This document shows, one piece after another, positions 1-60,361 of a DNA stretch of 60,361 bases. Source of the stretch: Candidatus Heimdallarchaeota archaeon (lineage in GTDB: Archaea > Asgardarchaeota > Wukongarchaeia > Wukongarchaeales > JBHIFL01); NCBI GenBank assembly GCA_046761065.1, contig JBHIFL010000016.1, forward strand, positions 1-60,361. The letters are read 5' to 3'. The notes under the pieces are model-generated. The model was given only the letters and a program-made list of their open reading frames with translations, ran no database searches and was not told the origin of the DNA. The position numbers and the translations under genes were made by a program. The number at the start of each line of letters is the position of its first letter. Within the stretch, counting starts at the first letter, position 1.

Positions 1-37
1 CAAAAAGAAAAAGCCCAATTGAAAATAGGGAAGTTTC

Positions 38-232
38 GTGAATAAATATAGGGTGAATATATCATGGGATGATTGCACAAGCTGCTTTGCTTGTGTGGAT
101 GTTTGTCACATTATATGTCCTGAATGTGGTCAACCTGCGATTATTCGTCACCTTGAAGTCTGTGATAATTGTGGCCAATGTGTTTTAGCTTGCCCTGAAG
201 GAGCTATTTCTATCGAAAAGAAAAGGGATTGA
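38..232 (+). CDS. 2x[4Fe-4S] ferredoxin
   Basis: CTSCFACVDVC and CDNCGQCVLACP motifs, plus an extra CPEC; GTG start. Confidence 0.85.
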   Translation: MNKYRVNISWDDCTSCFACVDVCHIICPECGQPAIIRHLEVCDNCGQCVLACPEGAISIEKKRD

Positions 233-248
233 AAGCCCCACCCTGGCT

Positions 249-926
249 TTACTTTTTAGCGATGGCAATTAGAACTAATTTACTAGACCATTTCGGTCCA
301 TCCCAGTAAAGGTTGATTTCTTTGAATCCTACAGACCTAAGATCATCCCATGCCTCGGATTCCGTCCAAAAATACATCATAATCCTAGCTAAAACTTGTA
401 TGATGGGGTTTTTTCGGAGTCTTGGAGCAAGTATTGCTGTATTTCCCCCTTTTTTTGAGACTCTCCACATTTCTCTGTAAACTTTAATCGGGCTTGGTAA
501 AAACTCTACAAGTCCTGCAGAGATTACAATTGAGGCTGCATTTGATCTTAAAGGTAAGTGCTCAACGTCTGCGATGATGAAATACGTTCGATGATTCTCT
601 TTCATTGCTTTGACTGCAAGGTGGGCTTTAATCATCTGTGCTAGAGAAAGATCAATTCCAATTATAACCCCTGCTTTATTCTGTTTTAACAGTTCAATTG
701 TAGTATAGCCAGTACCACAACCAATGTCTATAATGACCTCGCCATGTGAATTTGTTAACTCAACAAATTTTCTACGCATCTTTTTTGTATAAAATATAGG
801 ATTTATTGCATTATATACTTTAGTGTACCATCTCCAAAAGGTCCTAGCCCGTCTTTGGTTTTGTAAGACTGGTCTGAATATGTTCACCTCTTGAAATGTG
901 GTAGATCTTTGTGAAATTATCTGCAT
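249..926 (-). CDS. Class I SAM-dependent methyltransferase (UbiE/MenG-like); start may be GTG at 887
   Basis: IDIGCGTG motif I, GIDLS, ADVEHLP, EMWRVSKKGG. Confidence 0.85.
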   Translation of the reverse strand: MQIISQRSTTFQEVNIFRPVLQNQRRARTFWRWYTKVYNAINPIFYTKKMRRKFVELTNSHGEVIIDIGCGTGYTTIELLKQNKAGVIIGIDLSLAQMIKAHLAVKAMKENHRTYFIIADVEHLPLRSNAASIVISAGLVEFLPSPIKVYREMWRVSKKGGNTAILAPRLRKNPIIQVLARIMMYFWTESEAWDDLRSVGFKEINLYWDGPKWSSKLVLIAIAKK

Positions 927-1104
927 TAAAGCAGTCTACGATAAAGAAATGCAGAATTACCTTCCCTTTTTTCATTGCTCAGTTACATGGTGTTTTATAG
1001 ACTTATATCATTATTGAATTGGTTAATAATTTCACTTAGCTTAATTTGTGCCCCTAAGATGTATTTTATAAGGCAAATCAAATTTGCGCCACACTATTTT
1101 CCAA

Positions 1105-1881
1105 CTAGTCTTTGAAATTTGGTTTCCGTTTTTCTAGAAAGGCAGCAATACCCTCTTGAGCATCGTATGTCGAAAAAAGTAGTGCAAAAGATTCTGCCTC
1201 GAGGTTTAAGGCCGATTCCTTATTCATCTCGACTCCTTTCTTGATGACGTTCTTGCCTTGTTGCAAAGCTATACGTGGTTTCGAACAGAGCTTCTTGGCA
1301 AACTCTATTGTGGTACTCATTAATTCCTCTGGTGGCACAACCATATTGACTAGTCCTAACTGCTGAGCTTCTTTGGCTGTGATCATTTCACCTGTAAGGA
1401 TTAATTCCATCGCTTTTGTCTCGCCGATTAAACGCGGTAGCCGCACACATCCACCCCAGCCCGGAATCAACCCTAAATTGATCTCAGGCTGTCCTAATTG
1501 CGCGTTTTCAGATACAATTCGGAGATCGCATGCCATAGCGAGTTCCACACCACCTCCGAGGGCATAACCATTTATAGCAGCAATTACAGGGATCCCAAGA
1601 TCGTCTAACTCCCGTGTAAGTCGTTGGCCCACTCTGGCTAGTTTTCTCATTTTTTCGGGGTTAGCTCCCTTAAACACATTCACATCTGCTCCTGCGGCAA
1701 AAGCTTTCTCTCCGGCGCCTGTAATAATTAGTACTCGGATAGTAGGGTCATTTTTTGTGTCTTCTATTGCAGTAGTTACATCTCGAAGGAGTTCAATACT
1801 AAGAGGGTTCATGGGAGGGCGGTTGAGCGTTATAATGGCAATGTGATCTTCCTTCATATATTGTATATTGGTAAATTTCAT
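1105..1881 (-). CDS. Enoyl-CoA hydratase/crotonase
   Basis: AFAAGAD, AINGYALGGGVELAMACD, GQPEINLGLIPGWGG, C-terminal AFLEKRKPNF. Confidence 0.95.
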   Translation of the reverse strand: MKFTNIQYMKEDHIAIITLNRPPMNPLSIELLRDVTTAIEDTKNDPTIRVLIITGAGEKAFAAGADVNVFKGANPEKMRKLARVGQRLTRELDDLGIPVIAAINGYALGGGVELAMACDLRIVSENAQLGQPEINLGLIPGWGGCVRLPRLIGETKAMELILTGEMITAKEAQQLGLVNMVVPPEELMSTTIEFAKKLCSKPRIALQQGKNVIKKGVEMNKESALNLEAESFALLFSTYDAQEGIAAFLEKRKPNFKD

Positions 1882-2312
1882 TTTCTCAACTCCTTTTCTT
1901 AGCAGAAAGCTGATCTAGAATTCAAACGAATATTCTTTATTATTTTTATAAAATGATCTTCTCATTCTTGTTGTTAATGTTCAAAATGGCTTGACTCCAA
2001 AAGTGTATCTTTCGATGACTTAGTGGATAGTTCATCTTGCCCGAAGCTTAGATGTATAATCAACTTGAACTTTTCTGAATAATGTGAAAAGTTGTCCATA
2101 AGTAAGGTTGTAAATGAATCAGTTGTTGAAACACCATCTCTTTAAGTGAAATTCCATATTCACATGTTTTTATAAAATCAATCGTATACTGAAAAAAGAA
2201 CAGAATCGGACTAAAAAAGATCTTGCAAATAATATTTAACTTGTTCTTTTAATCCTCAAAGAAAAATCATTCTAAGGAGATCAACTAGTTTTATTTAATG
2301 GTTTTGTAGTCA

Positions 2313-2849
2313 TTAAAAAGAACTAAACGATTTAAGGGCTCGATTTAGCCCTTTTTTATCATTAATGGATTGATGTTCCTTTATTGAGGAATTTGTCTTA
2401 TCAGTCAATATAAGCCCAAATTCATCTCGACTTTCAACAGAATCTAGTTCATAGGATGTTTCACGTTCCATTGCCAGTTTATGCAACTTTTCTGCAATAT
2501 TCAGCAGCTTCTGTCGAATGAATTCTACGCTTACGCCAGGATTTAATAGAACAATGATAACTCCGATTTTTGTGGGTGTTAATAGAACGGTACCACGTTT
2601 ATACTCAATTGTCACAGAACTAAGATTATTAAAAGCGTAATAGGATCCTATCTGTTCATAACTTTGCGCTATGGCCCACCCTAGAAAGACATGGTCGGCA
2701 TCAGTAATTGGAGGGAGTGTTGATGTTGTGGGCTGCTTGATTAACCCTTTGAGGTCTCCAGTGAAGTCCGTGAGAGCTACCATTTGAATTTGGGGTCCAA
2801 ATGTAGCTATTTCTTCTAAAATAAGTGCAAATTCAATTTTTAAAGGCAT
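2313..2849 (-). CDS. Roadblock/LC7-domain protein with C-terminal extension
   Basis: Helix-beta-beta-helix-beta3-helix pattern (IQMVALTDFTGD; LSSVTIEYKRGTVLLTP..IIVLL..SVEFIRQKL) typical of roadblock/MglB folds. Confidence 0.7.
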   Translation of the reverse strand: MPLKIEFALILEEIATFGPQIQMVALTDFTGDLKGLIKQPTTSTLPPITDADHVFLGWAIAQSYEQIGSYYAFNNLSSVTIEYKRGTVLLTPTKIGVIIVLLNPGVSVEFIRQKLLNIAEKLHKLAMERETSYELDSVESRDEFGLILTDKTNSSIKEHQSINDKKGLNRALKSFSSF

Positions 2850-3348
2850 CTAGGTTTGCCTCGCAGGTTTGCCTCATTTTCCAACACTACCCCATTATAT
2901 TAAAAAACTCCTTTACTCAATAATAATACAACTTAATTCGTTTAATAAGGTTGTTTAATTAAATCTAAAATCTTAGAGAATTCATGGCATAATTCTAGAG
3001 AATTTATCTGGATTTATTTGTAAAATCTAAGAGTAAATGAATCCTTCTCCAACAATATTCTTCGGTTCTATCGGACCATTAAAAATTTTATTATAAGGTT
3101 CTCATGAGGTCTTAAGCCTGCAAAATAAATATATAAGATTTTAGAACCATTCTATAACACAATTTTAGAGATTAGACTTTAATCAACATAAAAAAAATCG
3201 AATGACAATTTTGAATCATTGTGGACGCCTATCAGTTCGCTGTCCAGTGAGCCATGAGTTCAAAAGGCGTCCACATAATAATAATTCTAAATTTGCTCAA
3301 AAATATTCAAAAGCCAGGTAACTCGGGCGTTTTGTTATTGATAACCTT

Positions 3349-4776
3349 TCAAAGTTTCCCTTCTCGCATCATTGAAACTAGACCGGAACCTGCTGCGATG
3401 AAATCTTCTGCCGCTTTTTCAGTTAGCTCTTCTGCCGCTTTTTGGGCTTCTTTGAGAATTTTTACTTCATCTATGGTCTTGACTTGCCGATTTTCCATGA
3501 TTATTTTTCCATCAACAATGACATGCGTAACTTCACTACCATTGGCTTGATAAACGATATTTGGAACAAGATTTCGGATAGGTACGCATACCTTAGGAAT
3601 GAGGTGTGGCCGATTTAAATCAAGAAGAATTATATCGGCTTTTTTACCGGGTTCTAAGGAACCAATTTGATGGTCAAGCCCAAGACATTGTGCGGCTTCA
3701 ATCGTAGCCATTCTCAGAACTTTCCAAGCAGGAAGAACGGTTGCATCTTGGTGTTTTATTTTATTTAAAATTGCTGCATATCTCATTTGGTCGAACATTC
3801 TATTCCCATCAGGTGGGCTTTGATCTGATCCAAGAGCGGCTGTTCCTCCTACTGAGATATAATCCCAAAGGGGCGGCACTAACCCATCGATCAGACCGAT
3901 TGATCCAGGACACCCAATCATCCGAGTTCCACTTTGCGCTAGCAGTTTCAATTCCTCAGGAGTGGTAGCATGACAATGGACTGCAATCAACTGGGGACCT
4001 AAATACCCAATCTCCTCAAGAAATCGAACTGGGGACTTGCCATATCTTTCAAACACCTGCTTATGTTCTCTCCCCCAGCTTTGGGCAACGTGCATATGCA
4101 TTGAGAGCCCTCGCTCTTCGGCTAATACTTTGATGTGTAATAATAATTCTTTACTCAACATATCAGGTGCATGGGGACCAAAAAGACAGGTGATTCTTCC
4201 ATCTGCACCACCGTGCCACTTGTCGATTAGGTTTAAACCCTCTTTGAGTTTTGTTTCTCCGACAGACGGTTCAAACTGAAAGAGTTTTGTTATGTCACGT
4301 CTTCCTGGACTGAGTTCATTAATTGTGGAACACAGATTAGCTCGAACCCCAATTGGTTCATAGACCTTTTGTGCCAGATCGGGCATATAGGTTCCATAAT
4401 CGCCAAAACAGGTTGTACCAGTCTTCATTGCTTCTAACACGCATAATTTTGACCCAACAATTTCAAGCTCCTTTGTAAAATACTTTCTAAAGGGAGCAAT
4501 AGTCCCAAACATCCATTCTGCTTCAGCGACATCTTGACCGAGCCCGCGAAGTAAGCTAAGGGTCGAGTGAATATGACAATCAATCAAACCAGGGAGGATA
4601 GCATGATTCGATGCATCTATTATGACATCCCCACTATACTCCCGAGTGACTTCGGATGTCGTGCCCACAGACACAATCCTATCTTGTTCGATTGCAAGAG
4701 CCCCATCTTCAATGATATGCGTCCCCTCTCCCTTCATGGTGGTTAGATATCCATGTTTGATTAGAATCGAACACAT
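3349..4776 (-). CDS. Metal-dependent amidohydrolase (MtaD/SsnA/TrzA-AtzA family)
   Basis: PGLIDCHIH, KTGTT, HMHVAQ, ALGSD, GSLEPGKKADI. Confidence 0.9.
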   Translation of the reverse strand: MCSILIKHGYLTTMKGEGTHIIEDGALAIEQDRIVSVGTTSEVTREYSGDVIIDASNHAILPGLIDCHIHSTLSLLRGLGQDVAEAEWMFGTIAPFRKYFTKELEIVGSKLCVLEAMKTGTTCFGDYGTYMPDLAQKVYEPIGVRANLCSTINELSPGRRDITKLFQFEPSVGETKLKEGLNLIDKWHGGADGRITCLFGPHAPDMLSKELLLHIKVLAEERGLSMHMHVAQSWGREHKQVFERYGKSPVRFLEEIGYLGPQLIAVHCHATTPEELKLLAQSGTRMIGCPGSIGLIDGLVPPLWDYISVGGTAALGSDQSPPDGNRMFDQMRYAAILNKIKHQDATVLPAWKVLRMATIEAAQCLGLDHQIGSLEPGKKADIILLDLNRPHLIPKVCVPIRNLVPNIVYQANGSEVTHVIVDGKIIMENRQVKTIDEVKILKEAQKAAEELTEKAAEDFIAAGSGLVSMMREGKL

Positions 4777-4873
4777 ATTATCACATCATATGAATTATGA
4801 GCTGACTTAAGACGTTCTCTTAAGAATCTTGCCTTTTGGGTTAAGTAGTGCTCTTACAAACCCAAAAATCAAC

Positions 4874-5251
4874 CTAGAAAGCAGTTCTATGTGATATTAG
4901 CGCCTTAAACCCAGCTGGGTCTTTACATTCTAGTTTATCTTTAAAATAGATAATCCCATTGGATTTCACTGTAACAGCACTTCGCCAGAAAAATGGATGG
5001 ACAGCATGGACAAAAAAAAGCATCGAAATAAAACCAAATAGTATTAATATTCCGAGACTTACTTGGAAGGCCGGGTTGCTAGTCATATAATCAGTGAATA
5101 ACAATAAAATGGCAATAGACGTGATTGCACCAGATAGTGTTAGAAGAGCTGTAGCCTTTTCATCAGTACGGGAATTTAATTTTTCATTTACCTCATACAC
5201 ATCCATTAACATTCGATAACGATCATGAAATCGTTCATGTGATTCGACCAT
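4874..5251 (-). CDS. Pycsar-effector (DUF5706/PycTM)-like membrane protein, apparently C-terminally truncated
   Basis: RTDEKATALL followed by two TM helices, then P and GIIYF; third helix/TM absent; ATG at 5251. Confidence 0.5.
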   Translation of the reverse strand: MVESHERFHDRYRMLMDVYEVNEKLNSRTDEKATALLTLSGAITSIAILLLFTDYMTSNPAFQVSLGILILFGFISMLFFVHAVHPFFWRSAVTVKSNGIIYFKDKLECKDPAGFKALISHRTAF

Positions 5252-5523
5252 TTTGTGTTTGTCCTCTTTTTTCTGGAACAGATAGACAATCAAAATTAAA
5301 CATATTCAAAATCTTGAGAATGACATTCGGGAATTTTTATGTTACAATTAGCGAGAAGGCGCACATTTTCATATTTATATTGGTTTAATTGAAATAGATG
5401 AAATTTAAATTGAAAATGGGGATTTTCAGAAAGAATAAAAAGATTTTACTTAAAAAAGTTTAATTAGTTTAAGAATCTCCTAGATTGTCGGTTAAACAAC
5501 TTACAGAATGCTCATGAACAGTT

Positions 5524-7149
5524 TCATCGAGTTTTACGCTGTTTAATCACATATAAAATTACTAAAAAGCTAAAAATAGTTGATATACAGCTGTATACTG
5601 GAATAAATCGGTTTGGGACGGGTATTTCGTAGCAATCCACATGAAACCCATATGCCTCCCCAAATTCAGCATCCAAATGTAGAACTATTGCATCTTTCGG
5701 AATCCAAGGGGACCATATATCGGCATTCAATTCGTCAACTCCTTCGTAATCGATGTAAATATGCCCACTCGTGTCTCGGAGATATAGATGCGAGAAAAAC
5801 GCGACTTGAAGGGCGGCGAAGCGGACTCGGAGCTGTGAAGTCCCGTTGTGCTGAATGATCCAAGTGGTATTGGTGCCGCGCTCATAGGGATGAGCGGACT
5901 GATATGTATCTGGAAGTTTGTACGTCCGTGTGGGAGTATCACGTAAGTCTGCCCCGATTTCAATGAGGTCGGTTCGCCAAAGCTCTCCGACCGTCGCCCT
6001 AACACCAATTTTGAGGTGGCCGCTTATGCTTGTAGAATAGTGAAACGAATATTCATATTCATCCCTCGAACCCTCGAGTGGGGTCATATCCCTCCACGTT
6101 TCGCCGATTTTGCATTGGACACGATCTACCGGATAAGCGGCGCTATTCGGTACGATTTTCGCTCGGACTTCGCTGGTCTCGCCAAAATAGTGCATAGAGC
6201 CATCAAGGGGATGCGTAATCTTCACTGATGGGAACCCAAGGCTGCTATTCTCCAGTAGGACCACGTCTGACAGTGCTTTGGGCGTGTGGGTCAACACTTC
6301 ATACCCTGAATCAGTGACAAGAACATCATCTTCAACCCTCACCCCAAAACCTGCCTCAGGAAGATAGATACCGGGTTCTACGGTTATCACCATTCCCGAT
6401 TTGAGGACATCCGGACTATTCACTCCGATGAGCGGCTGTTCATGAACATGGGTCCCCAAACTATGCCCTGTCAAGTGGGGAAAATATTTTCCATATCCAT
6501 AAGCGTCAATAATATCTCTAACAGCGTGGGCGACGATGCTTACATTGACCCCAGGCCCCACGGCATGGATACCTGCTTGCTGGGCCTCCAAAACGATTTG
6601 GTAGATTTTCACCATTTCCGGTGTTGGTGGCCCAATAAAATACGTTCGGGTTATGTCTGTCGAGTAGCCAGCATATTTTGCGCCGAGGTCACATACAACC
6701 GCTTCTCCAACTACAACGTAGTTGTGTTTATCATTTGCGAGATCACCATGGGGCAAAACCGAATCTTCCCCTGAAGCTATAATAGTACTGAACGCAAGAG
6801 TCTCGTCTGAACCCGCATCAATCATGTGAAAATCGATTTGGTCCACTACATCCCCTTCAGTAATGGTCTCCTGAAATGCCCGTTGAAGAGTCTCCTTTGC
6901 CACCCTTTGCCCGAAATCACTGATTTTGGCAGAGGCCCTAAAAGAAGGGATAGGATCTTGGTTCGATAGGGCTGAATTGTTGGACGGCAAAGAACTTTTT
7001 GAGTAATTTGGCAGTGAGTTAAGGGCTGCTTCACTTTTCTGGTTCCTCGTGCTGCTTTCTACGTCCTGAAATGAGATGTTGAAAATTGAACCACTGAAAA
7101 TGAGCATTAATACCGCCACTAAAGCTAGAATACGCTTAAAACCAGTCAT
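5524..7149 (-). CDS. Secreted, membrane-anchored M24 (Xaa-Pro aminopeptidase-like) peptidase with Ig-like and CUB-like domains
   Basis: Signal peptide MTGFKRILALVAVLML; metal ligands CDLGA, STDITRT, HLTGH..HE, EPG, VEDD; YQSAHPY..TWII..LRVRF CUB-like segment; C-terminal TM plus basic tail. Confidence 0.85.
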   Translation of the reverse strand: MTGFKRILALVAVLMLIFSGSIFNISFQDVESSTRNQKSEAALNSLPNYSKSSLPSNNSALSNQDPIPSFRASAKISDFGQRVAKETLQRAFQETITEGDVVDQIDFHMIDAGSDETLAFSTIIASGEDSVLPHGDLANDKHNYVVVGEAVVCDLGAKYAGYSTDITRTYFIGPPTPEMVKIYQIVLEAQQAGIHAVGPGVNVSIVAHAVRDIIDAYGYGKYFPHLTGHSLGTHVHEQPLIGVNSPDVLKSGMVITVEPGIYLPEAGFGVRVEDDVLVTDSGYEVLTHTPKALSDVVLLENSSLGFPSVKITHPLDGSMHYFGETSEVRAKIVPNSAAYPVDRVQCKIGETWRDMTPLEGSRDEYEYSFHYSTSISGHLKIGVRATVGELWRTDLIEIGADLRDTPTRTYKLPDTYQSAHPYERGTNTTWIIQHNGTSQLRVRFAALQVAFFSHLYLRDTSGHIYIDYEGVDELNADIWSPWIPKDAIVLHLDAEFGEAYGFHVDCYEIPVPNRFIPVYSCISTIFSFLVILYVIKQRKTR

Positions 7150-7611
7150 TGAATCGTCTCTCCTGTTTTTTGGGAAGAAGGACCTATTATAATTACTGAT
7201 TTGTTTTATCAATATATTTCAAATACTAATCTTAATGTGTTCTAGGATAACGTGTCAAGCCAGTAAATAAATTCGAGTCGCGATTTTTAGAGAACCCAAA
7301 GCCGGTAAAACTTGAACTCATAGAAAGAATTGAAAAGGCGGATTAAAAACCCATTCCAAGGTTATATCATGTTTTACACCAAAAAAGTTAACTTTTAGTA
7401 AACGAATTTGATGATTGTGTTGCAAAGGTTTATGAATGAAGTAATATGTAATGGGGTAAATACGAGTACAATTACGTATACATGGCAATATATCGATTGA
7501 TATTTGGATTTCCATGACCAGAATTGGACTTTCGTTTCCTTGAGTCTTCAACACATGAGCTCAAGATTTTATCGATTGATGGATTTAAAAAAGCAAGTCT
7601 ATTTGTGAATA

Positions 7612-10518
7612 ATGATGAATGAAAGTTCAAGAATAAGAATTAGATGTCTTTCACTCTTCCTTATAGCTTTAGTAATAGTAATGCTACTCGTTCCAAAGCC
7701 CCCTTGTATTCAGGCTGAAGAACAGACTCCTATGGACTCCAAGAATAACGGTTTGAATTTTGTTTCCTTAGATAATAATTGGACGTCTGCTGAAGAGTTA
7801 ACACCTGGGGTTAATTATACCAGAACCATAACTTCATTCGATCCAGTAAACTATTGGAAGGTGTTCGCTAATTTTACTCAGCTAGTTAAAGCGGAGATTT
7901 GGTTATTGCAATGGGTAGAACTAACTAATCCCAATTACTATGATTTCGACCTTTTCATTTATGATCAGTATCATAATGAGCTTAATTCATCTACAAGTTC
8001 AAGCAATTATGAAGTGGTGTCAACTGTAGCTACGGTTTCTGCTTGGTATTATATAGAGGTTCATCAATATTCAGGCTTCGGTCCCTATCTACTTACTGTT
8101 GAAATCACAGAAAGTGATAAAACAAACGATAATTATTGGTGGAATGCGATTCCTATTGATATTGGAACCTATACCTATTCTGGATCCCTAGATATTATTA
8201 ATGATTCAATAGATTGGTTTTCACTCGAGCTAAATCCGACAGAGATCCTTAAAGTCAACATTACACGTTCGAATGCCCAAATAGATATTGCTTGTGGAAT
8301 TTATGATGAAGAACAAAACCTCCTTGCTAGATCAATTGAAATAAATGATACAGAAGTAGCCAGTGCCGTAGCGTACGCTCACGGTGTTTATTATCTGGAA
8401 ATAATGGTTATTCAAGGTGCGGGCGCCTATACCTTAAATATAGAGGTTACAAGTGGTGGTGAAATAGACGATTATTGGTGGGCTTACCCCAAGCCCATTA
8501 TGGCAGGGAATCATTCAGGAAGTCTAGATCTTGGGGGATCAGACCCTTCAGATTGGTTCATCTTTCAACTGCAACCTGCTGAGATTGTACAGATTGAGAT
8601 CACCTTTCCAAATACACAACTAGACTTAGATGCAAGAATTTATAACCATGATCTTCAGCTCCTTGACGAATCAGCGGGTTATGAAGGACAAGAAAAGATC
8701 TCAACGGTGGCTACAAGACCTGAGATCTATTATTTAGAGCTGGAGGCTATTTGGGGGGGCGGAAACTACACTTTTTCACTACAAATCACCCCTCCCACAC
8801 CGATTTCTCCGGGGATGTATCTAGGTAACCTTGATACGAACACGGGGCGTGATAAAATGTGGTTCACCTTTCATCTCAGTTCGAACAAAGTGGCGAAGGT
8901 ACGTGTTAAATTTCCTAGCAATCAAACGAACATTGATGTTCATCTATACACTTTTCATGGTGAACTTAAGCACGTCGATAGCTCAATTGGGAACGATGAT
9001 ACTAAAGAGGTCTTTGGTCTTTCTTTTACACCTAAAACATGGTACCTCTTGGTAATAGCTCGTTGGGGTGCAAGTAACTACTCTTTGACCCTCAATAGTG
9101 TTCCAGTAAATCTAATCGGACCAGGCTATCACTTGGGTATCCTGAATGAGTCGAACCAAGAGGTATGGTATGGGATTGAACTTCAACAAGGGGACTGTTT
9201 AATGGCAAGCTTGTACTCTAATAGAACCGATTATGATATGGAATTCTACTCTACGACTGGTTCTTGGCTTGTCGGATCATATTTAGGGCAAGGGCAATTA
9301 GAAAAAGTGCAAGGGATCGCCCAAACGTCAGGTGTTTATGGAATACGAATTTTCAGGTATACAGGAGCCGGGCTCTATAAGGTGTTAATGACAATTGCAC
9401 ATCCAGAGTTGATTACTCCTGGCAACTATTCGGGTTTATTGAATGCATCTTCTCCCAAAATAATATACAAGGTTGAACTTCAACAAAACGATAAGATCAT
9501 TGCTCGTATCACCACACCAATCAGTACCAATTTGAATATGGAACTATTTAGCCCAAATGGTACGTGGGTTGCAGGTTCGTTTAAGCCCCGTGGTTACATC
9601 GACGAGGTCTCAGGTGTGGCACAGATCACAGGAACTTTCTTTCTCTGTATCACATGGGAGAGTGGGAGTGAGGATTACGAATTAAACCTTAATGTGCAAC
9701 CAGATTCCCCTCCCCTTTCAGACTTTGCAGGGGGTTCTCCTCAGACCGCTCGAAAAATTATTCCTGGGAGATATTATGATGCCTTAGATGATATCATAGA
9801 TCGACATGATTACTACGCCCTCTTATTAGAATCGGGAGATATTTTACATGTGAAAGCAAATGGGTGGACTCCCCCAGTTGACTTTGATCTCGAAGTATTG
9901 GCTCCAGACCTCTCACTTGTTCAAGGGTCCTGGGACACGACCCCCTATGAAACAGTTGAAATTACAGCAAAATCTAGTGGAATCCATTATTTACATCTAT
10001 TCAGTGTACAGGGTAGTGGTCCATATACTATAGAAGTACGTAACAAGGCGGGTATTTCTCCCATTCCAGATCAAGCGGGTAATAATGTTAATTCTGCACA
10101 AACCATCCAACCAGGTGTCTATAATGAATATTTAAGTATAAAATATGATTCAGATGATTATTATCGTATTGAATTAGAGATGGGAGACAATGTGACAATC
10201 TTAATTCGTGGTTGGAATGCCTCCACAGCGGATTTTGAACTCCAAGTCCTCAATTCGACGTTTGGCATCTTAAACACCTCTTCTGGAATCGGTTCAGAGG
10301 AACAAGTCACATTTATTGCACAAACTACAGAAACCTTCTATATACGCGCCTTTAGCATCATTGGAAATGGCTGGTATACATTGGAGCTATACATAAACCC
10401 AACTAAGAGCACAATAACAACTCGAGAAATGGGAAATTTAATATTACAACTTACTGGCGGAGGATTAGTTCTTGTCTTAGTCTTTTGCTTTAGTTGGAAA
10501 AAACGGCAAAAAGGTTAG
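7612..10518 (+). CDS. Surface protein with about 8 tandem PPC (pre-peptidase C-terminal)-like beta repeats and a C-terminal TM anchor
   Basis: Signal peptide; repeated D-[W/Y]-[F/Y]...DxDLx(L/I)Y...S...E.V....G.YY..V....G.G.Y.L units; TM plus KKRQK tail. Confidence 0.8.
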   Translation: MMNESSRIRIRCLSLFLIALVIVMLLVPKPPCIQAEEQTPMDSKNNGLNFVSLDNNWTSAEELTPGVNYTRTITSFDPVNYWKVFANFTQLVKAEIWLLQWVELTNPNYYDFDLFIYDQYHNELNSSTSSSNYEVVSTVATVSAWYYIEVHQYSGFGPYLLTVEITESDKTNDNYWWNAIPIDIGTYTYSGSLDIINDSIDWFSLELNPTEILKVNITRSNAQIDIACGIYDEEQNLLARSIEINDTEVASAVAYAHGVYYLEIMVIQGAGAYTLNIEVTSGGEIDDYWWAYPKPIMAGNHSGSLDLGGSDPSDWFIFQLQPAEIVQIEITFPNTQLDLDARIYNHDLQLLDESAGYEGQEKISTVATRPEIYYLELEAIWGGGNYTFSLQITPPTPISPGMYLGNLDTNTGRDKMWFTFHLSSNKVAKVRVKFPSNQTNIDVHLYTFHGELKHVDSSIGNDDTKEVFGLSFTPKTWYLLVIARWGASNYSLTLNSVPVNLIGPGYHLGILNESNQEVWYGIELQQGDCLMASLYSNRTDYDMEFYSTTGSWLVGSYLGQGQLEKVQGIAQTSGVYGIRIFRYTGAGLYKVLMTIAHPELITPGNYSGLLNASSPKIIYKVELQQNDKIIARITTPISTNLNMELFSPNGTWVAGSFKPRGYIDEVSGVAQITGTFFLCITWESGSEDYELNLNVQPDSPPLSDFAGGSPQTARKIIPGRYYDALDDIIDRHDYYALLLESGDILHVKANGWTPPVDFDLEVLAPDLSLVQGSWDTTPYETVEITAKSSGIHYLHLFSVQGSGPYTIEVRNKAGISPIPDQAGNNVNSAQTIQPGVYNEYLSIKYDSDDYYRIELEMGDNVTILIRGWNASTADFELQVLNSTFGILNTSSGIGSEEQVTFIAQTTETFYIRAFSIIGNGWYTLELYINPTKSTITTREMGNLILQLTGGGLVLVLVFCFSWKKRQKG

Positions 10519-12254
10519 ATCCCCTTTTTACATTGTTCTATTTTACTCAGGGTGTTTCTGATAATGGTTGAAGCTTCATAGAGGGCATGTGCCACCTTAT
10601 TTCTTTGACGAATTAGTTGTGTTTTGAGGAATCGAAACTCCGAACTTTTAGGATCAAGAGTCTTAAGTTCTACGACTTGTTGTAATATCGGTAGAGGTTG
10701 GTATAGTATAGCTGGATCTTGGTCGTACTTACCTGATTCCATGTGAAGGATAGGGTTCACCACCCGGCTTAATTGTATCAGGCATGATATAACTACTTCA
10801 AAAACTTCTGGTTCCTTTAATTTAGAGATTAGTGTTTCTACTACGGTATTCAATTTTGTTGCCTGTTCTCTTAGGTTTTCAGCCAGTTTTAAAGCGGGTG
10901 TTAAATCGAACAAGGAGCCTCCTTTGCTTTGTAAAGTTGTAAGAGCTTCCACATACGTATCGGCTACACACGTATAGTCAAAAGGTAAAATCGGATAGGT
11001 ACAAAGGCGACTGGCAAGGACAGCGTACACTTTTGTGTCAAGTGTGAGAACCGCTTTGTCCGCTTTGTCCAATGTATCATGCTTGGTATGCCACCACCAT
11101 GCACCTCCCGAGCCATATACATCATGCTGTTTTGATATACTTGTATAAAATGAAATGGAGGGGATCCCAAGGTTAAGAAACGACTGATCCCCCATTTTAC
11201 ATTCCCCCCACCGATTCTGCCCTCTTGACTCTCCTATCTCCTCTAAAACCTCCTCAACGAACTGCAACGCCTCAGGGGTACTACTTGGTTGGCGCACGGT
11301 ACCGCCTTTGATGCCTGGTGAGTCAATATTCATGTAGGCAATACAATTCTCATGCAAATCTAGCCAAAAAGTATCTGCATACCATGCGGAGCCAGAATAT
11401 CGACCTGTTGAATGTCCAGGCCACCATGTTATCTTTACACCGCGTTTTAATTGTTGTTGATATTTCATAAAGATCTTTGCAAGCTCTAAACAGGTTGCAT
11501 TGCCTGTTGCATTATCTGTAACACCTTTGTACCACGAGTCGATGTGCCCTCCGATCAGGAGATATCGTTTAGAGTCTATAGTCCCCGGAATGGACGCAAC
11601 GGTTACCTTAATTTTTTTCCAAGCTGTTTCAGTTATGGCTTTTACACGAACGCGTACGTGTTGAGTTCTGGTAAGTTCTTGAAGATGAGCTCCATCCTCT
11701 TTGTTTATAGAAATAATAGGGATGCTAGGGAGAAGATGAATCCATCGGGGTGTAGGGGTGCCCCAGATTACTGTTACTATATCTTCGTGGATGTATTTCC
11801 TCCGAATGTGGATCGCAGCACGCGCGCCATGATCCTCTGCCATTCGTTCAAGGCCTGCTGTAAGACCTTTGCAAAGAACAATCCTCCCTTTTACATCGAT
11901 GGCTTCATAATCTTCTTTTTGTCCGGAGTTAACAAAAACTAGCTCCCCAGACGCTTCTCCAGATGCGGAAAAGGCGTGAGTGATGCACTCAATATGCTTT
12001 TTCTCGGGAGTGAGGAGTTCTAATTCAGCGGCTTTCGGGTAGCTGAGTAAGGACGCAAACTTATGGAGTTCGACTGGGACTCCGTACTTTTCCAGAGTTT
12101 TCTTGATATATTCAATGGCTCGATCTTCACCAGACCCCCCAGAGATCCGATCGAGAGTTGACAAATATTCTACATGCTTAAAGAGTTCATTTGTATCTAT
12201 TTCTTCTAGGATCTTCTTTTCTAAGTTCTTTTCACCTGAGAACAACCAACTCAA
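10515..12254 (-). CDS. M28 family peptidase with PA domain
   Basis: DVKGRIVL PA domain, GGHIDSW, TDNATG, YMNIDSPG, WWHT. Confidence 0.85.
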   Translation of the reverse strand: MSWLFSGEKNLEKKILEEIDTNELFKHVEYLSTLDRISGGSGEDRAIEYIKKTLEKYGVPVELHKFASLLSYPKAAELELLTPEKKHIECITHAFSASGEASGELVFVNSGQKEDYEAIDVKGRIVLCKGLTAGLERMAEDHGARAAIHIRRKYIHEDIVTVIWGTPTPRWIHLLPSIPIISINKEDGAHLQELTRTQHVRVRVKAITETAWKKIKVTVASIPGTIDSKRYLLIGGHIDSWYKGVTDNATGNATCLELAKIFMKYQQQLKRGVKITWWPGHSTGRYSGSAWYADTFWLDLHENCIAYMNIDSPGIKGGTVRQPSSTPEALQFVEEVLEEIGESRGQNRWGECKMGDQSFLNLGIPSISFYTSISKQHDVYGSGGAWWWHTKHDTLDKADKAVLTLDTKVYAVLASRLCTYPILPFDYTCVADTYVEALTTLQSKGGSLFDLTPALKLAENLREQATKLNTVVETLISKLKEPEVFEVVISCLIQLSRVVNPILHMESGKYDQDPAILYQPLPILQQVVELKTLDPKSSEFRFLKTQLIRQRNKVAHALYEASTIIRNTLSKIEQCKKGI

Positions 12255-12296
12255 TCTACGTCGCCTTTTTCTTATTTTGTTGGGAGAATATTCAAG

Positions 12297-13247
12297 TCAC
12301 TTAAATTTTGATACGACATTTTCGGTGAAGGGTGTTAGTTTGTTGGGGTGTCCCACAAAGGTGAAGATCTTCACCCCACTATTGATCAGCTCTCGAATTG
12401 CTTCAATGTGAGCATCTGGCGTTACTGGGGCATTGTCGACAATTTGTTTAGCTCTTTTTTCAGGTATTCGCATTCTTTGTAATCTTGCGATGCGCTGTTT
12501 GATCTGTTCTTTTGTTGGTTCTATCCACATCGAATATCCCACCCCGAGTCGAATTGCTTGGGGATCTCTACCTGTTTTTTTACATCCTTCAATTACCTTA
12601 CGTTTCTGTTGGGATAAACTGTCTGGAGTTGGATCAAAGAGGCAATGAATGATATCCGCGTAGCGAGTCGCTATTTGGATGGTTTTCTCCCCAAAGGCAC
12701 CAGCCATTATAGGCACATGTTCTTGGATGGGGGGTGGACTGTTTAGAGTGTTTTCAGTGGAGAAGATTTTACCTTTAAACGAGGTATACTCATTTTTGAA
12801 CATTAATTGAACGATGGCGAGGGTGTCTTCAAAGCCTTGTAGCCGTTCTTTCGTGGGAGGAAATCTGCCAAAAAACCCTTTAAACTCAGGTTCATGCCAT
12901 CCCGCTCCGATTGCCATCACAAGTCTCCCATTACTTATGATATCAACAGTCGTTGCCATCTTTCCCAAGAGGGTTGGTGCCCTGTAACCATAACATGAAA
13001 CAAGGGGCCCAAGGCGTATCTTCTTGGTCACTGCAGCGAGAGCTGCTAATAAAGTCCAACATTCCAGAGGATGATTCTCTTTACCCAGCGGATTTGTCAT
13101 ATTCATCAAGTGATCCGTTGTCGTAAAGAGATCTAATCCTACCTCTTCTGCCGTTAAACAGACATTCTTCATCGTATCGAAATTATAACCCTCAGGTGGT
13201 AGATGGTAACCAAACCATACGTCTTTATTCATGTTTCTACCCCTCAT
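12297..13247 (-). CDS. LLM-class (probably F420-dependent) oxidoreductase
   Basis: TDHL, ECWTLLAALAAVTKKIRLG, YRAPTLLGKMATTVDIISNGR, GAGW. Confidence 0.9.
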   Translation of the reverse strand: MRGRNMNKDVWFGYHLPPEGYNFDTMKNVCLTAEEVGLDLFTTTDHLMNMTNPLGKENHPLECWTLLAALAAVTKKIRLGPLVSCYGYRAPTLLGKMATTVDIISNGRLVMAIGAGWHEPEFKGFFGRFPPTKERLQGFEDTLAIVQLMFKNEYTSFKGKIFSTENTLNSPPPIQEHVPIMAGAFGEKTIQIATRYADIIHCLFDPTPDSLSQQKRKVIEGCKKTGRDPQAIRLGVGYSMWIEPTKEQIKQRIARLQRMRIPEKRAKQIVDNAPVTPDAHIEAIRELINSGVKIFTFVGHPNKLTPFTENVVSKFK

Positions 13248-13459
13248 ACATCATACATCTTCAGAATTAGGTTTTTCAATCGATCCACAAAATTGTTCCC
13301 TAAATTCGCGAAAAATCGTGTGAATTTAAGGATTTCCCTAATTAATTACAAGTAGAGGAAACTACACAACTTTAGTAACATAAAGTTTGAGCTTCCCCAA
13401 CTACGAATCAAACCATCGCATATTTCATATAAAAAATAAAAAGGAATAAGTGATAGAGA

Positions 13460-13947
13460 TTGAAAACAGGTTCCATGGAAACGTTACATACCATACAAAC
13501 TGCTGATTTTGTTCGCTTGTTTGAGTATGTATTAATTGTTGGCAATGAATTAGGAGAACAAAAGGCATGGGAACTCTTAGAACATAGTGTGATACAACGG
13601 CGCAGGAAATGGTATGAACTATTGGCTCAATCCGAGTTGGAAGGAACAGTAGTCGAGCAAGCATATGAACATTCTTATTAAGATATTTACACCTCTCTCC
13701 TGATCAAGTTCCCATCGTTGAAAAAACAAAATATAAAATTATTTACAGAGCTTATAACTTCTGTCCTGTACTTGAAGCATGCAAGATTTTAGGATTGGAT
13801 ACAAGAAAGATTTGTAAGAAGGTTTATGAAAGACCAACTCAAATTCTTTTACGTATGATAAATCCCAAACTGCGGTTTGAGCGAAATTATGAACGTATTC
13901 GGCCTTATGCAGAGTTTTGTGAAGAAAAAATAATATTGGAAGAGTAA
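13460..13947 (+). pseudogene. Frameshifted gene for an ATC-hydrolase/V4R-like Cys-containing protein
   Basis: ORF 13460-13681 stops at TAA. The -1 frame continues FLLRYLHLSP...YNFCPVLEACKILGLDTRKICKKVYERP...IRPYAEFCEEKIILEE to TAA at 13947. The shift lies at 13669-13678. Confidence 0.7.
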
Positions 13948-14028
13948 TAGCCATGACATCTTCTGATCAGTATTTGTATAGATTTATGTTTTTTTCCTTG
14001 CAAACACTCAAATTGGTCTAAATGAATT

Positions 14029-14499
14029 CTATCCGCCGGGTGAACCATGAAAGGGGGCATACTTCCAATACATTTCCCAAAGGTTGTCTTCCGTCAAGGC
14101 TTGTGGTTGAATAATCCACCTATCAATTTGAGTTAACAAGGCATGATGTCGTTGTTCATCACGTACAAGATACTGCAGGATCAACCGTATGCGTTCATCT
14201 TTGACCGTTTTCAGTTGTTCTTTGTAGGTCCTGATGGCTTCTTCTTCCAGTTTAATATGTTCCTTGATGTGATCCCCTAAGTCCTCCATTTGTTGCTCTT
14301 CAATGAGGGGCGTAGAACCTGAAATCAGTTCAATTGCAGCACTGAGCATACTTCCATGCTTTATCGAATCAAGGGCAATCCCTCGAATTAATTCAGAGAT
14401 CAAAATGTTATCAGTCGCTTTCGCATTTGCTTCAGCTAAATCTACTATCTTATTCTCTAACTTTATCTGTTCACGAAAAAAATTTCGGAGGTTCTCCAT
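14029..14499 (-). CDS. Ferritin-like (rubrerythrin-type) four-helix di-iron protein
   Basis: QIKLE..., IALDSIKH, HIKLEEEAI, LVRDEQRHH; C-terminal PFHGSPGG; ATG at 14499. Confidence 0.8.
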   Translation of the reverse strand: MENLRNFFREQIKLENKIVDLAEANAKATDNILISELIRGIALDSIKHGSMLSAAIELISGSTPLIEEQQMEDLGDHIKEHIKLEEEAIRTYKEQLKTVKDERIRLILQYLVRDEQRHHALLTQIDRWIIQPQALTEDNLWEMYWKYAPFHGSPGG

Positions 14500-14618
14500 T
14501 TGTGCTTCCAAAATACCACCCCAACAAGTATTTCGACTCATACCCTTAAAAATTGGAGTTGAAAACAATTCGGTTAAACATAGTTTAGTGTTGTTATTTG
14601 GGATATTCATCATTGATG

Positions 14619-15659
14619 TTATGTAATGGTACTTAAAGAAAATTGGAAGAATTGCTTTTTAGATTGTTTTGGTGGATAAACCTGAAGAATTATATCTTTA
14701 CCAATTTCAAAGAGAGCTGTACAGAGAGTACCACCAAAATAGTTTCCATACAGAGTTCTAACTCTCTCCTGTCGAGGTAAAAAGATATTGTTATCAAATA
14801 AAATTTTCCGTGCTTCATTGAGAGACTTATGCGAAGTACAGGAAATTAATTCGACACCTCGTTCATATCGGCGTTGAGTCGTTCCTGAAGGTACTGGGCT
14901 TCCTTTCAACTCATCAGAAATGAAATGGTTCGCGTGAAAATATTTATCTTGAATTTCAGTCACATAGTGCCTTTTCGACGTTATTTCCAAATTTAGTACC
15001 CGTTTCTCCTTCCACGATACAAGATTATAACTGAACGCCCCGGATCTTTGAGGCATTAAGGCTTTTCGGATGGCATTATCTATATTGGTAGCCTCGAGCA
15101 TAGAACGGTCAAGCAAATGTCTAGGTACTCCGATTTGGGCATCTGGATCTGGCATAGCGTTAGCACTCATGACGATCCCGTGGGAGTTAAAGGAAAAAGA
15201 ATAACCAGGCAGGCACCCCGGGTAGGTATAAGCTAAGAACGTTGTCCCATCCTGCAATTCTACGATGAGCAAATATGCTAATTCTCCTAACACGGTTTCA
15301 TGGTCTTCATTATGGGCTAAAATGATTTTATCTTGTTGCTTGAAGATGACCGTTGAACACCCTTTTTCAGGAAAAGAGCCCCGAAAATTTATCAGCGCGA
15401 TGTTCCTGTAATCTACCCCAGCTCCTTCAGCTATGCCTGAGATTTCAGTTAAGTATTGGGGAAAGTATTTTTTTGCATGTTCATGTAAGCTATCAAACCA
15501 TTCAGGCTTTAATCTATCAATTTTTATGAGATACTTATAGATCACACTATGTGTGAATGCTTTCTTGATTCGCTCTTTAAATTTACGACCAATTTCAAAC
15601 CCAATTTCATAATTGGTTCCACGTACTCGGAAGACAGGAAGGAAGGCTGTATTTGTCAT
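14619..15659 (-). CDS. C45 family Ntn-hydrolase (acyl-CoA:6-APA acyltransferase/Tan-like)
   Basis: GCSTV autocleavage site, LAHNED, FNSHG, HANHF. Confidence 0.85.
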   Translation of the reverse strand: MTNTAFLPVFRVRGTNYEIGFEIGRKFKERIKKAFTHSVIYKYLIKIDRLKPEWFDSLHEHAKKYFPQYLTEISGIAEGAGVDYRNIALINFRGSFPEKGCSTVIFKQQDKIILAHNEDHETVLGELAYLLIVELQDGTTFLAYTYPGCLPGYSFSFNSHGIVMSANAMPDPDAQIGVPRHLLDRSMLEATNIDNAIRKALMPQRSGAFSYNLVSWKEKRVLNLEITSKRHYVTEIQDKYFHANHFISDELKGSPVPSGTTQRRYERGVELISCTSHKSLNEARKILFDNNIFLPRQERVRTLYGNYFGGTLCTALFEIGKDIILQVYPPKQSKKQFFQFSLSTIT

Positions 15660-16212
15660 AACATCCTTTTATTACTACTTAACCCCATTTAAAAATCACT
15701 CATTTGAAGTGAGGTAATGCTTCAAAACAATTGCTTTTGAAGCCTTTTCAAAATCTTTGACTTCGTAACAGGAAATTAAAGGAATGGTACAAGGACAAGT
15801 ACAGTCGAGAGAAGGAATACGTGTACTGGCGCACTCCAAAGATGTGAATAAAGGAATAATACGTATGATTGTTGTACGATACATGTAATGTTCATTTATC
15901 CAAGCATAACGTGCCTCGTACTTCCTTAAATGCGAAATTTCATAAAATAAAATGAGTTATACAACTCAAGAATTGCTAAGGAACGATTATGGGAGGGGAT
16001 TTACCATTTTAAACATTCGTCAATTAATCAGAAACCTTATTATTGAAGATATGGAAAATGTTTCAAAAAAATATCTAATAACAACTGATTTAAACAAACA
16101 CAACACGCCATTAATAAGATAACGTGTCGGAGTGTACCTATCAGATTCCTAGTGGAATAACTACTTAGATTGACTTGAATTGTAAGAAAAAAGTAAGGAA
16201 GGTTGAAGAAAA

Positions 16213-16932
16213 GTGGCTTTAGATCAATTTGGCTACGCTGGAGGGATCACAAGTCTCTTTATAGTCGCACTGGCCTATCTTTGCGCTTCAGTTTTTCTCA
16301 CTCGTTATTTATCTAGTCGCAGAATTGAACCCTTACTCCAAGGAATTGTCTTCTTTGCGGTTGGTTCATCCTGGCTAGGTGTACTCTTTGGGTTCCTTTA
16401 TGCTTTAAGTGGTGAAACCTTGGGAAAGGTAGCTGTAATTCGGATTTGGGGTTGGGCCCCTGCAGTTATAGCGACCGTTTGGGTCTATCTAGTCCTCAAC
16501 ACGATAAAACCGAGATTCAAACTCAGTGGCGCATTAATTTGTGGAGGCCTTAATATTATTTATCTCTATCTTGTATATGCAAATACAGATCAATATTCAA
16601 CATATCAAATCGTAGGAGGAGTACCCGATAGCAGTTTGACAGGCCTCGCAGCATTATTTCTCTTTATCCACATATTAATCATAATACTAATCGTTGCCAC
16701 CACGTACTTATGGATTGGATTTAAATCTGAAACACCTTCAGTACAGCTCCAGGGAAAAGTAGTCGGCCTAGCTGTTCTGATTTTTGCCTCTTTCGCTATA
16801 TTAGACTCAGCTGTCCTTTTACAATCTGTACTTTTTGTGATTATAGTACGTGCTATGCTTATCATTTCAATTTTCTTTGTCTATCTGGGTTTTACTCTGC
16901 CCGAATGGTTCCAAGGAAGATTCATTAAATAA
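16213..16932 (+). CDS. Seven-TM membrane protein of unknown function
   Basis: About 7 hydrophobic helices; ends YLGFTLPEW; GTG start after a purine-rich RBS. Confidence 0.7.
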   Translation: MALDQFGYAGGITSLFIVALAYLCASVFLTRYLSSRRIEPLLQGIVFFAVGSSWLGVLFGFLYALSGETLGKVAVIRIWGWAPAVIATVWVYLVLNTIKPRFKLSGALICGGLNIIYLYLVYANTDQYSTYQIVGGVPDSSLTGLAALFLFIHILIIILIVATTYLWIGFKSETPSVQLQGKVVGLAVLIFASFAILDSAVLLQSVLFVIIVRAMLIISIFFVYLGFTLPEWFQGRFIK

Positions 16933-17060
16933 GACAGAAGAATTAAATAATTGGTTCAATCTGTAGCCAACTGAGAGCATCTAAATAGTGCGAAGTGTTC
17001 CACTACGCATCCTTTTTGGAGCTATCAATAATATACAAAACATCAAAGGATACAAACCCA

Positions 17061-18314
17061 TTAATGAAGCAGATAGGCGGCTAAGGGGATGATCTCCCGC
17101 AGGTCCTTCCCCATCTCACGCTTGAACAAGCCTCTGAAGGACTGCTCCTCGGGGATCCCGAAAAACCCGTGAATCGCTCGGAAGAACCATTCGTGCGGCC
17201 AGGGGAGCTCCTTCTCCGCACGCAGGTGCTGGAAGAAGGCGACAAGGCCCCCTGCCTTCACGAACGACGCGATCTCGTTGATCAGCCGTCGATGGGCAGC
17301 ATGGGGGCAAAACTGGAAGAGTTGATTCACCAGGACCATGTTGCATTCGCCCACCAGGTCTTCCAGCTGGCTGGGCAGCGGGTGGGAGTAGTCCACGACG
17401 CGCCACTCGAGGCGCGGGTATAACCGTCTTTGCTCTGCAAACACCGCGAGGTTCCGTTCCGCGACCCGCAGCTGAAACAAGTTGTCACTTGCTCCGACGA
17501 TTTCCGCGTTAGGGGTAACCAACAGCAGTTCCTCAATGCCGCGACCGGTGCCACAGTTCAAGTCCAAGAGTTTCGTCGGGATCACCTGTTTGACGGCAGC
17601 GGCGATGACGGCCATGCGGGGAATGACCAGGCTCGGGTTCATGAGGTAGCTGTCGGTGAGCGGGCCCAGCTGGTCGGGGCGGTCATCCAAGGTAGCCGGC
17701 TGCGTCCCCGTTTTCAGGGCGTCTGGGACGAACCGGGAGATGATCCGATCGAAGAGGGTGAACACGACTTTGTAGGGTTTGGCCTCCTCGAGCCACCTGC
17801 GGTCCTTTGGTAAGAGCCCGTACTGTTGTTCGGTTTGAGGTTCCTTGTGACTTATCTCGAAAGGAGAAATATCTCTTAGTGTAGCCACGCCTTTTGTATG
17901 AGTAACCAAGCTTGTACTTGGCTTGATACTACTTTTATCTTCTGCACTCGGGATCTGTTTTTGTTGTTTGGGCAGGATTACGGTGTGAAACTCTCTTTCT
18001 CTCTTTTTCAAAACCCCTTTCCACGTGAGAAAATTCAGGAGATCCTCCAGCATCGCTTCGTGCTTCCATTCCTTTTCGAAGAGGATTTCCTTTGTGGTCC
18101 TGCCCTCACGAGCCAGTTCCAGAATGTTATGATCGAGACAGAAATCCATCCCCTTCTCTTCGGAATACCGAAAAAAAACAGGAATAAATGACTCAGTAAT
18201 CTCCCTAAGTTGCTTTGCGCCAATCCGTTCTTCGATGATCTTGAGATCTCCCACCTCTTTCAGAAATGAGAAAATTGATTTTACCGCCTTCCCTTTTTTG
18301 CCGATGATGGACAT
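17061..18314 (-). CDS. Class I SAM methyltransferase-like protein with N-terminal winged helix, copy A
   Basis: LLDLNCGTGRG motif I, FVKAGGLV; wHTH-like EGRTTKEIL..MLEDLLNFLTWKGVL; ATG at 18314. Confidence 0.75.
   Translation of the reverse strand: MSIIGKKGKAVKSIFSFLKEVGDLKIIEERIGAKQLREITESFIPVFFRYSEEKGMDFCLDHNILELAREGRTTKEILFEKEWKHEAMLEDLLNFLTWKGVLKKREREFHTVILPKQQKQIPSAEDKSSIKPSTSLVTHTKGVATLRDISPFEISHKEPQTEQQYGLLPKDRRWLEEAKPYKVVFTLFDRIISRFVPDALKTGTQPATLDDRPDQLGPLTDSYLMNPSLVIPRMAVIAAAVKQVIPTKLLDLNCGTGRGIEELLLVTPNAEIVGASDNLFQLRVAERNLAVFAEQRRLYPRLEWRVVDYSHPLPSQLEDLVGECNMVLVNQLFQFCPHAAHRRLINEIASFVKAGGLVAFFQHLRAEKELPWPHEWFFRAIHGFFGIPEEQSFRGLFKREMGKDLREIIPLAAYLLH
17070..17810 (-). repeat. 741-bp GC-rich inverted repeat, arm 1 (pairs with 21566-22306)
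   Basis: Boundaries read directly (ccaaaggaccg...tatctg). Main and shadow ORF translations are identical in both arms, implying nucleotide identity including synonymous sites. Confidence 0.95.
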
Positions 18315-18678
18315 GTAATCCACCCTTTTTTTGTACCAGAAGATAATCGCAAAATGAATTTCGTTTTTCCTTAATTAATGAATTTTACAAGTACACCTTT
18401 TATACTTCTCTTTTTAACGACATTTTTGTCGCATGGATATATGACGACCATCATGGCTTAATCAGCTTGTGCGCCTTAGCCCCCCCGATACGATGTTCAT
18501 ATTGAAGTGTTGTTGTCACATTCCTGACTTTGACTTTTATGGTTGTATATACAATATTAATTATCAAAATTATAAGGTTACATCACGATCATATTGTATA
18601 ATGTTACGTACAGGGATATACAAATTTTCTTTGGTATTATTATCCAATATTCAGGAATTAGTCAATAAATATATTCCA

Positions 18679-19206
18679 TTAGTATTCTATTCCTAGTCTT
18701 GGCCCAATCCCATGAGTTGAGAAGGGATGTTTCACAAGGCGCATCTCAGTGATCAAATCTGCTCGTTCCAAAAGTTTCGGATGCATCCTCACCCCGGTTA
18801 AAATTATCTCAATATTGCTACTCTTATTGTCAAGCAGCTGAATTACGTCATTCACATCAATGATAGAATGCTCAATGGCCATTCCAATTTCATCAAGAAT
18901 CACTATATCATACTTCCCCTCCATTATGATCTTTTTGGCAAACTCTAAACCTTCTTGCCCCATCTTTATGTCTATCTCAGTGGCCTTTGTAACAAGGTCT
19001 GGGCGTCCAAATTGTGTGATCTCAAATAGTCCACTTGTTTTTACCGCATGAAGCTCTCCATAATCATATCCTTTCATGAACTGAATCATGTGAACTCGAA
19101 GGCCACGCCCAACAGCTCTGAAAGCCAACCCCAGAGCTGCTGTTGTCTTGCCCTTGCCTTGCCCAAAATATATTTGAATCAAACCTTGCTTTAATCGTGG
19201 TTTCAT
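18679..19206 (-). CDS. cobO: Cob(I)alamin adenosyltransferase, CobA/CobO/BtuR type
   Basis: GQGKGKTTAALGLAFRAVGRG, QFMKG, ILDEI, ILTG, ADLITEM..KHPF..G...GIEY. Confidence 0.93.
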   Translation of the reverse strand: MKPRLKQGLIQIYFGQGKGKTTAALGLAFRAVGRGLRVHMIQFMKGYDYGELHAVKTSGLFEITQFGRPDLVTKATEIDIKMGQEGLEFAKKIIMEGKYDIVILDEIGMAIEHSIIDVNDVIQLLDNKSSNIEIILTGVRMHPKLLERADLITEMRLVKHPFSTHGIGPRLGIEY

Positions 19207-19235
19207 TCCGTTCCCTCTTAGTGATTTAGTTAGTT

Positions 19236-20192
19236 CTATTTAGGTTTGAACAATTGCCTTGTCGCAGTTAAAAGGCGGTTTGCACCTTCATACACATCAA
19301 TTTCTTTATTAAAAACTTGCAAAACAAGGGATTCCAATAGATTGTTCTTCTGAGCACTTATACCCACAAGCTCTTTGAATCGATTTTCGACAGCTTGAAG
19401 AATTCTTTGTTCGATTCTCTTCTGTCGCTTTTCTTGAAAAAGACTAGTTAATTCCAAGTGTCTGCGGTGAGCCTCTATTTCTGAGAATAATTCTAAGGTT
19501 CCTTTATCTTGAGTAGTTATCATTTTTAAAACTGGGGGTCTCCATCCCGTTTGATGAGTTCTCATATCTAGCATTGACTCAATTATTCGGAGGGTTGTGT
19601 CTGCTCCTTCAAGATCAGCTTTATTGATCACAAAGATATCTGCTATGTCATGAATCCCTCCTTTGAATGCTTGGATCGCATCACCAGCTCTAGGCATTAG
19701 GACAACTACAACAGTGTCAGCAAGGTGCTGGATCTCAATATCTGCCTTTGTGCTCTCTGCGGTTTCTATGATAACTAAATCCTTTCCAAATGCTTCATAC
19801 AATGATATAATGTCATTTATGCATCTAAAAAGACCACTTGCTCCCTTTCTGGTAGCTAAACTTCTAATAAAAACGTCTGGGTTAAAGGTACTCATGCGCA
19901 TTCTATCCCCAAGAAACGCGCCCCCTGAAAGGGTGCTAGATGGGTCTATTAAGATGATCCCAGTTGAATAGTTCGTTTTATTGAGTTCCTGAACAAGTGA
20001 ATTAATCAAAGTGCTCTTACCAGTTCCTACAGGTCCCGTAAAACCTATAATGTAGGATTCTTTTCGTGATGGGAGGAGTTGATTGCTGATTTGTCGCATC
20101 CAACTTGGGTTTGTCTCAACAAGGGTAATTGCTTTTGCTAGTGCTTGGGGATCACCCTGATGCAATCGACTGACCAGGGAATCAATTTTCAA
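19236..20192 (-). CDS. meaB: MeaB/ArgK G3E GTPase (mutase chaperone)
   Basis: LAKAITLVE, GPVGTGKST, DPSS..SGGAFLGDRMRM, FIRS, INKAD. Confidence 0.9.
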   Translation of the reverse strand: MKIDSLVSRLHQGDPQALAKAITLVETNPSWMRQISNQLLPSRKESYIIGFTGPVGTGKSTLINSLVQELNKTNYSTGIILIDPSSTLSGGAFLGDRMRMSTFNPDVFIRSLATRKGASGLFRCINDIISLYEAFGKDLVIIETAESTKADIEIQHLADTVVVVLMPRAGDAIQAFKGGIHDIADIFVINKADLEGADTTLRIIESMLDMRTHQTGWRPPVLKMITTQDKGTLELFSEIEAHRRHLELTSLFQEKRQKRIEQRILQAVENRFKELVGISAQKNNLLESLVLQVFNKEIDVYEGANRLLTATRQLFKPK

Positions 20193-20203
20193 TAAAGCCT
20201 CTC

Positions 20204-20626
20204 CTAATCAGTAGACTCAATGGACATTTTCTCAAAAAAATTCAGGATATAACCCACAATTTGTTTCGGAGGAGTGCCCGGGCCAAAAATTTCGGCCACT
20301 CCGAGTTGCTTAAGCATTTTGATCTCTTTGTTTGAAGTTATTGCCCCTCCGACAATGAACAACCGATCATAGATTCCTCTTTCTTTTGCTTTTTGCATTA
20401 TCTTAGGTATGTATGTCATATGAGTTCCATCGAGGATAGAGATCCCTATACAATCCGCATCCTCTTGTATAGCCGCTTCGATAATCTCCTCAGGAGTTCT
20501 AAAAAGGCCAACATAAATTACTTCCACCCCAGCATCTCGCAAAGCTAATGATACAACTTTGGCTCCTCTATCATGGATATCAGTTCCCGTTTTAGCCATT
20601 AAAAATCTAATTTTTTTGGAATGCAT
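20204..20626 (-). CDS. Cobalamin-binding subunit of an acyl-CoA mutase (no adjacent large subunit)
   Basis: [40 protein letters not shown]. Confidence 0.9.
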   Translation of the reverse strand: MHSKKIRFLMAKTGTDIHDRGAKVVSLALRDAGVEVIYVGLFRTPEEIIEAAIQEDADCIGISILDGTHMTYIPKIMQKAKERGIYDRLFIVGGAITSNKEIKMLKQLGVAEIFGPGTPPKQIVGYILNFFEKMSIESTD

Positions 20627-21109
20627 CCCATTTCACTCTGCAACTTTGTTTTTTAATTTTTTATAGAGTGTCAGTGTATCAGTGTTTGAATTCAGAGATC
20701 CCGCCTTATCAGAATATATTAGGGTTTATGATACTTTTACCATCATAAGGAATGTCGTGAAATACGCTTTTTGTTAATTTAACAGTTCAGTTTGACTTGA
20801 TCTACCTTTGAAATACTTCAATCACATTTAGGACATATATCAATTCAGTTTCCATAGGTTCATACTCAGAAACTTTACATTCACAACCTACTTTAATCCT
20901 ATTCTTGCTTTCCCAATATGGCTAAAAGAAAATTTGAAAGAACTGGTGAGTGTTTGGGAGGATATTTGCTTTTTTATTAGGGATTGGGGTTACATTTAAT
21001 AAATATAAATTTCTTTGAGAATTATAACTTCTTCATATGGCATCCAATAATTAGAGAAAAACGAAATTCGCTTTGCGATTATTTTCTGATCCAAGAAAGG
21101 GTGGATCGC

Positions 21110-22315
21110 ATGTCCATCATCGGCAAAAAAGGGAAGACGGTAAAACCAATTTCTTTATTCCTGAAAGAGGCGGGAGATCTCAAGATCATCGAAGAACGGA
21201 TTGGCGCAAAACACCTTAAGGAGGTTACTGAGTCCTTTATTCCTGTTCTTTTTGGGTACTCCGAAGAGAAGGGGATGGATTTCTGTCTCGATCACAACAT
21301 TCTGGAACTGTGCCGGGAGGGCAGAACCACAAAGGAGATCCTCTTTGAAAAGGAATGGAGGCACGAAGCGATGCTGGAGGATCTCCTGAATTTTCTCACG
21401 TGGAAGGGGGTTTTTAAAAAGAGAGGAAGAGAGTTCCAATCGCTGATTCGACCGGGAAAAGAAAAATCATTCTCCAAGATAGGAATTGAAGGAGTAATCT
21501 CACAAAGCCTTGACGTAACAGCTCTGGGATTGGGTTATCAAGAAAAAAAGCCAATCGGGCTCATGCCAAAGGACCGCAGGTGGCTCGAGGAGGCCAAACC
21601 CTACAAAGTCGTGTTCACCCTCTTCGATCGGATCATCTCCCGGTTCGTCCCAGACGCCCTGAAAACGGGGACGCAGCCGGCTACCTTGGATGACCGCCCC
21701 GACCAGCTGGGCCCGCTCACCGACAGCTACCTCATGAACCCGAGCCTGGTCATTCCCCGCATGGCCGTCATCGCCGCTGCCGTCAAACAGGTGATCCCGA
21801 CGAAACTCTTGGACTTGAACTGTGGCACCGGTCGCGGCATTGAGGAACTGCTGTTGGTTACCCCTAACGCGGAAATCGTCGGAGCAAGTGACAACTTGTT
21901 TCAGCTGCGGGTCGCGGAACGGAACCTCGCGGTGTTTGCAGAGCAAAGACGGTTATACCCGCGCCTCGAGTGGCGCGTCGTGGACTACTCCCACCCGCTG
22001 CCCAGCCAGCTGGAAGACCTGGTGGGCGAATGCAACATGGTCCTGGTGAATCAACTCTTCCAGTTTTGCCCCCATGCTGCCCATCGACGGCTGATCAACG
22101 AGATCGCGTCGTTCGTGAAGGCAGGGGGCCTTGTCGCCTTCTTCCAGCACCTGCGTGCGGAGAAGGAGCTCCCCTGGCCGCACGAATGGTTCTTCCGAGC
22201 GATTCACGGGTTTTTCGGGATCCCCGAGGAGCAGTCCTTCAGAGGCTTGTTCAAGCGTGAGATGGGGAAGGACCTGCGGGAGATCATCCCCTTAGCCGCC
22301 TATCTGGCTTATTAA
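21110..22315 (+). CDS. Class I SAM methyltransferase-like protein with N-terminal winged helix, copy B
   Basis: Paralog of 17061-18314. ATG at 21110 by alignment with copy A. Identical C-terminal ~247 aa, different linker. Confidence 0.75.
   Translation: MSIIGKKGKTVKPISLFLKEAGDLKIIEERIGAKHLKEVTESFIPVLFGYSEEKGMDFCLDHNILELCREGRTTKEILFEKEWRHEAMLEDLLNFLTWKGVFKKRGREFQSLIRPGKEKSFSKIGIEGVISQSLDVTALGLGYQEKKPIGLMPKDRRWLEEAKPYKVVFTLFDRIISRFVPDALKTGTQPATLDDRPDQLGPLTDSYLMNPSLVIPRMAVIAAAVKQVIPTKLLDLNCGTGRGIEELLLVTPNAEIVGASDNLFQLRVAERNLAVFAEQRRLYPRLEWRVVDYSHPLPSQLEDLVGECNMVLVNQLFQFCPHAAHRRLINEIASFVKAGGLVAFFQHLRAEKELPWPHEWFFRAIHGFFGIPEEQSFRGLFKREMGKDLREIIPLAAYLAY
21566..22306 (+). repeat. 741-bp GC-rich inverted repeat, arm 2
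   Basis: Reverse complement of 17070-17810. Confidence 0.95.
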
Positions 22316-22559
22316 GATTGTAAGTAAAAACTTTTAAATTTTAATATAAAAGTATTAATTGACTCCCTTTAAATATTACAGATAATCTCCTATATAATGA
22401 AAATGAGCCATTTTGAATCTTGTTTCAGTTATATTGTCATATACAAGGAGATTCAGCATGGAACTGAGCAAAAACTCAAAAGGGTGGTAAAAAAATTATA
22501 TACTTCGATAGTAAAGAGAACTGATAATATGATATCCATAATATGGAGTGGTAAAACCA

Positions 22560-22922
22560 ATGCGGATCGAAATTATTGCAAAAATGCCCCATGCTTTTGT
22601 CCATGAATGCAAGAAATGTAACTTCACACGACTTACAGGTACTAAAGATTTCAGACAGACCCAATTTGATACTTTCCCTCAGGATGTAAAACAAAACATG
22701 GAACGAACCCTTAAAATCCTCTCTATGCTCAATCAGGACTTTCCAGAGGGCACCATCAACGTCCATGTTACAAATCCTCTGAATTTACGGGTTGGATGGC
22801 GACTTTGGAAAATGAAGGAAAAAGACCCTATCGTGCTGATTAATGAACAGGTTGCCTTTAGAGGAGAAATTCCAGAATATATGGACTTGAAAAAATATCT
22901 CCAATCGATTCCAACCACTTAG
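22560..22922 (+). CDS. Thioredoxin-fold-like CxxC protein of the CstA/ArsA cluster
   Basis: Beta-strand IEIIA, then CKKC, helix, INVHV, cis-Pro-like DPIVLINEQVAFRGEIP. Confidence 0.6.
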   Translation: MRIEIIAKMPHAFVHECKKCNFTRLTGTKDFRQTQFDTFPQDVKQNMERTLKILSMLNQDFPEGTINVHVTNPLNLRVGWRLWKMKEKDPIVLINEQVAFRGEIPEYMDLKKYLQSIPTT

Positions 22923-23295
22923 CTTTTTGTTATGTTCTATCCGAAAATACTGTTGCCTACTTTGAAATGGTTTAACAATTTCATGATTTTAAATCACCTC
23001 AAAAACTTTTTATCTGATTTCCATTCTTCTTGATGGCATATTTCTAGTTTAAGGGGAGATTCGGAAAAAGTATTGTCGCTTAATAGATTCTTATTCGTAT
23101 TCAGGCAAAATCGAATCCAATCCATAGTAAATCATTGAATAGCCAAATGTTTGATGAAAAAACTTTTAGGGAGATTTCTTTCTGCGCTATATTTAAATTT
23201 AGATCTTCCAAATAAGTCATTTCGCATCTAGATAAATTTGGCTTACTGTAGAAAAACAAAGATAAAGGACTACTTAAACGAATACACACAAAAAA

Positions 23296-23619
23296 GTGGT
23301 AATAATGGCTTTCTATAAAAAAATGGAAGAAAAATCAGAGGAAAAACCAGAAAAGAAAAAAGAAAAAAAGGTTGGAGTGAAAGGCGCACTTCGGGACCTA
23401 ATCTATGGTGGAGCAATGCATGGTCTTGTTCGTCAAGCCCTAAAGACACGTATGTATTTAGAACATCTCTTTATGCTCATTACCATGGGTGATATGATGG
23501 GCGTACCGATCTTACCACCATACTATTCCTTACGACTGGTCCCTTATGTTGTTCCTCAAATAACTACGTGGAAACGACGAATGCTCAAAGAAAGGGATAT
23601 CACAGACTCGTTTTATTGA
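23296..23619 (+). CDS. Small CstA/ArsA-associated helical protein, paralog 1 (start probably ATG 23305)
   Basis: HLFML..GD.MGVPILPPYYSLRLVPY...WKRRMLKERD motif, shared with 25719 and 29319. Confidence 0.75.
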   Translation: MVIMAFYKKMEEKSEEKPEKKKEKKVGVKGALRDLIYGGAMHGLVRQALKTRMYLEHLFMLITMGDMMGVPILPPYYSLRLVPYVVPQITTWKRRMLKERDITDSFY

Positions 23620-23655
23620 TATAGAGTAAAGAAACACTATATGGGGCATTTTATC

Positions 23656-24657
23656 ATGAGTCAAACATACAGGGACTTTTTCCAACAAAATACAGACGTT
23701 TCGGTTCTAATTTTCGCAGGGAAAGGCGGTCTTGGAAAAACGACATTCGCTGCAGCAACAGGTCTTTACATGGCAAAACAAGGGAAGAAGGTATTAGTCT
23801 TTAGTACAGATCCTCAAGCATCGTTATCAGACATTTTTGAACGTGACATTTTTGGCAAGGGAGAAATCGAAATCCGCACGAATCTGGGTGTAATGGAGAT
23901 TGATGCAGATAAACGCATTGCTGCGTACCAAGACGAAATTCGAGAACGGATTAAGGAAATGTACGGGCTCGTCGAGGTTCCTCCAGAAATCGAAGAATAC
24001 ATCGCAAGTGCTTCTGCAGAACCAGCAATGCATGAAAGTGCGTGTTATGACGCTATGGTAGACTTGGTAGCTGAAGGAAAGTATGATTTATACATTTTTG
24101 ACATGCCTCCTTTTGGTCACGGTGTCCGGATCATCGCAATGGCAGATGTTTTGACTGCATGGATTGAGAAAATGGCAGAAAGCCGCGAAAAAAGCAAAGA
24201 GTATGATCGGGTAGCTTCAACCTTGCGAGGAGGAACGAAGGAAGATAAAGCGACCGAAGATGCCATTATGGAAGAACTCGAAGAGATTCGTGATAAATTG
24301 AGTTCCTTTACCAAGATGCTTCAAGATAAGAAACGCACGGGCTTCTTTATGGTGTTGATTCCGGAAAAGATGGCGATTCTGGACACCCAGCGGGCTCTTG
24401 ATATGTTTGGCCAATTCGGCATTAGATTGACAGGGATCCTTGTCAATATGGTCTATCCTCCTGAGCTTCTCCATGATGAAGGCTTATCTCCCTACTTGAA
24501 GAATCGAATAACCATGCAACAGAACTACATGAAGGAGATCAACCAAATCTTTGGCAAAGACTTGAAAGGAATTTGCCCTATGTTTGATCGCGAACCAAAA
24601 GGTCTGGACAGACTAGACAATGTAGCGGAAGCGTTATTCTCTTGGACGAAAAAATAG
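23656..24657 (+). CDS. ArsA/GET3/TRC40-family ATPase, single-domain subunit 1
   Basis: GKGGLGKTT, STDPQASL, DMPPFGH, IPEKMA, LVNMV. Confidence 0.9.
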   Translation: MSQTYRDFFQQNTDVSVLIFAGKGGLGKTTFAAATGLYMAKQGKKVLVFSTDPQASLSDIFERDIFGKGEIEIRTNLGVMEIDADKRIAAYQDEIRERIKEMYGLVEVPPEIEEYIASASAEPAMHESACYDAMVDLVAEGKYDLYIFDMPPFGHGVRIIAMADVLTAWIEKMAESREKSKEYDRVASTLRGGTKEDKATEDAIMEELEEIRDKLSSFTKMLQDKKRTGFFMVLIPEKMAILDTQRALDMFGQFGIRLTGILVNMVYPPELLHDEGLSPYLKNRITMQQNYMKEINQIFGKDLKGICPMFDREPKGLDRLDNVAEALFSWTKK

Positions 24658-24670
24658 GAGGAACAAAAGA

Positions 24671-25696
24671 ATGCCAGAAAGCTTGGAGGATTTTGTGAAG
24701 AACAAGCCAGATCTGAAATACCTCTTCTTCGGAGGTAAAGGGGGAGTTGGGAAAACCATCGGAGCGGCGGGAGTCGCTTATTATTTCTCAGAAATCTTGG
24801 GTAAACGAACGTTACTTGCTTCACTCAACCCCGTCCACTCCCTCTGTTCCTTATTTAGACAGGACCTCGCTGGGGGAGATCTGGTACAGCTCAAAGGACC
24901 AGCTAATCTCTATTGCTGCGAAGTGGAGATCCAAGACCAAGTAGAGAAGTTCAAGAAGGAAATCGAACAGAAGATCGCTCAATTTCTGAAATATGCTGAC
25001 ATTCCCATCAAGACGCGGGACTTCGTGGACATAGCTACGACAAACCCTGCATTTGAAGAAAGTGCCCAATTTAATAAAATGATCGATATGATGATCGAAC
25101 TTGGGGAGAGCGGAGAGTACGATATCTTAGTGTTCGATTGTGCCGCTGTGGCCAATGCCATTAGACTTATTGGGCTTTCTAAGATCTACGGCTTATGGTT
25201 GAATCGTATGATCAAATCTAGAGAGGAAGCATTGAGTTTACGGGTCAAACTAAGCTTCCGAAAAGAGAAAATTATGAGAGAAATAGCTAAAGACCCTCTA
25301 ATGGCAGATTTAATAAAAACTAAGGAGACAATGGATAAAGCAAGGATTTTGCTTAGAGATCCTAAAAAAACCGCCTTCTTTTTTGTTACAACTCCCCTTG
25401 CGCTCCCAATTTCTGTCGTGACTCGCTTTATCTCAATGGTGAAAGAATTCGATATTCCTGTAGGGGGAGTTTTAGTGAACATGATCATTCCAGAAGATGC
25501 AGTCCGTGGTCAAGTCAGTGAATATCTAAAGAATAAATACATAGAACAACAAGATTATCTATCCCAAATTAAAATGGACCTCGGAGACCTGGTTCGTGGA
25601 ACGATCCCCCTTTTTGAGTCTGAGATCCAAGGGGTTAAGGACATCTCAAAAGTTGCTGAGGCTCTTGCGGTAGAGCTCAAGCTGCATGGCCTCTGA
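24671..25696 (+). CDS. ArsA/GET3/TRC40-family ATPase, single-domain subunit 2 (degenerate switch motifs)
   Basis: GKGGVGKT; SLNPVHSL in place of STDPAH; DCAAVAN in place of DTAPTGH; AGGAGG RBS. Confidence 0.9.
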   Translation: MPESLEDFVKNKPDLKYLFFGGKGGVGKTIGAAGVAYYFSEILGKRTLLASLNPVHSLCSLFRQDLAGGDLVQLKGPANLYCCEVEIQDQVEKFKKEIEQKIAQFLKYADIPIKTRDFVDIATTNPAFEESAQFNKMIDMMIELGESGEYDILVFDCAAVANAIRLIGLSKIYGLWLNRMIKSREEALSLRVKLSFRKEKIMREIAKDPLMADLIKTKETMDKARILLRDPKKTAFFFVTTPLALPISVVTRFISMVKEFDIPVGGVLVNMIIPEDAVRGQVSEYLKNKYIEQQDYLSQIKMDLGDLVRGTIPLFESEIQGVKDISKVAEALAVELKLHGL

Positions 25697-25718
25697 ACAT
25701 TGATGACGTGGTGACATC

Positions 25719-25991
25719 GTGCCTGTCCGCCAGAAGCTGAACCAGTTTTTTTCAGCCCTTAAACAGATAATACTTGCTGCAGCTCTTGGTTCGCTCTATG
25801 AATATGAAGTGGAAATGAAAAAAGGGTATAATATACTGACCCTGGTTATCCTATTCGGTGACAGATATGGACTTCCAATTTTCCCAACATACTACCGTCT
25901 TCGAATCCTTCCTCATCTTATTGGTTGGTTCAGTTGGGTAGAGAAAGACCTTCTCGAAGAAAAAACCCTAACTAATCGCCTTAGTCATTGA
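25719..25991 (+). CDS. Small CstA/ArsA-associated helical protein, paralog 2 (divergent)
   Basis: LVILFGDRYGLPIFPTYYRLRILP aligns with paralogs 1 and 3; GGTGA RBS, GTG start. Confidence 0.7.
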   Translation: MPVRQKLNQFFSALKQIILAAALGSLYEYEVEMKKGYNILTLVILFGDRYGLPIFPTYYRLRILPHLIGWFSWVEKDLLEEKTLTNRLSH

Positions 25992-26253
25992 TTTTGATCA
26001 AAAACATCCTCAGAAACCACAGTTTCTGTAGAAAGTTGGTATTAACGACAACCTTTTTCTCATTAAATTGATTAGAGAGTGATTAATCCAGTTTTAGATG
26101 TATTATTTAGAGAGTTTTTCCTATTACTTACTCTACATCCTTTCTTCGCTCTAATTATTTAATTTTTCAGAATATTGACTATTCCAGCCCGATAACCAGA
26201 GATACAAATTTTTCTTCAATTAGTAGAACATTTAGAATAAAAAAATAATTAGT

Positions 26254-26278
26254 AAAAAAAAGAAAAAGAGAGAGAAAA
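26254..26278 (-). terminator. Oligo-U archaeal terminator downstream of cstA
   Basis: Pyrimidine/T tract on the minus strand about 20 nt after the stop codon. Confidence 0.45.
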
Positions 26279-26298
26279 TTTAGTTCAACTGGTTTGGT

Positions 26299-28080
26299 TT
26301 ACTTACCCGCCTCTGCAGGGGCCGCCTCAGCAACTACTTCGCCTTTTACTGCTGCTTTATAGCTCTCCCATGCATCTCTGATAACGAATAGTGCCAAGAT
26401 TACCAAGATTATTGCCAGGGTTCCTGAAATACTAGTCATAATCCTTGTAAATGTTGCACTATGACCCCATCTTGCGAAAAGCGCAGGCGTCTCTGCCATT
26501 CTTGCAAATGTGAAAGCATTCCATGCGGTTACGAGAAGTGCAAATATCGTAGTTACAATCATGAAGATCGCTGGAATACCAGTATATTTTGCACTCTTGC
26601 CCCTTCTTGCTAACCAGATGCTTACTAACATCAGTGTTAGGCCTGCCAGTAGCTGATTTGAGCCTCCGAACAGCATCCAGATTTCCTCATGTGCCTTCCA
26701 GTACGCTATTGATCCTGCAATGAGGACAACGATGAATGCTCCGATGTAGGTGTTTTTAACAAGTGGTCCGATCCCCGTTACCTCTCCTGTCACTTCAGCT
26801 AGTGAATACCGGCAAAATCGAACTGCTACTTGGGTAACTGAAGTTGTAAAGAGGATGAAGGTAAATGCTACAAAAGTCGTAACATAGAACGGCCCTCCTG
26901 GAAGGATTGCGTCAAGGATCGTTACTGCGCCACGAACTGTTGCTCCAACAAAAGCACCGGCCCAGATTGTCTCTACACGAGTTACTACCACATAGGAAGA
27001 GAGTGCCACCAGCGCAAGCATGCCTTCGGAAAGCATACTACCGGCGCCCACCGGGACCATGTCTGTTTCCGAATCTACCTGTTTCGCTGACCCACTTGAA
27101 CTCACCAACCCATGCCAGCCGCTGATGGCTCCACAGGCAAGTATCACAAACATCAACGGCCAAACTGCTTTAATAACTCCATCTGTCACTGCAAAGAGGT
27201 CTCCGATTACCGGGTATCCTTCTTTGGCTTCGGTCAGAACTGGAAGGGGTGTAGGTAGGATAGGTGTAAGAAGTGCTCCAATTGCTAGCATGATAATGAA
27301 GGCATAAGCCATGTAGAACGCTAAATAGTTACTGGGCTGCGTGTAGCTCCAGATAGGCAAGACGGCTCCGAGGAATACTAGAACAATAGTCAAAACCAAC
27401 ATGACTTCGAAGTGCCCTGCCCAAGATATCCCGCCTTCTTCCGGGGACCTGAAGAGCCAGCTGCCAAGAAAGAAAATAATGATCCAGCTGACAATTCCGA
27501 TGAGTGTCACGCGGACGATGTCCATTTTTAGCTTGTACAACATCCATCCCATTGCTATACCAATCCCAAAGAGTCCTAGGGTTGGAAGTATTGTTGCGGG
27601 AAATACGTTAAGGAACAAAGAGCCGAACAGGATGAATACTGCGCACACCATAAGCAAATAGATGAAGATGAACCATGTTAGGATCGTCCTTGCTCGGGGA
27701 GAGATGATTTCATACGTTAGGGGTCCATGCGACTTTCCTTCCTCTTTAACTGAAACCGCGATTGAACTGTAATCATGAACCCAGCCGATGAAGAAGTTTC
27801 CAAGAAGTATCCAAAGCAAAGCAGGCAACCATCCATAGGCAAGCGCTAGAAACGGTCCAAGAAGCGGTCCAAGACCTGTTATTGTCTTAAATTGAAATCC
27901 GAATAGAATATATCGGCTTGCTGGGAAAAATTCTGCCCCATCCATATACATATGGGCAGGTGTTGTTCGTGAAGGTTCTGATTCAATGATATTTTTATCG
28001 AACCACTTGGCATAGAACTGATAGCCGATGAAATAAAGCACTAGACCAATCACTATAAAGTATGCTGGATACAATGCCAT
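26299..28080 (-). CDS. cstA: Carbon starvation protein A (CstA) family permease
   Basis: TPAH.YMDG.EF.P, GFQF..ITGLGP..GP, GWVHDY, ACGAISGWHGLVSS, GSMLSEG, IWMLFGGSNQLLA. Confidence 0.92.
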   Translation of the reverse strand: MALYPAYFIVIGLVLYFIGYQFYAKWFDKNIIESEPSRTTPAHMYMDGAEFFPASRYILFGFQFKTITGLGPLLGPFLALAYGWLPALLWILLGNFFIGWVHDYSSIAVSVKEEGKSHGPLTYEIISPRARTILTWFIFIYLLMVCAVFILFGSLFLNVFPATILPTLGLFGIGIAMGWMLYKLKMDIVRVTLIGIVSWIIIFFLGSWLFRSPEEGGISWAGHFEVMLVLTIVLVFLGAVLPIWSYTQPSNYLAFYMAYAFIIMLAIGALLTPILPTPLPVLTEAKEGYPVIGDLFAVTDGVIKAVWPLMFVILACGAISGWHGLVSSSGSAKQVDSETDMVPVGAGSMLSEGMLALVALSSYVVVTRVETIWAGAFVGATVRGAVTILDAILPGGPFYVTTFVAFTFILFTTSVTQVAVRFCRYSLAEVTGEVTGIGPLVKNTYIGAFIVVLIAGSIAYWKAHEEIWMLFGGSNQLLAGLTLMLVSIWLARRGKSAKYTGIPAIFMIVTTIFALLVTAWNAFTFARMAETPALFARWGHSATFTRIMTSISGTLAIILVILALFVIRDAWESYKAAVKGEVVAEAAPAEAGK

Positions 28081-28135
28081 TTTAGTTTTTCCTCCATTTT
28101 TAAATATTTTGAGTCAATATAAAGTTAATTAAAAG

Positions 28136-28150
28136 CTTATAAGTCTTTCG
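28136..28150 (-). promoter_or_regulatory. Putative BRE/TATA promoter of cstA
   Basis: Minus strand CGAAAGA-CTTATAAG about 55 nt upstream of the ATG; GGAGG RBS at 28091-28095. Confidence 0.45.
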
Positions 28151-28508
28151 TAGAAAAAATTTACTAAAAACAATTTTCCTTTCTCTATTTTTTTATAAAT
28201 TAAGTCTTTTTGTTTCTATTCTAGGGATTATTCTCAAGAGTATATGATTTTTAGAATTGATATTGGAATTGGCAAATCTGTTTGTTTCCACATCGTTAAG
28301 TATGGATTGACTGATAATCGGTACAAGTTGGAGCTTTCCTGAATATTCCTATTACTTAAATTAAGTATAATCAGATCGATTCGTAGAGACATTCGGAAAC
28401 GAGCTGATTAATGAAAATTCTCTTCCTTATTCTAAAATTAAGATGCCTTGAATAATAATTTGTAAAATGAAATATATACGAATTCAGGATGTTCGTAGTC
28501 TACTATAT

Positions 28509-29213
28509 TCATATCGATGAACGTACATATCGATGAACGCGTTTCCCTAATGTTTGAAAAAGAGCTGTAGACTGAGGTATATTCGGTAATTGTGCTTTAC
28601 AGGTCACCAAAATGTTAGGTGAGTCTTCAGAAATCGAAACTCTATCAAGGGTGTCAGCTGAATGTTCGACCGTGTCTTGGACTTCCTTCTTTCTAAGGAC
28701 ATAACGGGCAAACTCTCTATCCTTTGTGAAAACTAAAAATTCAGATGTATAGCCAAAATCTTTTGTCGAGAACTCAATCATCTCGCTAGTCTCTGGTCTT
28801 CTGACTTTCACTCGCCCTTCCAAGATTTTTGCGGTAATTGGGACAAGTTCTAAGGTTGGAACCGTCCTTAGGTCTCGAACATCCCCTTGAAACATCAGCA
28901 AATCCTCATCTGTATGAAAGTATCTCAGGATATAGTGGAATGCATTCTCCCGATCCATCGTAGACATGATTACGTTAACTTTTCTGAAGGGGGCCTCTTT
29001 CTTGGGGAATGCCATCATTCTGAAAAGGTTATGTCCAATTCTTCCTCCGATTTTTTCGGAGTGGGGAGCAAGACTATGTGCCACTCGATCCCATGCTTCC
29101 CTCAATAAGCGTTGATTCCACCTAGAGCCGATCATCAGAACTATGATGAAAATCAAAGTCACTACTATAAAGATAAAAGGGCCAATCTGCTCTAATCTCA
29201 AGAAAACCACCAT
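28509..29213 (-). CDS. Single-pass membrane protein, CCDC47/DUF1682-like pattern
   Basis: N-terminal TM, then G..N..L...W......L......G, and V.V.(M/L)...REN.F..I...F....D.L pattern. Confidence 0.55.
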   Translation of the reverse strand: MVVFLRLEQIGPFIFIVVTLIFIIVLMIGSRWNQRLLREAWDRVAHSLAPHSEKIGGRIGHNLFRMMAFPKKEAPFRKVNVIMSTMDRENAFHYILRYFHTDEDLLMFQGDVRDLRTVPTLELVPITAKILEGRVKVRRPETSEMIEFSTKDFGYTSEFLVFTKDREFARYVLRKKEVQDTVEHSADTLDRVSISEDSPNILVTCKAQLPNIPQSTALFQTLGKRVHRYVRSSI

Positions 29214-29318
29214 TTATACATTATTGGGTTCGTTAGGTAGAATAACACATATATTTTCGGTTCTCGGCGATAGAAAAGGCTTAATTAATAGAGAAGTAAA
29301 AAGGATAGTTGGTATGAA

Positions 29319-29609
29319 ATGACCACAGATAAAGAGCGAACTAGTCCAAAAAGGCGTAAGGGCGGTATTGGGAGAGCGCTCAAGGACATTTTCTATGGAT
29401 TGGCTGTTCATGATATGGTTCGCTATATGCTTAAGGTGAAAATGAATCTGGACCATCTATTCATGGTTTTAATGATGGGAGAAACAATGGGGGTTCCGAT
29501 CCTCCCCCCATATTACACTTTGCGTCTTATGCCCTATGTTGTGCCATATATCCCGGTTTGGAAGCGACGGATGCTCAAAGAACGAGATCTAACAGATATG
29601 TTCTATTGA
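29319..29609 (+). CDS. Small CstA/ArsA-associated helical protein, paralog 3
   Basis: HLFMVLMMGETMGVPILPPYYTLRLMPYVVPYIPVWKRRMLKERDLTDMFY, closely similar to paralog 1. Confidence 0.8.
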   Translation: MTTDKERTSPKRRKGGIGRALKDIFYGLAVHDMVRYMLKVKMNLDHLFMVLMMGETMGVPILPPYYTLRLMPYVVPYIPVWKRRMLKERDLTDMFY

Positions 29610-29697
29610 GAGGGGGATTTCGCTGATTTTACTAAATAATCATTCAATAAACCCCTATGATCCCTAATTGGGAGGGAATCATCATTTTATTTGGCAT

Positions 29698-30057
29698 CTA
29701 AGAAAAGTTCCCTATAACAATTGCTGCAAAATAACAAAGACACCCAGAGGTGCCTTCACTTGATTCTATCAGCAATGGAATCACTTCTTGCAAGCTTGAA
29801 CGGAACCATAAGTTGTGAAGACCACAAACATATTGATCACCGATTTTTATCAACCGGAAACATGTCACTACCTTAACTGGATTTTCTAATCTTCCAGCAG
29901 TGAATTCCTTTTCAATATAACGAGTTAATAGGATTAGTTTCGATTTATTTTTAGAGATTTGCCCTTTCAAATGGATTAAACCGCAGGGAACAGATTCGAG
30001 TGTTTTCATGATCGCCTCCCGAACACTTTTATCCTGTTCATACGACACAGGGCACAC
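29698..30057 (-). CDS. Hypothetical Cys-containing protein
   Basis: 119-codon ORF filling the intergenic gap; no recognised motif. Confidence 0.35.
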   Translation of the reverse strand: MCPVSYEQDKSVREAIMKTLESVPCGLIHLKGQISKNKSKLILLTRYIEKEFTAGRLENPVKVVTCFRLIKIGDQYVCGLHNLWFRSSLQEVIPLLIESSEGTSGCLCYFAAIVIGNFS

Positions 30058-30316
30058 TCAAAGCTCGCCATACGGTAGACCATACCTGATTAGACCATCT
30101 GGTTAGGGGATTATAATTTAATGCCAGTTATCATTTTCCATGGCCTCGAAAAAGTAATAAGAAGTTCCCAATCATGTATTTCCTAAATGATCAATCATGA
30201 GGGTCTACTCTTCGTAGAGGGAAAGAAAAAAAGAAAAACCAGGTCATTGCAAGAAGCTAAAGATATTATCTTGAAATAAGGCAAACACTGAACAGAACAT
30301 ACCTGCGGTGCATATC

Positions 30317-32935
30317 ATGGCAACTCAAAAGGAGAGTACAATAGACTATTATCCACCAAGAATCGGGGTATTTGTGTGCTACTGTGGCACGAATATTGCA
30401 GGTTCGGTAGACTGCGAACGTGTTGCAACCTTCGCCCGAACGCTTCCTGATGTGGTTTTTGTCCAAACGAACCGATATACATGCTCTGATCCGGGTCAGG
30501 CAGAAATTGAGCAAGCAATCAAGGAACATCAACTCAATCGCATTGTAGTGGCCTCCTGCTCTCCAAAACTCCATGAAACGACGTTTCAACGAAACATTGA
30601 GCGGGCTGGCTTGAATAAATATGTGTTCGAGATGGCCAATATCCGGGAACATGATAGCTGGGTTCATAAAGACCGAAGTGTTGCCACCCCAAAGGCTGAA
30701 GACTTGGTGCGAATGGCAGTAGCAAAAGCTCGATTGCTCGAACCCCTTCCTAAACAAGAGGTGACTGTTTCTAAAGCGGCGTTTACCCTTGCGAAAGATC
30801 ATGTTGCCTTGGTTGACAAAAATTCTGGTCTTATTGTGACCCGTAGTGGGCAGAAAATTCACCTCCCACCCACAGCTACTCTTGAAGAATTCGATGGAAA
30901 GGTACGAATCAACTACTCCCGTCCTGGCGCATTAGTAATTGGAGGGGGGGTAGCGGGGATCCAAGCGGCATTAGATCTTGCGGAACAAAATTACCGGGTT
31001 TTCCTTGTCGAAAAAACCACTACTATTGGAGGGGTGATGGCTCTTCTGGATAAGACCTTCCCCACGTTGGATTGTTCTATTTGCATTCTCGGCCCCAAAA
31101 TGGCGGATGTGGGACGACATGAAAACATTGAGCTGATTTCCTTCGCAGAGCTTGAAAAAATGAGTGGGTATGTAGGAAACTTCAAACTTCAAGTTAGCAA
31201 GAAGCCGCGGTTCATTAACGAAACAGAGTGCAACGGATGCCGCAAGTGTGAAGATGTCTGCCCCGTTGAGGTCACAGATCACACTTTCGAGTTTGATACA
31301 CCACTTGGAACACGTAAAGCAATCTATTGTCCCTATCCCCAAGCAATCCCTCTCGTAGTCGAGATTGATCACGATGCCTGTATCGGCTGTGGGCTTTGCC
31401 TCGAAGCGTGCGACCGGGAGGGTGCTATTGTCTTTGATCAAAAACCAGATGAATATGTGATTGATGTTGGTGCAATTATCGTCGCAACTGGCTACAAACA
31501 ATTCGATCCTAAGACAAGGGATCTTTTTGGTATCAATGATTATGCAAACGTTATCACAGGTCCCCAAATGGAACGCATGATCAATGCGAGTGGGCCCACA
31601 GAAGGGCATATTGTCCGCCCCAGTGATCATAAAGAACCCAAACGGGTGGCATTCATTCAATGTGTGGGCAGCAGAGATGATAAGACAAATCCCTATTGTT
31701 CATCGTTCTGCTGCAACTATACATCGAAGCAAATTCATCTTTTGAGGGAACATGTCCCTGGAGTTGAAGTCTATGTTTATTACATGGACATCCGATCTTG
31801 GGGCGAGTTTGAATCTTTTTATAAGCGCACACGGGATTTAGGTGTGAAATACATTCGCGGGTTGCCTGTGGACATCTATGAGATTCCAGAAACTAAAAAC
31901 TTGATCATTGAAGCAGAAGATACGCTACGGAATGAGTTGAGTGAAATTGAAGTTGATATGGTAGTTCTCGCAACGGGAGCGGAACCAGCTGAGGGCACAA
32001 AACGCCTGAGCCGAATTCTGAAGATTACCCTTGGTGAAAATGGATTCTTTGCCCCGGCCCACATCAAACTCCGCCCGGTTGATGCGACCGTTGATGGAAT
32101 CTTCCTGGCAGGGTGCGCTTCTACCCCCCGAGATATTTCGGACTCGGTCGCAAGTGCGAGTGCAGCCGTGACTCGCGCAGCAAATATTTTGTCGAAAGAA
32201 ACAACTACTGTTAGTTCCATAGTCGCACAAGTGAACGAGGCGCTCTGTGATGCTTGTCGGACCTGTATAGGGGTGTGCCCTTATGATGCCATCTCGATTG
32301 ATCGGACAATCAAGAAAGCCGTAATCAATGTGGCCCTTTGCAAAGGGTGCGGAGCATGCGCCAGTTATTGCCCTACAGGCGCAATTGATGTGCAAGGGTT
32401 CACCAATGCCCAAATCATGGCCCAGATTCGAGCAGCCCTTGAGCCCGAAACCTTAATTTCTGGAGAACGCCGTATCATAATGTTTTGCTGTAATTGGTGT
32501 TCTTATGGTGGAGCAGATGCGGCCGGGTTAGGGCGTAAGGCTTATCCCCCCAATATTCGGATTATTCGGACGATGTGTTCGGCGCGCGTTAACCCGGTCT
32601 TTGTACTAGAAGCCTTTATGCTGGGAGCGGATGGGGTGTTAGTCAGTGGGTGCCATCCGGGGGACTGTCAATATGTTGATGGAAATTACAAGTGTGAGCG
32701 GAACTATAAGGCATTACGCAAAGCCGTAATTAATGCAGGAATCGAACCAGAACGTATACGGCTCGAATGGATCAGTGCCTCAGAGGGGATCCGCTTCCAG
32801 AAGATCGTCACCGAATTTGTTCAGCAAATTGAAGCCCTTGAGCCAAACCCACTCAAAGGCGTAAGACTTTTAGAATATCAGCAAGAGATAAAGGCAACCG
32901 CGGAGCTTGGTGCAGAGGGCGGTAATGGCCGTTAA
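30317..32935 (+). CDS. hdrA: Heterodisulfide reductase subunit A fused to MvhD
   Basis: RIGVFVCYCG, SCSP, ALVIGGGVAG, DKTFPTLDCSICI, QCVGSRD..YCS..CC, ferredoxin motifs; C-terminal FCCNWCSY, RTMCS.RV, GCHPGDC (MvhD). Confidence 0.93.
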   Translation: MATQKESTIDYYPPRIGVFVCYCGTNIAGSVDCERVATFARTLPDVVFVQTNRYTCSDPGQAEIEQAIKEHQLNRIVVASCSPKLHETTFQRNIERAGLNKYVFEMANIREHDSWVHKDRSVATPKAEDLVRMAVAKARLLEPLPKQEVTVSKAAFTLAKDHVALVDKNSGLIVTRSGQKIHLPPTATLEEFDGKVRINYSRPGALVIGGGVAGIQAALDLAEQNYRVFLVEKTTTIGGVMALLDKTFPTLDCSICILGPKMADVGRHENIELISFAELEKMSGYVGNFKLQVSKKPRFINETECNGCRKCEDVCPVEVTDHTFEFDTPLGTRKAIYCPYPQAIPLVVEIDHDACIGCGLCLEACDREGAIVFDQKPDEYVIDVGAIIVATGYKQFDPKTRDLFGINDYANVITGPQMERMINASGPTEGHIVRPSDHKEPKRVAFIQCVGSRDDKTNPYCSSFCCNYTSKQIHLLREHVPGVEVYVYYMDIRSWGEFESFYKRTRDLGVKYIRGLPVDIYEIPETKNLIIEAEDTLRNELSEIEVDMVVLATGAEPAEGTKRLSRILKITLGENGFFAPAHIKLRPVDATVDGIFLAGCASTPRDISDSVASASAAVTRAANILSKETTTVSSIVAQVNEALCDACRTCIGVCPYDAISIDRTIKKAVINVALCKGCGACASYCPTGAIDVQGFTNAQIMAQIRAALEPETLISGERRIIMFCCNWCSYGGADAAGLGRKAYPPNIRIIRTMCSARVNPVFVLEAFMLGADGVLVSGCHPGDCQYVDGNYKCERNYKALRKAVINAGIEPERIRLEWISASEGIRFQKIVTEFVQQIEALEPNPLKGVRLLEYQQEIKATAELGAEGGNGR

Positions 32936-32984
32936 TAATTTGAAGTTACAAATCATGAAGATTGTTTCTATCGGAGATAGGAAA

Positions 32985-33782
32985 TTGGCAGAAATTACCT
33001 TCAAATTGAAAGAAGGCTCGAAGATCCCCATTGAAGCCGAAGCAATCTGTCCGGATCAACTTGCAGGTAAGACGCTCAAAGAGATAGGGAACCTCCCAGT
33101 TTGGAAAGGCAATAAAGAGCTCAAGTTGAGTGATTTATTTGAGATTAAAGGTGAGGCGGGATCGGACTCAACGGAGCTCGTAGTACGAGTTGTGAGTGAA
33201 ACCACTAAGATCAAAAGAATAGGGCAAGGAATGAGCGCAGGAAAGCTGATAATAGAAGGTAATGCCGGAATGCATTTGGCAGAAGAGATGCAAGGCGGTG
33301 AAGTACTTGTAACCGGTGATGTAGATGACTGGGCTTTCACTCAAATGAGAGGCGGAACCGCCCTCGTACAGGGTAACGCAGGTCACTATTTAGGAGCCGC
33401 AGAATGGGGTAACTGGCAAGGTAATACTGGAGGGATGATTACGGTCGAAGGTAATGCTGGAAATGAGGTGGGAGCATGGCTAGCGGGTGGAACAATTGAG
33501 ATCAAGGGCAATGTTGGTGAATTCCTTGGTGTTCACATGAAGAAGGGCGTTATAGTGGCTCACGGAAAAGTAAACCCTCGTGTCGGAGCTGAAATGACCG
33601 GGGGGCAAATCATCCTCTTTTCTGAGCCAGATAGACTACTTTCAGGCTTCGAAAAGAGTGATGTGATGGTTGAAAGTGTTGAAATAAATGGAAAACCGCT
33701 CTCCGGACCCTTCATCAAGTTCATTGGGGATTTTGCAGAACGAAAAAAGCCGAAAGGGGTCATTCTCATACGAAAAAAATAA
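32985..33782 (+). CDS. fwdC: Formylmethanofuran dehydrogenase subunit C
   Basis: IEAEAICPD, WKGN...LSDLF, GXXMXGG beta-helix repeats, F.GD.AE..KG; TTG start after GGAG. Confidence 0.88.
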   Translation: MAEITFKLKEGSKIPIEAEAICPDQLAGKTLKEIGNLPVWKGNKELKLSDLFEIKGEAGSDSTELVVRVVSETTKIKRIGQGMSAGKLIIEGNAGMHLAEEMQGGEVLVTGDVDDWAFTQMRGGTALVQGNAGHYLGAAEWGNWQGNTGGMITVEGNAGNEVGAWLAGGTIEIKGNVGEFLGVHMKKGVIVAHGKVNPRVGAEMTGGQIILFSEPDRLLSGFEKSDVMVESVEINGKPLSGPFIKFIGDFAERKKPKGVILIRKK

Positions 33783-33967
33783 CTAGCTCTCCTCTAAGTA
33801 TGTTTAATATGCGCTAAAACACAGAAGATTCGTACAGAGTGGTAGCGGTTTTCTTTTCACAAGAATGAAAATGGTTTGGGAGTTATAGTTCTAATGAAGA
33901 TAAAAACAAGAATATTTGGGAACAGACGAGATGAAAGACTCCTGTAACCCGAGTGGGAGATCTCGAA

Positions 33968-35428
33968 ATGGAACTACCTCTCCTCGTTTCGATGGATCTA
34001 GGTACATCTGCCTTTAGACTTACTGTATTCGATAGTCAAGGTACCCCCATCTTCTCAAATACGGCGAATATTACAAATCAAACGATCTCTACCTGGGTAG
34101 AAGCCTTGAGTTGCATTTCTCCAAGGATAAAAACTGCTAATGTGCCTTCGAATAACATCCATGTAAGTGTGTGTGGCACTTCAGGCACTGTTGTTCCGGT
34201 TGACGAGTTTGGGAATCCAATAATGGAGCCCATCATGTATTTTGAACGAGCGCCTCCTGCAGAAGTGGCTAATATTTGTGCATTAGACGCGGCAAAGGAA
34301 TTAGGTGAAAAAGGAGTTCCTATTTCAGCCACTTCACCTCTTACCAAACTGATTCACAGAAAAAAGCGCAATCCCAGTATGTTTCATCGAGTTCGCTGGA
34401 TTCTATCACCGACATCTTGGCTCCTTTATAGGCTTCGTTTTCCTGAAGGCCAAAGATGGGACAATGTGGCTATGGATTGGACAAACGGGTTGAAATTTGG
34501 GGTAGATATTACCTTTGAACCGCCTATCTGGTTTCGCCCAATCTTCGAACAGAGTGGGTTCCCCTTGGAACTTATGCCAGACCTTCAATCCTGTGGTTCC
34601 CCAATAGGAACTGCGCAAAGCCAATTAGCCAATAAGCTTGGACTTTCAGGTGCAAACCTCTATCATGGCATGACAGATGGAACTGCAACGGCTCTGATGA
34701 CAGGATGCCTGCAACCTGGGAGCATGGGATTGAGTGTTGGGTCAACTAGCACGCTCAAATACGCATGCCAAGAGATAAGAGCTAGTCCTGCAATTTACTA
34801 TCATAAGCATCCCTTAGGCGGATACCTTGCTAGCGCCGCTCCTGTCACTGGAGCAATGCTGAGATGGTTTTCAGAAAAGATCCTCCAAAAAAGTTTAGAG
34901 GACGCCCTTGCATTGGCTGAGCAGATAAAACCAGGAAGTGAGTTTCACTATCTTCCCCAAGGCGATAGAGAGCCTTTTTTCGCCAGTCGAATGGGAGCCG
35001 CTTTCCTTGGGTTATGGCCGAGAAATATTTCATCTGAAACCGCACAAGGAATTTTTATGCGCTCAATCATGCTCGGGATCGCTCTAGCAGAATATACGCT
35101 TATAAGAATTATTGAAGAATTATTTGAGTGTTCGATAAACACAATTGGAATAACAGGAGGAGGAACACGAAATGCGACGTGGAATAGGATTCGGGCTGCG
35201 GTCTATGAAAAAACTCTAAAAATCATCGACAACCCTATGACGCTGGGCCCCCTCATCCCTGTTTTACTTAACATTGGGCTATATAAAGACATCAATGAGC
35301 TAGAAAAAAAGTTGCTGCAATGTCGAGAAGTGATCCTTCCTGACAAGCGACTTGTTAACAAATATAAAAATCGAAAACAGTCATTTATGAATAAATGGAG
35401 CCTACTTAAACAGCTCCATGACTCTTAA
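33968..35428 (+). CDS. FGGY-family carbohydrate kinase
   Basis: MDLGTS, CGTSGT, GMTDG, GSTS, GDREPF, TGGG. Confidence 0.88.
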   Translation: MELPLLVSMDLGTSAFRLTVFDSQGTPIFSNTANITNQTISTWVEALSCISPRIKTANVPSNNIHVSVCGTSGTVVPVDEFGNPIMEPIMYFERAPPAEVANICALDAAKELGEKGVPISATSPLTKLIHRKKRNPSMFHRVRWILSPTSWLLYRLRFPEGQRWDNVAMDWTNGLKFGVDITFEPPIWFRPIFEQSGFPLELMPDLQSCGSPIGTAQSQLANKLGLSGANLYHGMTDGTATALMTGCLQPGSMGLSVGSTSTLKYACQEIRASPAIYYHKHPLGGYLASAAPVTGAMLRWFSEKILQKSLEDALALAEQIKPGSEFHYLPQGDREPFFASRMGAAFLGLWPRNISSETAQGIFMRSIMLGIALAEYTLIRIIEELFECSINTIGITGGGTRNATWNRIRAAVYEKTLKIIDNPMTLGPLIPVLLNIGLYKDINELEKKLLQCREVILPDKRLVNKYKNRKQSFMNKWSLLKQLHDS

Positions 35429-35467
35429 AGAATAGTTGAACCGTTCTGTAGCCATAATTGCGAATTC

Positions 35468-36085
35468 TCATTTTTTTAGGATGTTGAAAAAATTCTGTAA
35501 AATTTTTTTTCCGTCCTGTTTTTCCGAAGTATAGCATTCCGCATGGAATTGAATTCCATATATGATGTGATGTTTGTGTACCATTGCTTCAATAGCTGTA
35601 TCATTTGAGTAAGCTAATAATTTGAAATCTTTTGGAAGGCTTTCTATTACCTCATAGTGCGCTTGCATCACTTGTATTGTATCAGGTAAAGAATAAAACA
35701 GAGGATCTCTCTTGTTTGGTGATTCCTCTGATTCTACAATTTTCACGGGTCGATATCCCTCCATCAACATTCCTTGATGAACTACACGGCTGCCAAAAGC
35801 TATCCCTATGATTTGATGTCCAAAACAAATACCTAATATAGCCGTTGGAACTGTTTGCACAAGTTCAATAAGAGATTGATATCGTTTGACCATGACTTCT
35901 TCACTTAGAAGCGTTTCTGAACCGCTCAGAACTATTGCATCAAATTGGTCAACCCGGGAGAAAAGAAACTCATCATCAAATCGTCTCACCTCATACTGAT
36001 TGCCAAGCCTCTTCAAAGCGCTTTTTAACTTATGGAACCATGAGGAGTTGGGAGATTCATAATTGTCAATTACGAGCGCTTCCAT
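35468..36085 (-). CDS. Class I glutamine amidotransferase (GuaA-like/C26)
   Basis: VIDNY, VLSGS, LGICFGHQ, YGIQFHAE. Confidence 0.9.
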   Translation of the reverse strand: MEALVIDNYESPNSSWFHKLKSALKRLGNQYEVRRFDDEFLFSRVDQFDAIVLSGSETLLSEEVMVKRYQSLIELVQTVPTAILGICFGHQIIGIAFGSRVVHQGMLMEGYRPVKIVESEESPNKRDPLFYSLPDTIQVMQAHYEVIESLPKDFKLLAYSNDTAIEAMVHKHHIIYGIQFHAECYTSEKQDGKKILQNFFNILKK

Positions 36086-36435
36086 TTATCATGCCCCATA
36101 GATACAGGTATAATGTCAACCATGTGGGTAGCGGAAAGGTCGAGTACAAAAATAGTTCGGTCTAATAAATCAATTTCTACGACAAAAGGATATTATTACT
36201 AAAACAACACTTTCAATTTAATAAGTCATGTAAATGCCATCAAACCAACAGGAAATGAGCCATGGAGTAAAAATCAATCTCTTAAACCTATCTCACCGCT
36301 CCATAAGACCTGCTCACAGCAGTCCAACTTATAATGAATTCTCTCGGTTGTCATTAACGCATAGGAATTCTCCAAATACAGGAGAGAATTGAGAATAATG
36401 GGTATAAACATTTTTATAAGCTGAAGGCAAGCGGT

Positions 36436-37017
36436 TTATGTGATGTGGGTTTTTTGTCCCTTCAATTCTTCAAATAATGCGCGTAACTTCTCATTCACTC
36501 GCTCCTCTTTTGCTCTCTCTTGAAGATAGGACATTTTAAGGCTGTCTTTTTGGGTAAGAATGACCGCTAGGACATCTTCCTCATTTTGTTGTTCACCGTA
36601 GACGAGTTTCGCAACTATGAGGTTTTCGGGTGGTTCCAACCACGTTTCTATACTAAAAATCTCATTTATTCTTCTATTACTAAAGCTGGTAAAATCAAGT
36701 TTATCATGAACATTCTTGAGATCTAGTCGATAAGGAGAGCGCTTGTCAAATACTGGAATATGTGCTCCTTCCAGTAGACTCTTCTCGAGATCTAAGGTAT
36801 TTATTTTTAGTTCATGTCTCGTAAATGCTTGGATTAGAGTTTCTATGTGGCTCATTCGTTTTGGATTGACCTTTACAATCACATCGATATCCATTGTGGA
36901 TCGGGGACGCCCATATTTGATTGCAGCCAATCCCCCAATGATAACATAGTCAATTCCACTCTCTTGCAAGGCTTTCAGGACTCGCCTTGTAAATTTCTCA
37001 AAGCAGTCCAACCACAT
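36436..37017 (-). CDS. Nucleotidyltransferase (DUF6036/AbiEii-like); candidate toxin or antitoxin
   Basis: YVIIGGLAAIKYGRPRSTMDID, PPENLIVAKL, EDV. Confidence 0.8.
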   Translation of the reverse strand: MWLDCFEKFTRRVLKALQESGIDYVIIGGLAAIKYGRPRSTMDIDVIVKVNPKRMSHIETLIQAFTRHELKINTLDLEKSLLEGAHIPVFDKRSPYRLDLKNVHDKLDFTSFSNRRINEIFSIETWLEPPENLIVAKLVYGEQQNEEDVLAVILTQKDSLKMSYLQERAKEERVNEKLRALFEELKGQKTHIT

Positions 37018-37023
37018 CCCTTC

Positions 37024-37191
37024 TTAAGCGAAAATTCTCCTTCGACATTCACGGATTAGGTCTTCCTCACCGAGATCTCCTAACTGTGCTTGCACGATAG
37101 TTGCTAGGATGGTAACTACCATGGTAAAGAGGTCGCTGGCAATCTTGACGTGATCCTGTGCAGAGCGCCGAACGCCTTCCAGATCTAGCAA
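37024..37191 (-). CDS. Small 55-aa helical partner protein upstream of the nucleotidyltransferase (not in the ORF track)
   Basis: TTG start after AGGAAC; MLDLEGVRRSAQDHVKIASDLFTMVVTILATIVQAQLGDLGEEDLIRECRRRIFA; stop 6 nt before the NTase ATG. Confidence 0.55.
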   Translation of the reverse strand: MLDLEGVRRSAQDHVKIASDLFTMVVTILATIVQAQLGDLGEEDLIRECRRRIFA

Positions 37192-37366
37192 GATGTTCCT
37201 GACGCGGTGGGAACCAATCTAGGCACAACTCTCGGGCATTGTGATCGAATAATAAGAAGTCGCACTTTTGACTCTTTGGATTATCAGAAATGCCGTTCAC
37301 CTAAAAAGTCCAAAGAATCATTATAATGTAAGATTTCAATATCTTGGTGAGGTAGGAGGTCAAAGA

Positions 37367-37590
37367 GTGAACTACTCCTCGCTGGCGCAAGAAGCTTCGG
37401 GCAAAGGTTCCGATCAGTTCAAAACGTGGAATTTGGAGCATTTTAATTACATATGGTAAGATTATTTTTTCATGAAAATACAGTTAGAATATTGACCAAG
37501 TTCAACAAGTAACCCTCCTTATCCTATGCCTAATTCTAGAAAAATTCCGTGATGCTCATCCCCCAGCATGCGTAAGAGGACTTCCTGCCG
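37367..37590. mobile_element. Degenerate IS200/IS605-like non-autonomous remnant
   Basis: GTGAACTACTCCTCGCTGGCGCAAGAAGCTTC (37367-37398) and TCATCCCCCAGCATGCGTAAGAGGACTTCCTGCC (37556-37589) resemble eroded subterminal hairpin ends; no transposase. Confidence 0.35.
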
Positions 37591-37663
37591 ATATTTTTAT
37601 AAAATGTACAATTCTTACATCAAAAAGAAATTCTAGAATTTGACAATTTTGAGAGTGAGATAA

Positions 37664-38839
37664 GTGGTTAGTTTGAGCATAGAATTTGCTGGGGTCGAAT
37701 TTGAGAATCCCTTTTTATTGTCTTCAGCACCACCAACTAGAAACGGGACACAGATTAAAAGAGCTATTGAAAGTGGGTGGGGTGGTGCCGTAACTAAAAC
37801 AATAACGTTAATTCCTGAAAAAAACACGAGACCCCGATTAGGAGTTATTAGGTTGGGAACGAGATTAATTGGGATGACTAATATCGAATTAACTACAGAA
37901 TTATCTCTTGAACGGTGGAAGAAGGAAATAAAAATTGCAAAAGAACCTGGTGCCCCGATTATAGGAAGCATTATGGCTGATCCTGAACCGGACAATTGGA
38001 TTAAACTAACACAAATAATTGAACAAACGGGAGTTGATATGCTAGAACTTAATTTTTCTTGCCCCCACGGTGCCCCAGACAAACATATGGGCGCGTTCCT
38101 GGGACAAGATCCTAAACTTGTTCGATCATTAACTAAAACTGTTAAAGAAAATTGTTCTATTCCTGTTATTGTCAAATTAACTCCCAATGTTACTAGTATA
38201 GTGCCCATAGTCGAAGCAGGCGCGGCTGGAGGCGCAGATGGCTTTTCAGCCATTAATACGGTATTGTCATTAATTGGAATAGATATTGAAACCGGGTTGC
38301 CGTTTCCTAACTCTCAAGGAAAATCGGCTTTTGGAGGATATTCTGGATCAGCAATTAGGCCCATTGCTTTGCGAGTCGTTGCAGAAGTTGCAAAAACCGT
38401 TGATTTGCCAATATCTGGAATAGGTGGGATCGATACCTGGAAAGCTGCCGTAGAATTCATGATGGTTGGGGCAAAGACAGTCCAAGTTTGCACAGCAGTT
38501 ATGTGGCGAGGGTACAAAATAGTCGAGAAATGGAAAGATGACTTGTTAGGTTTTATGGATCGAAAAGGGTACCATACCTTAAATGATTTCATCGGGCACT
38601 CTTTGAATCATATTGGCATATTTGGGGATTTAGAGGTTGAACCACCAATAAAGGCACATGTCAAATATCCGGACAAGTGCACTGGTTGTGGGAAATGTGT
38701 GACGTCATGTAGGGATGGAGCGTATGATGCAATTACTTTGGAAAATAAAATTGCAAAAATTAATTCCTCGATTTGTGATGGATGTGGCCTATGTGTTTAT
38801 ATTTGTCCAACTGAAGCAATAACCATGGTAGAATCTTAA
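37664..38839 (+). CDS. preA: Dihydropyrimidine dehydrogenase FMN/Fe-S subunit PreA
   Basis: [44 protein letters not shown]-terminal 2x[4Fe-4S]. Confidence 0.9.
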
Positions 38840-38929
38840 AACTATGTGTGTGATGTGTTCCTGCTAATATTGCCTTATGGCTGAAGTCTGGTTAGTTACA
38901 CATAAGCGAGTGAAGTATTGTTATTCGCA

Positions 38930-39046
38930 TCAAAATAACGTAGGCAAGTTAGAGTGAACAATAAATACCACTATTTGGCTTTAGATCGCATCTCATGGGT
39001 TACGGGCACCATTATGGTCATCGACGGCAATCCCACCGCGTTATGA
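38930..39046 (+). pseudogene. C-terminal relic of a short-chain dehydrogenase/reductase
   Basis: 38972-39046 reads YLALDRISWVTGTIMVIDGNPTAL*, matching the SDR end FLASD.ASWVTG..I.VDGG.TA; preceded by out-of-frame VGKLE* debris. Confidence 0.55.
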
Positions 39047-39165
39047 TCGGATTTATATTCGATATATTATGAAAGTCATTCCTTCTCCTTTGCTATTGGC
39101 GTTTTTACGCATGTACCACAGGTTTTACCCAAAAGAAAAACAAAGAGCTTTATTTTAATATATGT

Positions 39166-40464
39166 CTATTCACGAGCGTGCTGTTTTTGGGTTGGTGGGA
39201 ATGTTTCTTTCAGGAAGAAAAAGAGCAGTGACACTAGCATCAAACTGCTCAGACAGAAGCGAAAAGCCCAGCTATAGGCGGTTATGGAAAAAACCCCCTC
39301 ATGCCCTTGGACGGGAACAACAATATCTAAAATATACCCAATGAGTGGCTGATAGAGTGTCACGCTCAAGAAGGGCCACATATTGCAATAACCAACTGCT
39401 AGGCCCACATGCCGTTCCTCCACGAGTTCTTTTGCCATCGCCGCTGCTATCGGGGCAAGTCCATAACATAATCCTAACGTAAAAAAGATCACTAAGAGGC
39501 CACTTCGTGGTAAGTTTCCCGTTCTGAAGGCTAAGGGAATCCATGCAACAATATGCCCGAACGTTCCCAACATGAGAACCGTTTTTCTCCCACGTATTAC
39601 TTTATCAGAAAGCAACCCAAAGAGGGGAGCTCCAATGCTGATCCCAATGGGGGTAACAGAAACCAAATAGCTAGCCTCGGTTTTGCTTAGCTGGTATGTA
39701 TGCATCAGGTATGGCACGGCCCAGAGTCCGCTAAAAGCCATAAGCGTTCCAAAGGAGACGGAAAGCACCGCCGACACACTCAGCAGCTGCCTGTTGAGAA
39801 GAACGCCTTTAACTTCAGATGAGGAAAATCGTACCTTGGGTGGGGGAACTGATTCCTTATGGAGGAGTCCCCGATCCCTTTTGGAGTTAGATTGTTTTGG
39901 CATATCCCGTACAATAACCCAACTGAGGACGGCTAGAAGGCCTGATATAAGTGCTAAAACTTCAAAAGTGCGACGCCAGCCTAGTTCAACGGTCAAAAGA
40001 GCAAGAGGTGCCGTTGCTCCAATCGCTCCCAGATTCCCTGCAAGCATAAAGAACCCTACATAGCTTGAGACCTGATCTGAGTGAAACCACCTGGCTAAAA
40101 TTTTCATGGCACAGATAAAAACTACAGAAGACCCAACCCCAATCAAGAAGCGGGCGATGCTTGCCAAAAGGAGGTTTGGTGCCATACTAAAGACAAGTGC
40201 AGCAAGGCTAGTAATACCAGTAAATAGGGTTAACGTCTTCCTTGGACCAAGAACATCCGTAAATGCGCCTGCAGGAAGCTGCATCAACGCATACGCATAG
40301 AAAAACATGGATCCTAAGAAACCTATCTGTACTGCACTTATGGAGAATTCGTTGATCAGATCTTGGGCAATGACAGCAACAGCACTGCGATGAAAGTAGA
40401 CGAAAAACGAATTAACAGCTAGCATGCCGAAGATGTATTTTCCATAGACTTGCCGTTTCTGCAT
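39166..40464 (-). CDS. MFS transporter (UhpC/OPA-like)
   Basis: 12 TM; YFHRS, MQLPAGAFTDVLGPRK, ARFLIG, ARWF, GWR, GLLSDK. Confidence 0.9.
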   Translation of the reverse strand: MQKRQVYGKYIFGMLAVNSFFVYFHRSAVAVIAQDLINEFSISAVQIGFLGSMFFYAYALMQLPAGAFTDVLGPRKTLTLFTGITSLAALVFSMAPNLLLASIARFLIGVGSSVVFICAMKILARWFHSDQVSSYVGFFMLAGNLGAIGATAPLALLTVELGWRRTFEVLALISGLLAVLSWVIVRDMPKQSNSKRDRGLLHKESVPPPKVRFSSSEVKGVLLNRQLLSVSAVLSVSFGTLMAFSGLWAVPYLMHTYQLSKTEASYLVSVTPIGISIGAPLFGLLSDKVIRGRKTVLMLGTFGHIVAWIPLAFRTGNLPRSGLLVIFFTLGLCYGLAPIAAAMAKELVEERHVGLAVGYCNMWPFLSVTLYQPLIGYILDIVVPVQGHEGVFSITAYSWAFRFCLSSLMLVSLLFFFLKETFPPTQKQHARE

Positions 40465-40533
40465 CTCGTGTTTTCTCCAACTTGTATAATCTCATTGGAT
40501 AAGATCTTTCGATTTATCGTGATGTAATTTGAC

Positions 40534-41415
40534 TTAGAGTTTTGTAAGAGCGTTGTAGGTTTCAGGACGGCGATCTCGGAAGAATTGCCATATATTACGG
40601 ACTTCTTTGATCATATCCAGATCCAAATCAGCAATCACCAGATCATCTTCTTCTTGACTTCCAATTGTAAGGATATTACCTCGGGGATCACAAAAATAAG
40701 AACTTCCATAGAAATGGCCGATATTCCATGGCGCTTCCACTCCCACTCGGTTTATAGCCCCAACAAAATACCCATTTGCAACGGCGTGAGCCGGTTGTTC
40801 CAATTTCCAGAGGTATTCGGACAATCCCGCGACCGTAGCCGAAGGATTAAAGATGATTTCAGCACCATTAAGCGCTAAGACTCTTGCACCTTCTGGAAAA
40901 TGCCTGTCATAACAAATATACACGCCGATTTTAGCGTAGGCGGTATTAAAAACGGGATATCCGAGGTTTCCGGGCTTAAAATAAAACTTTTCCCAAAAGC
41001 CCGGATCAAGGTGTGGAAGATGATTTTTTCGGTATTTGCCTAAATATTTGCCATCAGCATCGATAACAGCGGCGGTATTATAGTATACTCCAGAAATTTC
41101 TTCTTCATAGATTGGAATAATAAGAACCATCTGATACTCTTTGGCATATTTGGTTAATCTTTGGACTGTGGGGCCATTCGGAATCTTTTCAGCAAAAGCA
41201 TACCATCGTCTGTTTTGTTCTGCACAGAAATATGGTCCATAGAAGAGTTCTTGAAGACAGAGGATTTGGACTCCTTTGTTTCCAGCTTCCTCAATCATTT
41301 TCTCATGCTTTATGATATTAGCTTCCTTGATTTCTTCTAGAGATGATTCTACTGGATTTTTCACGTTCTTAGCCTGAATTAGACCACATTTTACCGTATT
41401 CATGGTTTCTACCAA
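40534..41415 (-). CDS. pydC: Beta-ureidopropionase (nitrilase superfamily)
   Basis: E-K-C triad LQELF, YRKNH, ICYDRHFPEG; WQFFRDRRP; near preA. Confidence 0.85.
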   Translation of the reverse strand: MVETMNTVKCGLIQAKNVKNPVESSLEEIKEANIIKHEKMIEEAGNKGVQILCLQELFYGPYFCAEQNRRWYAFAEKIPNGPTVQRLTKYAKEYQMVLIIPIYEEEISGVYYNTAAVIDADGKYLGKYRKNHLPHLDPGFWEKFYFKPGNLGYPVFNTAYAKIGVYICYDRHFPEGARVLALNGAEIIFNPSATVAGLSEYLWKLEQPAHAVANGYFVGAINRVGVEAPWNIGHFYGSSYFCDPRGNILTIGSQEEDDLVIADLDLDMIKEVRNIWQFFRDRRPETYNALTKL

Positions 41416-41625
41416 CTTATTTTGTCCATTTTATTCGATCAAAATGTAACTGAAAATATCTTTTCACATACTTCCCGTCACTCCTCTCATCAAAGCATCT
41501 ACCAGTCATATTTCTATTAACATTATCTACCCGTTTTCGATGTTTGTATCAGCTGTATATTTTTCGTGGGATGATATGATTGAGCCCTTCCATAAAGTTT
41601 TATTCATTCAAACTAAACCGTTTTT

Positions 41626-42555
41626 ATGTCTCATTATGGAATCAACCACGAGTCCGGAACCCTAAAACGAGTAATGGTTCACCACCCCGGGAAAGAGCTA
41701 AAAAAAGCCAACATAAACCCGGTCATTCACCACTTTGACCAACCAGTGGACATCAAACGCTTCACCCGAGACCATCAAGAACTCATGAACAAACTAACAG
41801 AAGTGGGAGTCGAGGTACTCAACGTACGCGAACTGGTAGCAAACACGCCTGAGATTATTAAACAGATATTACAATGCCCCAACTTAGTCTTTGTAAGAGA
41901 TAGCAGTACCATAACCAACCATGGGGCCCTATTATTCAGAATGGGCCTCCCTACCAGACGCCTAGAGACACCAATAATCAAGGCAGCCCACGAGTCTCTC
42001 GGAGTTCCCATCGCCCTTAAAATCGAAAAACCCCAAAGCTTCGAAGGAGGGGGAATCGCACTCTTGGAAGATAGGACTGCTGTGGCAGGACTATGCGATA
42101 GAGCCACTCAAGGAGCATTAACAATGATAGGGGATTATCTGCTAGAAGAAAAGCTCATCGATCGGTGGATCGAACTCAAAATGCCTAAAGGCAGTATACA
42201 TATTGATGGAGAATTCGCTGAGCTACCAGATAAAGTTGCAATAAGCTATCCGGAAGTAATAGATAAGGTGCCTGCGATTTTCCGGACAGGATCAGAGAGA
42301 TGGAAAGGAAACTTTGTCGAATGGCTTAGGGAAGAAGGGTGGGATATTCTTGAGATTACTACTCAGGAGTGTAACGATATGGCAGCTAATTTTCTAACTG
42401 TAGCCAAGGATCTAGCTTTCCATTACACTGGGAATTCACGTGTGATGGAAGAAGTCAATAAACGAGGCATTGATGTAGTTCAGATCCCAGGAGAGGAGAT
42501 GCGGAAAGCTAATGGGGGAATTCATTGTATGACCTGCCCAATACTGAGAATCTAG
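41626..42555 (+). CDS. Arginine deiminase/amidinotransferase-family protein
   Basis: ESGTLKRVMVHHPG, PNLVFVRD, FEGG, HID, GGIHCMTCP. Confidence 0.85.
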   Translation: MSHYGINHESGTLKRVMVHHPGKELKKANINPVIHHFDQPVDIKRFTRDHQELMNKLTEVGVEVLNVRELVANTPEIIKQILQCPNLVFVRDSSTITNHGALLFRMGLPTRRLETPIIKAAHESLGVPIALKIEKPQSFEGGGIALLEDRTAVAGLCDRATQGALTMIGDYLLEEKLIDRWIELKMPKGSIHIDGEFAELPDKVAISYPEVIDKVPAIFRTGSERWKGNFVEWLREEGWDILEITTQECNDMAANFLTVAKDLAFHYTGNSRVMEEVNKRGIDVVQIPGEEMRKANGGIHCMTCPILRI

Positions 42556-42807
42556 AGGATAATATCGAGAAAAAGGTAGGTATACGATATAATGTGTAAT
42601 TACAAGCAGGTTCTTTTCTGGTTTTAATAAATTCTATTCTTCTTCAACTTCGAGCAAGCTTAAAAAGGTATGTGTTTTCATAGAGTAGCATGTAGTCTTG
42701 TTGTTTCACTTACCCTTTTAGTCTTTTTTAAAGCCTGTTAATTTCGTTTGTGCACTAAAAGAAGGGTGAGTTATTTCTACACTTTAATAATCACATGGTG
42801 ATTCTTA

Positions 42808-44031
42808 TTGATCGAGTTTAAAGAGGGACATATGTTTATCGATGGTATCGACCCAGAACACCTTGCCAAAGAATATGGAACCCCATTATACATTTATGAC
42901 GCTGAAATAATTCGTACACGCTTTAGACACTTGCATCAGAATCTTACATATCCTAGTGTAAGGATCTATTATGCAGCTAAAGCCAACACAAATGTTGCCA
43001 TCCTGAGAATATTTCGGAGTATGGGAGCGTGTCTCAATGCCGTATCTCCTGGAGAAATCTTCTTGGCTCTGGAGGCGGGTTTCAATTCGAAGCAAATCAT
43101 GTTTACAGGCGACAATCTTCCCGTAGAGGACATGCAATTCGCGATAGACAAAGATATCCTTGTTAATCTTGATTCCCTCTCTCAACTGACAACATACAGT
43201 AAATTAAACCCTGATTCTTCAATTTCATTGCGAATTAACCCTGGCATTGAAGCAGGGTTCCATGCTCATGCCATAACCGCAGGTCCTCGAAGTAAATTTG
43301 GAATTGATCCAGTCGAGCTAAAAAAAGCTCAAAAAATTGCGAATGCCGCAAATCTGGAAATTATTGGCCTTCATATGCATATCGGCTCAGGCATCCTCCA
43401 TATAAGTCCTTTACTTAAAGCTGTAGAGATCCTTCTTAACCTTGCAAGAGGATTTGAGAATCTTAAGTTCATTAATTTTGGTGGAGGACTTGGGATTCCC
43501 TACAAAACGAATGAAAAATCCGTTGATGTAAGGGCTTACTGTCATTCCTTGGTCGAACGCTTTTCTTCTTGGACAGAAAAATATGGAAAGCAATTAACTT
43601 TAGCAATTGAGCCTGGAAAATTTCTAGTTGCGGAATCCGGAGTGTTGCTAACTCAAGTCACGGCGATTAAAGCAAAGGACCAAAATAAACTCATTGGGGT
43701 CGATACTGGATTCAATCATCTACTTAGACCTGCCTTATACAATGCATACCATGAAATTATCCCTGTACACAAAGCGAGAACCTCGTCCGATTGGACTGTC
43801 GATATTGTTGGGTACCTTTGTGAAAACAGCGACTTTCTAGCTAGAGATCGACCATTTCCTGCAGTAATCGAAGGGGATTTGCTAGCTATTATGAATGTCG
43901 GTGCTTATGGTTTTTCGATGGCTTCCAACTACAATAGCCGGTTACTCCCTGCAGAGGTTCTAATTTCTAATGGTCAAGTTCGCTTAATAAGACGAAAACA
44001 GGGCTTAAAAGATCTCTTAAGAGGCCAATAG
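42808..44031 (+). CDS. lysA: Diaminopimelate decarboxylase
   Basis: GTPLYIYD, YAAKAN, LRINP, SKFG, HMHIGS, GGGLG, EPG, RPALY, LCENSD, GAYG.SMASNYN. Confidence 0.92.
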   Translation: MIEFKEGHMFIDGIDPEHLAKEYGTPLYIYDAEIIRTRFRHLHQNLTYPSVRIYYAAKANTNVAILRIFRSMGACLNAVSPGEIFLALEAGFNSKQIMFTGDNLPVEDMQFAIDKDILVNLDSLSQLTTYSKLNPDSSISLRINPGIEAGFHAHAITAGPRSKFGIDPVELKKAQKIANAANLEIIGLHMHIGSGILHISPLLKAVEILLNLARGFENLKFINFGGGLGIPYKTNEKSVDVRAYCHSLVERFSSWTEKYGKQLTLAIEPGKFLVAESGVLLTQVTAIKAKDQNKLIGVDTGFNHLLRPALYNAYHEIIPVHKARTSSDWTVDIVGYLCENSDFLARDRPFPAVIEGDLLAIMNVGAYGFSMASNYNSRLLPAEVLISNGQVRLIRRKQGLKDLLRGQ

Positions 44032-44185
44032 GGCCAATTACAGAGCGAAAAGGTAGAAGAATCCCTCCTTCACGGAACTTTCGTGCAACAAGGAGCTAAA
44101 ACCATCCTTCTCTTCAGTGATAGCCAAAAAATATTTAAGCTCATAACAAAGGTCTCAAGCAATTATTGAGAAAGTAGTCGGTGAA

Positions 44186-45421
44186 TTGATGAAAATCGCA
44201 ATAAAGAACGGGATTCTAATTGACGGGACGGGCGGAACCCCCCACCCAAACACCACGGTATTGATTGAAGACTCGAAAATCGTGGACATCGGTGCTAATG
44301 TTCTCATCCCTGCTGAATCGCAGGTGATTGATGCGACAGGCAAAACAATCATACCAGGGCTTATTGACGCCCATCTGCACCTTATGGGCGTACGTACCAT
44401 GAACCCAATTGATTGGACGTTGGATCCACCTGCCCTAAGAGCCGCTAGGGCGACTGTAGATGTTCAAAAACTCATTGAAAGTGGATTCACAGCCGTTAGA
44501 TGTGCGGGCTCAGACCTAAGCGTTTATCTAAAGAAAGCCATCGATGAAGGTACAATCCCTGGTCCGCGGATCGTGGCAGCCCATCAATGCATCACACAGA
44601 CTGCAGGCCACGGAGACACCCATGAATTACCCCTAGAATGGGTTACTGGGCCTTATGGCCACGGAAGAATTGCTGATGGGGTTGATGAGTGCCGAAAAGC
44701 TGCACGCGAACAGGTACGAGCCGGAGCAGATGTTATTAAGATTTGTACAACAGGGGGCGTCATGTCCGAGAAGGATAGCCCAACTCAGGCCCAATTTGTC
44801 GACGAAGAGATCGCTGCTATAACGACTGAAGCCCACCGAGTTGGCATCAAAGTAATGAGCCATGCTCAAAGTCCGGAAGGCATTCAGAACGCGGTCAGAA
44901 ATGGTGTAGACACAATAGAACACGCGATTTACCTCGACAAAGAGACAATTGAGCTGTTGAAGGCAAAAAAGACCATTGTTGTGCCGACATTTGCTATTGT
45001 TAATGCAATTGTAACACGGGGTGAGGAAGTAGGGACTCCGGATTATGGCCTTCTCAAAGCAAAAGAAGCGCATAAAGCCCATCTTGAGTCGATCAAGAAA
45101 GCGTACCAAGCTGGTGTCAAAATCGCCTTAGGGACGGATTTTTGTGGCCCATCTATCATACCTCATGGGGAAAACGCTGTAGAATTGGAAATTCTTGTCA
45201 ACCAGGTAGGCATGACTCCTTTGGAGGCTATTGTAGCCGCGACAAAGACCGGATCTGAAGCTTTAGGATTAGAAAAAAACATTGGCACCCTTGAAATAGG
45301 CAAGAAGGCAGATCTCTTAATTGTTGAAGGAAATCCGCTAGAAGATATAACAATCTTACAGAACAAAGAGAAAATCGTGGTGGTCATGAAGGAGGGTCAA
45401 ATCGTGGTGGATAGGCGCTAA
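44186..45421 (+). CDS. Amidohydrolase (prolidase/Xaa-Pro dipeptidase-like, HutI superfamily)
   Basis: DAHLH, TAGHGD, GADVIKICTTGGV, SHAQ, IEH, GTD. Confidence 0.9.
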   Translation: MMKIAIKNGILIDGTGGTPHPNTTVLIEDSKIVDIGANVLIPAESQVIDATGKTIIPGLIDAHLHLMGVRTMNPIDWTLDPPALRAARATVDVQKLIESGFTAVRCAGSDLSVYLKKAIDEGTIPGPRIVAAHQCITQTAGHGDTHELPLEWVTGPYGHGRIADGVDECRKAAREQVRAGADVIKICTTGGVMSEKDSPTQAQFVDEEIAAITTEAHRVGIKVMSHAQSPEGIQNAVRNGVDTIEHAIYLDKETIELLKAKKTIVVPTFAIVNAIVTRGEEVGTPDYGLLKAKEAHKAHLESIKKAYQAGVKIALGTDFCGPSIIPHGENAVELEILVNQVGMTPLEAIVAATKTGSEALGLEKNIGTLEIGKKADLLIVEGNPLEDITILQNKEKIVVVMKEGQIVVDRR

Positions 45422-45645
45422 CCACATCACTTACTGCTTTGTCCACTTTTACAAAGAACTTTAGCCCCTCATTTTATTTCTATGATCTTTCACGAAAATA
45501 TAAAATTCTGAACGGTATATCACGCGCTTTCCGATGTAAATAGTACATTAATTCCTTGAAATGACTTGAAAAATAAAAATATAGGGAGGAGTGTGCTATC
45601 TTGATAAGGTAACCGTTAGGATCCTCCACACCGGATGTACCTAAA

Positions 45646-46377
45646 TTGGTCCCACATCGGAAAAAAATCGTATTATGGATTTTGATTGCGAATTTCCTTT
45701 TGCTTTTCGGTGGTTCTATTAATCCATTGGTTTTAGAGGAGCAACTTCATCGCCGGATCAACCCCTCTATTCTGCTAGAGCCTAATAATCCAAAGATCAG
45801 TGATTTTAACAAAATGTTTGAAAAGGTACTTCGGGTTGATAAAGAGCGTACAGGAATGCCAGATAACATCAAGGATCCAAGAATCTATGAAATCAAACTA
45901 ATTGAAGCCTTCATTTTATCACAAATCGAGTGGGTTTCGGATTTCGTCCAATATCTTACAGTAGATCGTCTTGTGACACCCGACGAAGTCTTAACCTCGA
46001 TGAAAGAAGATTGTGATGGCCGGGCAATTCTCGCTGGTAGTCTACTATTACATAGAGGCTACGACGTGTGGATTTTTGTATCATGGTATCATTGGTGGGT
46101 TGTGATCCTTCTTAGAGATGAACTCCCCATCCAAATTCTGACAAAAGCGTACAATGGCCCTTGGTACATGAAATTCAACGATAAGGGAAGGGTATTCCGG
46201 GGACCTCCCCTGATAGGATTTGTCCTCTATAATTTCGTTCTTGCGGCAATCGTCCCATTTCTCTTGCCACTCCTCTATGGCACATTACCACAGGATATCA
46301 TCTTTAAATTGTTACTCCTCCTTTTGGGGCTCATCCCATTTAGTTGCTTGGTTGTTTTTCATATTCTCAGTTCATAG
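45646..46377 (+). CDS. Membrane-anchored transglutaminase-like cysteine protease
   Basis: N-terminal TM, TPDEVL...EDCDGRA, HWWV, two C-terminal TMs. Confidence 0.65.
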   Translation: MVPHRKKIVLWILIANFLLLFGGSINPLVLEEQLHRRINPSILLEPNNPKISDFNKMFEKVLRVDKERTGMPDNIKDPRIYEIKLIEAFILSQIEWVSDFVQYLTVDRLVTPDEVLTSMKEDCDGRAILAGSLLLHRGYDVWIFVSWYHWWVVILLRDELPIQILTKAYNGPWYMKFNDKGRVFRGPPLIGFVLYNFVLAAIVPFLLPLLYGTLPQDIIFKLLLLLLGLIPFSCLVVFHILSS

Positions 46378-46559
46378 ATAATGATCTAACCACAACTTTG
46401 CCAACAGGGTAGTTGAAGTCTATATCATTCCCTAATCTAATTCTGACACCCAATCCCCCTTTTCAGGGAGAGGACAAAAATGTTCATATACTCCGATCAA
46501 TCCAAGTAGAGACGATACTTTATTAAACCCAAATAAAGAAAACTCCTAAAACTGGTCGT

Positions 46560-47513
46560 GTGGATAAAAATATGATTAAGTATTTGGTGAAGCGCTTATT
46601 GGCACTAATCCCAACTGTTTTCGTCGTACTGACCATTTTGTTCTTTGCTATGCGATTGGCACCAGGTGATCCCGTCGCTGTAATTTGTGGAGTGGAGTGT
46701 GAAGCTGAAACTATCCAAGCGATCCGTACAAGGCTTGGTTTAGATAGGCCCCTATATGCGCAATATCTCGACTTCATAGTTAAAGCCTTCCGACTTGATT
46801 TTGGGGAGTCATGGATATATCGACGAACGACGATGGAAAAAGTCTTAAAAATGTTCCCCCATACTTTGGCGCTCGCTGGTGCCAGTATTTTGGTCTCAGT
46901 AGCTATTGGAATTCCGGCAGGCGTCATCTCCGCAAAGAAGCGGAATATGTTTACTGATCACCTAACAATGACACTATCCATGTTGGGAGTTTCCATGCCT
47001 GTTTTCTATTTCGGAATACTTCTGATGCTCCTGTTTGGGGTCTATTTGCGTTGGCTCCCTGCAACTCAAGCAGGCAAGTTCTCCAATCCAGTAGACTATC
47101 TGAAACACCTCATTTTGCCCGCATTCGCTCTCGGATTTAGCAATGCTGCTATGACAGCACGAATTACCCGTTCGTGTATGTTGGACGTGTTACGTCAAGA
47201 TTACATCCGAACAGCCCATGCGAAGGGTGCTTGGGAACGCCGGATCATCTATCGGCATGCCATGCGAAACGCCATGATTCCTGTAATAACAATTGTCGGT
47301 ATGAATTTCGGTTTCTTGTTAGGAGGAACCGTTTTAGCCGAGTTTGTCTTTGCCCGTCCCGGATTAGGGAGGGTACTAATTGATGCGACCTTTGGAAGAG
47401 ATTACCCTCAACTTCAGGCCAGCGTATTCTTTTTTTCGGTTGTTTATCTCCTCATTAATGTCGCCGTGGATGTGTTGTACACATACCTCGATCCTCGTAT
47501 TAAATATGAATAG
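46560..47513 (+). CDS. dppB: Peptide ABC transporter permease
   Basis: PGDP, LGLDRPL, DFGES, QDYIRTAHAKG, HAMRNA, RDYP, LDPR. Confidence 0.92.
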   Translation: MDKNMIKYLVKRLLALIPTVFVVLTILFFAMRLAPGDPVAVICGVECEAETIQAIRTRLGLDRPLYAQYLDFIVKAFRLDFGESWIYRRTTMEKVLKMFPHTLALAGASILVSVAIGIPAGVISAKKRNMFTDHLTMTLSMLGVSMPVFYFGILLMLLFGVYLRWLPATQAGKFSNPVDYLKHLILPAFALGFSNAAMTARITRSCMLDVLRQDYIRTAHAKGAWERRIIYRHAMRNAMIPVITIVGMNFGFLLGGTVLAEFVFARPGLGRVLIDATFGRDYPQLQASVFFFSVVYLLINVAVDVLYTYLDPRIKYE

Positions 47514-47539
47514 AATAAAACTTGTGAGAGTCGAATATC

Positions 47540-48694
47540 ATGAGAGATCTTGGATCAGGAAAAACCATAGAATCAGATGTGACGCTTCCACGAGAGTTTT
47601 GGCTCCGAAACCTCTATCTCAGACACTATGACACTATTCGATTGCTTAAAGAGAACATCACCGCAATGATTGGGTTAGCAGTCATTGCAAGTGTCATCCT
47701 TATTGCTATTTTTGCACCTTTCATAGCCACTCAGCATCCAACATCTGACGGAGGGTGGCCAATAGACTTACTGGATAAGTTCGGTGATCCAAACCCACTT
47801 TTCCTCGTAGCGGTGACGGGGGGTATTGTTTTCGGAATTCTCTTTATTATAGTAACAAACCGTTACGGAACAAAACCAAAAGAGCTAGTTCCGCGATTAA
47901 TAGTTATAGCACTGGTTCTCCTGTTTCTTACAGCCACAGGACTGGTCATTATCACGTTATACCAAGCCAGAATCACCCATACACGTCTATTAGGGACAGA
48001 CCTCTTCGGAAGAGATATTTTCAGCCGCCTTGTGTACGGATCACGTGTTTCCATTAAAGTCGGACTCATTTCCGTGGGATTCGCGCTTCTTTTAGGAATT
48101 CCCATGGGCGTCTTCGCAGCCTACTATGGAGGGAAAACAGATCTCGTTGTCAGTAGAGTGGTCGACTTGCTTTTTTCTTTTCCTGGAATTATACTAGCGA
48201 TTTTACTTTTGGCAGCCTTGGAAGGAGGGGTCACAGTATGGCACTTCCATCTGTTTGAAGATAGACTCACTCAAGCTATGATGGCTATAGGAATCATCAT
48301 TACGCCAAATTACGCGCGACTTATAAGGTCATCTGCTTTATCGGTCAAAGAGCAAGAATATATCGCCGCCGCTGAGGTGACAGGCGCGGGTGATATTGAC
48401 ATTATAATCCACCATATTTTACCTAATTGCCTATCACCAATCATTGTCCAAGTCACGATGTCTCTGGCCACCGCCATCCTCGCGGAGGCAAGTCTGAGCT
48501 TCCTAGGACTTGGAGTTCAACCTCCCACGCCCACATGGGGCTATATGATGAACTATGGGCTCAATTATCTACGCATTAGTCCTTGGATGTGCCTATTCTC
48601 CGGGTTAGCCATTACAATTACCGTATTAGGCTTCAATATGTTTGGGGACGGGTTAAGAGACGCCATAGATCCCCGTCTTAAAAGAGAGAGATAA
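47540..48694 (+). CDS. dppC: Peptide ABC transporter permease with extra TM hairpin
   Basis: LGTDLFGRD, EYIAAA...GA, HILPN, EASLSFLGLG, GDGLRDAIDPR. Confidence 0.92.
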   Translation: MRDLGSGKTIESDVTLPREFWLRNLYLRHYDTIRLLKENITAMIGLAVIASVILIAIFAPFIATQHPTSDGGWPIDLLDKFGDPNPLFLVAVTGGIVFGILFIIVTNRYGTKPKELVPRLIVIALVLLFLTATGLVIITLYQARITHTRLLGTDLFGRDIFSRLVYGSRVSIKVGLISVGFALLLGIPMGVFAAYYGGKTDLVVSRVVDLLFSFPGIILAILLLAALEGGVTVWHFHLFEDRLTQAMMAIGIIITPNYARLIRSSALSVKEQEYIAAAEVTGAGDIDIIIHHILPNCLSPIIVQVTMSLATAILAEASLSFLGLGVQPPTPTWGYMMNYGLNYLRISPWMCLFSGLAITITVLGFNMFGDGLRDAIDPRLKRER

Positions 48695-48699
48695 TAAAG

Positions 48700-49677
48700 A
48701 TGACTAAACCACTTCTAAAAGTTCAAGATCTTCGGACCTCGTTCTATCTGAGAGAAGGTGAGTTGAAGGCGGTTGATAGGGTCAATTTTAGTATAGATCC
48801 AGGGGAAATCCTTGGACTTGTGGGGGAGTCAGGTTGTGGAAAAAGTGTGACTGCTTTATCAATTTTGAGATTAATTCCCGATCCTCCTGGAAGAATTGTC
48901 GGTGGCAAGATTTTCTTCAAAGGCGACAATTTGCTTGAAAAAACGGAAAAGGAAATGCGAGCTATTCGAGGTAATCAAATCTCAATGATTTTTCAAGATC
49001 CAACCAGTTCTCTCAATCCCGTCTTTCAGGTGGGCAACCAAGTTGACGAGGTTCTCGAAATTCACCAAGCGCAAACGTTCTCTGAAGAAGAAATATTTGT
49101 AAAGACCGTGGAAATGCTCCAATTGGTCGGAATCCCTCAGGCCGAAAGCAGAAGGGGTGAGTACCCCCACGAATTTAGCGGTGGTATGCAACAACGAGTA
49201 ATGACTGCTATGGCTCTGGCGTGTGAAGGAGATCTGTTAATTGCAGATGAGCCCACTACTGCACTCGATGTGACGATTCAAGCACAGATCATTGACCTTA
49301 TGTTAAAACTGCGAAAGGAATTAGGACTAGCCATCTTACTTATCACCCATAATATGGGCCTAATCGCTGAAATGTGTGATAAGGTCGCTGTAATGTACGC
49401 AGGAAGCATAGTAGAAACAGCTCAAATTCTGGATATCTTTGACAGCCCGCAACATCCTTATACTAAGGCGCTTTTGAATTGCCTTCCAAGATTAGACGTG
49501 GATTTAAACCGTTTAGAAATAATTAAAGGGCGAGTGCCGAACCCCATTGATTTACCGAAAGCTTGTAAATTTGCTCCCCGATGTTCCCATGCAATGGATG
49601 TCTGTAGGCGAGAAATCCCTACCCAGATGCAGGTAAGCCCGGACCACACAGTAAGTTGCTTTCTATACTCAAAGTAA
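48700..49677 (+). CDS. dppD: Peptide ABC transporter ATP-binding subunit
   Basis: GESGCGKS, FSGGMQQR, ADEPTTALD, C-terminal Cys cluster. Confidence 0.93.
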   Translation: MTKPLLKVQDLRTSFYLREGELKAVDRVNFSIDPGEILGLVGESGCGKSVTALSILRLIPDPPGRIVGGKIFFKGDNLLEKTEKEMRAIRGNQISMIFQDPTSSLNPVFQVGNQVDEVLEIHQAQTFSEEEIFVKTVEMLQLVGIPQAESRRGEYPHEFSGGMQQRVMTAMALACEGDLLIADEPTTALDVTIQAQIIDLMLKLRKELGLAILLITHNMGLIAEMCDKVAVMYAGSIVETAQILDIFDSPQHPYTKALLNCLPRLDVDLNRLEIIKGRVPNPIDLPKACKFAPRCSHAMDVCRREIPTQMQVSPDHTVSCFLYSK

Positions 49678-49706
49678 GTGGTATAAGAAAGAATGGAGAA
49701 CGTTCG

Positions 49707-50678
49707 ATGACGGAAATTCTCTTAGACGTAAGAAATCTCACAAAACATTTTGAATTGGGTAAAGGGCTCTTTGCCTTCTTAGACAAGCGAAAAGTTCATG
49801 CAATTGATAATATCACCTTTACTGTCAATCGAGGAACAACTCTTGGGTTGGTAGGCGAGTCGGGGTGTGGGAAAACCACAACCGGCAAATGCATTCTACG
49901 TCTGATCGAACCAACTTCTGGAGAGATTTCTTTTGATGGGATTGAGTTGATAGGGCTGAAAAAGAAGGATCTAATGCATGTAAGACGTCGAATGCAGCTT
50001 ATCTTTCAAAACCCATTTTCTTCTCTTGATCCACGTATGCAGGTGAAAGACATCATCAGTGAACCACTTCGAATTCATCGCATGGGAACCACTCGCGAAA
50101 GAACTAAAAGAGTTCAGGAGCTGCTGGAACTCGTCGAACTCTCCCCAGATCATGCAAATAGATACCCCCATGAGTTTAGTGGCGGGCAAAAGCAACGAAT
50201 TGCCATAGCCCGGGCGTTAGCTCTTAACCCTACCCTGATAATTGCTGATGAACCGGTTTCCGCACTTGATGTTTCTATTCAAGCGCAAATCCTCAATTTA
50301 ATGAACGATTTACAAAAAGAATTTGGGTTAACCTACCTTTTCATTGCTCATGACATCAGTGTGATCAAATATATGAGCGATATGATTGCAGTCATGTATT
50401 TAGGCCAAATAGTTGAAATGGGAGAACGTATCAAATTATTGGGCAATCCCCAACACCCTTATACCAAGGCTCTCCTCTCTGCTATTCCAATTCCGAATCC
50501 TAGACACAAGAAAGACCGTATCATTCTTAGAGGGGATGTTCCTAACCCAATTCATCCTCCTTCTGGCTGTCGCTTCCACCCTCGTTGCCCGATGGCTGAA
50601 GAGAAGTGTGCGTGTAAAAAGCCTAGAAGATTCGAATTAGAAAAAAACCATTTTGTGAGTTGCTTTCTACACTACTAA
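49707..50678 (+). CDS. dppF: Peptide ABC transporter ATP-binding subunit
   Basis: GESGCGKT, FSGGQKQR, ADEPVSALD, PSGCRFHPRC. Confidence 0.93.
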   Translation: MTEILLDVRNLTKHFELGKGLFAFLDKRKVHAIDNITFTVNRGTTLGLVGESGCGKTTTGKCILRLIEPTSGEISFDGIELIGLKKKDLMHVRRRMQLIFQNPFSSLDPRMQVKDIISEPLRIHRMGTTRERTKRVQELLELVELSPDHANRYPHEFSGGQKQRIAIARALALNPTLIIADEPVSALDVSIQAQILNLMNDLQKEFGLTYLFIAHDISVIKYMSDMIAVMYLGQIVEMGERIKLLGNPQHPYTKALLSAIPIPNPRHKKDRIILRGDVPNPIHPPSGCRFHPRCPMAEEKCACKKPRRFELEKNHFVSCFLHY

Positions 50679-50989
50679 TAAGAGCTTCTAGAAAGGTAAA
50701 AGACTCTGTTCGTCCATTATATCAATTAGAAGAGGTGGGATGGATTTCGTGGGATAATAACTGACCGCCACATCACATACTTACAGACCAAATCAAAGAA
50801 TTGGGGAGAAAAAATATAGTTCTGGAACTACAGTTGACTACGATAGATAAGACTTCTCCAAATACTGAACTTGATCCAATTCTCCTTTCCTTTTGAGTAG
50901 GTTATTGAGTTCTCTCTGAGGACTAGATGGGGATGTGCGAGGAATACCTTCCTAAATAGCTAGCTCAGTCCTGCTATATTTGGTGGAGC

Positions 50990-51012
50990 AAAAATAAAAA
51001 AGGGAAAGGGGG
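50990..51012 (-). terminator. Oligo-U terminator after dppA
   Basis: CCCTTTCCCTTTTTTATTTTT on the minus strand about 40 nt after the stop. Confidence 0.45.
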
Positions 51013-51048
51013 ATTGAGGAAGCTAGATCACTGAAAAGTACCAGATTG

Positions 51049-52731
51049 CTACCCTTCTTCGATGACTATTTCTTCCATCCAGTCGCCATGCGCGTTGAAC
51101 AGGTCGACATAGATGTTCTTGACCTTTTTGTTGTTCGCAAGCCAAGTCATTTCCCATGTATAAGGATAAACTGGAAGATCTCTCATGAGGTTGATCTGAA
51201 TTTGTCGGTATAGTTCATAGCGAGCTTCAGTATCCACTGTTACAGCTGCTTGGTCTATTAGTGCATCCGTTTCGGAGTTATTGTATTTGGCAAAATTCAG
51301 ACCATATGGCTCACCGGGTTTTACCGAATGGAAAATTGTAGTCAAAATAACAATAGACTCAGGGGGTCGAGCGCCTAAGGGGAGCCAGCCGACACAATAA
51401 TCGGCTTTTATGACCATCCGTTCATACCATGCACTCGTTTCTTCCAACACGATCTCGATCCGGATGCCAGCTTTGGCCCACTGCTCTTTATACACCGGTG
51501 CGAGGATATCAAGTGGCGGAAGGGTCACAGTATGGAAAATCAGATCGATACCATCCGGATATCCTGCCTCGGCTAAAAGTTTCTTGGATTTCTCGATATC
51601 ATAGGGATACAAGTACTCTGGTGGGAAGTCTTCCTCCTTGTAAATGGAACCAGCGTAACCTGGGTTCAGGAACCCTACGGCTGGGGTATCAACAAGAAGA
51701 GCGGGGATGGTTGTTTCCTTTTCTGTTGCATGAGCTATAGCTCGCCTAACTCTCACATCACTTAGTGGTTTGCGTCCATCAGGAGCCTCCCACTCGAAGT
51801 TGAAAGAGATTCCACGATTCCCTAAGCCGACACGGGAGGTAATTTCTAAGTCGGGATTGGCTGCTGTTTCATCCCAAAGTTCTTTAAGGGACATTGGGGA
51901 GGCAATATCTATGTCTCCCGCTTCCAACGCCGTGTACCGAACATTCTCGTCCTCGTAAGGGATGTAAACGATCTTATCTAGCCAAGGTTCTTTACCATAG
52001 TAGTCCTCATTTTTCACGATGACAAATTCTTCATTCTCGGTCCAATGATCGAACTTGAAAGGACCACTCCCTATGGGCCACTTGAAATACTCACCTTCAA
52101 TCCCGGCCCCATAGTCTTCGATTGCTTCCTTGTGAACGATTGCACCATTCCGATAGGGTGCCAAAGCCCAAAGCAGTCCGACATCGACTTCTTTCATGTG
52201 GATAACGACTGTGTAATCGTCTGTTGCTTCAACATAGTCCACGTTTTTGTATAACATTCCATAGATGACATCGCCGGGTGCGAGATCATGGAGCCCCATG
52301 TTTCGCTCTATTGTAAAGACCACATCATGAGCTGTGACTTTGCCATAGTCTTTACCTTCATGAGGAGTCCCGGGGATGCCAGGATGCCATTTCGCGTCTG
52401 TTCTGAGCTCGAATTTGATGGTTTTGCCATCAGGGGACATGAGCCCATTTTCGATAGTTGGCACTTCCTTAGCAAGATCACCGATCATGTTGAATGTTCC
52501 GGGCTCGAATCCGATTAGGTAGCTGTAAATATTGGATAGAATCGCATGATCAGCTGTCCAGGTGAAGAGGGCAGGATCCATGAAGGTTGGTTCGTGGTCA
52601 TGTCCTATACGAAGGACACGCTCGACTTTCTCTTGTCCGATGCAGCCCGAAAAGGGCATTACAATAAAGAAACCGACTATTGCTATTCCTAGGGCCTTTC
52701 TGCTTAAGGTTTTCCTGGTTTTAGTGCTCAT
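51049..52731 (-). CDS. dppA: Peptide ABC transporter substrate-binding lipoprotein (family 5)
   Basis: Lipobox-like FSGCIG, DLAK, TAHDVVFT, PIGSGPFKF, DVRVRRAIAHA, KLLAEAGY; ATG at 52731. Confidence 0.9.
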   Translation of the reverse strand: MSTKTRKTLSRKALGIAIVGFFIVMPFSGCIGQEKVERVLRIGHDHEPTFMDPALFTWTADHAILSNIYSYLIGFEPGTFNMIGDLAKEVPTIENGLMSPDGKTIKFELRTDAKWHPGIPGTPHEGKDYGKVTAHDVVFTIERNMGLHDLAPGDVIYGMLYKNVDYVEATDDYTVVIHMKEVDVGLLWALAPYRNGAIVHKEAIEDYGAGIEGEYFKWPIGSGPFKFDHWTENEEFVIVKNEDYYGKEPWLDKIVYIPYEDENVRYTALEAGDIDIASPMSLKELWDETAANPDLEITSRVGLGNRGISFNFEWEAPDGRKPLSDVRVRRAIAHATEKETTIPALLVDTPAVGFLNPGYAGSIYKEEDFPPEYLYPYDIEKSKKLLAEAGYPDGIDLIFHTVTLPPLDILAPVYKEQWAKAGIRIEIVLEETSAWYERMVIKADYCVGWLPLGARPPESIVILTTIFHSVKPGEPYGLNFAKYNNSETDALIDQAAVTVDTEARYELYRQIQINLMRDLPVYPYTWEMTWLANNKKVKNIYVDLFNAHGDWMEEIVIEEG

Positions 52732-53212
52732 TGTTATCACTCCACCGTTTTTATATTTGGTCAATATTAACAAATATACCCCTTAATATATATATCGCCA
52801 AAGATTGGGAAAAGCTAACATAAGTTTTTAGCATCCAAAAGTCAAGTCAATATATCATTTGTGAGATTGCTTTTGTATGTATTTTCAAGCCCTGCTTCAA
52901 TTTAAAGCACCTTTCATTTTCATTAGAAAATTGTGAAAATAGAAGGATTATGACCAAAATAATAAATATAATTAAATTATCCAATCCCTTGATTTATTTT
53001 GAGACGAAATTCAAAATGAACACATTTCTGTCGCTGTGAATATGGTTAGATATTATCTGTGTCATATAAGATTCAAAAGAGAGTTATTTTCACATTATTT
53101 GCTTGGAGAAGTTATTATTCAAAGCTGATAAGGTTTTTCTCACCTGTCCCCAGTTAGCGAATAGAATAAGCCAGAATTCATCTATAGTTAAGTGATTGTT
53201 AACCTCAGACCC

Positions 53213-53422
53213 ATGAAAATTTCCTTTTCCAAGATCTTTATCAATCCTGATGTGAAAATTAATGTAGTTGGAGGCAATTGGAAAATCTTTTCTACTATGA
53301 CTGGGAAAATTGTAATAGGGGGGACGCTCGTCCTTCGAGAGGAAGAGGCGAGTTCTGAACTTGAAGGGTTCAACGAGCGACCTACCCAATCACATGAAGT
53401 GGGGGACAGGTTTGGGAAATGA
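53213..53422 (+). CDS. Small hypothetical beta-rich protein, first gene of the AAA-Lon operon
   Basis: ATG-started ORF, 12 nt before the next ORF. Confidence 0.45.
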   Translation: MKISFSKIFINPDVKINVVGGNWKIFSTMTGKIVIGGTLVLREEEASSELEGFNERPTQSHEVGDRFGK

Positions 53423-53434
53423 TGAGCTCATTAA

Positions 53435-53641
53435 ATGAAAGCAGCGACAGACGCGCATTCGACAAAAATAAGATCGGAGAATGATTGTATGGCTCAAAGA
53501 GTGACTTATAAAGCATCTAAAAACATAGCTACAAATCCCTTTTCTAGAAAAAAACTCAACAGAGGCAGACTAACCCGACAGGAATATTGGGGATCCTATA
53601 GATTCTTTAGACCTTATAGAATTAAGGAGAAGGCGGGATGA
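53435..53641 (+). CDS. Small basic hypothetical protein
   Basis: Arg/Lys-rich; ATGA overlap with the next gene. Confidence 0.45.
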   Translation: MKAATDAHSTKIRSENDCMAQRVTYKASKNIATNPFSRKKLNRGRLTRQEYWGSYRFFRPYRIKEKAG

Positions 53642-54567
53642 AGGGAAAAAAGATTATCCAATTAAGTGGCATCATTCTTCTTGTCGTGTGCTCGTTGCTT
53701 TTTGTCATCCGACCAGTGGCGGCGGAGCCCTTTGAAACATTCAATGTCGAAGTGTCGGGCCAAATCGATGATGGAATAAAATTCATTATTGAAGGCTATC
53801 AAATCCAATTTGCGGTGGCTGTTAATTCATCATCTCGTTACGAGTCTTACTCGTCTCAATCAAATAACATCACAGCAGTAACAATTTGGGCGCGAGAACC
53901 GGGGAGCTATATCATCACTCTCACTTATATGGTCAGTGGTCCTGCCAATTTGACAATAATTCATCGACACCAGGGAGGAGATGGGATGGGGATTGGTTTA
54001 AGTGATATAGAGCTTGCCAATTTCCAACGAATGGGAATGGGAGTTCACCTTGAATATAAAGCAGTTGTGAACTTCACTGCGACTGGCGAACCGACTACCG
54101 ACAGCAATGAGCCAGATCCCACAGCTATTGTTGAAAAGACGGCGAGTCTGATCAGTTTGTTGCCGATTCATCAATATGTTTTAATGGTTTTTTTCCTGAT
54201 ACCATTTCCAATGGGCCTTGTGGCATATAGAATGACTGTACCCGATAAAAAAGTAAGAAATTTGCCCTACGAAAATGTGAAATATCGGCTTTACGGGTCC
54301 TACCTTCGATGGTTATTCTTTCTGAACCTTTCTACACCTATAATTCTCATAGTACAAGGTTTGTTTACTGGAGAATTTATCCTCGGCTTTGTTGTATTTC
54401 AAGTAGTCATCTTCGGAACCAGTGTTTTAATGCGGCGAAAAGCCCGGAATATCGACTTAGACTATGAAGAACGCATGTTAATGAAAGGATATCCACCCCC
54501 AGAAGAAAAAGATATTGATTTGGGGAAAACAGAAGAAGGCGACAGACACGGAACGGAGGAATCATAA
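53638..54567 (+). CDS. Membrane protein: signal peptide, extracellular beta domain, 3 C-terminal TMs, acidic tail
   Basis: MKGKK..VAA signal; N-x-S/T sequons; three hydrophobic helices; stop 1 nt before the AAA ATG. Confidence 0.75.
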   Translation: MKGKKIIQLSGIILLVVCSLLFVIRPVAAEPFETFNVEVSGQIDDGIKFIIEGYQIQFAVAVNSSSRYESYSSQSNNITAVTIWAREPGSYIITLTYMVSGPANLTIIHRHQGGDGMGIGLSDIELANFQRMGMGVHLEYKAVVNFTATGEPTTDSNEPDPTAIVEKTASLISLLPIHQYVLMVFFLIPFPMGLVAYRMTVPDKKVRNLPYENVKYRLYGSYLRWLFFLNLSTPIILIVQGLFTGEFILGFVVFQVVIFGTSVLMRRKARNIDLDYEERMLMKGYPPPEEKDIDLGKTEEGDRHGTEES

Positions 54568-54568
54568 T

Positions 54569-57304
54569 ATGCAATTCTCATACGAGCGGGAGAAAGGCTT
54601 TGAGCCGTGGTATGTACGCCACCCACACCTAAGGAAATATTGTCATTGGTTCTTGACGGCCATTGATCCGGAGTATCGGACCTGGAAAAACGCGCAATTG
54701 AGTCGCAAACAGAAAATCGAATATCGCAAGAAGATACGACGACAACTTATCCACCGAAGATGGAATATGGTGGGGCGGGAGAAAGAATTTGACCGTCTGA
54801 TGCACGCCGCCTTCTATCATGTGTTGAAGGACAAGAAAACGTTAGAAAAAACAAAATTACCACCGGCGAAAATCTTCTTCTTTCGGGGGGACACGGGAAC
54901 AGGGAAGTCGTTGATGGCCAAGGTCATCATGAGAGAGGTTTTTGAACTCGGGCTAAGTGAGAATTTATTTGTGAGACCAATCATTGTGAAAGCCTCTGAT
55001 GTCTTCTCAAAATGGTATGGAGAATCATCCGCCAAGCTGAGTAATATATTGCAAGATGCGATGAAATCACCTGCAATTCTATTCATTGATGAATTTGATG
55101 CTTTTTCACAGAAAAAAGATGTGGACGCGTCCTCCTCAAGAGAGGATACCAAGGTCGAAAGTGCAATCTTGACCTATTTCGATGAGATCGTAGATTCTGA
55201 CTGTTCACTTCTAGTGGCTTGTGCGACAAAGAATATGGAACGTGTACGGAGCGATATTCGCCGTAGAGGGGAGATTGTAGACTTCGACGAAGGGATTACC
55301 CCAGAGATGCTTCTAGGAATCACAAAGAATACTTTAGCAAGGTTCAATATCGATTTGGATCACCGAAAGGTGTTCTTCGAACTAGAAAGAAATGCATCAG
55401 AAATCGGCGTCAATTTAACTCCCAGTGACATTGTAAGTGTAATTCAGTTGGTAACAACTCGATGGAGTATGAAAGCCCAAAAAGACCCAACAGAACAGAA
55501 ATTGGGGATTAAAGAGTTCCGGGATGTCAAGAAACATCTCCGAAGACATGTTCAAGCAGAGGTATCCGAAGAAGTCGTCAGCACGATAATGCGGGTTCGC
55601 CCTAAAACCCGCCTAGAAGACGTTGGGGGACTGTTTGGCATCAAAGAGAAAATATTCAAGATTGTAAGCTTGGCACTCGACCGAGAACTCAGCATTGCCG
55701 CTGGATACACTCCGCCCAGAGGTTTTCTCCTGTATGGTCCCCCAGGAACGGGCAAGACATTAATTGTGAAGGCGCTGTGTGGGACATTTCAAGCCCCTTT
55801 TTTCACAGTTAATGCTGCCCAATTAATGTCCAAATGGGCAGGGGAAGGTGAGAAGAATATACGGCATCTTTTTGAGATTGCGCGCCGTGAGGGGAGGGCT
55901 ATTATTTTTTTTGATGAATTTGATGCGATTGCGCGGAAACGGGGTACCTCCGTTAGTGAAGTAGGAGATAAAATTGTCAATCAAATACTAACCGAATTAG
56001 ATGGGATGACACCAAACGAGGGAGTGATCGTGTTTGCAAGCACGAATCGAATGGATATCATTGATCCGGCCGTGTTAAGTCGGTTCAAGCCATACATTGT
56101 GGAAATCCCCTATCCCCGGGATGATGCTGAACGCATCTCCATTCTCGAGAAACATTTGCAACATTTTGTCGATCTTTTAGGCCCCGAAGTTTCCCCTCAG
56201 AAAATTCTCCGCCTCTTCGGAAACCGTACAATGAGCGGACGCGATATAGATAAATTGGTAGGTGAAGCAAATCGGGTTCGAATTCAGGAATTATATGCTG
56301 GACACCGATATATTAAGCAGCTTAAGTCAGGAGAAGGATTTCAAGCAGAAATCGCGCTGGATTTATTTGAAGATGACTTACGCCGCCTTTTCTTAAATCT
56401 AAATATTGACCAAGAGGATAATTCCTTGGATCTTGATGTATCTTTTCTTGAAATACTTCTTGAAAGTTACCCATTGAGACTTTCCCACTTTGCAGAGGCC
56501 ATTGAACAAATTAAGGACAAGAAAATCGACGAATTACGCTCATATCAAGACTTTGTTCTCCCCAAAAAGCCGACAGTTGGAAAAGTTTGTGGCTTGGCTG
56601 CTGTAATGGAGGGGCAGGAGGGGATTGTTGGAGTGGTTGAATGCCATGTTAAGAAAGGTACGGGAAAAACTATTGTCACAGGGAGTGTTCGAGAAAGCAT
56701 CAAAGAAAGTATTGAAAATGTGAAGGCTTATTTAACCTGGAAGTATGGAATCAATTTTTCAACAAAAGATATATTCATGGAACTTATAACTCCCCTCGAA
56801 GGAGTAGATTCTGAAGAACATAAAACCGCAGGACCCAGCGCGGGAGTCACCTTCGCGATCGCCCTGATATCTGCGCTGTTAGGGATTCCAGTGAAGCCTG
56901 ATGTTGCAATGACTGGAAAAATCACAATCCGAGGCGAAGTTGGACCAGTAGGTGGACTGGATTTTCGAGGGAGCGGGAAACTTGTGGCAGCCCTCGAAAG
57001 TAATCTACGGATGGTAATCATCCCGCAAACCAATTATATGCGCCTCGAAAAAGATGAACTCGCCCGGATAGAAGAGAAGAAGATCTCAGTTGTGGGTGTC
57101 AGACATCTTGAAGAGATTTTCCCGATCGTGTTCGGGGCAATTGACCTTCCTGCAAAGCTGGAAGAGTACCCCTTACTCAACGAGGAGGAGACTCCTAGCT
57201 TAAAGCGGCTCATGAAGGTGTTCCAACCCAAAATCATAAGATCACAACAAACAGAAAAGCCCATCATCTCGATTGATGCTGATACTGACGCATCAACCCC
57301 TTAA
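54569..57304 (+). CDS. Tandem CDC48-type AAA+ ATPase fused to a Lon (S16) protease domain
   Basis: D1 GDTGTGKS/KWYG/ILFIDEFD; D2 GPPGTGKT/KWAG/IFFDEFD/STNR..DPAVLSRF; Lon GKVCGLA, GPSAG, AMTG.I...G.V.PVGG...GK. Confidence 0.9.
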   Translation: MQFSYEREKGFEPWYVRHPHLRKYCHWFLTAIDPEYRTWKNAQLSRKQKIEYRKKIRRQLIHRRWNMVGREKEFDRLMHAAFYHVLKDKKTLEKTKLPPAKIFFFRGDTGTGKSLMAKVIMREVFELGLSENLFVRPIIVKASDVFSKWYGESSAKLSNILQDAMKSPAILFIDEFDAFSQKKDVDASSSREDTKVESAILTYFDEIVDSDCSLLVACATKNMERVRSDIRRRGEIVDFDEGITPEMLLGITKNTLARFNIDLDHRKVFFELERNASEIGVNLTPSDIVSVIQLVTTRWSMKAQKDPTEQKLGIKEFRDVKKHLRRHVQAEVSEEVVSTIMRVRPKTRLEDVGGLFGIKEKIFKIVSLALDRELSIAAGYTPPRGFLLYGPPGTGKTLIVKALCGTFQAPFFTVNAAQLMSKWAGEGEKNIRHLFEIARREGRAIIFFDEFDAIARKRGTSVSEVGDKIVNQILTELDGMTPNEGVIVFASTNRMDIIDPAVLSRFKPYIVEIPYPRDDAERISILEKHLQHFVDLLGPEVSPQKILRLFGNRTMSGRDIDKLVGEANRVRIQELYAGHRYIKQLKSGEGFQAEIALDLFEDDLRRLFLNLNIDQEDNSLDLDVSFLEILLESYPLRLSHFAEAIEQIKDKKIDELRSYQDFVLPKKPTVGKVCGLAAVMEGQEGIVGVVECHVKKGTGKTIVTGSVRESIKESIENVKAYLTWKYGINFSTKDIFMELITPLEGVDSEEHKTAGPSAGVTFAIALISALLGIPVKPDVAMTGKITIRGEVGPVGGLDFRGSGKLVAALESNLRMVIIPQTNYMRLEKDELARIEEKKISVVGVRHLEEIFPIVFGAIDLPAKLEEYPLLNEEETPSLKRLMKVFQPKIIRSQQTEKPIISIDADTDASTP

Positions 57305-57522
57305 CCTACTCGAATTTTACTTTTACCTATGCGTATGTATGTGTTATAAGATTAAAAAAGACATAGAGTTCAGCTGCAGAACAGCTCAACTGAGCGTAAT
57401 TTACAATATATATTCCTCGTTTGAAGGAAATGGCTTAGGCATCTGGGAATCTATCAATCAAAAGGGAAAAACTTTTTTCCTCTTAATGGTTCTTGCGAGT
57501 CAAGGATATATGGCATAGAACG

Positions 57523-59214
57523 GTGACAGGATTGTTTAGCAAAGAGTATCTGAAAAAATTGAAAGAAAATGAAAGTGAATGGCAAAACACTACCCTAACA
57601 AATTATACCAATAGGTTTCCTGAAAGACAATCTGTTTTCAAAACCGCTTCAGGAATCCCCATCAAACAAATCTATACTCCCACGGATATCGAAACGCTTG
57701 ACTATGAGCGGGACCTCGGTCATCCTGGGACCTATCCCTTCACCCGCGGCCCCCATCCCACAATGTACCGAGGACGGTTGTGGACCCTACGCCAGTTCTC
57801 AGGGTATGGGTCAGCCGAAGAAACAAACCAACGATTCAAGTATCTTTTAGCGGAGGGTGAAACGGGACTCTCGACCGCATTTGATTTTCCTACCATCAAC
57901 GGTTACGATTCCGATTCCCCAAAAGCTGTTGGCGAGGTAGGGGTCTGTGGAGTAGCAATAGATACGTTGGAAGACATGGAACGCCTTTTTGAAGGAATCG
58001 CCTTAGATCGTGTGACTACTTCAATGACAATCAATATGCCTACTCCTGTTCTTTTGGCCATGTATCTGGTAGTAGGGGAAAACCAAGGAGTCCCTATGAA
58101 CCAGCTCGGTGGAACGGTTCAAAATGATGCTCTAAAAGAGTTCATCGCACAAAAATCGTTCATATTCCCACCTGATCCGGCAGTTAAGCTAGTTATAGAT
58201 GTAGTGGAGTATTGTACTAAACATGTGCCAAAATGGAATACTATAAGCATAAGTGGGTACCATATCCGCGAAGCTGGGGCCACTGCCGTTCAAGAATTGG
58301 CGTTCACTTTGGCAGATGGATTAGCTTATGTTGAATCTGCAATTACCCGTGGGTTAGATATTGAGAAATTTGCACTCCGCCTTTCTCACTTTTTTGCCGC
58401 TTATAATGATCTCTTTGAGGAAGTAGCGAAATTTCGGGCAGCCCGGCGAATGTGGGCGCGCTTTATGAAGGAACGCTTTGAAGCAAAAACGCCACGCTCG
58501 ATGTGGATGCGGTTCCATACCCAGACCTCCGGTTTTGCACTTACCGCCCAACAACCTGAAAATAATGTCGTACGAGTGACAATCCAAGCATTAGCTGCTG
58601 TGCTTGGGGGAACCCAATCGTTACATACAAACAGCATGGATGAGGCGTGGGCGCTGCCCTCGGAAAAGGCGGTCCGAATAGCCGTACGAACGCAGCAAAT
58701 TATAGCTCATGAGAGTGGGGTTACTCATACTGTCGATCCTTTAGCCGGCTCCTATTATATTGAATGGCTGACCGATCAGATAGAGGAAGAAGCGATGAAG
58801 TACATAGATCGAATTGATGAAATGGGCGGGATGGTCGAAGCCGTCAAGAAAGGCTTCCCACAACGAGAAATCGCAAAAAGCGCCTATCAGTTCCAACGCG
58901 AAATAGATGAGAAAAAACGGATTATATGTGGGGTGAATGAATATATAGATCCTGAGGAGCGCATTGAGATCCCACTTCTTCGGATTAACCCGGAAATTGA
59001 AAGGAAGCAGCTGGAACGACTCCACCTTGTGAAACAGCAACGTAATCAATTAAGTGTTGAACGTGCTCTTAATAACCTAGAGAAAGCCGCAGAGCGCGAT
59101 GAGAATGTAATGCCATATGTCATAGAAGCTGTGAAAGCTTCTTGTACTCTTGGAGAGATCATCGATACTCTCAAAACCGTCTATGGCGAGTATCAGGAGA
59201 AAAGTATTTTTTGA
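57523..59214 (+). CDS. B12-dependent acyl-CoA mutase large subunit, isobutyryl-CoA mutase-type active site
   Basis: PFTRG, WTLRQFSG, GLSTAFD, SMTIN, QNDALKEFIAQ, SISGYH, FHTQT, SLHTN. Confidence 0.9.
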   Translation: MTGLFSKEYLKKLKENESEWQNTTLTNYTNRFPERQSVFKTASGIPIKQIYTPTDIETLDYERDLGHPGTYPFTRGPHPTMYRGRLWTLRQFSGYGSAEETNQRFKYLLAEGETGLSTAFDFPTINGYDSDSPKAVGEVGVCGVAIDTLEDMERLFEGIALDRVTTSMTINMPTPVLLAMYLVVGENQGVPMNQLGGTVQNDALKEFIAQKSFIFPPDPAVKLVIDVVEYCTKHVPKWNTISISGYHIREAGATAVQELAFTLADGLAYVESAITRGLDIEKFALRLSHFFAAYNDLFEEVAKFRAARRMWARFMKERFEAKTPRSMWMRFHTQTSGFALTAQQPENNVVRVTIQALAAVLGGTQSLHTNSMDEAWALPSEKAVRIAVRTQQIIAHESGVTHTVDPLAGSYYIEWLTDQIEEEAMKYIDRIDEMGGMVEAVKKGFPQREIAKSAYQFQREIDEKKRIICGVNEYIDPEERIEIPLLRINPEIERKQLERLHLVKQQRNQLSVERALNNLEKAAERDENVMPYVIEAVKASCTLGEIIDTLKTVYGEYQEKSIF

Positions 59215-59229
59215 AAGGAGAAGACGCCA

Positions 59230-59634
59230 ATGGAAGTGGAAACCAAGAAGATTAAAGTCCTCATTGCGAAACCGGGGCTAGATGGGCATGATCGCGGGGC
59301 GAAGGTCGTTGCACGCGGTCTACGGGATGCTGGCATGGAAGTCATTTATGCGGGATTACGCCAAACACCAGAACAGATTGTTCAGGCTGCAATTCAAGAA
59401 GATGTGGATGTCATCGGGTTGAGCATTTTGTCTGGCGCCCACCTCGTACTGTTACCCAGAGTCACAGCCCTCCTCCAAGAGGAAGGTATCGAGGATATTC
59501 TTGTCATCGCAGGTGGTACAATCCCAGACGATGATTTACTGAAATTAAAAGACGCGGGCATCGAAGAAATCTTCCGTCCAGGTACCACACTCCAGGAAAT
59601 CGTAGAATACGTCCAATCACATCTTAAGAGATAG
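59230..59634 (+). CDS. Cobalamin-binding small subunit of the acyl-CoA mutase
   Basis: [28 protein letters not shown]. Confidence 0.93.
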
Positions 59635-59700
59635 ATACTTCACATCTATTTTCACTACGATTCGATCATTTTCTTATGGTAAAAGAGCCCTGATAGAAAA

Positions 59701-60309
59701 TTGGAGGCTAAAACTAGATTGGTTTACTCCAAGAAGCCCCCGTTGCCACGAGAATTCTATGAAAGGGATCCTGAAGACGTCGCAAAAGAATTATTGGGAA
59801 AGATACTTGTTCATCATACCACCTATGGAACACTAAAGGGAAAAATTGTGGAAACTGAAGCTTATTTCAGTAAAAACGATCCTGCATGTCATTTTTATTC
59901 CAAGAAAGCGGCCAAAATATTCCTTCGGGATCATAAGGCAGGAACCGCCTATATCTATTTGTCTTATGGCATACATTGGTTGTTTAATATCATTACCCGG
60001 GGACGGGATAAAGAAGGGGCTGTCCTCATTCGGGCAGTGGAACCCTTAGAAGGAATCGAATTGATGCAAATACATCGAAGAGCAAAGGACCCTAAAAACT
60101 TGACAAGTGGGCCCGGAAAGCTTACGGAAGCCTTCAAGATCATTGGAGAACACCATGGCATAGATCTTACCCAGGGGACATTGTATGTTGCAGATGGGAG
60201 AGAATGTTCAAATATAGGAAGGACACCGAGAATAGGGATTAGCAAAGGAAAAGATAAGTTGCTACGGTTTTACATCAAAGGAAATGACTTCCTCTCGAAA
60301 ACACCCTAG
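59701..60309 (+). CDS. mpg: DNA-3-methyladenine glycosylase (MPG/AAG family)
   Basis: VAKELLGK, IVETEAY, YIYLSYGIH, AVLIRAVEP, SGPGKL, PRIGI. Confidence 0.92.
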   Translation: MEAKTRLVYSKKPPLPREFYERDPEDVAKELLGKILVHHTTYGTLKGKIVETEAYFSKNDPACHFYSKKAAKIFLRDHKAGTAYIYLSYGIHWLFNIITRGRDKEGAVLIRAVEPLEGIELMQIHRRAKDPKNLTSGPGKLTEAFKIIGEHHGIDLTQGTLYVADGRECSNIGRTPRIGISKGKDKLLRFYIKGNDFLSKTP

Positions 60310-60361
60310 AAGCGTTGAACAGAAGTTAGCAACTCAGCGATTTGCTTCTCAATCTTTTGAT

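Follow-up and report, generated by a model that had tools for sequence, protein, structure and literature searches.

The window, a stretch of 60,361 nucleotides (positions 1 to 60,361 of contig JBHIFL010000016.1) of a Candidatus Heimdallarchaeota archaeon, contains a cluster of eight genes. An ORF check of the window bore out the eight-gene layout of the original prediction, with all eight ORFs present and their coordinates and strands verified. The features are as follows, with end coordinates here and throughout including the stop codon.

22560..22922, + strand: CxxC (CKKC) accessory protein, probably thioredoxin-like; 120 aa from the ATG at 22560, in an ORF opening with a GTG at 22548 (124 aa)
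23296..23619, + strand: CstX paralogue 1 (small protein 1, X1), Pfam DUF7990, directly upstream of ArsA1; family profile E 4.6e-46, start possibly the ATG at 23305
23641..24657, + strand: ArsA1, catalytically competent Get3/ArsA-fold ATPase subunit; Pfam ArsA_ATPase PF02374, E 2e-67
24671..25696, + strand: ArsA2, paralogous subunit with intact P-loop and degenerate catalytic site; PF02374, E 3e-53
25719..25991, + strand: CstX paralogue 2 (small protein 2, X2), divergent DUF7990; family profile E 2.8e-12
26299..28080, - strand: CstA-family permease, 593 aa; Pfam CstA PF02554, E 1e-106
28509..29213, - strand: CstY, 234 aa, an N-terminal TM helix followed by a CCDC47-fold domain (AF2 model and Foldseek)
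29319..29609, + strand: CstX paralogue 3 (small protein 3), divergent from cstY; family profile E 2.1e-42

The three small proteins, termed CstX, are paralogues of one family, Pfam DUF7990 (PF25952). X1, ArsA1, ArsA2 and X2 are separated by gaps of 10-22 nt, and close relatives of ArsA2 carry the labels Hodarchaeota and Heimdallarchaeota. In agreement with the predicted absence of arsB, acr3 and arsD, the contig gave no match to ArsB, ACR3 or ArsD, although matches were found elsewhere in the genome.

The permease has about 14 hydrophobic segments, judged from hydropathy peaks. It scores 168 bits against the E. coli pyruvate/H+ CstA equivalog, far below the cut-off of 1188, and a structure database search found no solved homologue. 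It may transport a substrate other than pyruvate or peptides. Against an ATPase driving or gating CstA stands the fact that the CstA proteins characterised so far import by H+ coupling and work without an ATPase.

Conservation of the module

The locus is an Asgard-archaeal copy of a conserved cstA-cstX-(cstY)-arsA' module that is widespread in bacteria and archaea. The original prediction proposed a survey of gene neighbourhoods and was staked on the genes occurring together in other genomes; on this point it holds, because the module recurs in both bacterial and Asgard genomes. The DUF7990 family is found in at least 573 places among species-representative genomes, and the bacterial counts given here refer to the best 80 of these loci. 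Among them the order is cstA, X (one or two copies), ArsA1 and ArsA2 on one strand, kept across many bacterial phyla in 72 of the 73 informative loci; cstA is present in 72 of the 73 that have enough upstream DNA and the ATPases in 79 of the 80. The same gene set, including both ATPases, is present in eight other Asgard genomes, and a ninth locus is truncated after X. Variants also occur: Actinomycetota have cstA, a CC-terminated X and then a single ArsA, and in corynebacterial-type operons the stop of X overlaps the start of ArsA. Six protein families travel together, namely CstA, CstX/DUF7990 (one to four copies per module), ArsA1, ArsA2, CstY and a CxxC/UxxC thioredoxin-like protein.

The core of the module was already known from a genome comparison published in 2010. 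The parts of that paper dealing with these operons (Castillo & Saier, 2010, Int J Microbiol 2010:187373, PMC2963123) report 26 clusters of cstA with arsA homologues, describe CstX (~90 aa) in these clusters and CstY (~210 aa) in archaea, find that the trees of CstA, CstX and the ArsA homologues match one another, and propose that CstX connects the ArsA homologue to CstA, which the homologue energises. The system had been predicted to be uncharacterised, which, in the sense of undescribed, does not hold. No experiment on any member of the module was found in the literature.

The ATPase pair

Both ATPases are single-domain proteins of about 340 aa that pass the GET3/ArsA/TRC40 model TIGR00345 (cut-off 135), with 220.8 bits for ArsA1 and 184.3 bits for ArsA2. 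ArsA1 retains all catalytic motifs (P-loop GKGGLGKTT, switch I STDPQASLSD, switch II D-x-P-P-x-G-H). The P-loop of ArsA2 is intact, and in its switch I (SLNPVHSL) the catalytic Asp is replaced by Asn, while the Gly-His of switch II is gone (DCAAVANAIR). Both changes are common to 80 of the 82 ArsA2-type sequences compared, and of the other two rows one was a gap and one a copy whose motifs were of the A1 type. Since ArsA2 lacks these catalytic residues, the pair would have a single catalytic site, and we infer an ArsA1-ArsA2 heterodimer in which one site hydrolyses ATP and the other binds nucleotide. In a quick tree, the ArsA1/ArsA2 duplication is older than the split between Asgard archaea and bacteria.

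The solved structures nearest to ArsA1 are the archaeal Get3 homologues 3ZQ6 and 3UG6, and the ATPases match 3ZQ6 with E 3e-52 compared with E 6.5e-30 for E. coli ArsA (1F48). A Get3 homologue that bears the CxxC motif is encoded separately, on contig C15 of the genome. The insert of the window ATPases (28-33 residues) is as long as the insert of this homologue, but in ArsA1 it is polar (12% LIVFMW versus 31%). The Get3 CxxC motif is absent from both ATPases, and neither the ArsA1 nor the ArsA2 alignment contains an invariant or nearly invariant cysteine.

CstX and its possible association with ArsA1

X1 is 55-66% identical to the X adjoining ArsA1 in most aligned bacterial and Asgard loci, the lowest value being 46%. 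Divergent extra copies comparable to X2 occur in other Asgard and bacterial modules too, and the divergent pairing of cstY with X, as seen for paralogue 3, is also found in bacterial loci (e.g. L078, L050 and L020). In several species CstX and ArsA1 are fused in frame, with CstX at the N-terminus of ArsA1, in proteins carrying both PF25952 and PF02374 (P0135, 414 aa; P0147; P0170; P0174; P0176).

The original prediction had proposed modelling the ATPases with their neighbours. A complex prediction for ArsA1, ArsA2 and X1 scored 0.60 compared with 0.29 for the best control; according to the calibration of the tool, a pass of this kind is wrong more than half of the time unless the prior is high. 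The runs agreed in at least 66% of contacts, with a partner pLDDT of at least 51. Of 80 solved complexes 58 reach the pass mark, as do 2 of 110 mismatched pairs; passes at or below 0.60 comprise only 7 of the 80 solved complexes plus both passing mismatches. The model thus hints weakly that X1 may bind the ArsA1/ArsA2 pair. Modelled alone, CstX is poorly folded (pLDDT 63), as expected of a subunit that folds on its partner.

CstX is moderately hydrophobic near its C-terminus, where the best 19-residue Kyte-Doolittle window reaches 1.3-1.7. These values do not exceed the usual TM threshold, and the stretch contains a conserved Asp, a Gly and several Pro. None of the three X proteins of the window contains a cysteine. 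Elsewhere in the same genome, a CC-terminated X and a single ArsA have a P-type heavy-metal ATPase and a CzcA-like pump as neighbours; no cstA is present in the 9.7 kb upstream, and the contig ends about 0.9 kb downstream. Similarly, the bacterial locus L050 has cstY, two X genes, ArsA1 and ArsA2, without cstA within reach. Both arrangements run against a role in driving or gating CstA.

Accessory proteins of the module

The AF2 model of CstY (pLDDT 87.4, pTM 0.82) has as its three best PDB matches in Foldseek the CCDC47 chains 7tm3_4, 9i78_4 and 6w6l_7 (E 1e-10 to 1e-6), the top match having E 1e-10 and TM 0.70, followed by TtfA (6t84, E 5e-4). The predicted CCDC47-like label is therefore upheld at the level of fold, though the window protein misses the cut-off of Pfam CCDC47 (PF07946; E 0.16); relatives of CstY pass it, the best with 38.4 bits against a cut-off of 27.7. 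TtfA is an MmpL3 accessory factor. Both it and CCDC47 are associated with the biogenesis of membrane proteins or the assembly of transporters and not with energy coupling, which points away from driving or gating. cstY lies beside CstA, X, ArsA1 and ArsA2 in 9 of the 20 Asgard loci fetched. Since its own profile finds it in only 13 of the 80 bacterial loci, CstY is not a core part.

An iterated HMM found the CxxC family in 12 bacterial loci and in the near relative L135. Every copy is placed either ahead of cstA, between cstA and X, or on the opposite strand immediately after ArsA2. The protein is a recurrent accessory of the module, present in a minority of loci. C17/C20 and P90 are invariant in the family, with UxxC in one member. 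Of the predicted 'CxxC Trx-fold gene', the CxxC therefore stands; the thioredoxin fold is probable, all Pfam thioredoxin matches being sub-threshold.

Possible roles of the ATPase complex

Tentatively, we favour a model whereby a membrane-docked ATPase complex drives or gates CstA. The ArsA1-ArsA2 heterodimer would provide one hydrolytic and one nucleotide-binding site, CstX would bind the ATPase and dock the pair on CstA at the membrane, and CstY would be a membrane-anchored accessory. ATP binding and hydrolysis might then drive or gate the CstA transport cycle, much as ArsA enhances transport by ArsB. As a precedent, ArsB is a secondary carrier on its own and is more efficient with ArsA (PMC12415280). 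Running against the model, a direct complex has never been shown even for ArsA and ArsB (PMC12415280). The predicted powering of CstA by the ArsA pair through small adaptors gains some support from the CstX-ArsA1 fusions, the tight gene coupling and the weak complex score.

A rather unlikely alternative is that the module serves biogenesis or quality control, ensuring the insertion, folding or assembly of CstA and not powering transport. The Get3-fold pair would hold hydrophobic segments of CstA (or CstX), with CstY as membrane receptor or intramembrane chaperone. This GET/PAT-like insertion machine, also put forward in the original prediction, is strengthened by the CCDC47 fold of CstY, with TtfA as the next match. 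The closeness of the ATPases to archaeal Get3 homologues rather than E. coli ArsA, the retained Get3 insert length and the C-terminal hydrophobicity of CstX, as in tail-anchored proteins, are also consistent with it. It is weakened by the CstX-ATPase fusions, which fit a subunit better than a released client, by the missing Get3 CxxC motif and by the occurrence of CstY in a minority of modules. The composition of the CstX hydrophobic stretch and the polar ArsA1 insert likewise argue against it, and stand-alone CstA proteins such as that of E. coli need no such machine.

A regulatory gate, in which the ATPase pair and CstX sense nucleotide or redox state and switch CstA on or off without energising it, appears distinctly improbable. 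The degenerate ArsA2 site would act as sensor and the CxxC protein as redox input. The conservation of a non-catalytic ArsA2 site with an intact P-loop fits such a gate, as does the recurrence of thiol or selenol proteins with the module (CxxC/UxxC proteins and CC-terminated X) and the association of characterised CstA transporters with carbon starvation given in the relevant part of PMC2963123. However, neither a sensor domain nor a known effector site was identified, the CxxC protein is found in only a minority of loci, and the strict conservation of ArsA1 as a catalytic subunit is a sign that turnover is important.

We consider very doubtful a hand-off resembling that of ArsD, ArsA and ArsB, in which thiophilic or thiol-bound cargo would pass from Cys/Sec proteins to the ATPase and on to CstA, possibly outward. 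ArsD is a thioredoxin-fold protein bearing vicinal cysteines. A thioredoxin-like CxxC/UxxC accessory recurs here, vicinal Cys-Cys ends actinobacterial X proteins and the second X-like protein of this genome, the latter adjoining heavy-metal transporters, and ArsA itself operates via hand-offs from ArsD to ArsB (PMC12415280). Against this, the ATPases lack conserved cysteines, the window X proteins are cysteine-free, the CxxC protein is missing from most modules, and the eight genes of the locus include no ars or metal gene. Finally, a classical arsenite/antimonite pump ATPase lying near cstA by chance, as the Pfam name 'anion-transporting ATPase' might suggest, is scarcely credible: the single-domain window ATPases, with no conserved cysteines, reach only 101 and 70 bits where the ArsA equivalog TIGR04291 requires 650, the contig gave no match to ArsB, ACR3 or ArsD, and linkage to cstA is conserved across phyla.

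Comparison with known systems

The window X proteins share with the NCBIfam family NF041419 (cory-CC-star) the core G-x-P-x-x-P-x-Y-Y-x-L-x-L-x-P and an operon place between cstA and an ArsA homologue, but their scores of 37-38 bits fall short of its cut-off of 80, and they lack the Cys-Cys end. CstY, like CCDC47 of the PAT complex/multipass translocon and mycobacterial TtfA, starts with a single TM helix at the N-terminus and continues as an alpha/beta domain. It is about 230 aa long compared with 455 aa for CCDC47 chain 9i78_4 and, unlike both relatives, is tied to a CstA/ATPase module; we know of no link to Asterix, Sec61 or the ribosome.

The ATPases resemble Get3/TRC40 in passing TIGR00345, in insert length and in their best matches among solved structures (3ZQ6 and 3UG6). 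In contrast to Get3/TRC40, the pair is apparently heteromeric with one dead site, lacks the CxxC motif, has a polar ArsA1 insert and is encoded in a dedicated operon with a permease. BagA/BagB of Mycobacterium tuberculosis (Rv3679/Rv3680), a solved heterodimer (6BS3), are likewise paralogous Get3-like ATPases encoded side by side and offer a precedent for the proposed ArsA1-ArsA2 dimer. They are no more than distantly similar to the window pair, with E 4e-6 to 8e-6 over N-terminal parts, and the window ATPases score far below the corresponding NCBIfam cut-offs.

As in the ArsA-ArsB(-ArsD) pump, the module would combine intradimeric Walker-A ATPases that share a fold, have a pair of nucleotide sites that are not equivalent and assist a secondary carrier, and a small partner protein predicted here to bind the ATPase. 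ArsA, however, is one fused chain of ~580 aa with a three-Cys metalloid site, whereas the window has two separate chains without conserved cysteines; CstA takes the place of ArsB or Acr3 as carrier and DUF7990 that of ArsD as partner, and there is no arsenic context.

The closest counterparts are the operons described in the relevant parts of Castillo & Saier (2010). These are alike in the CstA permease, the ~90-aa CstX, the single-domain ArsA homologues of ~330 aa, which in some cases are a pair of neighbouring paralogues, the archaeal ~210-aa single-TMS CstY, the absence of ars genes and the hypothesis of ATPase-CstA coupling through CstX. The window differs in its Asgard host, its three CstX paralogues and a cstA that converges on the ATPase operon instead of leading it. 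Beyond what those parts of the paper describe, the present analysis adds the degenerate ArsA2 site, the CstX-ArsA1 fusions, the presence of CstY in bacteria, its CCDC47 fold and the CxxC/UxxC accessory.

The locus belongs to a published kind of cstA–arsA cluster

All eight open reading frames of the original prediction were found at their predicted positions and on their predicted strands. Within 22560-29609 they run as follows:

+ strand: CxxC gene; first CstX paralogue (X1); ArsA1; ArsA2; second CstX paralogue (X2)
− strand: cstA; cstY
+ strand: third CstX paralogue (X3)

Pfam identifies the cstA product as a CstA-family permease (PF02554, E 1e-106) and ArsA1 and ArsA2 as Get3/ArsA-fold ATPases (PF02374, E 2e-67 and 3e-53), and these three genes all lie inside 4.5 kb. 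The other five proteins had zero matches at E up to 0.01 in a local Pfam set lacking PF25952, that is DUF7990, the label that relatives of CstX bear in precomputed Pfam annotation. A sequence search with CstA returned no solved homologue. Searches of the contig for ArsB, ACR3 and ArsD gave no matches, in agreement with the predicted absence of the corresponding genes, and nothing ties the locus to arsenic. The host assembly is a 4.4-Mb MAG (91% complete, 8% contamination), and proteins at least 90% identical to ArsA2 carry the labels Candidatus Hodarchaeota and Heimdallarchaeota. Two outward-facing methyltransferase paralogues lie just upstream of the module (17061-22315).

Castillo & Saier (2010; PMC2963123) describe 26 clusters, from bacteria and archaea, in which cstA is joined to ~330-aa single-domain ArsA homologues, with a ~90-aa 'CstX' in 24 of the 26 and a ~210-aa single-TMS 'CstY' in five archaeal clusters. 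They also record neighbouring paralogous ATPase pairs, the lack of ars genes in the clusters, agreement between the trees of CstA, CstX and the ArsA homologues, and Thermococcus kodakarensis among the named carriers. In their proposal CstA draws its energy from the ArsA homologue, CstX serving as linker, and this is also the first interpretation offered with the original prediction. Our literature search found no later experimental work on the module. The predicted module is real and of a kind published in 2010, whose function is still only predicted; the locus is a fresh member of that kind, in an Asgard host and with a full accessory set.

The module families travel together

A survey of gene neighbourhoods, suggested with the original prediction, showed that the module genes co-occur across bacterial and Asgard loci. 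A pattern scan of species-representative genomes found CstX relatives in at least 573 places, and gene order was counted in the best 80 of these loci, all bacterial, which span Thermodesulfobacteriota, Chloroflexota, Bacillota, Acidobacteriota, Rokubacteria, Actinomycetota and Pseudomonadota. The genes share one strand, cstA being followed by one or two copies of X and then by ArsA1 and ArsA2. ATPases are present in 79 of them and cstA in 72 of the 73 that have enough upstream sequence; a DUF7990 protein holds the operon position of CstX in 80/80, and the ArsA1 type comes first and the ArsA2 type second in every locus. Among sampled genomes of the window's phylum, 17 of 301 contain X. The complete set with both ATPases together was seen in 8 of 20 fetched same-phylum loci, a ninth ending after X. 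Six families travel together.

True 'cory-CC-star' proteins (NF041419) were present in 15 of 251 sampled Actinomycetota genomes. They are 88 aa long where the reading frame is clean, and the eight that were also found by the X profile end G-F-C-C. In all 13 of the fetched genomes with such matches the CC-star gene lies between cstA and a single ArsA homologue, and NF041419 is therefore the corynebacterial CstX; the corynebacterial version of the module consists of three genes, namely cstA, a CC-terminated X and one ArsA. The idea that CstX is a general ArsA partner independent of CstA was rejected, since true cory-CC-star proteins are also found in cstA operons.

Just two exceptions to the linkage of CstX with cstA were found. 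The sole informative one among the best bacterial loci is from Chloroflexota (L050:5221-8538) and has cstY, two X genes, ArsA1 and ArsA2, with cstA absent from 5.9 kb upstream and 10 kb downstream. The other is on contig C109 of the host assembly (L132:9680-10947), where a 98-aa DUF7990-like protein (profile E 2.4e-11) has the C-terminus F-C-C and its gene runs into the start of that for a single ArsA homologue, whose motifs are canonical. This pair lies directly 3' of genes for a P-type heavy-metal ATPase and a CzcA-like pump. No cstA lies in the upstream 9.7 kb, and the contig may derive from bacterial contamination.

An asymmetric pair of Get3-like ATPases

ArsA1 and ArsA2 are single-domain proteins of 338 and 341 aa. 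Their NCBIfam scores are 220.8 and 184.3 bits for TIGR00345 (cut-off 135), and 101.2 and 69.6 bits for the ArsA equivalog TIGR04291, well short of its cut-off of 650. The nearest solved structures are the archaeal Get3 homologues 3ZQ6 (E 3e-52) and 3UG6 (4e-51), E. coli ArsA being more distant. As to a possible hydrophobic client groove, the insert between helices 7 and 9 matches that of Get3 in length (32-33 aa), and the LIVFMW content of its sequence is 12% in ArsA1 (polar) and 34% in ArsA2 (ordinary).

The catalytic motifs were compared in 82 ArsA1-type and 82 ArsA2-type sequences. The P-loop (GKGGLGKTT in ArsA1) is intact in both types. ArsA1 also retains the Asp of switch I (S-x-D-P-Q-A-S-L) and, in switch II, P-x-G-H. 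In ArsA2 the switch I Asp is replaced by Asn (S-T-N-P-V-H-S-L) and switch II has no Gly-His, reading D-T-A-P-T-A-N-A-R-R in general and D-C-A-A-V-A-N-A-I-R in the window. Both changes are present in 80 of the 82 ArsA2-type rows, the remaining two being one gap and one copy with A1-type motifs. The ATPase pair is asymmetric. The corresponding residue of Get3 is D57, substitution of which impairs hydrolysis and spares ATP binding. From these motifs we infer that ArsA1 and ArsA2 would form a heterodimer with one catalytic and one nucleotide-binding site.

In a quick tree of ArsA1 from eight Asgard and 33 bacterial sequences, with ArsA2 as outgroup, the eight Asgard sequences formed one clade (SH-aLRT 98), apart from the 33 bacterial ones (95). 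The ArsA1/ArsA2 duplication is therefore old, and the window's copy is no recent gift from the sampled bacteria.

Apart from the pair, contig C15 of the host genome (L001:1465-2427) encodes a Get3 homologue of 320 aa, with canonical switches and its CxxC as C-A-F-C, which is probably the housekeeping archaeal Get3. Contig C67 carries one more homologue.

CstX is a likely partner of the ATPases

The three small proteins are paralogues that share the core G-[VL]-P-I-[LF]-P-x-Y-Y-x-L-R-[LI]-x-P, with family-profile E values of 4.6e-46 (X1), 2.1e-42 (X3) and 2.8e-12 (X2). Against NF041419 the window's X proteins reach 36.8 and 38.1 bits, below the cut-off of 80, and whereas cory-CC-star proteins end Cys-Cys, the window's C-termini read ...DSFY, ...RLSH and ...DMFY. 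CstX is helical and is predicted alone at low confidence (pLDDT 63, pTM 0.26). Its most hydrophobic 19-residue window has a Kyte-Doolittle value of 1.3-1.7, at or under the usual TM threshold, and the hydrophobic stretch holds conserved Asp, Gly and Pro.

A search for longer CstX relatives yielded in-frame CstX-ArsA1 fusions (database proteins P0135, of 414 aa, P0147, P0170, P0174 and P0176) and no credible CstX-CstA fusion. In complex prediction, a step likewise suggested with the original prediction, ArsA1+ArsA2+X1 scored 0.60 against 0.29 for the best control, with contact agreement of at least 66% between runs and partner pLDDT of at least 51. This lends weak support: the mark used was passed by 58 of 80 solved complexes and 2 of 110 mismatched pairs, and at scores up to 0.60 by only 7 of the 80 together with both passing mismatches. 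CstX is likely to bind the ATPase, because of the complex prediction, the fusions and the tight gene coupling.

Two proteins (P0145 and P0138) and about 25 similar database entries of ~309 aa have a C-terminal DUF7990 behind a long Arg/Ala/Gly-rich N-terminal part; these seem to be gene calls extended too far, in genomes of high GC content, and not real fusions.

The conserved C-terminal motif of CstX, W-K-R-R-M-L-R-E-[RK]-D, is reminiscent of the Get3-binding helix of Get2, a resemblance that we treat as a lead only. That helix has an R14-E15-R16-R17 'RERR' motif (PMC8530227). Neither the X profile nor the last 27 residues of CstX matched any PDB sequence.

CstY has the fold of CCDC47

The 234-aa CstY has one N-terminal TM helix, and its gene adjoins cstA. 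Its close relatives are few, with homologues in 30 of 301 genomes of the phylum, and these adjoin the module in nine other Asgard genomes. A profile built from the phylum homologues found CstY in 13 of the 80 bacterial loci, mostly on the opposite strand just upstream of X, which is the divergent cstY|X3 layout of the window.

The CCDC47 family PF07946 matches the window's CstY at E 0.16 and 11.5 bits, below the gathering cut-off of 27.7. At E up to 1 it matches 13 of 33 CstY-family members, one of which is over the cut-off at 38.4 bits. The AF2 model (pLDDT 87.4, pTM 0.82) has as its top three PDB matches the CCDC47 chains 7tm3_4, 9i78_4 and 6w6l_7 (E 1e-10, 4e-9 and 1e-6), with TMq up to 0.70 (7tm3_4), mycobacterial TtfA coming next. 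In the model, as in CCDC47, an alpha/beta domain comes after an N-terminal TM helix. Taken with the PF07946 matches of the relatives, the model and its PDB matches make the label 'CCDC47-like' right at the level of fold and superfamily. None of the papers searched describes prokaryotic CCDC47 relatives.

In sixteen genomes of the phylum CstY is present and CstX has no match. Four loci from other Asgard archaea (L111:9596-10303, L112, L113 and L114) contain CCDC47-family genes with cstA, X and the ATPases absent within ~10 kb; the L111 protein is the one over the Pfam cut-off.

The CxxC protein is a recurrent, optional part of the module

With tblastn, the 124-aa CxxC protein had zero matches in 100 loci. 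The view of its gene as an outsider to the module was overturned by an iterated HMM search with TGA read-through, which found 13 copies, 12 in bacterial loci and one in the near relative L135. Every copy occupies one of three positions, namely upstream of cstA, in the interval from cstA to X, or immediately past ArsA2 and on the opposite strand, and C17 and C20 (the CxxC) and P90 are invariant in the 13 sequences. For the putative thioredoxin fold, Pfam matches are sub-threshold (Thioredoxin_3 E 0.0022, Thioredoxin_6 0.009, DUF1525 3e-5) and Atlas leads score below 0.9. A Trx-like accessory from a Rokubacteria MAG (L037:3023-3385) has an in-frame TGA at the first Cys (U-K-H-C), and is likely to be a selenoprotein form of the family. 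A 56-aa reading frame called after cstY in L135 was rejected as a module part, having no counterpart in the window.

Discussion

These results suggest a model whereby the ATPase pair, held at the membrane by CstX and perhaps CstY, would act on CstA. Our leading reading, to which we give slightly less than an even chance, is that the pair drives or gates CstA transport; we hold it because of the ArsA–ArsB precedent for an ATPase assisting a carrier (PMC12415280), the co-evolution reported in the literature and the way in which CstX behaves like a subunit. Were CstA driven by the ATPase, ArsAB would be joined by a second example of a Get3/ArsA-fold ATPase that makes a secondary carrier ATP-assisted.

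A dedicated role in biogenesis or quality control, favoured by the Get3 likeness of the ATPases and the kind of relatives that CstY has, comes next in rank but is unlikely. If correct, it would connect factors of the Get3 and CCDC47 types outside eukaryotes. One form of it, a prokaryotic device for membrane-protein biogenesis in which the Get3-fold ATPases and a membrane protein of CCDC47 fold work jointly on a multipass permease, seems to us rather doubtful; in Asgard archaea and bacteria, relatives of the eukaryotic GET and PAT machineries would then be functionally linked, and our literature search found no account of such a link for prokaryotes. That the pair serves as a pure regulatory switch appears improbable, and an ArsD-like hand-off of thiophilic cargo, at which the Cys and Sec proteins hint, highly improbable.

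The module occurs in hundreds of species of Thermodesulfobacteriota, Chloroflexota, Bacillota, Acidobacteriota, Actinomycetota and archaea, and is among the more widespread conserved gene clusters of still predicted function. Genetic tools exist for the groups that hold the corynebacterial and Thermococcus versions, so the question is directly testable.

Compared with ArsA (TIGR04291), a fused two-domain protein of ~580 aa with conserved metalloid-binding cysteines, the window's ATPases are two separate single-domain chains, and alignments of 41 ArsA1 and 43 ArsA2 sequences have no cysteine in invariant or nearly invariant columns. Of the Get3/TRC40 features, ArsA1 has both the switch I Asp and the switch II Gly-His and ArsA2 has neither, and the zinc-binding CxxC dimerisation motif of Get3 is missing from both, as it is from some archaeal Get3 homologues (PMC6593721). 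The solved complex of the Get3-like paralogues Rv3679 and Rv3680 (6BS3) is a distant precedent for the pair. The locus resembles the 2010 clusters. In both, a CstA permease gene adjoins one or more ~330-aa ArsA homologues and arsenic-resistance genes are absent, here ArsB, ACR3 and ArsD on the contig. The ~90-aa CstX of those clusters is represented in the window by three DUF7990 paralogues of 90-107 aa, and their ~210-aa single-TMS CstY has a candidate counterpart in the 234-aa protein with one N-terminal TM helix encoded next to cstA.

Follow-up and report, generated by a model that had tools for sequence, protein, structure and literature searches.

A conserved pair of Get3/ArsA-family ATPases beside CstA, one of them lacking the catalytic switch I aspartate: a putative heterodimer with one catalytic site

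Two adjacent genes in a 60,361-nucleotide stretch of contig JBHIFL010000016.1 from a Candidatus Heimdallarchaeota archaeon (the window, meaning the whole stretch of DNA that was analysed) encode single-domain ATPases of the Get3/ArsA family, A1 and A2. A1 keeps the catalytic switch I Asp and A2 has Asn in its place. The conservation of these motifs, the origin of the pair by a single duplication, its co-inheritance and its gene context are established by comparison of the related loci. A heterodimer with a single catalytic site fits all of this comparative evidence and is probably what the two proteins form. Taken together, a one-engine heterodimer working in a CstA-centred module is the best explanation that we can offer, and we hold it with reasonable, though far from complete, confidence.

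Family membership and sequence motifs

A1 (338 aa, predicted to be catalytically competent) is encoded on the forward strand at 23641..24657 and A2 (341 aa, degenerate and predicted to be non-hydrolysing) on the same strand at 24671..25696. A first-pass annotation of the window had started A1 at 23656; this is the second Met of an open reading frame that begins at 23641, and it is retained as an alternative start. Full-length profile searches place both proteins in the family (PF02374, 227.7 bits for A1 and 181.4 for A2 against a cut-off of 24.3; TIGR00345, 220.8 and 184.3 bits against 135), and they share 30% identity with each other. The ArsA equivalogs TIGR04291 (A1 101.2 and A2 69.6 bits, cut-off 650) and NF041417 (130.5 and 97.9 bits, cut-off 800) are not reached, nor are the BagA/BagB equivalogs NF053622 and NF053621 (49.4 and 37.9 bits, cut-offs 400 and 521, in the P-loop region only). 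No ars genes were found among the recurrent neighbours of related loci or in the open reading frames examined around the pair. By their single domain, their length of about 330 aa and the accompanying cstA and cstX genes, A1 and A2 belong to the CstA-linked class of ArsA homologues (clusters 14–18 of Castillo & Saier 2010, Int J Microbiol 2010:187373, PMC2963123).

The deviant Walker A motif with its signature lysine (GKGGVGKT type) is present in both proteins, as AGKGGLGKT in A1 (residues 26–34; 23716..23742) and GGKGGVGKT in A2 (residues 21–29, including the signature Lys23; 24731..24757). Switch I is STDPQAS in A1 (23803..23823), where the catalytic Asp of S-T-D-P is kept as Asp57 (codon 23809-23811), and SLNPVHS in A2 (24821..24841), where Asn53 is found instead (codon AAC, 24827-24829). 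From the DTAPTGH consensus of switch II, A1 keeps D..P.GH (DMPPFGH within FDMPPFGHG, 24097..24123); A2 has DCAAVAN (within FDCAAVANA, 25133..25159). These motifs, the intact A2 P-loop and the position of the Asn codon had been read correctly in the first pass, and the translations agree with them. In HMMER alignments with the archaeal Get3 structures 3ug6 and 3zq6, SLNPVHS aligns on STDPAHS and FDCAAVAN on FDTAPTGH, and the CxxC positions (CDFC/CEFC) are aligned to SEYL in A2 and SPYL in A1. The CxxC, which we take to be the zinc site at the dimer interface of Get3, is also absent from 119 of the 120 A1 database orthologues. Its absence from A1 and A2 had been noticed before, together with the suggestion that it marks eukaryotic Get3; that second part does not stand, as archaeal Get3 has the motif, including a canonical Get3 on contig C15 of this same genome (CAFC). 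A2 is a member of the Get3/TRC40/ArsA superfamily by descent and fold, not by catalytic signature.

Gene context

The first-pass annotation left out the context of the pair (CstA, the small CstX proteins and a CstY-like anchor), a gene module that was published in 2010. CstX-type copy 1 (107 aa; 23296..23619, forward strand) lies directly upstream of A1, and the divergent copy 2 (90 aa; 25719..25991, forward strand) lies downstream of A2. These are followed by a CstA-family permease (593 aa; 26299..28080, reverse strand; PF02554, E 1.1e-106), a CstY-like single-pass membrane protein (234 aa; 28509..29213, reverse strand) and CstX-type copy 3 (96 aa; 29319..29609, forward strand). The three CstX copies have no Pfam matches (E up to 1); copy 1 matches NF041419 ('cory-CC-star') weakly, with 36.8 bits against a cut-off of 80. 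Copy 2 is 28% identical to copy 1 (E 2e-12), and copy 3 matches copy 1 with 123 bits and the CstX profile with 127.5 bits. The core of copy 1, around GD..G.P.LPPYY and WK, is near-invariant. Its maximum KD19 hydropathy of 1.34 does not indicate a clear transmembrane segment; CstX has a conserved, moderately hydrophobic helix, and the protein is not tail-anchored. The CstY-like protein has an N-terminal transmembrane segment (KD19 3.12) and homologues in only two other loci, both from Bathyarchaeia. The best structural matches of its model are the ER translocon entries 7tm3, 9i78 and 6w6l.

The association of the pair with CstA and CstX recurs in most of 52 related loci. CstA is the commonest neighbour (36 loci) and is usually located directly upstream on the same strand. 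A homologue of CstX copy 1 is found directly upstream of A1 in nearly all paired loci, and the position of copy 2 is also filled in the Pyrobaculum loci. A1 and A2 are almost always adjacent, with mostly −4 to +30 nt between the A1 stop and the A2 start and often an overlap of the two codons; in this window the GGAGG Shine-Dalgarno sequence of A2 overlaps the A1 stop codon. The CstA gene of this genome lies on the strand opposite to A1/A2, so that co-transcription with the ATPases is not given here. A sigma-70 promoter and terminator scan returned the counts expected from shuffled sequence, such a scan not being meaningful for an archaeon.

Conservation and phylogeny

A2 was compared across 120 orthologues from the database and 52 archaeal and bacterial loci at species level; for A1 there were likewise 120 database orthologues, with 51 loci (171 in total). 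Cultured hosts of the pair include Thermaerobacter, Caldinitratiruptor microaerophilus and, at the level of the genus, Pyrobaculum. The switch I residue of A2 is Asn in all 120 orthologues and all 52 loci, and that of A1 is Asp in 120/120 and 51/51. The comparison of homologues that the first-pass annotation had called for thus bears out a conserved Asn in the second gene, and its concern that most orthologues might carry Asp is laid to rest, A2 orthologues with Asp numbering zero. The Asn is encoded by AAC in 35 loci and by AAT in 17; as both synonymous codons are used, selection acts on the amino acid. Switch II of A2 is altered almost as consistently: where DTAPTGH has Gly, all 52 loci have Ala, and 49 of the 52 have Asn at the position of the His. 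In A1 the D, P, G and H of switch II are invariant among the orthologues, the observed variants being YDLVPLGHA and FDMMPHGHA.

The GGKGGVGKT P-loop of A2 is unchanged in 52/52 loci and 120/120 orthologues, and its Walker B Asp156 and its Asn270 (VN..IP motif) are invariant. The signature Lys of A2 is also invariant; in A1, 2 of the 51 orthologues, both from Burkholderiales genomes, have Gly at this position (GGGGGVGKT). In one divergent representative of the A2 type the P-loop has decayed (GGKSSVGNT), yet both the Asn and the signature Lys are still present. Pairwise identity averages 58% for A2 and 60% for A1, so A2 is as constrained as A1; with the P-loop and Asn270 invariant as well, A2 is not decaying.

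In the phylogenetic tree A1 and A2 are each monophyletic (support 99 and 100, respectively) and are sister groups (support 99), the sub-clades of one mirroring those of the other. Get3 sequences with the CxxC fall in a clade of their own. The pairwise identities of A1 and A2 correlate with r = 0.97. By this tree A1 and A2 are the products of one duplication and constitute an ancient and widely conserved pair. Where just one ArsA homologue accompanies CstA (Halorubrum, Halomonas, Gemmatimonadota, Brevibacillus), that protein retains STDPAHS and, in most cases, DTAPTGHT. Such loci have one CstX-like gene wherever CstX was detected; two CstX-like genes are present in 29 of 41 paired loci.

Fused forms were considered separately. 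P0122 (693 aa) was rejected as a Rosetta-stone fusion; it has an A1-type N-terminal half and an A2-type C-terminal half in which the A2 switch I is unrecognisable. It is the sole candidate A1–A2 fusion, a single sequence that may be an artefact. P0121 consists of A2 with an unannotated tail of 330 aa. Two-domain ArsA-family representatives with one degenerate half were also rejected as fused A1/A2, their halves scoring about equally on the A1 and A2 profiles; CstA is absent from the one readable context among them.

Structural models

The AlphaFold2 model of A2 (pLDDT 88, pTM 0.87) matches the archaeal Get3 structures 3ug6 and 3zq6 and yeast Get3 with E values of 1e-25 to 1e-20 and TM scores of 0.7–0.8; the yeast Get3 D57N entry 9ns5 is among the matches. 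On this model A2 is predicted to have the full Get3 fold, including the α-helical subdomain. Complex prediction of CstX with A1 and A2 (with two ATP) gave a score of 0.59, as compared to 0.32 for the best control, in which an unrelated protein replaced A2. At least 70% of the contacts agreed between runs and the partner pLDDT was at least 51. In calibration, 58 of the 80 solved complexes reached the mark used for calling a complex, as did 2 of the 110 mismatched pairs; at scores of 0.60 or below those passing comprised 7 of the solved complexes and both mismatched pairs. The models lend weak support to docking of CstX on A1 and A2, and the prediction gave no interface.

Proposed mechanism and alternatives

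In deviant Walker A ATPases each nucleotide site consists of the P-loop and switches I and II of one subunit and the signature lysine of its partner. We propose that A1 and A2 would be the two halves of a Get3/ArsA-type ATP-sandwich heterodimer. The A1 site would be complete, with Asp57, the P..GH switch II and Lys23 provided in trans by A2, and so should hydrolyse ATP; this activity is assumed, since the A1 switch II deviates from the DTAPTGH consensus. The A2 site would keep the P-loop and Asn270 (taken, from Get3 structures, to contact the base) and would have Asn for the catalytic Asp and Ala-Asn for the switch II Gly-His. In Get3, D57 is catalytic; the D57N protein can bind ATP, does not hydrolyse it and stays trapped in the closed state (PMC12506534), in agreement with what the first pass had stated of the STDP Asp and the yeast mutant. 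A2 would probably bind and hold ATP in the same manner, and may serve as a latch or sensor that gives a single power stroke in each cycle. The pair would act with the CstX proteins, usually two paralogues that match the two ATPase paralogues, on the CstA permease. Its role would most likely be the coupling or gating of CstA transport, as Castillo and Saier proposed for the ArsA homologues, and less likely an aid to CstA assembly in the membrane. An obligate heterodimer with one active and one regulatory site had been put forward in the first pass; a heterodimer with a single catalytic site is favoured by the adjacency of the genes, the mirrored trees, the canonical motifs of the single-gene relatives and the directional pattern of signature Lys conservation. 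Heterodimerisation, ATP binding by A2 and a regulatory role are inferred.

Instead of energising transport, the pair could act in the manner of Get3 as a chaperone or targeting factor in the insertion or assembly of membrane proteins, its client being CstA, CstX or the CstY-like protein. The complete Get3 fold modelled for A2, with its helical subdomain, is consistent with such a role, as are the resemblance of the CstY-like model to a component of an ER translocon complex and the conserved CstX helix, which could fill a groove; the docking of CstX is weakly supported. However, CstX is not tail-anchored, the CstY-like gene is found in just two other loci, and the genome already encodes a canonical Get3. 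The helical subdomains of A1 and A2 are also more charged (DEKR 0.33–0.34, as compared to 0.28 in CxxC Get3), are similar in MILFVW content (0.31–0.34, as compared to 0.33) and are no richer in Met, although these are crude composition measures that do not discriminate. We regard this reading as unlikely, if worth keeping in view.

Both sites might be active but unequal, A2 hydrolysing slowly with the Asn or a neighbouring residue positioning the water. The two sites of E. coli ArsA are non-equivalent, and the arrangement would resemble its fast and slow sites. Since the P-loop, Asp156 and Asn270 of A2 are invariant, nucleotide and Mg binding is probably intact, and slow hydrolysis at the Asn site could occur, which would count against the one-engine model. 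Against this, the Asp-to-Asn and Gly-His to Ala-Asn changes are two independent blows to catalysis that occur together in the 52 loci (with the Asn of switch II in 49), in some divergent proteins of the A2 type the P-loop is lost in turn, and yeast D57N is hydrolysis-deficient. Two active sites therefore strike us as improbable.

Co-inheritance and adjacency would also fit two separate homodimers in a common CstA/CstX pathway, a hydrolysing A1 and a non-hydrolysing, ATP-sensing A2 switch or scaffold, and co-inheritance alone cannot separate these from a heterodimer. Get3-family proteins are normally homodimeric, as in the structures matched here, and in most genomes the signature Lys is retained by A1 and A2 alike. 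An invariant signature Lys in A2 would, however, be pointless in a dead homodimer, and it is the Lys of A1 that is occasionally lost. Overlapping stop and start codons suggest equimolar synthesis, and a degenerate copy is seen only beside the gene of a competent paralogue. We judge two homodimers to be quite improbable.

It is slightly less probable still that the module is a dedicated prokaryotic machine for membrane-protein assembly, in which a half-site Get3-like ATPase would insert or mature the multi-pass CstA by means of CstX adaptors, joined in some archaea by an anchor resembling CCDC47. If so, the Asgard module would mark prokaryotic relatives of the ER biogenesis factors Get3 and CCDC47 in one pathway.

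Although a single base separates AAC from GAC, the A2 Asn is for practical purposes neither an error of sequencing nor a sign that a redundant paralogue has recently decayed in this lineage; both are ruled out by its invariance in 120 orthologues and 52 loci, the use of both Asn codons and a conservation of A2 equal to that of A1.

Comparison with known systems

Get3/ArsA ATPases are understood as symmetric homodimers or fused pseudo-dimers. If the one-engine heterodimer is correct, it would reveal what part of the Get3 cycle requires no more than one hydrolysis event and would offer a built-in trapped state for structural work. The module of the pair spans many bacterial and archaeal phyla beside a common nutrient permease, and the logic of the ATPases is the natural way into its function.

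The archaeal Get3 proteins of M. jannaschii (3ug6/3ug7) and M. thermautotrophicus (3zq6) are the best matches by sequence (E 1e-42 to 1e-52) and by structure (E about 1e-25), and have length and deviant Walker A in common with A1 and A2. They differ in being homodimers or tetramers with STDPAHS, DTAPTGH and CxxC, whereas A1 and A2 are without CxxC and A2 is without the catalytic Asp and the Gly-His of switch II. Yeast Get3 D57N carries the same switch I Asp-to-Asn change as A2; however, it is engineered and present in both subunits of a homodimer, whereas the change in A2 is natural and ancient, is confined to one paralogue and is accompanied by an altered switch II. E. coli ArsA (1f48) also has two homologous nucleotide-binding halves that act as one unit, and it makes the secondary carrier ArsB ATP-driven, but its halves, both of which we take to carry the Asp, are fused, and it carries a Cys triad that binds metalloids and belongs to an ars operon. 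It is the analogy used by Castillo and Saier, who found the two copies of the P-loop and STDPA motifs in double-domain proteins to be without significant difference (PMC2963123). Mycobacterial BagA/BagB (Rv3679/Rv3680; PDB 6bs3), two different Get3-like ATPases encoded together and present in one entry, are a precedent for a prokaryotic heteromeric pair, although their sequences are very distant from A1 and A2 and the CstA context is absent.

The closest precedent in gene content is the cstA-cstX-(cstY)-arsA-homologue module that Castillo and Saier described from gene context, which has the same parts as this window: CstA, a CstX protein some 90 aa long, in some archaea a CstY of around 210 aa, and ArsA homologues that have one domain and a length near 330 aa (PMC2963123). 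In their proposal CstA is energised by the ArsA homologue and CstX is the linker; we found no experimental work on the module in the literature since that prediction. They also noted adjacent pairs of ArsA homologues with 25–31% identity in cluster 15, remarked on an SxD motif whose D 'can be substituted only by N', and described DTAP as a remarkably well conserved motif. Their study was based on 26 SEED instances. The word heterodimer does not occur in that paper, and D and N are not assigned there to the two paralogues. What the present analysis adds is this assignment of Asp and Asn to A1 and A2, and the proposal of an asymmetric heterodimer.

The A1 and A2 genes

A1 (23641-24657, 338 amino acids) and A2 (24671-25696, 341 amino acids) are full-length members of the ArsA/Get3 family, scoring 227.7 and 181.4 bits against PF02374 and 220.8 and 184.3 bits against TIGR00345, and are 30% identical to each other. 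The TAG stop of A1 sits within the GGAGG just ahead of the start codon of A2. A1 carries the motifs AGKGGLGKT, STDPQAS and FDMPPFGHG; those of A2 are GGKGGVGKT, SLNPVHS and FDCAAVANA. In a HMMER alignment with the archaeal Get3 structures 3ug6 and 3zq6, SLNPVHS of A2 pairs with STDPAHS and FDCAAVAN with FDTAPTGH, and the CxxC position is occupied by SPYL in A1 and SEYL in A2. Asn53 of A2 is encoded by AAC (24827-24829). Both reading frames are real, and the motifs and the codon position reported in the first-pass annotation are exact. Archaeal and yeast Get3 are the structures that best match the AlphaFold2 model of A2 (pLDDT 88, pTM 0.87), with E ~1e-25 to 1e-20 and TM 0.7-0.8. The closest database match to A2 is 94% identical and bears the name of a Candidatus Hodarchaeota MAG, which makes an Asgard host probable.

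Conservation of the switch motifs

A2 was compared with its best 120 orthologues (55-94% identical, from Asgard groups, Bathyarchaeia, Chloroflexota, Bacillota and others) and across 52 species-level loci from GTDB genomes and relatives. S-L-N-P-[VI]-H-S and D-[CT]-A-A-V-A-N-A are present in all of the best 120, and S-x-N-P in 52/52 loci. Relative to the DTAPTGH of switch II, Gly is replaced by Ala in 52/52 loci and His by Asn in 49/52. The first-pass annotation had left it to homologues whether the Asn is conserved; in the sampled A2 orthologues it is exceptionless (120/120 and 52/52). AAC specifies it in 35 loci and AAT in the other 17; with both codons in use, selection is on the amino acid itself. 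A1 has S-[TV]-D-P-Q-A-S in 51/51 loci, with D..P.GH kept, and STDPQAS in 120/120 further orthologues. A2 is as conserved as A1 (mean pairwise identity 58% versus 60%), with the P-loop, the Walker B Asp156 and Asn270 of the VN..IP motif invariant. When 1.84 billion representatives were searched exhaustively by profile, Asn was present in all A2-type representatives with a readable motif but one, which has Ser.

Evidence for pairing

In a maximum-likelihood tree of 94 sequences, A1 and A2 each form one clade (support 99 and 100) and are mutual sisters (99). Canonical CxxC Get3 and the single-copy homologues linked to CstA fall outside both clades. Branching within the A1 clade mirrors that within the A2 clade, and A1 and A2 pairwise identities correlate with r = 0.97 across 51 loci, a value to which shared ancestry adds. 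At every locus with enough sequence A1 is followed directly by A2, the gap from stop to start being mostly -4 to +30 nt. A natural control comes from CstA-linked loci with a single ArsA homologue (Halorubrum and other Halobacteria, Halomonas/Vreelandella, Gemmatimonadota, Brevibacillus), in which STDPAHS is retained, as is DTAPTGHT wherever that motif can be read. Degeneracy is confined to loci that encode a competent paralogue next door.

In sandwich dimers of the Get3/ArsA class, the signature lysine works in the partner's site. The signature Lys of A2 is invariant in 172 sequences. That of A1 is replaced by Gly (GGGGGVGKT) in two Burkholderiales MAGs (L040 and L046), and the A2 orthologue of L046 retains the usual motifs. 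Loss in A1 and none in A2 is the direction expected if hydrolysis is needed at the A1 site only. The divergent A2-type protein P0255 (326 amino acids), with Walker A decayed to GGKSSVGNT and both the signature Lys and the Asn (STNPAHS) kept, would fit a subunit whose own site is dispensable and whose trans-acting Lys is not. D57 serves as the catalytic residue of Get3, and the D57N variant binds ATP without hydrolysis and traps the closed state (PMC12506534). The comparative data partly support A1 and A2 as a heterodimer with one catalytic site. Of the active site plus pseudo-site heterodimer proposed in the first-pass annotation, the conserved Asn stands; the heterodimer and the pseudo-site stay putative.

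Gene context

Two small CstX-type proteins (23296-23619 and 25719-25991) flank the pair, and a third lies at 29319-29609; all are paralogous. A CstA-family permease (PF02554, E 1e-106) is encoded at 26299-28080 and a CstY-like single-pass membrane protein of 234 amino acids at 28509-29213, both on the minus strand. This context was left out of the earlier account of the pair, which was right as to motifs. The small proteins have a maximum KD19 hydropathy of ~1.3 and no clear transmembrane segment; the CstY-like protein reaches 3.12, with one.

The recurrent order across related loci is cstA, one or two small genes, A1 and A2 on a single strand, and CstA was found in 36 of these loci. Paired loci with enough upstream sequence (n = 41) have two small genes in 29 cases, three in 2 and one in 10; single-ATPase loci have just one in each case in which a CstX-like gene could be recognised. 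The small protein directly 5' of A1 is very strongly conserved from bacteria to archaea.

Complex prediction of CstX copy 1 with A1, A2 and two ATP scored 0.59; the best control, with an unrelated protein in place of A2, scored 0.32. Contact agreement in the runs was at least 70% and partner pLDDT at least 51. In calibration, 58/80 solved complexes and 2/110 mismatched pairs reached the mark, with just 7 of the passing solved complexes and both mismatches at 0.60 or below; these counts are only rough here, as alignments were user-supplied and the ligand was included, and the prediction gave no interface. The result hints that CstX copy 1 might dock on A1 and A2.

The model of the CstY-like protein was built from only 3 sequences (best pLDDT 75, pTM 0.71; the other four models are poor). 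Its best structural matches are single chains from ER translocon structures, namely 7tm3_4 (E 4e-10, TMq 0.68), 9i78_4 and 6w6l_7, from complexes that presumably contain CCDC47. Pfam gives only a faint match to PF07946 (CCDC47; E 0.16), over the transmembrane region.

Downstream, by eye, an 875-residue frame (30308-32935, plus strand) resembles an HdrA-type heterodisulfide-reductase flavoprotein with several 4Fe-4S motifs. The plus-strand frame overlapping it (32907-33782) shows, also by eye, the repeated G-N-x-G motifs that characterise subunit C-like proteins of formylmethanofuran dehydrogenase.

Other ATPases

The same genome encodes a canonical archaeal Get3 on contig C15 (L001:1465-2427; GGKGGVGKT, STDPAHS, DTAPTGHT, CAFC), so the pair is additional to the standard Get3 and no replacement. 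Contig C109 (L002) carries a CstX-like small gene (1166-1459, 46-56 bits) overlapping the start of a single ArsA-family gene (1453-2430, 326 amino acids; AGKGGTGKT, canonical DTAPTGHT), which the tree places among the single-copy homologues linked to CstA. The 3.3 kb around these genes lack a CstA gene; the sole clear CstA of the genome is that of the window.

Among 40 same-phylum relatives searched, A2 orthologues (~60% identity) occur patchily, in four (G008, G010, G020 and G033), and a canonical Get3-type match in nearly all. Bathyarchaeia, Bacillota and Chloroflexota are among the sources of the nearest A1 and A2 sequences, a pattern suggesting that the cassette has been passed on horizontally as a whole.

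Seven two-domain ArsA-family proteins of ~640 amino acids (P0276, P0299, P0267, P0270, P0279, P0282 and P0298) have one half with a degenerate switch II (D.AAGAH). In P0276 and P0299, Asn also takes the place of the switch I Asp in this half, and the other half is canonical. They were rejected as fused A1/A2, and the P0276 neighbourhood is without CstA. Half-site degeneracy thus seems to have had more than one origin in the ArsA family.

Proposed mechanism

We consider the following single-power-stroke cycle somewhat probable. ATP would occupy both sites and the A1/A2 dimer would close. Hydrolysis would take place at the A1 site alone, completed by Lys23 of A2. A2 would keep its ATP as a latch, giving one power stroke per cycle, and the CstX proteins would link the helical subdomains to CstA. 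We lean towards transport coupling or gating, the idea of Castillo and Saier, as the output. Assembly of CstA by the pair is less favoured: the helical subdomains carry more charge than those of canonical Get3, a canonical CxxC Get3 is already in the genome, and few of the loci have the CstY-like gene.

Comparison with known systems

Castillo and Saier (2010, PMC2963123) described cstA-cstX-(cstY)-arsA-homologue clusters, the same gene association, and proposed that CstA draws its energy from the ArsA homologue, with CstX linking the two. They reported adjacent ArsA-homologue pairs (25-31% identity) in two organisms and N as the sole substitute for D in the SxD motif. Their paper does not speak of a heterodimer and describes the DTAP motif as remarkably well conserved, so it does not contain the asymmetric reading. 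Heterodimers and degenerate sites are also unmentioned in a 2019 survey of Get3-like proteins (PMC6593721). Rv3679 with Rv3680 (PDB 6bs3) sets a precedent for a heteromeric Get3-like pair in prokaryotes; its kinship to A1/A2 is only remote. The gene module is known, published from context; what appears new, and is partly supported by the sequence comparisons, is a putative natural half-site heterodimer of the Get3/ArsA class.

What the first reader, a model, noticed from the sequence alone, without database searches (positions are those of the whole stretch)
54569..57304. CDC48/p97-type double-ring AAA ATPase fused to a Lon protease domain
Seen: two classic-clade AAA modules with intact Walker A/B and aromatic pore loops (KWYG, KWAG), followed by a Lon proteolytic domain with GPSAG Ser. 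The candidate Lys is 47 residues downstream (a 4-aa insertion relative to the usual 43). There is no CDC48 N-domain and no TM insert. D1 has atypical sensor/SRH residues (CATK, IRRR). Established: LonA/LonB have a single AAA module of a different clade, and Cdc48/VAT feeds the 20S proteasome in trans. Inference: a self-contained 'Cdc48-Lon' unfoldase-protease, an architecture I do not know to be characterised.
Basis: partly seen in the sequence, partly recalled or inferred. Interest (0 to 1): 0.85.

Follow-up and report, generated by a model that had tools for sequence, protein, structure and literature searches.

The report
Membrane-partnered double-AAA Lon protease
This archaeal gene encodes a protein-degrading machine that joins two Cdc48-type ATP motors to a Lon protease and always sits beside (in some relatives is fused to) a small membrane protein; I found no description of this conserved family in the papers I could search.

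Summary
Window 54569-57304 (+) is an intact 911-aa gene: a short helical N-region, two classic-clade AAA modules, a helical spacer and a LonB-like S16 protease domain.

All ATPase and Ser-Lys residues are invariant in 75 distinct family members, so this is neither a chimeric join nor a dead enzyme. The family occurs in 73 of 401 sampled Bathyarchaeia-class genomes but in only 7 of 400 genomes of the window's own phylum, which is probably Asgard.

In all 25 further loci examined by script, and in all six loci where I looked by hand (some overlap), the gene is either preceded on the same strand by an unannotated multi-pass membrane-protein gene or carries that membrane module fused to its N-terminus (four genomes). 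In the window the partner is 53638-54567, with its stop codon 1 nt before the ATG.

The best reading is a membrane-associated, two-subunit ATP-dependent protease with FtsH-like topology, Cdc48-like motors and LonB-like chemistry. It exists alongside canonical LonB, PAN, Cdc48 and the proteasome in the same genome.

Seven literature searches found no description. This scan has already noted the same family at least 14 times on other DNA. Binding of the partner, hexamer formation and substrates are inferred, not shown.

The parts
53638..54567 (+). Partner gene (309 aa, P0123). It has a signal/TM helix (about aa 3-32), a predicted all-beta extracytoplasmic domain (about aa 33-148), three or more TM helices (about aa 169-266) and a conserved cytoplasmic tail.
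   Evidence: No Pfam, NCBIfam-type or PADLOC family. TM segments by hydropathy. AF2 model of low confidence, pLDDT 53.9. Its 9 homologues (58-83% id) lie on the same contigs as close AAA-Lon homologues. The same position is occupied by a membrane protein in every locus examined.
54436..54564 (+). Cytoplasmic tail of the partner (aa 267-309, RKARNIDLDYEERMLMKGYPPPEEK...). It is the best-conserved stretch of the partner together with the loop LPYENVKYRLY..YLRWLFFLN.
   Evidence: Alignment A3. Analogous acidic tails (WYELIDEEE, FDLKPxEDE) occur in other partner types, and IYEMIDEQVYDFTPWW at the junction of the fused forms.
54555..54571 (+). Coupling junction: GGAGG (54555-54559), partner stop TAA (54565-54567), 1 nt, then ATG (54569-54571) of the AAA-AAA-Lon gene, which is in the +1 frame relative to the partner.
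   Evidence: Sequence read. The same arrangement is seen in the 93%-identical relative L001.
54569..57304 (+). AAA-AAA-Lon catalytic subunit gene (911 aa, P0002), stop codon included.
54596..54748 (+). N-terminal helical region (aa 10-60) carrying the family motif F.PW[WY]..H..LR...L....YR.W[KR]. In fused relatives it follows the last TM helix directly.
   Evidence: A1 consensus, AF2 helices 14-59, fused sequences, family representatives.
54773..55573 (+). D1 AAA module (aa 69-335). Walker A GDTGTGKS at 54887-54910, pore loop KWYG at 55010-55021, Walker B ILFIDE at 55076-55093, sensor-1 position ACATK at 55217-55231, IRRRG at 55256-55270.
   Evidence: K113, D174, E175, R232 and R233 are invariant in 75 members.
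55601..56338 (+). D2 AAA module (aa 345-590). Walker A GPPGTGKT at 55736-55759, pore loop KWAG at 55832-55843, Walker B IIFFDE at 55901-55918, sensor-1 N493, Arg505.
   Evidence: (CDC48 D2 region 184 bits; PAN 162; FtsH 160).
56339..56557 (+). Helical spacer between the D2 lid and the protease domain (aa 591-663).
   Evidence: AF2 secondary structure. The LonB profile match begins at aa 645.
56558..57133 (+). Lon (S16) proteolytic domain (aa 664-855). GPSAG at 56831-56845, Ser757 at 56837-56839, Lys804 at 56978-56980. Relative to LonB it has a 7-residue insertion before the Ser and a 4-residue insertion before the Lys.
57185..57301 (+). Disordered, poorly conserved C-terminal tail (aa 873-911). 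No HbYX-type ending (...DADTDASTP).
   Evidence: pLDDT below 50; sequence.

Best explanation
P0002 is the catalytic subunit of a membrane-associated, ATP-dependent serine protease of an uncharacterised family.

By analogy with Cdc48/p97, LonB and FtsH, it most likely forms a hexamer with three stacked tiers: a D1 ring, a D2 ring and a Lon chamber. ATP hydrolysis in both rings would pull a polypeptide through aromatic pore loops into the Ser757-Lys804 chamber.

The upstream, translationally coupled membrane protein (53638-54567) would hold the N-terminal face (D1 side) of this stack at the cytoplasmic side of the membrane. That gives an FtsH-like topology, suited to extracting and degrading membrane or membrane-proximal proteins. 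The partner's variable ectodomain may add substrate choice or sensing.

Shown here: gene integrity, domain architecture, invariance of catalytic residues, kinship of the modules, conserved gene pairing, and fusion in some genomes.

Inferred: the hexamer, the direction of threading, physical binding of the partner, and the substrates.
For: (1) Architecture. Two PF00004 modules plus PF05362. The AF2 model has pLDDT 76.6 with discrete D1, D2, spacer and Lon domains. Foldseek's top hits are p97/Cdc48 over about 620 columns at E 1e-31.

(2) Activity. Walker A Lys, Walker B Asp-Glu, the Arg residues, D2 sensor-1 Asn, and Lon Ser, Thr and Lys are invariant in 75 distinct members. Aromatic pore loops are present in both rings.

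(3) Origin. D1 lies on the Cdc48-D1 side of a 99% SH-aLRT split. D2 groups with Cdc48-D2 (support 82), apart from FtsH+PAN. The D1 and D2 subtrees are congruent. The Lon domain is nearest to LonB: TIGR00764 at 120-125 bits against LonA at 94-96, and PDB 3k1j at 3.7e-25.

(4) Membrane link. The window, L001, L005, L006 and L008 and 21 of 25 further loci have a same-strand membrane-protein gene with a gap of -109 to +25 nt. The other 4 loci have a roughly 115-aa 3-TM module fused in frame to the N-terminus. The short/fused TM module resembles the TM part of another partner type (hhalign E 3.5e-4 over 80 columns). Each partner type maps to exactly one clade of the catalytic-subunit tree. The rest of the neighbourhood is not conserved.

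(5) The most conserved parts of the window's partner face the cytoplasm.

(6) It is an addition, not a replacement. The same genome has a canonical TM-inserted LonB, proteasome subunits, PAN, two Cdc48 genes and a Vps4-like ATPase.
Against: Sequence homology between the window's own partner (A3) and the fused/short TM module (A2) is not significant (hhalign E 0.2 and 0.39). For this lineage the membrane link therefore rests on position, topology and co-phylogeny, not on demonstrable homology.

The D1 sensor-1 Asn is Lys in this lineage, which might weaken D1 hydrolysis.

D1 sits on a very long branch (1.55), so its placement beside Cdc48-D1 could be a long-branch artefact. The tree is a quick LG+G4 search.

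Gene adjacency would equally fit a partner that is a substrate or a regulator.
Confidence: 0.68

Rival explanations
1. A soluble cytosolic Cdc48-Lon protease. The upstream membrane protein is not an anchor but a dedicated substrate or regulator. For example, it could be a transmembrane sensor whose cytoplasmic tail is degraded on a signal, as in regulated proteolysis of anti-sigma factors.
For: P0002 has no TM segment. The partner has a long, conserved and partly acidic cytoplasmic tail that could serve as a degron. Partner ectodomains vary between clades, as expected for sensors. Binding was not demonstrated here.
Against: In four genomes the TM module is covalently fused to the N-terminus. 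That fixes the enzyme at the membrane and is hard to reconcile with a pure substrate. The shortest partners (124 aa) are only three TM helices plus a 9-residue tail, with no sensor domain.
Confidence: 0.2
2. An ATP-driven unfoldase or disaggregase whose Lon domain is structural or regulatory rather than proteolytic, as in the Lon-like domains of RadA/Sms, ComM or Mg-chelatase ChlI.
For: Weak sub-threshold hits of the C-terminal domain to ChlI, RadA and YifB profiles. Insertions next to both catalytic residues, with low pLDDT at 744-756.
Against: Ser757, Lys804, Thr782 and the G-P-S-x-G and G-x-G-K contexts are invariant in 75 members. The best matches are genuine proteases (LonB, LonA) by 20 or more orders of magnitude over RadA.
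Confidence: 0.05
3. A component of an anti-phage defence system, either IetAS-like (AAA ATPase plus protease) or BrxL-like (Lon-related).
For: Partial PADLOC hits: IetA 162 bits on D2, BrxL 31 bits on the Lon domain. NCBIfam IteA 140 bits against a cut-off of 510.
Against: The hits cover only generic AAA or Lon cores and lie far below family cut-offs. No IetS, BREX or other defence genes are adjacent. The neighbours are an oligopeptide ABC transporter, acyl-CoA mutase subunits, a DNA glycosylase, and in relatives ribosomal proteins, ilvD and radical-SAM enzymes. The gene is single-copy and vertically coherent in many small genomes.
Confidence: 0.04
4. An assembly chimera or pseudogene with no biological reality.
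For: The source genome is a 234-contig bin with 8.2% estimated contamination.
Against: Full-length homologues of the same architecture exist in more than 80 independent genomes and metagenomes. They include closed single-contig genomes and 13 members at 90% identity or more from different samples. The frame is open and the catalytic residues are conserved.
Confidence: 0.01

Closest known systems
Archaeal Cdc48/VAT (p97 family), which feeds the 20S proteasome
   Same: Tandem classic-clade AAA modules with aromatic pore loops. D1 and D2 fall on the Cdc48-D1 and Cdc48-D2 sides of the tree. It is the best structural match and the best NCBIfam hit.
   Different: No double-psi-barrel/beta-clam N-domain and no HbYX tail. 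The score is far below the family cut-off (248 against 803). The protease is covalently attached (S16) instead of being a separate 20S particle. There is a family-specific 60-aa helical N-region and a membrane partner.
Archaeal LonB (e.g. T. onnurineus 3K1J, A. fulgidus 1Z0x; TIGR00764)
   Same: The S16 protease domain with a Ser-Lys dyad is closest to LonB. Like LonB it is a membrane-associated ATP-dependent protease of archaea. Archaea lack FtsH (stated in PMC4864567).
   Different: LonB has one AAA+ module of the Lon clade, with two TM helices inserted between Walker A and B; the window genome's own LonB shows this. Here there are two classic-clade modules and no internal TM. The anchor is a separate or N-terminally fused module. 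There are 4- and 7-residue insertions at the active site.
FtsH / mitochondrial m-AAA and i-AAA proteases
   Same: Overall topology in the fused relatives: N-terminal TM segments (with an ectodomain in many partners), then classic-clade AAA, then a C-terminal protease. The presumed role is extraction of membrane proteins.
   Different: One AAA ring against two. An M41 zinc metalloprotease against an S16 serine protease. In the window the anchor is a separate polypeptide. The D2 module is not nested within FtsH in the tree.
ClpA/ClpC-ClpP and ClpB-type double-ring AAA+ machines
   Same: Two stacked ATPase rings that deliver substrate to a self-compartmentalised serine protease.
   Different: The Clp rings belong to other AAA+ clades. 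ClpP is a separate subunit with an unrelated S14 fold and seven-fold symmetry, and the Clp systems are not membrane-anchored. This comparison rests on established knowledge and was not tested here.
Lon-like-Ms of Methanobrevibacter smithii and LonC
   Same: Non-canonical Lon relatives that lack TM helices.
   Different: Lon-like-Ms has a single ATPase domain and Tyr at the catalytic Ser position (PMC4864567). LonC lacks ATP-powered unfolding (title of PMC3391209). Neither has tandem classic AAA modules.

Membership tests
CDC48/VAT/p97 (TIGR01243) | Two tandem classic-clade AAA modules (D1, D2) | tested here: met
   Two PF00004 stretches. Tree placement. Foldseek top hits are p97/Cdc48.
CDC48/VAT/p97 (TIGR01243) | N-terminal double-psi barrel plus beta-clam domain (PF02359/PF02933) | tested here: not met
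   No such Pfam hit. Residues 1-68 are a short helical region.
CDC48/VAT/p97 (TIGR01243) | Whole-protein score reaches the curated cut-off | tested here: not met
   248.1 bits against a cut-off of 802.65.
CDC48/VAT/p97 (TIGR01243) | C-terminal HbYX-type proteasome-docking motif (archaeal Cdc48; from my own knowledge) | tested here: not met
   The C-terminus reads ...IDADTDASTP and is disordered and unconserved.
LonB (TIGR00764, MEROPS S16) | S16 proteolytic domain with a catalytic Ser-Lys dyad | tested here: met
   PF05362 at 7.7e-28. S757 and K804 invariant in 75 members. Best PDB matches are LonB.
LonB (TIGR00764, MEROPS S16) | Single Lon-clade AAA+ module with two TM helices between Walker A and B | tested here: not met
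   Two classic-clade modules and no TM in P0002. The genome's canonical LonB has the TM insert.
LonB (TIGR00764, MEROPS S16) | Whole-protein score reaches the curated cut-off | tested here: not met
   125.1 bits against 516.6.
LonA (TIGR00763) | N-terminal LAN domain plus one AAA+ module; curated cut-off | tested here: not met
   95.8 bits against 608. Only the protease domain matches.
FtsH (TIGR01241) | N-terminal TM anchor, one classic AAA module, M41 zinc protease | tested here: not met
   176 bits against 600, confined to D2. No M41 domain. The anchor is a separate gene here.
Membrane-partnered AAA-AAA-Lon family (unnamed; defined here by alignment A1) | N-terminal W-W/R-rich helical motif, D1, D2, helical spacer, and a Lon domain with Ser-to-Lys spacing of 47-49 | tested here: met
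Membrane-partnered AAA-AAA-Lon family (unnamed; defined here by alignment A1) | Adjacent same-strand multi-pass membrane-protein gene, or an N-terminally fused TM module | tested here: met
   Window 53638-54567, with the stop 1 nt before the ATG. Also 25 of 25 further loci.
Membrane-partnered AAA-AAA-Lon family (unnamed; defined here by alignment A1) | Partner homologous in sequence to the TM module of the fused forms | tested here: inconclusive
   Window partner family against the fused/short module: hhalign E 0.2 and 0.39. Another partner type against the fused/short module: E 3.5e-4.
IetAS / BREX-BrxL defence systems | Family-level match plus the cognate partner genes (IetS subtilase; brx genes) nearby | tested here: not met
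   Only partial generic hits. The neighbours are transport and metabolic genes.

The most novel reading that the evidence does not exclude
The pair is a prokaryotic, ubiquitin-independent counterpart of ERAD-type extraction. A Cdc48-derived double motor docked on a dedicated membrane subunit would pull membrane proteins out of the bilayer and destroy them in its own Lon chamber. The clade-specific ectodomains of the partner would act as extracytoplasmic sensors that gate which proteins are removed. This would be a third class of energy-dependent protease in archaea beside the proteasome and LonB, present in a probable Asgard genome. A further untested possibility concerns the split forms: the catalytic gene is always in the +1 frame, and a 26-nt overlap is conserved in one clade, so occasional frameshifting might also yield a fused polypeptide.
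Probability: 0.25. Interest if true: 0.85.

Novelty: new variant of a known kind. Interest (0 to 1): 0.68.

Why it matters
Reviews of archaeal proteolysis list two energy-dependent systems: the 20S proteasome with PAN/Cdc48, and membrane-bound LonB. This family would be a third.

It combines parts otherwise known only separately: a Cdc48-type double motor, a LonB-type chamber and an FtsH-like membrane topology. It therefore bears on how AAA proteases were assembled by domain fusion, and on how archaea that lack FtsH handle membrane-protein quality control.

It offers a compact single-polypeptide model for how two rings cooperate with a covalently attached protease. The existence of both split and fused forms gives a natural experiment on subunit docking.

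Its presence in a probable Asgard genome beside ordinary Cdc48 is of interest for the prehistory of Cdc48-dependent extraction pathways.

Tried and rejected
- Complex prediction of P0002 residues 1-340 (alignment A1) with partner residues 160-309 (alignment A3) gave no verdict: runs scored 0.51, 0.00 and 0.00. It counts neither for nor against binding.
- hhalign of the window partner (single sequence and family A3) against the fused/short TM module A2 was not significant. A3 against the FDLKP-type partners A5 gave only a 22-column hint in the ectodomain (E 0.012).
- The search for related loci on genome contigs with A1 chose generic AAA patterns and returned ordinary Cdc48/FtsH loci. These served only as an outgroup source for the tree.
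- The AF2 model of the partner was too poor (pLDDT 53.9) to justify a fold search.
- The listing of cluster members on seven other window proteins gave no organism names. The Asgard assignment rests on submitters' names for AAA-Lon proteins at 90% identity or more and for an 81%-identical partner, and on genome-size clues.
- Seven literature searches found no description. The Cdc48-family phylogeny paper does not mention Lon. Lon-like-Ms (PMC4864567) is a different, single-ATPase family.
- The small ORFs upstream of the partner (53192-53641) were looked at. They are not called as genes in the 93% relative, so I do not count them as parts.
- The sigma-70 promoter and terminator scan was uninformative for an archaeon.
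Full report
**1. The observation**

The window has one long open frame at 54515-57304. The likely start is the ATG at 54569, which has a GGAGG nine bases upstream and gives 911 residues.

Pfam finds two AAA (PF00004) stretches and a Lon_C domain at residues 663-852. NCBIfam's best hits are:
- CDC48 (248 bits, cut-off 803), PAN and FtsH for the ATPase part;
- LonB (125 bits, cut-off 517), ahead of LonA (96 bits), for residues 645-855.

The polypeptide has no TM segment and no Cdc48 N-domain.

**2. Not an artefact, and not dead**

A search of 5.8 billion proteins returns a 93%-identical protein, two at 77-78%, and then about fifty full-length proteins (about 900-920 aa) at 35-39% identity. All carry AAA plus Lon_C. 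Where named, they are called only 'AAA family ATPase' or 'hypothetical protein', from Bathyarchaeia, Hecatellales and Verstraetearchaeota.

In GTDB species genomes the family is found in 73 of 401 sampled genomes of the class that holds the Bathyarchaeia relative L005. It is found in only 7 of 400 genomes (three genera) of the window's own phylum.

A profile of the N-region plus D1, run against 1.84 billion representatives, finds roughly 25 clusters at 50% identity that match over the full profile. Occasional variants include an intein in D2, an extra C-terminal BSP peptidase domain, and one member with no detectable Lon_C.

Across 75 distinct members the following are invariant:
- the Walker A Lys and Walker B Asp-Glu of both modules;
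- R232 and R233 in D1;
- N493 and R505 in D2;
- Ser757, Thr782 and Lys804 in the Lon domain.

The unusual Ser-to-Lys spacing is a family trait (47 in 64 members, 49 in 10, 48 in 1). It stems from a 4-residue insertion (DFRG) before the Lys relative to solved LonB structures, and there is also a 7-residue insertion before the Ser.

**3. Where the parts come from**

I built a tree of 102 AAA modules: family D1 and D2, Cdc48 D1 and D2, FtsH, PAN and Vps4. It was a quick IQ-TREE search under LG+G4.
- Family D1 is monophyletic (support 100), on a long stem, on the Cdc48-D1 side of a 99% split.
- Family D2 is monophyletic (99) and groups with Cdc48-D2 (82), away from FtsH+PAN (95).
- The D1 and D2 subtrees are congruent.

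This fits descent from a Cdc48-like tandem ATPase rather than a fresh duplication. The long D1 branch keeps this provisional.

The AF2 model (pLDDT 76.6) shows a helical N-region (aa 14-59), D1, D2, a helical spacer (aa 590-663), the Lon domain and a disordered tail. Foldseek's best matches over about 620 columns are p97/Cdc48 (E 1e-31). The Lon domain's best solved relatives are T. onnurineus and A. fulgidus LonB.

**4. The surroundings change the reading**

The gene immediately upstream (53638-54567) ends in TAA one base before the ATG of the AAA-AAA-Lon gene. It encodes a 309-aa protein of no known family, with this layout:
- a signal/TM helix;
- a predicted all-beta ectodomain (low-confidence model);
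- three or more TM helices;
- a 43-residue cytoplasmic tail.

Its nine homologues (58-83% identical) lie on the same contigs as the closest AAA-Lon homologues. Its best-conserved stretches are the cytoplasmic loop and tail.

The same arrangement recurs everywhere I looked. In L001, L005, L006 and L008 an unannotated membrane-protein gene touches or overlaps the start of the AAA-Lon gene, while the rest of the neighbourhood differs. Of 25 further loci taken from GTDB genomes:
- 21 have such a gene, with a gap of -109 to +25 nt;
- 4 have a 3-TM module of about 115 aa fused in frame to the N-terminus (1010-1012 aa).

These four come from small genomes in the window's own phylum, one of them a closed 1.4-Mb genome. 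The junction reads ...KLKHIYEMIDEQVYDFTPWW... and runs straight into the family's N-terminal motif.

The short separate partners end in WYELIDEEE, and their catalytic subunits begin ...EEFKPWW. So the split lies exactly at the fused forms' junction.

The partner types, each of which corresponds to exactly one clade of the catalytic-subunit tree, are:
- fused;
- short 3-TM (one relative, L008, adds an ectodomain to this same module and acidic tail);
- ectodomain plus 2 TM, without a tail;
- ectodomain plus TM helices, ending FDLKPxEDE;
- the window's type.

The fused/short module resembles the TM part of the FDLKP-type partners (hhalign E 3.5e-4). For the window's own partner, however, profile comparison is not significant (E 0.2-0.39). 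Its equivalence therefore rests on position, topology and co-phylogeny.

**5. Mechanism**

I read the pair as a two-subunit, membrane-associated ATP-dependent protease. The N-terminal face of a presumed hexamer (D1 ring) is held at the membrane by the partner. Substrates are threaded by the aromatic pore loops through D1 and D2 into the Lon chamber.

The steps shown and the steps inferred are separated under Best explanation. The complex-prediction job gave no verdict and is not used as evidence.

The main rival is that the enzyme is soluble and the membrane protein is its substrate or a regulator. The covalent fusions and the minimal 124-aa partners argue against that, but it is not excluded for this lineage.

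A defence role is unlikely: the PADLOC hits are partial and generic, and no defence neighbours are present.

The same genome also encodes a canonical LonB with its TM insert, proteasome subunits, PAN, two Cdc48 genes and a Vps4-like ATPase. The enzyme is therefore an addition to the standard set.

**6. Organism**

Proteins 90% or more identical to P0002 are named by submitters as Candidatus Hodarchaeota or Heimdallarchaeota (one fragment as Aenigmarchaeota). An 81%-identical partner is also named Heimdallarchaeota.

The window's genome bin is 4.4 Mb in 234 contigs, 91% complete, with 8.2% contamination. Its GTDB class holds only three species. I take 'Asgard archaeon' as probable, not established.

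The family's rarity in that phylum, its abundance in Bathyarchaeia, and the long separate stem of the window's clade suggest patchy inheritance or transfer. I did not test a direction.

**7. Comparison and novelty**

The protein works like a hybrid of Cdc48/VAT (motors), LonB (chemistry) and FtsH (topology), and it fails the membership tests of each (see the table). Lon-like-Ms (PMC4864567) and LonC are different families.

Seven full-text searches found no description. That library lacks most subscription journals, so 'undescribed' is provisional.

This scan has already noted the same family at least 14 times in at least 13 other genomes, with the same reading, including fused forms in an Odinarchaeon and an SPFH-partnered branch. 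I reached the pairing and fusion results independently before reading those notes.

I rate it a new variant of a known kind (AAA+ proteases), of clear specialist interest, with the biochemistry entirely open.

Noticed in passing
G000 contig C47:3845-7552 (+), outside the window: A 1235-aa Cdc48-like ORF whose first AAA module is interrupted by about 500 residues. The D2-profile matches at 177-258 and again at 762-871. This may be an intein in D1.
   Followed up: no
window 57493-59634: Directly downstream lie a methylmalonyl-CoA-mutase-family large subunit (573 aa) and a B12-binding small subunit (134 aa). Another first-reader note suggests isobutyryl-CoA mutase specificity. The same mutase follows the AAA-Lon gene in the 93% relative L001.
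   Followed up: no
L102, L110, L111, L112 (partner / AAA-Lon junctions): In the short-partner clade the two genes overlap by exactly 26 nt in four different genomes, and the catalytic gene is in the +1 frame, as it is in the window. This is compatible with simple translational coupling. It would also allow a frameshifted fused product.
   Followed up: partly
P0170, P0172, P0060 (family representatives): Family variants. P0170 carries a LAGLIDADG intein inside D2. P0172 has an additional C-terminal BSP-type peptidase domain after the Lon domain. P0060 (858 aa) has no detectable Lon_C.
   Followed up: partly
P0064, P0177, P0178, P0179 (N-termini): The most divergent family branches replace the W-W/R helical N-motif with long charged, coiled-coil-like N-terminal extensions.
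   Followed up: no
window 47540-52773: An oligopeptide/dipeptide ABC transporter set: a permease and two ATPases on the + strand, and a family-5 solute-binding protein on the - strand. It lies upstream of the partner gene, and the binding-protein gene keeps this position in L001.
   Followed up: no
window 52790-53630: An AT-rich non-coding stretch of about 850 nt lies between the solute-binding-protein gene and the partner gene. It contains only short unconserved ORFs, including a 99-aa ORF on the - strand at 53090-53389 with no family.
   Followed up: partly
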